Positions 1 through 5,697 of a stretch of DNA of 5,697 bases are shown here, one piece after another. Positions within the stretch are counted from its first letter, which is position 1, and each line of letters starts with the position of its first letter. Both the position numbers and the translations under genes were made by a program. The notes under the pieces were generated by a model that was not told the DNA's origin, did not search any database, and worked only from the letters and a program-made list of their open reading frames with translations. Source of the stretch: a virus (taxonomy: Duplodnaviria > Heunggongvirae > Uroviricota > Caudoviricetes); IMG/VR virus record IMGVR_UViG_2579778952_000008; one strand, written 5' to 3'.

Positions 1-918
1 TTACGCCTTCTTTATATCCTCCATAATTCCAGAGTGGGACATATTTGGGACATTATCACCAAAAATGTCGTCTATTTTCCTCGCATGCTCTGTCAAATGA
101 TTAGGCGCAAGGTGAGCATACCTACGAACCATTTCTATGGACTCCCATCCGCCCATTTCCTGAAGCACTGATAATGGGACGCCTGACTGAATCAGCCAGC
201 TTGCCCAGGTGTGTCTGAGGTCATGGAAACGGAAATCTTCAATTCCTGCACGACGACAAGCTGATAGCCATGATGTCTTGCTGTCGATGCGCATCTTCCT
301 GACCGCAGGCGTTGATGTTCCATCTGCTCGCTTAGCCGCCTTGGTATGTACAAACACCCATTTGTGATGCTTGCCTATTTGATCACGCAACACTTTACAG
401 GCGGTATCGTTCAGCGCCACACCAATGGCGCGGTTTGATTTGCTCTCTTCTGGATTCACCCAGGCAACTCGTCGCTGCATGTCGATTTGTTGCCATTCCA
501 GATTTATGATGTTCGACTTTCTCAGACCAGTTGCCAGCGCAAACTTGACGACAGATTTCAGTGGTTCGGGGCACTCATCAATAAGGCGTTTTGCTTCCTC
601 CTTTTCCAGCCATCTGACTCGCTTGTTTCTGACCGCTGGTATCTTGATGACAGGCGCTTTTTCCAGCCACTTCCAGTCGCGTTCTGCAGCACGGAGAATG
701 GCCTTTATCATGGCAAGATGCTTTGCCTTTGTCTGAGTTGATACTGGCTTTGGTTCATAAACAGGCGGTTGCCGTGTTGTGAGGTAAGGAGATTTTGGCT
801 TGGTTGGATCTTTACGTGTTGCCTGTAGGCGGCCTGTTCGTATCCAGTTGGTGGCGGTTGGTCTGGATATCTTAAGAAACTGACAGGCCTCATCGAGTGT
901 GAGGCTGTATGATTCCAT
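1..918 (-). CDS. int: Phage tyrosine integrase (305 aa from ATG at 918; ORF track extends to a GTG at 948). Catalytic domain complete, N-terminal region atypical.
   Basis: Translation shows tyrosine-recombinase catalytic motifs: ATGLRKSN (box I Arg), [10 protein letters not shown] (H-x-x-R), [15 protein letters not shown] (catalytic Tyr). Strong SD GAGGT 5 nt upstream of the ATG at 918 (sequence GAGGTAACCATGG on minus strand). N-terminal 35 aa ([26 protein letters not shown]) resemble an Xis/AlpA-type HTH. The C-terminal two-thirds resemble the P22/DLP12 IntD family as I recall it. Stop codon is at bases 1-3. Confidence 0.85.
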
Positions 919-1168
919 GGTTACCTCTGCTTTTTGAACGCATGTCACGTAACTTCTTAATGTGTTCTGCCGTTTCGATCTCTTCTGCTATCCGATCTGC
1001 ATCAGCTTTATTCACAGGTTCAAAGTCATGATTAAAGCGGAACATGCTGGCGATACATGTTCTGCCTTTTCGGATGTAGTGAACTTTGTTGTGGGTAGAA
1101 CGCAGGATTTTGCAGGGAGTGCCGTGGTGGTCGACGTACCAGGTGTTAGGAAAAATGATTCTGAACAT
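890..1168 (-). CDS. 92-aa small basic protein overlapping the int start by 29 nt; possible excisionase-position gene or integrase arm-binding-like domain (function unresolved).
   Basis: ATG at 1168 preceded by strong SD (GAGGTG, 5-nt spacer). Motif IFPNTWY near the N-terminus resembles the PPNLY motif of the lambda Int arm-binding domain. The 29-nt overlap with the int start mimics the xis/int overlap in lambda. Confidence 0.5.
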
Positions 1169-1215
1169 TTTTACACCTCAGTTGGACGATGTTGAAATTT
1201 GCTGCTTTGAGGCCA

Positions 1216-1434
1216 TCACAGTCCCCATTGTTTGTTCTTAAGTTCGATCTCCTCCTGGCAACTCGCACAAGTTCGACAACCCTGAACAGCCAGGCGTCTT
1301 CGCTCATCTATCGGATCGCCACACTCACAACAATGAGTTGCGGATACAGTCTGGTAGTTCAGACGACGCATTTTTATTGCTGTATTGCGCTGTAATTCTT
1401 CGATTTCTGATGCTGAATCAATGATGTCTGCCAT
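1216..1434 (-). CDS. TraR/DksA-family C4 zinc-finger protein (72 aa)
   Basis: CxxC-x14-CxxC motif (C35/C38 ... C53/C56) in a 72-aa protein, size and motif spacing like F-plasmid TraR and phage DksA-like proteins. Weak SD (AGGGA) upstream. Confidence 0.7.
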   Translation of the reverse strand: MADIIDSASEIEELQRNTAIKMRRLNYQTVSATHCCECGDPIDERRRLAVQGCRTCASCQEEIELKNKQWGL

Positions 1435-1487
1435 CTTTCATTAATCCCTGAATTGTTGGTTAATACGCTTGAGGGTAAATGCGAATA

Positions 1488-1510
1488 ATAAAAAAGGAGC
1501 CTGTAGCTCC
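1488..1510 (-). terminator. Putative rho-independent terminator for leftward transcription, downstream of the 93-aa ORF
   Basis: GGAGC (1496-1500) / 5-nt loop / GCTCC (1506-1510) hairpin. On the minus-strand RNA the stem is followed by UUUUUUAUUAUU (plus-strand A-run 1488-1495). Confidence 0.4.
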
Positions 1511-1532
1511 CTGATGATTTTGCTTTTCATGT

Positions 1533-1814
1533 TCACCGTTCCTTAAAGACGCCGTTCAACATGCCGATCGCCAGGCTTAAATGAGTCGGTGTGAATCCCA
1601 TCAGCGTTACCGTTTCGCGGTGCTTCTTTAGTACGCTACGGCAAATGTCATCGACGTTTTTATCCGGAAAATGCTGTCTGGCTTTTTTGATTTCAGAATT
1701 AGCCTGACGGGCAATGCTGCGAAGGGCGTTTTCTTGCTGAGGTGTCATTGAACAAGCCCCATGTCGGCAAGCATAAGCACACAGAATATGAAGCCCGCTG
1801 CCAGAAAAATGCAT
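1533..1814 (-). CDS. 93-aa hypothetical exo-xis-region protein with N-terminal Cys/His cluster; same length and relative position as lambda ea8.5 (identity unverified)
   Basis: ORF starts 10 nt after the orf63 stop (tight packing suggests coupling). N-terminal C12, C16, H18, C21 cluster, then a predicted helical 70-aa region. An alternative internal start (MTPQQ, ATG at 1746-1748) would give 71 aa. Confidence 0.5.
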   Translation of the reverse strand: MHFSGSGLHILCAYACRHGACSMTPQQENALRSIARQANSEIKKARQHFPDKNVDDICRSVLKKHRETVTLMGFTPTHLSLAIGMLNGVFKER

Positions 1815-1824
1815 TCAGTGGTTG

Positions 1825-2016
1825 TCATACCTGGTCTCTCTCATCTGCTTCTGCTTTCGCCACCATCATTTCCAGCTTTTGTGAAAGGGATGTGGCTAAC
1901 GTATGAAATTCTTCGTCTGTTTCTACTGGTATTGGCACAAACCTGACTCCAATTTGAGCAAGGCTATGTGCCATCTCAATACTCGTTCTTAACTCAACAG
2001 GAGATGCTTTGTGCAT
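1825..2016 (-). CDS. Lambda orf63 homolog (exo-xis region protein, 63 aa)
   Basis: Protein [23 protein letters not shown]... matches my recollection of lambda orf63 almost residue for residue. Same length, same 28-nt overlap with orf60a as in lambda. SD GGGAGG upstream. Confidence 0.8.
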   Translation of the reverse strand: MHKASPVELRTSIEMAHSLAQIGVRFVPIPVETDEEFHTLATSLSQKLEMMVAKAEADERDQV

Positions 2017-2171
2017 ACCGCCTCCCGTTTATTATTTATCTTCTCAGCCAGCCGCTGTGCTTTCAGGGGATTTCTGATAACAGAAAGGCCGGGAAATACC
2101 CAGCCTCGCTTTGTAACGGAGTAGACGAAAGTGATCGCGCCTACCCGGATATTATCGTGAGGATGCGTCAT
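1989..2171 (-). CDS. Lambda orf60a homolog (60 aa from second in-frame ATG; ORF track gives 62 aa from 2177)
   Basis: Protein [24 protein letters not shown]... matches recalled lambda orf60a. The ATG at 2169-2171 overlaps the exo stop codon (ATGA), as in lambda. Confidence 0.8.
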
Positions 2172-2848
2172 CGCCATTGCTCCCCAAATACAAAACCAAT
2201 TTCAGCCAGTGCCTCGTCCATTTTTTCGATGAACTCCGGCACCATCTCGTCAAAACTCGCCATGTACTTTTCATTCCGCTCAATCACGACATAATGCAGG
2301 CCTTCACGCTTCATGCGCGGGTCATAGTTGGCAAAGTACCAGGCATCTTTTCGCGTCACCCACATGCTGTACTGCACCTGGGCCATGTAAGCCGATTTTA
2401 TTGCCTCGAAACCACCGAGCCGGAATTTCATGAAATCCCGGGAGGTAAACGGGCATTTCAGTTCAAGGCCGTTGCCGTCACTGCATAAACCATCGGGAGA
2501 GCAGGCGGTGCGCATACTTTCGTCGCGATAGATGATCGGGGATTCAGTAATATTCACGCCGGAAGTGAATTCAAACAGGGTTCTGGCGTCGTTCTCGTAC
2601 TGTTTTCCCCAGGCCAGCGCCTTAGCATTAACTTCCGGAGCCACACCGGTGCAAACCTCAGCCAGCAGGGTGTGGAAGTAGGACATTTTCATGTCAGGCC
2701 ACTTCTTTCCTGAGCGGGGCTTTGCTATCACGTTGTGAACTTCTGAAGCGGTGATGACGCCGAGCCGTAATTTGTGCCATGCATCATCCCCCTGTTCGAC
2801 AGCTCTCACGTCGATCCCGGTACGCTGCAGGATAATGTCCGGTATCAT
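2168..2848 (-). CDS. exo: Lambda-type exonuclease (Red-alpha, Exo), apparently intact, 226 aa
   Basis: 226-aa translation is near-identical to lambda Exo as I recall it ([45 protein letters not shown]...GFVFGEQWR). SD AAGGTGG upstream. ATGA overlap with the upstream bet stop. Confidence 0.95.
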
Positions 2849-3039
2849 GCTGCCACCTTCTGCTCAGTGGCTTTCTGTTTCAGGAATCCAAGAGCTTTCA
2901 CTGCTTCGGCCTGTGTCAGTTCTGACGATGCGCGAATGTCGCGGCGAAATATCTGGGAACAGAGCGGCAATAAGTCGTCATCCCATGTTTTATCCAGGGC
3001 GATCAGCAGAGTGTTAATCTCCTGCATGGTTTCATCGTT
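2845..3039 (-). pseudogene. bet: bet (Red-beta) 3' fragment encoding only the C-terminal ~64 aa; 5' part deleted
   Basis: Minus-strand translation ...[64 protein letters not shown] matches the lambda Beta C-terminus. Upstream of residue N (base 3039) the ORF has no Bet similarity and is antisense to P. Confidence 0.85.
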
Positions 3040-3040
3040 A

Positions 3041-3643
3041 CAGCAGGTAGCGCAGATCATCAATGGTGTGTTCAGCCAGTTACTGGCAACTTTCCCGGCG
3101 AGCCTGGCTAACCGTGACCAGAATGAACTGAACGAAATCCGCCGCCAGTGGGTTCTGGCTTTCCGGGAAAACGGGATCACCACAATGGAACAGGTTAACG
3201 CTGGAATGCGCGTAGCCCGTCGGCAGAATCGACCATTTCTGCCATCACCCGGGCAGTTTGTTGCATGGTGCCGGGAAGAAGCATCCGTTATCGCCGGACT
3301 GCCAAACGTCAGCGAGCTGGTTGATATGGTTTACGAGTATTGCCGGAAGCGAGGCCTGTATCCGGATGCGGAGTCTTATCCGTGGAAATCAAACGCGCAC
3401 TACTGGCTGGTTACCAACCTGTATCAGAACATGCGGGCCAATGCGCTTACTGATGCGGAATTACGCCGTAAGGCCGCAGATGAGCTTGTCCATATGACTG
3501 CGAGAATTAACCGTGGTGAGGCGATCCCTGAACCAGTAAAACAACTTCCTGTTATGGGCGGTAGACCTCTAAATCGTGCACAGGCTCTGGCGAAGATCGC
3601 AGAAATTAAAGCTAAGTTCGGACTGAAAGGAGCAAGTGTATGA
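3041..3643 (+). pseudogene. P: Replication protein P, 5'-truncated (roughly residues 33-233 of lambda P retained); peaD-like
   Basis: Plus-strand translation from QQVAQIINGVFSQLLATFPASLANRDQNE... to ...AKIAEIKAKFGLKGASV matches lambda P C-terminal ~200 aa. No native start; the frame upstream of 3041 is antisense to bet/exo. ATGA overlap with ren at 3640-3643, as in lambda. Confidence 0.85.
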
Positions 3644-3942
3644 CGGGCAAAGAGGCAATTATTCATTACCTGGGGACGCATAAGAGCTTCTGTGCACAGG
3701 ACGTTGCCGCGGTAACAGGCGCAACCGTAACCAGCATAAATCAGGCTGCGGCTAAAATGGCGCGGGCAGGAATCCTGGTCGTTGATGGTAAGGTCTGGCG
3801 AACGGTGTATTACCGGTTCGCTACCAGAGAAGAACGGGAAGGAAAGGTGAGCACGAATCTGATTTTTAAGGAGTGTCGCCAGAGTGCCGCGATGAAACGC
3901 GTATTGAGGGTATATAAAAGAACATCAATGGGTACACAATGA
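3640..3942 (+). CDS. ren: Ren-like protein (100 aa) with divergent C-terminal ~10 aa; likely renD-type remnant
   Basis: MTGKEAIIHYLGTH...VWRTVYYRFATREEREGK...KECRQSAAMKRVL matches lambda Ren through about residue 90, then diverges (RVYKRTSMGTQ). The divergence point coincides with a shift to AT-rich DNA. Confidence 0.75.
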   Translation: MTGKEAIIHYLGTHKSFCAQDVAAVTGATVTSINQAAAKMARAGILVVDGKVWRTVYYRFATREEREGKVSTNLIFKECRQSAAMKRVLRVYKRTSMGTQ

Positions 3943-4009
3943 TGAAACAGGTGAGTTGATTTCAAACTGTAGTACAATTCTCTCCAGTTTGAACAGGAAA
4001 GAATATGCT

Positions 4010-4342
4010 ATGAACCCTTATATTTATCTTGGTGGTGCAATACTTGCAGAGGTCATTGGTACAACCTTAATGAAGTTTTCAGAAGGTTTTACACGGTTAT
4101 GGCCATCTGTTGGTACAATTATTTGTTATTGTGCATCATTCTGGTTATTAGCTCAGACGCTGGCTTATATTCCTACAGGGATTGCTTATGCTATCTGGTC
4201 AGGAGTCGGTATTGTCCTGATTAGCTTACTGTCATGGGGATTTTTCGGCCAACGGCTGGACCTGCCAGCCATTATAGGCATGATGTTGATTTGTGCCGGT
4301 GTGTTGGTTATTAATTTATTGTCACGAAGCACACCACATTAA
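4010..4342 (+). CDS. emrE: EmrE small multidrug resistance (SMR) efflux transporter, 110 aa
   Basis: Translation MNPYIYLGGAILAEVIGTTLMKFSEGFTRLWPSVGTIICYCASFWLLAQTLAYIPTGIAYAIWSGVGIVLISLLSWGFFGQRLDLPAIIGMMLICAGVL.INLLSRSTPH matches E. coli EmrE including the essential Glu14. SD AGGA about 11 nt upstream. The ORF-track N-terminal extension (from 3956) is not supported. Confidence 0.95.
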   Translation: MNPYIYLGGAILAEVIGTTLMKFSEGFTRLWPSVGTIICYCASFWLLAQTLAYIPTGIAYAIWSGVGIVLISLLSWGFFGQRLDLPAIIGMMLICAGVLVINLLSRSTPH

Positions 4343-4373
4343 AAATAATTTGTTTCTAAACGACTAAAATATG

Positions 4374-4412
4374 GAGGCTCTTATATTTATATGAGCCTCG
4401 TTTTATGCTTTT
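4374..4412 (+). terminator. Putative rho-independent terminator downstream of emrE
   Basis: GAGGCTC (4374-4380) / 12-nt loop / GAGCCTC (4393-4399) perfect 7-bp inverted repeat, followed by GTTTTATGCTTTTTG. Confidence 0.5.
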
Positions 4413-4598
4413 TGTTAATGTCTTTATTTTTTTATGTATTCTTTTGTGCTTTCAAGATTATGGCGTAAGAAAATTGCAATACGATTATTGTTGTATATTC
4501 AAGATAATGTGACCTTAATTGTCTTTTTAAATAAAAATTAAACAAAAATTATATCTCACCACTAAGGTTTATAGAAGCATACGTTAGCAGGTGTCACC

Positions 4599-4944
4599 AT
4601 GAAAAAAGCCATAGCATATATGCGATTTTCATCACCAGGTCAGATGTCTGGCGACTCATTAAACCGACAGAGAAGACTTATTGCTGAATGGTTAAAGGTA
4701 AATAGTGATTATTATCTTGATACCATAACATATGAAGATTTAGGATTAAGTGCATTCAAAGGAAAGCATGCACAATCAGGAGCTTTTTCGGAATTTTTAG
4801 ATGCTATAGAGCATGGTTATATATTGCCAGGAACTACATTGTTAGTTGAAAGTCTGGACAGACTTTCAAGAGAAAAAGTCGGTGAAGCGATTGAGCGTCT
4901 GAAATTGATTTTGAATCACGGTATTGATGTTATAACTCTTTGCG
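4599..4944 (+). pseudogene. ybcK: Serine recombinase (resolvase/invertase-type N-terminal catalytic domain; ybcK-like), truncated after ~115 codons by IS1 insertion
   Basis: MKKAIAYMRFSSPGQ...LLVESLDRLSR is a serine-recombinase catalytic-domain signature. The reading frame runs into the IS1 left end and stops 2 codons later (..VITLCG*). Matches my recollection of the K-12 DLP12 YbcK N-terminus. Confidence 0.8.
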
Positions 4945-4967
4945 GGTGATGCTGCCAACTTACTGAT
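4945..4967 (+). repeat. IS1 left terminal inverted repeat (IRL)
   Basis: GGTGATGCTGCCAACTTACTGAT, the canonical IS1 terminus. Confidence 0.8.
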
Positions 4968-4999
4968 TTAGTGTATGATGGTGTTTTTGAGGTGCTCCA

Positions 5000-5275
5000 G
5001 TGGCTTCTGTTTCTATCAGCTGTCCCTCCTGTTCAGCTACTGACGGGGTGGTGCGTAACGGCAAAAGCACCGCCGGACATCAGCGCTATCTCTGCTCTCA
5101 CTGCCGTAAAACATGGCAACTGCAGTTCACTTACACCGCTTCTCAACCCGGTACGCACCAGAAAATCATTGATATGGCCATGAATGGCGTTGGATGCCGG
5201 GCAACCGCCCGCATTATGGGCGTTGGCCTCAACACGATTTTCCGCCATTTAAAAAACTCAGGCCGCAGTCGGTAA
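5000..5275 (+). CDS. insA: IS1 InsA (transposition inhibitor / N-terminal part of transposase), 91 aa, GTG start
   Basis: Translation [40 protein letters not shown]... matches IS1 InsA. Confidence 0.95.
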
Positions 5276-5697
5276 CCTCGCGCATACAGCCGGGCAGTGA
5301 CGTCATCGTCTGCGCGGAAATGGACGAACAGTGGGGATACGTCGGGGCTAAATCGCGCCAGCGCTGGCTGTTTTACGCGTATGACAGGCTCCGGAAGACG
5401 GTTGTTGCGCACGTATTCGGTGAACGCACTATGGCGACGCTGGGGCGTCTTATGAGCCTGCTGTCACCCTTTGACGTGGTGATATGGATGACGGATGGCT
5501 GGCCGCTGTATGAATCCCGCCTGAAGGGAAAGCTGCACGTAATCAGCAAGCGATATACGCAGCGAATTGAGCGGCATAACCTGAATCTGAGGCAGCACCT
5601 GGCACGGCTGGGACGGAAGTCGCTGTCGTTCTCAAAATCGGTGGAGCTGCATGACAAAGTCATCGGGCATTATCTGAACATAAAACACTATCAATAA
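5194..5697 (+). CDS. insB: IS1 InsB reading frame (expressed as InsAB' transposase via -1 frameshift)
   Basis: Translation ...[36 protein letters not shown]...HYLNIKHYQ matches IS1 InsB. The frame is -1 relative to insA. Confidence 0.9.
5251..5257 (+). promoter_or_regulatory. IS1 programmed -1 ribosomal frameshift site (A6C slippery motif) in the insA/insB overlap
   Basis: AAAAAAC at 5251-5257 inside the insA-insB overlap; a known IS1 mechanism. Confidence 0.8.

Follow-up and report, generated by a model that had tools for sequence, protein, structure and literature searches.

The window, a 5,697-nt stretch of DNA from the virus record IMGVR_UViG_2579778952_000008, begins with an integrase-like open reading frame (ORF) on the minus strand, upstream of which lie further small genes (Table 1). 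The mechanical ORF covers positions 1..948 (-) and codes for 315 aa from a GTG at 948 or for 305 aa from the ATG at 918, ten codons downstream of the GTG; its stop codon occupies window positions 3..1. A GAGGT Shine–Dalgarno sequence lies 5 nt upstream of the ATG at 918, and an in-frame TAG is found upstream of the ORF at 990..988. A Pfam search assigned residues 16-45 of the 315-aa form to HTH_17, a helix-turn-helix (HTH) family of the Xis/AlpA type (E 7.2e-8), and residues 112-283 to the Phage_integrase catalytic domain PF00589 (E 1.1e-46, profile positions 1-171 of 172); the approximately 65 residues between the two domains gave no Pfam match. The active-site residues R133, H232, R235, W258 and Y267 (305-aa numbering) are all present, as are the motifs ATGLR, HDLRH, GGW and RRYAH.

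Table 1. Features of the xis–int region and their positions in the window
Feature	Position	Strand	Remarks
xis'-'intD fusion ORF (pseudogene)	1..918	-	305 aa; Xis 1-50 + IntD 133-387
intD 3' remnant	1..768	-	Codons 133-387; last core-binding helix (predicted), linker, complete catalytic domain
xis 5' remnant	769..918	-	Native Shine–Dalgarno sequence, ATG, codons 1-50; winged-HTH part; HTH_17 match
Deletion junction	769/770		473 bp missing; L001 5733..6205, +/-2 nt (AA microhomology)
DUF4222 gene	890..1168	-	92 aa, WP_000488407.1; independent gene; PF13973 match
TraR/DksA-family zinc-finger gene	1216..1434	-	Follows upstream in the early-left operon of the prophage

A sequence-only reading of this DNA had described an in-frame TAG near 988-990, a strong Shine–Dalgarno sequence and an Xis/AlpA-like HTH at the start of int, the HTH running almost directly into the catalytic domain, and an overlapping 92-aa ORF (1168..890) with a strong Shine–Dalgarno sequence of its own, and all of these are borne out here. 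Three explanations were offered with no choice made among them: a frameshifted integrase pseudogene, an in-frame xis–int fusion left by an internal deletion, and a genuine split architecture. Our analysis sustains the second and speaks decisively against the other two.

The product of the 92-aa ORF matches PF13973 (DUF4222) over the entire profile in Pfam (positions 1-53 of 53, E 1.9e-19). The ORF has its own GAGGTG Shine–Dalgarno sequence and overlaps the start of xis (the ATG at 918) by 29 nt. The same ORF, unchanged and with an identical 29-nt overlap, is found upstream of intact xis–intD pairs, and at least 1000 contigs encode a protein identical to it. It is the stand-alone small gene that lies upstream of xis in lambdoid prophages. 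If the integrase were frameshifted, this ORF would represent its displaced arm-binding N-terminus, an idea suggested by the combined span of the two ORFs (1168 nt, near the 1164 nt of intD) and by a loose P-N-x-Y resemblance to the N-terminus of lambda Int, seen in the sequence IFPNTWY, which had been likened to the arm-binding motif of that protein. Both resemblances are coincidental: the best BLASTP alignment of the 92-aa ORF with IntD is not significant (E 0.10) and falls in the catalytic region, and in intact loci the corresponding stretch, measured from the first codon of DUF4222 to the end of int, extends over 1641 nt (5333..6973 in the reference genome L001, see below). The true N-terminus of IntD is absent from the window, and the DUF4222 gene also stands upstream of an intact xis and a 387-aa intD. 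The 92-aa ORF was rejected as an integrase N-terminus on the strength of its Pfam match and of the BLASTP result, and we see virtually no chance that the locus is a frameshifted integrase.

Further upstream, a mechanical ORF of 93 aa at 1533-1814 (-) has no Pfam match; RefSeq has a 71-codon version of it (1533..1748), annotated as the hypothetical protein WP_000188859.1.

A 473-bp deletion between xis and intD

When window 1..1500 was searched by megablast in 5,426 complete E. coli genomes, many matches were 100% identical, each consisting of two pieces that together extended over 1,973 nt instead of 1,500. The window is 100% identical over this region to the intact loci of NZ_CP027449.1 and at least 29 other genomes, except for a gap of 473 bp, which is the sole difference between the fusion and the intact intD/xis loci. 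Compared base by base with NZ_CP027449.1 (L001), the query from window 1..1500 begins with an exact match of 732 nt and finishes with one of 770 nt, the two overlapping by 2 nt (AA). The gap is present in eight closed genomes, which makes an assembly artefact an unlikely source.

In L001, xis (5583..5954, 123 aa) and intD (5810..6973, 387 aa) overlap by 145 nt. Codons 51-123 have been lost from xis and codons 1-132 from intD, and the reading frame is kept, codon 50 of xis being joined to codon 133 of intD. The identity of the two parts is exact: residues 1-50 of the fusion are those of the intact 123-aa Xis, preceded by the same Shine–Dalgarno sequence and beginning at the same start codon as in the intact E. 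coli xis allele, and residues 51-305 are IntD 133-387, encoded by a remnant with 100% nucleotide identity to intact intD.

The same layout and gene lengths are found in Salmonella phage epsilon34, whose excisionase (gp24) and integrase (gp23) each share about 80% identity with their E. coli counterparts. Residues 1-50 of Xis match gp24 (123 aa) at 48 of 50 positions, the HTH_17/winged-helix part being alike, whereas the C-terminal 73 residues of gp24 have no counterpart in the fusion, in which the frame runs on into int. In the best-matching phage records, the 305-aa query aligns as two pieces spanning 1388 nt. The integrase most closely related to the fusion is IntD of prophage DLP12 of E. 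coli K-12 (387 aa), a member of the P22/epsilon34 Int family of heterobivalent tyrosine recombinases. Over residues 133-387 the fusion has the sequence of IntD from strains in which the gene is intact; it differs in lacking residues 1-132 and in carrying an Xis fragment in place of the N-terminus. The sequence-only reading had proposed to align the locus with intact int and xis genes and to search both ORFs with profile HMMs; these comparisons yield the 473-bp deletion on the one hand and HTH_17, PF00589 and DUF4222 on the other.

For undeleted loci such as L001 (xis at 5583-5954), the PGAP annotation of xis stops after 22 codons and is labelled an incomplete pseudogene. This xis is nevertheless open for 123 aa and collinear with epsilon34 gp24, which suggests that intact xis is probably under-called by PGAP in undeleted strains.

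Despite looking like an unusual HTH-integrase, the fusion ORF is a chimeric pseudogene. RefSeq/PGAP calls both remnants incomplete pseudogenes in three junction-bearing genomes (E200086, AST85 and Z0117EC0005), and some records name the ORF ‘tyrosine-type recombinase/integrase’. We consider it very likely that window 1..918 is a deletion-derived xis–int pseudogene in a DLP12-type cryptic prophage.

With regard to domain content, the Pfam catalytic domain of intact IntD begins at residue 184, residues 1 to about 55 show a weak DUF6538 match, and no core-binding or arm-binding family was detected at threshold. A 95%-identical full-length homologue of IntD was modelled with AlphaFold2 from a shallow alignment of 20 sequences; the mean pLDDT was 48.6 and the model was used solely for the helical region 60-160, where pLDDT reaches 65-88. 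This region forms a bundle of helices at 59-70, 76-90, 100-111, 113-128 and 143-168, which appears to sit at about the position of the core-binding domain, with boundaries taken from a low-confidence model. A phmmer alignment to Pyrococcus XerA begins at IntD 154, corresponding to chain residue 70, in agreement with this placement; a sequence search of the PDB gave matches in catalytic domains and in the final portion of the core-binding domain only. According to the model, the deletion would have removed the first four helices of the bundle and spared the last one (143-168). The fusion thus lacks the arm-type DNA-binding domain and, as far as the model allows placing them, about four of the five core-binding helices because IntD residues 1-132 are deleted. 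It retains the complete catalytic domain and the N-terminal winged HTH of Xis, the C-terminal 73 aa of the latter (residues 51-123) being deleted. In a single-sequence model of the fusion, too poor to be relied on (pLDDT 43), the Xis winged HTH has a helix-helix-strand-strand topology.

Distribution and origin of the junction

The junction is rare. A 64-nt probe across it was contiguous in 8 of the 5,426 complete E. coli genomes and in none of 50,697 phage records; 12 phage records matched the probe in two pieces 537 nt apart and are thus undeleted. The undeleted segment with its 80-nt flanks is contiguous in 1,625 of the same 5,426 genomes. A 44-mer of the junction had no match in the GTDB species representatives, the allele falling below the species-representative resolution of that database. 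Among approximately 15 billion protein sequences, the exact 305-aa protein occurs on 40 contigs, all named records being E. coli, and it falls within a 90% cluster of partial integrases. A search of 5.8 billion protein clusters produced 7,183 homologues, and among the best 120 of these none exceeded 87% query coverage and none combined HTH_17 with PF00589.

Over 5 kb of the adjoining host DNA, three carriers of the junction (from Mali, South Korea and Japan) show 0-1 mismatches, compared with about 110 over the same 5 kb for the intact-int strain L001. This near-identity points to a single origin in one chromosomal lineage and argues for the junction having arisen once, in one E. coli chromosomal haplotype.

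The prophages of these three genomes are in different states of decay. In AST85 the early region is still in place, gam, bet, exo, the repressor gene, cro and P included, and an IS21 is present; E200086 has a bet'-P' deletion, as in the window; Z0117EC0005 has a larger deletion together with an IS3. As one junction is common to three different decay states, the xis–int deletion preceded these other lesions of the prophage. A common junction combined with three routes of decay therefore gives the relative order of decay events in the lineage.

This distribution bears on the possibility that the 305-aa HTH-plus-catalytic recombinase, with a separate small partner protein, is a native and conserved functional module, the arrangement that the sequence-only reading had named as the one that would overturn its suspicion of a damaged locus. 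The ORF is open and in frame, has a strong Shine–Dalgarno sequence and all catalytic residues, and is represented by an exact protein on 40 contigs. However, its flanks are 100% nucleotide-identical to the two-gene arrangement, which implies that no divergence has taken place since the deletion event, and only a single chromosomal haplotype of E. coli carries the allele. Its absence from all of the phage records searched, the small number of E. coli genomes that carry it and the lack of a comparably organized protein among the best homologues also run counter to a conserved module. No such native arrangement was found among these phage records or the best 120 homologues, and we regard a genuine split architecture as extremely improbable.

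Predicted consequences for the recombinase and for excision

In heterobivalent integrases such as lambda Int, the arm-binding and core-binding domains are needed for the intasome and for recognition of the core site. The isolated catalytic domain of lambda Int keeps weak DNA cleavage and topoisomerase activity; consequently, the fusion may not be inert.

The ancestral arrangement is of the P22/epsilon34 type, with a xis of 123 aa, the 3' end of which overlaps the beginning of intD (387 aa). One illegitimate deletion of 473 bp, at a microhomology of 2 bp, placed the remnants in frame by chance. Deprived of the arm-binding domain and of most of the core-binding domain, the fusion product would neither assemble an intasome nor recognize core sites, and a functional Xis would not be made; to act together with Int, an excisionase presumably needs other parts besides the HTH. 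The prophage would thus be unable to excise by its own means, and it has since decayed further in place, by the bet–P deletion and by an IS1 insertion in ybcK. Since the DNA-binding domains of the integrase are missing and the HTH of Xis alone would be insufficient, the element should no longer self-excise; this is a reasonable prediction from the gene content, and we infer that recombination activity has been lost. The element is in any case already a particle-defective cryptic prophage.

The protein itself could be made, given that the catalytic domain is untouched and that the Shine–Dalgarno sequence and start codon are good. In the strain of the window, however, its expression is doubtful, as the early region normally located upstream and holding the early-left promoter has been deleted by the bet–P lesion. 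It may be imagined that the deletion product has taken on a new role, for instance as a dominant-negative factor directed to its sites by the Xis HTH, which would occupy the Xis sites of the P arm and block excision or integration where a phage, co-resident or incoming, uses an integrase of the related IntD/P22 type. The winged HTH of Xis has apparently been retained entire (an HTH_17 match and a weak structural model) together with its native translation signals, and it is common for an E. coli genome to contain several related int copies (a median of two places per genome). There is no sign of selection, the allele being rare, of single origin and undiverged, and the loss of the early-left promoter region from the strain of the window weighs against expression there. 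The proposal is pure speculation and we hold a new role to be very unlikely. We judge it just as improbable that the chimera is expressed at all in such a capacity, be it as a dominant negative on the Xis sites in the att arms or as a catalytic domain retargeted by the domain of a recombination directionality factor (RDF).

The deletion-derived pseudogene can be compared with the inactivated integrases of other E. coli cryptic prophages, such as intQ of Qin, described as inactive (PMC3105296). In both cases, a decaying prophage is locked into its chromosomal site once the integration/excision module is lost; what sets the fusion apart is that it results from one deletion that joined the xis and int remnants in frame, leaving a deceptively intact ORF. 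With an intact IntD, DLP12 does excise in K-12, at a low frequency of less than 1 per 100,000 cells (PMC3105296), and this excision is inducible approximately 40-fold (PMC12607911).

The persistence of the 305-aa allele in one lineage is what would be expected of a neutral lesion. The fusion is an instance of ordinary prophage decay, a truncated allele of the well-known intD/xis pair that is already public and flagged as pseudogenic, and it matters little beyond annotation. It does illustrate that one small deletion can strip a prophage of both DNA-binding domains of its integrase and of its excisionase.

Prophage context and further decay

At its int side the window stops at the int stop codon, and the adjacent tRNA gene lies outside it. 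Positions 1..4944 are 100% identical to several junction-bearing genomes, in which a tRNA-Arg gene (argU) is located 16 nt past the int stop and is followed by fimZ. This is the chromosomal site of DLP12 in K-12, with which the element also shares the cargo genes emrE, ren, ybcK and ylcJ. Its full cargo comprises ren, emrE, ylcJ, ybcK, the nin region, quuD, lysis genes, appY and ompT. In AST85, where the element extends over emrE, ybcK, quuD through essD, rrrD to appY and ompT, the morphogenesis genes are represented by terminase and tail remnants only. The element is thus a DLP12-type cryptic lambdoid prophage beside argU of E. coli. In the window, as in DLP12 of K-12, the multidrug efflux gene emrE (4010-4342, +) has ren (3640..3942) on one side and a frameshifted ylcJ (about 4391..4541) on the other.

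A second deletion has its junction at 3039/3040, where the 3' end of bet (2845..3048, -) is joined to the 3' part of P (3038..3643, +) at a TA microhomology. In comparison with AST85, 6,641 bp are missing. The missing stretch comprises the 5' part of bet, gam, the S24-peptidase repressor, a transcriptional regulator at the position of cro, ydaT, a replication gene at the position of O (a pseudogene in AST85), the 5' end of P and the IS21 of AST85. The immunity and replication-initiation region has thereby been taken out.

The larger deletion of Z0117EC0005 (window 2144/2145 and 3039; L004 4658-4660) has its right endpoint in P within 1-2 nt of the bet'-P' junction (GGTA|CAGCAGG), and the deleted side at its left end starts with a similar TA[A/C]CCGG context. 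This coincidence of endpoints may reflect either a nested second deletion or a shared hotspot.

The end of the window is occupied by an IS1 (4945-5697), cut by the window end, which interrupts the recombinase gene ybcK after position 4944. In E200086, the closest complete genome, another variant of IS1, with 8 mismatches in 754 nt, is inserted 128 bp away in ybcK and accompanied by a 9-bp duplication of window 4808..4816. Two independent IS1 insertions have occurred in ybcK within one lineage.

Follow-up and report, generated by a model that had tools for sequence, protein, structure and literature searches.

Comparison of a 5,697-bp stretch of viral DNA (the whole of it is called here the window) with lambda and with related prophages of Escherichia coli shows that a single illegitimate deletion in a lambdoid prophage of the DLP12 type at argU has left its scar at positions 3039-3040, bringing the 3' end of bet against the 3' part of P. 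Taken alone, this joint is ordinary prophage decay, a new rare allele of a well-known feature, the deletion scars of DLP12. Population data lead us to infer, however, that its two breakpoints are not random, and that they come from a set of about 27 TA-centred sites with dyad symmetry, which have been joined in many pairings elsewhere; we propose that such sites are cut and rejoined. We regard it as probable, with good confidence, that the scar, the membership of its breakpoints in this set and the cut-and-rejoin proposal hold together.

The bet-P joint and its surroundings

The window comprises the left part of the prophage, with truncated int-xis, ea-type ORFs, exo, remnants of bet and P, ren, emrE and a partial ybcK. 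According to the ORF listing, int and xis are both truncated and form a fusion (1..948, minus strand), and small ea-type ORFs lie between this fusion and exo. The exo gene (2168..2848, minus strand), located directly downstream of the bet remnant, is intact and encodes a protein of 226 aa from the lambda exonuclease/YqaJ family, complete and identical to lambda Exo at 221 of 226 residues (Pfam PF09588, E = 2.6e-29). Of bet only the last 196 nt remain (2845..3040, minus strand, equivalent to lambda 32025..32220), i.e. the codons for Bet residues 198-261 and the stop, and the N-terminal 197 codons are gone from the window; the translation of 2845-3039 is identical to lambda Bet at 63 of 64 residues. 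The P remnant (3039..3643, plus strand, lambda 39679..40283) runs from the second position of lambda codon 33 to the stop codon, with about 606 nt of the gene left and the first 33 codons gone; 198 of the 200 residues encoded by 3041-3643 are identical to lambda P residues 34-233 (Pfam PF06992, E = 3.6e-62), and from 3039 rightward the remnant shows 99% identity with P of HK140 and lambda-like phages. Both remnants are therefore colinear, at high identity, with the C-terminal parts of their lambda counterparts. RefSeq already annotates both as partial genes (e.g. partial Bet in strain E200086). To the right, ORF listing and homology identify an intact ren (3640..3942, plus strand, 100 aa). The similarity to lambda and to nin-type prophages ends at 3915, where the emrE-ylcJ-ybcK island starts. 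Right of emrE only the 5' part of ybcK, a serine-recombinase gene, is present, as it is interrupted by IS1 at 4944/4945; the position of IS1 at 4944 is unique among the complete genomes compared.

BLASTN against lambda aligned window 1239..3040 with lambda 30418..32220 (96.5% identity) and window 3039..3915 with lambda 39679..40555 (96.4% identity). On the bet side the identity extends through ...CATCGTTA (3040), and on the P side it starts at TACAGCAGG... (3039). When the left parent, the product and the right parent are aligned, the crossover dinucleotide TA (3039..3040) is the sole sequence common to both parents. The bet parent reads ...GGTTTCATCGT-TA-ACCGGAG... (immediate context CATCGT-TA-ACCGG, which contains the palindrome GTTAAC), the P parent reads ...AAGCCGCAGG-TA-CAGCAGGTAGCG... 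(immediate context GCCGCAGG-TA-CAGCAGG), and the window reads ...GGTTTCATCGT-TA-CAGCAGGTAGCG..., with no filler bases. GTTAAC of bet (TA at lambda 32219-20) and GGTACAG of P (TA at lambda 39679-80) have thus been joined at their TA, a single copy of which has been retained. This is the signature of a microhomology deletion, with a short identity at both parents, one copy of it left and no foreign DNA. An adjacent deletion mediated by an insertion sequence would have left that element at the joint; we found none there, where bet and P abut directly, and none at related joints either.

The preliminary description of this DNA, made from the sequence alone, had bet ending at 3039 and P beginning at 3041. 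It was right to within one base: both remnants are as it described them, but there is no gap at 3040, and the true crossover lies inside the TA of 3039-3040, which belongs to both sides and is the only microhomology at the junction. The minus strand of 3040..3183 is antisense to P and does not correspond to the 5' region of bet, and the P similarity is contiguous over residues 34-233.

The DNA missing between the two parents of the joint amounts to 7,460 bp in lambda coordinates, in keeping with the 7-8 kb estimated earlier, but to only 4.5-6.1 kb in closer intact relatives. The comparison shows that the deletion removed the 5' part of bet, gam, the entire immunity region, the O-like initiator together with ori, and P codons 1-33. 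The prophage is no longer capable of repression, early-operon transcription or replication. The expectation that repressor, early promoters and initiator would all be missing was borne out: we found no sigma-70-like promoter within window 2500..3700, and the entire prophage of E. coli E200086, the nearest complete genome, contains neither a repressor gene nor a cro/cII-like gene nor one for an O-like initiator.

Alleles of the DLP12-type prophage at argU

No cryptic prophage of E. coli is more prevalent than DLP12, which is present in 74% of strains (PMC6379469). E200086 is 100% identical to the window over 1..4816 and has the tRNA-Arg gene argU 16 bp before int, at whose stop codon the window begins. 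The argU locus, the intD-type integrase and the ren-emrE-ylcJ-ybcK block right of the P remnant confirm the earlier assignment to defective prophages of the DLP12 type. In E200086 the element sits between the sfm/fimZ cluster and the late genes ybcN, rusA, quuD, an ompC-annotated porin gene (which presumably occupies the position of nmpC in K-12), essD and rrrD.

The exact joint is rare. It is present in 7 of 5,426 complete E. coli genomes, namely in six human isolates that are close relatives of one another (100% identity) and in TUM9803 (98%), as well as in one metagenome contig, and our search found it in none of the species-representative genomes and none of the IMG/VR contigs. Because the same 201-bp joint recurs in these seven independent complete genomes and the metagenome contig, it is real sequence and not an assembly artefact. 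In TUM9803 the joint is accompanied by a complete intD and a right arm of the nin type, and the emrE-ybcK island is absent; since intD is intact in this carrier of the joint, the joint is older than the int-xis deletion and the IS1 insertion of the window.

The preliminary description had raised the question of a breakpoint shared with K-12, which is answered in the negative. DLP12 of K-12 occupies the same argU locus, its integrase is 99.7% identical to that of the window over 1..770, and in both elements the emrE-ylcJ-ybcK island is present and the region for immunity and replication initiation is absent. However, K-12 joins exo (window-equivalent 2447) to P (window-equivalent 3332), forming the joint known as exoD-peaD, and it has lost the ea-type genes, the bet remnant and half of exo while keeping intD intact, whereas the window retains an intact exo, the bet remnant and the longer portion of P and has a truncated int. 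The K-12 joint is found in 306 genomes, as compared with 7 for that of the window. A third allele, represented by LD27-1 (32 genomes), has exo at about codon 9 (...CCCGGTA) joined to the exact P position used in the window, and not to bet. In a pairwise comparison K-12 differs from the LD27-1 allele by the loss of 666 bp across the exo-P joint of that allele, and the exoD-peaD joint of K-12 is demonstrably a later deletion nested within the LD27-1 allele.

Less decayed alleles at argU possess genes for an XRE-type repressor, an HTH cro-like protein and a YdaT-domain protein, together with an O-like gene of 1,020 bp, and the genes lost from the window were probably not lambda's own cI, cro, cII and O. 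The earlier list of lost lambda genes hence stands as to the class of function, but probably not as to the identity of the immunity genes. Among other alleles at argU, P is intact in PK8276, along with the immunity region, and in HCM-25C-3, along with gam and the N-terminal portion of bet; in EC6563 bet is complete and truncated gam is joined to truncated P; further joints occur in PSS-07, the E. coli B type, KFu019 and EC50. The window allele is shown to be one of many independent decay outcomes of the same prophage.

TA-centred joints and the reuse of their endpoints

We compiled every deletion joint for which both parents were found, using 16 E. coli loci and more than 120 IMG/VR contigs compared all against all; the loci were reached from the window joint and from P-containing contigs, and the sample represents one region of one phage family. 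Of the 31 distinct mapped joints, several of which share endpoints and may be sequential, making the effective number of independent events lower than 31 (S3, for instance, is nearly identical to the window), 21 (68%) cross at a TA common to both parents and 10 do not. At the TA joints the base that precedes TA is always that of the left parent, and the base that follows is that of the right parent. Simulated random deletions with at least 2 nt of microhomology in the same sequences gave TA in 5-8% of cases, and the binomial probability of 21 out of 31 is at most 5e-11 even at p = 0.15. Together the 21 TA joints have 42 endpoints, which fall on 27 sites; the null mean is 40.5, and not one of 50,000 simulations gave 27 or fewer.

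These sites conform to a dyad of 10 bp, C-S-G-G-TA-C-C-S-G, with C at -4 in 14 of them, G at -2 in 17, G at -1 in 15, C at +1 in 12, C at +2 in 14 and G at +4 in 15. In the two sites of the window, with the sequences CATCGTTAACCGG (bet) and CCGCAGGTACAGC (P), GTTAAC in bet is a perfect palindrome and GGTACA in P matches GGTACC at 5 of 6 positions. The partners of a joint are usually unlike in the flanks around TA, and for this reason the dyad motif is no by-product of homology between them.

Both endpoints of the window are used elsewhere with other partners. The P endpoint is joined to int in S3 (...GCTGGTA/CAGCAGG), an allele type of 2 genomes in which the 1,906 nt right of the joint match the window at 100% identity, to exo in LD27-1, and to xis2 in two IMG/VR contigs (L143 and L144). 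The bet endpoint is joined to rrrD in NT1F10, to NinG in FORC064, whose prophage is at the lambda att site, to gam in the loci L109, L140 and L142, and, in L137 and L138, to a site close to the N region (bet/GGGAAGGGG), while the orf60a-bet joint of HCM-25C-3 keeps the opposite side of the same bet TA. Two joints at the bet site use an A/AA overlap with a partner that has no TA, which suggests that a break at a hotspot is also repairable by plain end joining. Counted over the set, the bet and P endpoints were each used 4 times, the gam site and a site termed "x" 3 times each, and exo1, O, exo-ds, orf60a and xis2 twice each; the bet TA and the P TA of the window are thus the two most reused sites. 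Other pairings are exo1-O and exo-ds-O2. A scan of species-representative genomes for further bet-site joints returned only chance 19-mer matches in unrelated MAGs.

Two-base overlaps are frequent in illegitimate deletions, and for a single joint such as bet-P the overlap is also what one would expect from chance end joining at microhomology, which counts against our reading. One could accordingly hold that all these deletions are random illegitimate events (by slippage or microhomology end joining) with chance 2-bp overlaps, that the sharing of endpoints reflects descent and nested deletions, and that the motif is a small-sample artefact. The nesting of the K-12 deletion within the LD27-1 allele, the near-identity of S3 to the window on both sides and the 10 of 31 joints that are not TA speak for this explanation. 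On the other hand, nested events would have to end on an older joint repeatedly, and the same sites occur in unrelated pairings and from opposite sides (orf60a-bet, bet-gam, exo1-O, exo-ds-O2). Moreover, the TA share is 68% instead of 5-8%, the reuse of sites was seen in no simulation, and the dyad extends into flanks where the partners usually differ. We consider random deletion an unlikely explanation of the whole set.

The controls are ordinary cases. A 138-bp deletion in host fimZ occurred at an ordinary 13-nt direct repeat, and lambda nin5, which we considered as a possible TA deletion, is ruled out as such by its ordinary 10-nt direct repeat. Short-repeat deletions of the nin5 and lacI type likewise keep one copy of the shared sequence and lose the DNA in between, but in joints of the window type the overlap is TA only, recurs in 21 of 31 cases and is flanked by a dyad. 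That TA joints are a general trait of lambdoid mosaic boundaries is also ruled out: among 363 general homology boundaries at the same loci, 9.6% end in TA, as compared with 7.2% ten bases inward. Use of a secondary attachment site by IntD was rejected as well; P shares 9 nt (GCCGCAGGT) with the T-arm of argU and exo1 also shares 9 nt, but in an inconsistent register, and these matches are probably due to chance. The TA hotspot pattern, although provisional in a sample reached from the window joint, is statistically strong and suggests that prophage decay at these loci is non-random.

Candidate mechanisms and their implications

We propose that the sites with a TA dyad would be cut through both strands or would exchange strands, the stagger being 2 nt or the cut blunt between T and A, and that two such sites would then be rejoined, both strands being broken or exchanged symmetrically at TA. 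The reciprocal excised circle would join the left part of P to the right part of bet and would read ...CAGGTAACCGG... A hybrid joint would keep TA with one good half-site on each side and may be usable for the next deletion, which would explain S3, LD27-1 and NT1F10 whether or not they descended from a window-type allele. Extending this to the whole family, lambdoid prophage decay in E. coli may proceed mostly through sequence-preferring cut-and-rejoin at TA within a dyad of about 10 bp, by stepwise deletions from fixed anchors, for example the bet GTTAAC and P GGTACAG sites of the window, with YbcK, a host nuclease or a topoisomerase as the putative enzyme. We offer this as a tentative generalization, a real possibility on which we would lean slightly to the doubtful side. 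The ten joints without TA and the absence of observed inversions weigh against the cut-and-rejoin proposal. We know of no enzyme with such TA specificity, and we found neither one nor a description of a TA-centred, site-reusing process of prophage deletion in open-access papers, although older work on illegitimate recombination may hold some.

Besides a TA-cutting nuclease with subsequent ligation, the candidates include serine recombinases acting at pseudo-sites, either YbcK itself, a large serine recombinase whose gene lies 1 kb rightward in almost every DLP12 allele, or invertases of the Pin family, with a 2-nt stagger at the central TA. As at the crossover sites of these enzymes, the joints share an identical central 2-bp overlap, to which the crossover is restricted, within dyad-symmetric flanks, and the joint would still be recombinogenic; a hybrid joint that stays a site would explain the reuse of endpoints. 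YbcK has the domain architecture Resolvase, Recombinase and Zn_ribbon_recom (Pfam). Large serine recombinases with relaxed, multi-site targeting do exist (PMC10083194). Nonetheless, the motif found here is short (only about 10 bp, whereas large serine recombinases as a rule use att sites of 40-50 bp) and degenerate, we saw neither reciprocal products nor inversions, and some overlaps are non-identical, the bet site having also been joined via A/AA overlaps to partners without TA. YbcK lacks DUF4368, the domain typical of the multi-targeting clade (PMC10083194). A palindromic TA overlap should permit inversions, but we found none between sites among 137 loci, where selection may favour deletions. 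TUM9803 possesses the joint but no ybcK island, and the ybcK of the window itself is broken by IS1. Our paper search found no functional study of YbcK. On balance we judge a serine recombinase unlikely to be responsible.

Alternatively, the breaks could be made by E. coli topoisomerase I, which would cut T/A with a C four bases upstream, or by gyrase or Topo IV, type IIA enzymes whose stagger would be 4 bp, and the ends would anneal via TA. E. coli topoisomerase I cleaves in vivo at TA within TCNTT/A (PMC9352719), and the bet site, TCGTT/A, fits this sequence. Over the set, however, C occurs in the topoisomerase I register in 18 of 52 cases as compared with a background of 23%, which is no enrichment; the C that is enriched is found one position outward of this register, and the flanks are rich in GC and not in AT. 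Transfer on the same strand was rejected on this lack of enrichment at -4 and on a manual tally, in which it fits only 2 of the 19 first-compiled TA joints. For a type IIA enzyme, a 4-bp stagger followed by loss of the adducted 5' nucleotide, a step that we infer, would give hybrid outer bases, but the flanks lack the published determinants, -4G, -2A and -1T (PMC10117906). The 4-bp stagger of gyrase or Topo IV as such was discarded, as the heteroduplex model predicts four central bases from one parent, which are not seen. We regard topoisomerase breaks as improbable.

A further explanation that invokes transposition is that copies of a TA-duplicating insertion sequence (IS630/Tc1-like) at two TA sites recombined and that the remaining copy later excised precisely, which would yield clean TA joints with anchored, reusable endpoints. 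Yet the 137 related loci show only duplications of 9, 5 and 3-4 bp (IS1, IS2 and IS3-family, where annotated), and we found no element with a TA duplication in these loci and none at any hotspot. We also take the target of IS630 to be CTAG, unlike the GG-TA-CC motif. The probability of this scenario is very small. Two other candidates were rejected on inspection. Pseudo-ends of IS1 were considered since the gam site resembles what we take to be the IS1 end sequence, but the crossover lies 4 nt inside and not at the tip; and a crossover of the integron type (G/TT) or by a tyrosine integrase, at the edge of the overlap, gives the wrong origin for the flanking bases.

The bet-P joint documents the loss of immunity and replication genes in one DLP12 allele and helps to order the steps of its decay. 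Prophage erosion is commonly modelled as random deletion followed by selection. If most deletions indeed use a limited number of TA-centred sites, the paths of decay would be partly predictable, and identical breakpoints in different strains would no longer be proof of common descent. There would also be a concrete activity to seek, one that removes toxic early regions of prophages, and the bet and P sites of the window, as the best-sampled hotspots, would be natural substrates for such a search.

Reuse of the deletion sites

The sites that serve as deletion hotspots are found in other combinations in related loci. We detected joints of orf60a to bet, bet to gam, exo1 to O, and xis2 to orf60a, and the alternative pairings map to positions 4070-4074 in L130 (HCM-25C-3), 4140-4142 in L109, 743-744 in L086, and ~2808 in L129. 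These joints show reuse on either side of the sites, also in prophages located at other loci.

Two of the sites share a short stretch with argU, the tRNA gene used by DLP12 as its attachment site. The P hotspot (window 3031..3039) has 9 nt (GCCGCAGGT) in common with the argU T-arm (L001 9355..9363, in the nearest complete genome, E200086), and exo1 also has 9 nt in common with the T-arm, in a register different from that of P. This likeness is probably due to chance. The 19-mer CTGCATGGTTTCATCGTTA is matched exactly in unrelated MAG contigs (L146-L154, from Desulfobacterales, Prevotella and others), which we considered as bet-site joints and rejected as chance matches, as the homology to bet ends with the word itself.

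The P remnant and the sequence to its right

The reading frame of P remains open upstream of the joint, across the antisense bet and exo sequences (window 2774..3643, plus strand). An in-frame ATG at 3027 (plus strand) opens a potential fused ORF that would encode MVSSL followed by residues 34-233 of P, the region bearing the DnaB-binding function of lambda P. Expression of this fusion is doubtful, because we found neither a promoter-like site nor an obvious ribosome-binding site for the ORF.

In exo the window is 100% identical to LD27-1 and K-12, whereas across P-ren-emrE (window 3036..4241) these two alleles are only 97% identical to it, with a drop to 94% in 3332..3730. This pattern of identity points to a recombination patch rightward of the P endpoint that the alleles have in common, with a different lambdoid phage as its source.

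The emrE-ylcJ-ybcK island has its left border (window ~3905..3920) within the 3' end of ren, where 3915 (...GGGTATAT) is the last position with homology to either lambda or TUM9803, a nin-type allele. The border also coincides with a GGTA-type sequence.

The xis-int fusion and ybcK

A second deletion joint lies at ~762-770, inside an ORF (1..948, minus strand) that is a fusion of the xis N-terminus with the ~257 C-terminal aa of the integrase. The deletion comprises 475 bp with reference to HCM-25C-3 and others, and the overlap at the joint is TT or irregular, not TA. Because its integrase lacks the N-terminal domain, the window allele is unable to excise.

The serine-recombinase gene ybcK (window 4599..5697, including IS1 from 4945) is split by IS1 at 4944/4945, and the window ends within the element. 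In the sister strain E200086 IS1 is inserted elsewhere in ybcK, after window position 4816 (L001 14217..14986), and is flanked by a 9-bp duplication of 4808-4816. In five other sister strains the gene is uninterrupted. Thus, ybcK has been struck by IS1 twice, independently, in one clone.

Follow-up and report, generated by a model that had tools for sequence, protein, structure and literature searches.

The closest described counterpart of the locus is the DLP12 prophage of E. coli K-12, which carries the genes renD-emrE-ybcK-ybcL-ybcM-ybcN. The emrE-ybcK region of DLP12 has long been annotated in E. coli, and the finding as such is already known. Accessory genes of this kind fall under the lambdoid-phage moron and nin-region mosaic concept, which is reportedly due to Hendrix and Juhala. 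Large serine recombinases are known for the elements that they move, and include Ccr of SCCmec, TnpX of Tn4451 and the phiC31-type integrases. Prophages of the P2 and P4 type harbour hotspots of anti-phage systems (PMC9122126), and PD-lambda-1 has been described as a defence system (PMC9519451).

The window (the whole stretch of 5,697 nucleotides that was analysed) finds its best genomic match in E. coli E200086, with 100% identity across positions 1-4816, and the counterpart region of that genome adjoins tRNA-Arg. The open reading frame table and Pfam scan identify a tyrosine integrase (1-948, minus strand), followed in layout order by small lambdoid early genes, a lambda-type exonuclease (2168-2848, minus strand) and a chimeric ORF that ends in replication protein P (3038-3643 for the P portion). 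The prophage carries int and exo, together with ren and a fusion of bet and P fragments; this bet-P fusion implies that the immunity and origin region has been deleted. The annotation of E200086 reads integrase (partial) through exonuclease, Bet (partial), P (partial), ren, emrE, ylcJ (frameshifted) and recombinase::IS1, and continues beyond this point with a P22AR-C protein, a hypothetical protein, ybcN, ninE, ybcO, rusA, ylcG, quuD, a porin, essD and rrrD.

The window is a defective DLP12-type lambdoid prophage of E. coli, situated beside tRNA-Arg. With DLP12 it shares the order ren-emrE-ylcJ-ybcK and the tRNA-Arg attachment region, and it has likewise lost the immunity and replication region. 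It differs in the interruption of ybcK by IS1 and the frameshift of ylcJ, and in that the closest relative of the window has an antirepressor fragment and bstA after ybcK, not ybcL-ybcM. Phage PhiR34_1 is 99.3% identical to window positions 3600-4944, and ren and ybcK of phage Perceval were named as DLP12 homologues by its annotators. The current annotation is unchanged by this analysis, the window being an ordinary, decayed copy.

The ren gene (3640-3942, plus strand) is of the renD type and encodes 100 amino acids; it matches PHROG 142 (Ren-like, 6e-42) and is annotated as 'protein ren' in E200086. Alignment reveals near-identity to lambda, SfI, PhiR26_1 and PhiR30_1 until 3906, so that the gene is lambda-like through codon 89; divergence sets in at 3907, which is ren codon 90 and the start of an AT-rich replacement tail, with a residual match to the same phages (GGTATAT) extending up to 3915. 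Among 156 matching phage records, the match stops at 3915 in 144. The interval 3907-3915 is therefore a left mosaic junction, at which similarity to all other lambdoid phages ends and the GC content drops. The GC fraction is 0.495 in 1-3915, 0.355 in 3916-4944 and 0.538 in the IS1 part (4945-5697), and a likelihood change point of GC falls at 3910. GC3 amounts to 0.35 for emrE and 0.24 for the ybcK fragment, and lies between 0.36 and 0.62 in the nine flanking prophage genes, of which just two short ORFs (0.36 and 0.40) are below 0.48. The preliminary description had proposed that similarity to lambda ren is lost near codon 90 and that the DNA switches there from about 50% GC to an AT-rich composition, and both points hold (breakpoint 3907-3915; 49.5% in 1-3915 versus 35.5% in 3916-4944); the GC and codon-usage check that it had called for confirms that both GC and GC3 of the segment differ from the flanking phage DNA. 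The module span that it had given, 3908-4944, begins within this breakpoint interval; its right edge is the IS1 junction, described below.

Phage genomes are compositionally patchy, and on this ground alone the GC shift could be read as a chance fluctuation within ordinary phage DNA. The drop of 14 points, however, takes the segment under every flank window of equal size (the minimum among 1029-nt windows inside 1-3915 is 0.451), and it lies within 5 bp of the homology breakpoint. We consider this reading already refuted, with a probability that is close to nil.

The first gene of the AT-rich segment is emrE (4010-4342, plus strand), which encodes a small multidrug resistance (SMR) efflux pump of 110 amino acids (Pfam PF00893, E=2.2e-35, residues 4-95). 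The EmrE family is found in PHROG 1395, in the moron category. The protein of the window is 100% identical to EmrE of phages PhiR34_1 and Perceval, and 98-100% identical to proteins named EmrE by their sources. The membrane-embedded Glu14 of SMR pumps is essential for coupling, and this residue is present in the translation (MNPYIYLGGAILAE14V). By virtue of its identity with EmrE of the K-12 DLP12-type phages PhiR34_1 and Perceval, the product would be predicted to act as a drug/proton antiporter, and it may be expressed in the lysogen.

A Shine-Dalgarno sequence (AGGAA) is positioned 10 nt upstream of the emrE ATG, and a 9-bp perfect inverted repeat read from the sequence (TTCAAACTG/CAGTTTGAA; 3961-3994, plus strand) directly precedes this ribosome-binding site. 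The repeat lies inside the block that is common to the emrE copy of the fliE island described below. Downstream of the gene, folding indicates a terminator-like hairpin (GGAGGCTC...GAGCCTC, then a T-run; 4374-4412, plus strand; -14 kcal/mol, z=-3.44), with the stem at 4374-4399 followed by GTTTTATGCTTTT; a simple terminator scan did not report it. These signals bear out the earlier statement that emrE possesses its own Shine-Dalgarno sequence and terminator. Like the lambdoid morons, emrE is an additional gene set among conserved phage genes; it has a deviant composition (segment GC 0.355 versus 0.495; emrE GC3 0.35), a terminator-like hairpin of its own and a variable presence, being carried by 12 phages and absent from siblings, in that the 144 others match only to 3915. 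It differs from them in that a promoter scan found no sigma-70 consensus promoter 5' of the gene. The composition and the phage comparison together agree with the description of emrE as a moron in a compositionally foreign segment that replaces the DNA after ren codon 90.

Two further genes follow in the AT-rich segment. The small ORF ylcJ (4391-4541, plus strand) is frameshifted, and E200086, whose sequence is identical across this stretch, has it annotated as a frameshifted pseudogene; the intact form of YlcJ has 49 amino acids and matches Pfam PF23688 (2e-35). A 5' fragment of ybcK comprising 115 codons (4599-4944, plus strand) encodes the start of a large serine recombinase, and the serine recombinase gene of the preliminary description is thereby substantiated, by a Pfam match of the N-terminal Resolvase domain (PF00239, E=8.9e-16) and the catalytic motif YMRFSSPGQ. 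Residues R9 and S11 are invariant across 16 YbcK homologues. A full-length relative of 508 amino acids contains the Resolvase, Recombinase (PF07508, 2e-14) and Zn_ribbon_recom (PF13408, 8e-8) domains; the window copy, truncated by IS1 at codon 115, lacks the latter two. The best PHROG match of YbcK is the integrase family phrog_95 (4e-120). Neither YbcK nor YlcJ matched any of the PADLOC defence models.

The insertion sequence occupies 4945-5697 (plus strand), corresponding to positions 1-753 of the 768 of IS1, and is cut by the end of the window, so that its right end and the target duplication fall beyond the analysed stretch. Its left inverted repeat (GGTGATGCTGCC) begins at 4945, where the left terminal repeat sequence is GGTGATGCTGCCAACTTACTGAT. 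The IS1 frames insA (5000-5275, plus strand) and insB (5194-5697, plus strand) are both recognised (Pfam InsA and DDE_Tnp_IS1; PF03811, PF12759 and PF03400), and the element is 98.9% identical to the annotated IS1A of E200086. Since IS1 interrupts ybcK after codon 115, position 4944 is the junction with the insertion sequence and not the end of the AT-rich module. With ybcK cut and ylcJ frameshifted, the recombinase is dead in the window strain. The exact ybcK::IS1 junction is absent from 5,426 complete genomes; in two complete genomes an IS1-family element abuts ybcK at about the equivalent place.

In relatives of the window, the AT-rich island (GC about 0.27-0.47) extends some 2.9 kb past 4944, IS1 excluded, and ends upstream of ybcN. 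In the closest relative this DNA holds the rest of ybcK, the antirepressor fragment and the BstA abortive-infection gene. Pairwise comparison of phages that share the flanking genes places the left break at L001 9307-9316 (window 3906-3915) and the right break at L001 13878-13880 in all of them, the latter at a conserved promoter-like sequence (TTGATT-17-CATAAT) that is followed by a CCGGAG...CTCCGG hairpin upstream of ybcN. The comparison with lambdoid phages lacking emrE, proposed earlier as a means of defining the boundaries, thus yields fixed breaks on both sides. The cargo enclosed between them varies: emrE-ylcJ-ybcK with ybcL-ybcM in PhiR34_1 (K-12 type), with the antirepressor fragment and BstA (PADLOC, 4e-121) in E200086, and with an alpha/beta hydrolase in Perceval, 4A7 and others; PD-lambda-1 (PADLOC, 2e-198) and rha in PhiR26_1; an acyltransferase and a lipoprotein in PhiR30_1; and further gene sets in PhiR5_1 and IdasGreatGrand. 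On these alignments, the interval from ren to ybcN is a hypervariable accessory slot with fixed junctions. Cargo lacking a recombinase joins at these points too, and the break at ren codon 90 therefore serves this phage family as a general mosaic boundary.

The interval resembles the P2/P4 hotspots in being one fixed interval with alternative cargo that includes defence genes (PD-lambda-1, BstA), and differs in that the cargo of the window is an efflux pump and a recombinase, with no defence gene inside the window. A non-exhaustive search found no published account of the ren-ybcN interval as a hotspot, and a partial, non-exhaustive search of the literature on ybcK or a ren/ninB hotspot returned nothing specific.

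The position of emrE is probably explained by ordinary lambdoid mosaicism in the hypervariable slot of a DLP12-type prophage, and not by YbcK. The prophage enters the accessory slot of its family at ren codon 90, and the slot extends to the conserved promoter-like sequence upstream of ybcN, with AT-rich and presumably horizontally acquired cargo filling the space between. Related phages may swap this cargo through recombination in or close to the conserved flanks. The cargo seen here consists of at least two separable modules: emrE, an SMR efflux moron complete in itself, which brings its own ribosome-binding site and terminator, and ylcJ with ybcK, which are present or absent at a palindromic AT-rich site over the emrE stop codon. 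The insertion of IS1 after ybcK codon 115 and the frameshift in ylcJ have inactivated the recombinase in the window strain.

The preliminary description had instead suggested that the recombinase delivered emrE as cargo, and such an account would make emrE a passenger of a small integrative element, with YbcK inserting an emrE-ybcK unit downstream of ren. The two genes are both AT-rich. All phage genomes of the collection with one of them (12 records) have the other next to it, and the pair also stands together in about 1,400 E. coli genomes. This adjacency counts against the mosaicism account, and it implies that a shared history of the pair within the lineage is real; the truncated antirepressor after ybcK in the closest relative might reflect a past illegitimate event that brought in emrE-ylcJ-ybcK as a single block. 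YbcK, moreover, has the full architecture of a large serine recombinase with conserved catalytic residues, sharing the Resolvase, Recombinase and zinc-ribbon domains with Ccr of SCCmec, TnpX and the phiC31-type integrases. Unlike in those systems, the search around emrE and ybcK revealed no element ends; the phages that carry the pair also have a tyrosine integrase of their own. The recombinase repeats expected to flank the module were sought, and no direct or inverted repeats or att-like sites were detected around emrE and ybcK, either in window 3700-5100 or in the islands of L001 and L005. (An inverted repeat of 15-16 nt between ybcK codon 34 and its stop was considered and rejected as being at chance level for AT-rich DNA.) Both junctions are, furthermore, common to recombinase-free cargo and so are not element-specific, and the window copy of ybcK is itself broken by IS1.

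The separability of the two genes is seen directly in genomes that carry emrE and lack ybcK. A 600-bp empty-junction query composed of the emrE 3' end, the core at its stop codon and the hydrolase flank was designed from Perceval, with CATTAAAAATAATTTCTTTTGAATCG as the predicted empty junction sequence. Two genomes cover at least 80% of the 600 bp, and the one inspected, isolate F467, matches in a single piece with 600 of 600 bases covered at 98.8% identity. Its prophage carries cI-like, O, P, ren, emrE, hydrolase and ybcN through to the lysis genes, and has no ybcK; emrE, directly followed by the hydrolase gene, therefore occupies the same position without any recombinase, which is the very finding that the preliminary description had given as a refutation of the proposed delivery.

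On a wider scale, a query with the module alone (window 3916-4944) detects emrE in 3,695 of 5,426 complete E. coli genomes (68%). At least 80% of the query is covered in 1,398 of these, whereas 2,280 records, at 90-95% identity, match window 3933-4350 only, that is, emrE and its immediate flanks. Two genomes of this latter band were inspected, ATCC 25922 and 19SZHZ886Rt, and in both the arrangement is fliE | emrE-ybcL-ybcM-(porin) | yedK, with neither ybcK nor phage structural genes in the island. In comparison to a K-12-type phage, the fliE-yedK island is composed of three pieces: the first runs from the last 9 bp of ren through emrE; the second, separated from it by a gap of 4 bp, begins 155 bp before ybcL and reaches the ybcN start codon; and the third extends from the quuD 3' end into the porin gene. 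The island lacks exactly 2,083 bp, comprising the terminator, ylcJ, ybcK and 309 bp beyond. Judged from this make-up, it is a stripped lambdoid remnant in which accessory genes have been kept and the phage core genes are gone. A partial, limited search found no papers on the fliE-yedK emrE island. The roughly 2,280 genomes with emrE-ybcL-ybcM and no ybcK thus speak against delivery by the recombinase in the same way as F467.

Relatives of YbcK beyond E. coli point in the same direction. In the phage collection, YbcK at 95% identity or above occurs only in the 12 emrE-bearing coliphages, and the next matches are at 30% or below. In a large protein collection, relatives at 40-61% identity are found in Atlantibacter, Yersinia, Erwinia, Ewingella, Kluyvera, Citrobacter and Pantoea; those considered for their context span 37-61% identity. 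No SMR gene is present within 10 kb of YbcK relatives outside E. coli (0 of 85 loci). Taken together, the evidence argues against YbcK as the vehicle of emrE; its delivery of the gene is highly improbable, and it is not needed for the presence of emrE after ren.

The genomic contexts of these homologues are diverse. In L014 the gene lies in the nin region of a lambdoid prophage, beside SIR2, KGG and DinI genes. The homologues of Atlantibacter (at ssrA), Ewingella and Erwinia (at lepA) directly follow tail-fibre and Caudo_TAP genes, at a prophage end beside host genes; that of Yersinia also comes after tail-fibre and Caudo_TAP genes, separated from them by an autotransporter gene, and abuts a P2-like prophage. 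The homologue of Citrobacter koseri is located in a plasmid/ICE-like region. A role of the homologues at prophage ends as the main integrase is disfavoured by their location at the tail-fibre end, convergent with ssrA in Atlantibacter, for example.

The separable unit is ylcJ-ybcK. This block measures about 2.07 kb and, where it occurs, occupies a palindromic site over the emrE stop codon; other genomes lack it there. On its left it is always bounded by the core of this site, which in the window is an AT-only near-palindrome, CATTAAAAATAATTT(GTTTCT), at 4337-4357, overlapping the stop codon. Empty and filled states occur at the same site in the background emrE|ybcL-ybcM (L103 versus L005) and in the background emrE|hydrolase (L105 versus L002). 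In Perceval, repeat finding identifies a 38-nt imperfect direct repeat around ylcJ-ybcK, with copies at 7735 and 9808 spaced 2,073 bp apart, and the 15-bp identical core of this repeat, CATTAAAAATAATTT, sits within a 21-bp palindrome. The alignments of the filled (Perceval) and empty (F467) sites overlap by 38 nt and share the identical core. The 15-bp core and 38-nt repeat of the Perceval-type phages are accordingly a candidate recombination site for YbcK. A partial, limited search found no papers on the ylcJ-ybcK indel.

It is conceivable, though rather unlikely, that ylcJ-ybcK is an autonomous mini-element of about 2.07 kb, in which a solo large serine recombinase inserts site-specifically at the core over the emrE stop; emrE would then be a neighbour of the target site and not cargo. 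The occurrence of two distinct cargo backgrounds both filled and empty at one site is in keeping with this, as is the Perceval-type direct repeat with its core inside a palindrome. YbcK-family genes are, in addition, isolated in accessory slots of unrelated prophages, and the DNA common between their contexts is restricted to the gene and 62-120 bp upstream, as for a gene moving alone. The right-hand side fits less well. Between ybcK and the right junction, each of the three filled types has DNA of its own, with 268 bp after the ybcK stop in the K-12 type and a 241-bp antirepressor fragment in the Perceval type; the K-12-type right-hand core is degenerate, and the closest relative is without any right-hand core copy. 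The sites of large serine recombinases normally share just 2-8 bp, compared with the 15-bp core seen here. No shared boundary motif or palindrome was found around YbcK homologues of other genera. An unequal illegitimate crossover of two emrE-bearing phages would leave a duplication of this kind as well, and a comparable partial-gene duplication beside the YbcK homologue of L014 looks like ordinary unequal recombination. The block may thus be a self-mobile mini-element or a product of unequal illegitimate crossovers between emrE-bearing phages, and the present comparisons do not decide between the two. For function in the window the matter is moot, given the IS1 insertion in ybcK and the frameshift in ylcJ. 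Were the mini-element real, the YbcK family would represent recombinase genes hopping between the accessory slots of enterobacterial prophages, such as nin regions and tail-fibre ends.

The ordinary mosaicism favoured here for the position of emrE presents this textbook SMR pump as a phage-borne moron in two forms, one in lambdoid prophages beside ybcK and the other in the domesticated fliE-yedK island without ybcK. This bears on the spread of efflux genes by temperate phages, several of them available as phage isolates (for example Perceval, 4A7 and PhiR34_1), and the ren-to-ybcN interval emerges as a cargo hotspot that also receives the defence genes PD-lambda-1 and BstA. In Citrobacter, Salmonella and Enterobacter, relatives of EmrE at 73-85% identity lie in other small islands, alongside fragments of tyrosine integrases, IS elements or toxin-antitoxin genes; the genes called within 6 kb of these relatives include no serine recombinase of the Resolvase family. 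Carriage of the module by plasmids was considered and rejected: every matching record filed under plasmids is of chromosome size, and what small plasmids carry are genes of the qacG type, at 68% identity.

The 289-aa open reading frame at window positions 2774-3643 encodes a Bet/P chimera in which a C-terminal fragment of Bet is joined to a P gene with a truncated N-terminus (2845-3643). The fusion implies that the immunity region and the replication origin have been deleted in their entirety, and the prophage is therefore defective.

Directly 5' of the emrE ribosome-binding site lies a perfect 9-bp inverted repeat, TTCAAACTG/CAGTTTGAA (window 3961-3994), which may act as a regulatory hairpin or operator. 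The repeat is contained in a segment that is 92% identical, where it aligns, to the emrE copy found between fliE and yedK in other E. coli strains, a copy that defines a band of matches in approximately 2,280 complete genomes at 90-95% identity. The gene content of this fliE-yedK island is limited to emrE, ybcL and ybcM (L103, from ATCC 25922, and L104, from 19SZHZ886Rt, 9000-12900), plus an nmpC-like porin gene in the case of ATCC 25922. The island looks like a lambdoid prophage reduced to its accessory genes.

Downstream of emrE, a small ORF, ylcJ (window 4391-4541), would encode a very hydrophobic product of 49 aa if intact, and carries a frameshift within a T-run in the strain of the window. 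The large serine recombinase gene ybcK has been struck by IS1 more than once, independently. The insertion lies at 4944/4945 in the window; in the closest relative, E. coli E200086, IS1 lies at the equivalent of window 4816 and is accompanied by a 9-bp duplication, AGAGCATGG. In NCCP12480 and O15_8X, ybcK is abutted by an IS1-family element near window 4944. The E200086-type island continues 3' of ybcK with a C-terminal piece of an Ant/Rha antirepressor, followed by an intact gene for the abortive-infection protein BstA (PADLOC 3.6e-121; PHROG 6287); this segment (L001 12415-13866) is DNA of the closest relative, past the point where the window has IS1.

All cargo types share the right junction upstream of ybcN, a conserved promoter-like TTGATT-17-CATAAT sequence with a CCGGAG..CTCCGG hairpin (E200086 region, L001 13879-13940; also in L002, L005-L009 and L105). 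The sibling phages PhiR26_1 and IdasGreatGrand carry an extra copy of approximately 100 bp of this junction sequence within their cargo.

YbcK homologues were observed in other settings. In the lambdoid nin region of L014, genes for a YbcK homologue, KGG and DinI lie between two copies of a 229-bp direct repeat (7622-7853 and 10602-10830; 82.5% identical) corresponding to the 5'-terminal part of a DUF1367 gene. A TraD/MobA plasmid-like region of Citrobacter koseri (L099 5145-8530) contains a YbcK homologue oriented divergently to a gene for 555 aa with a faint match to Shufflon_N, hinting at a possible connection to DNA inversion.
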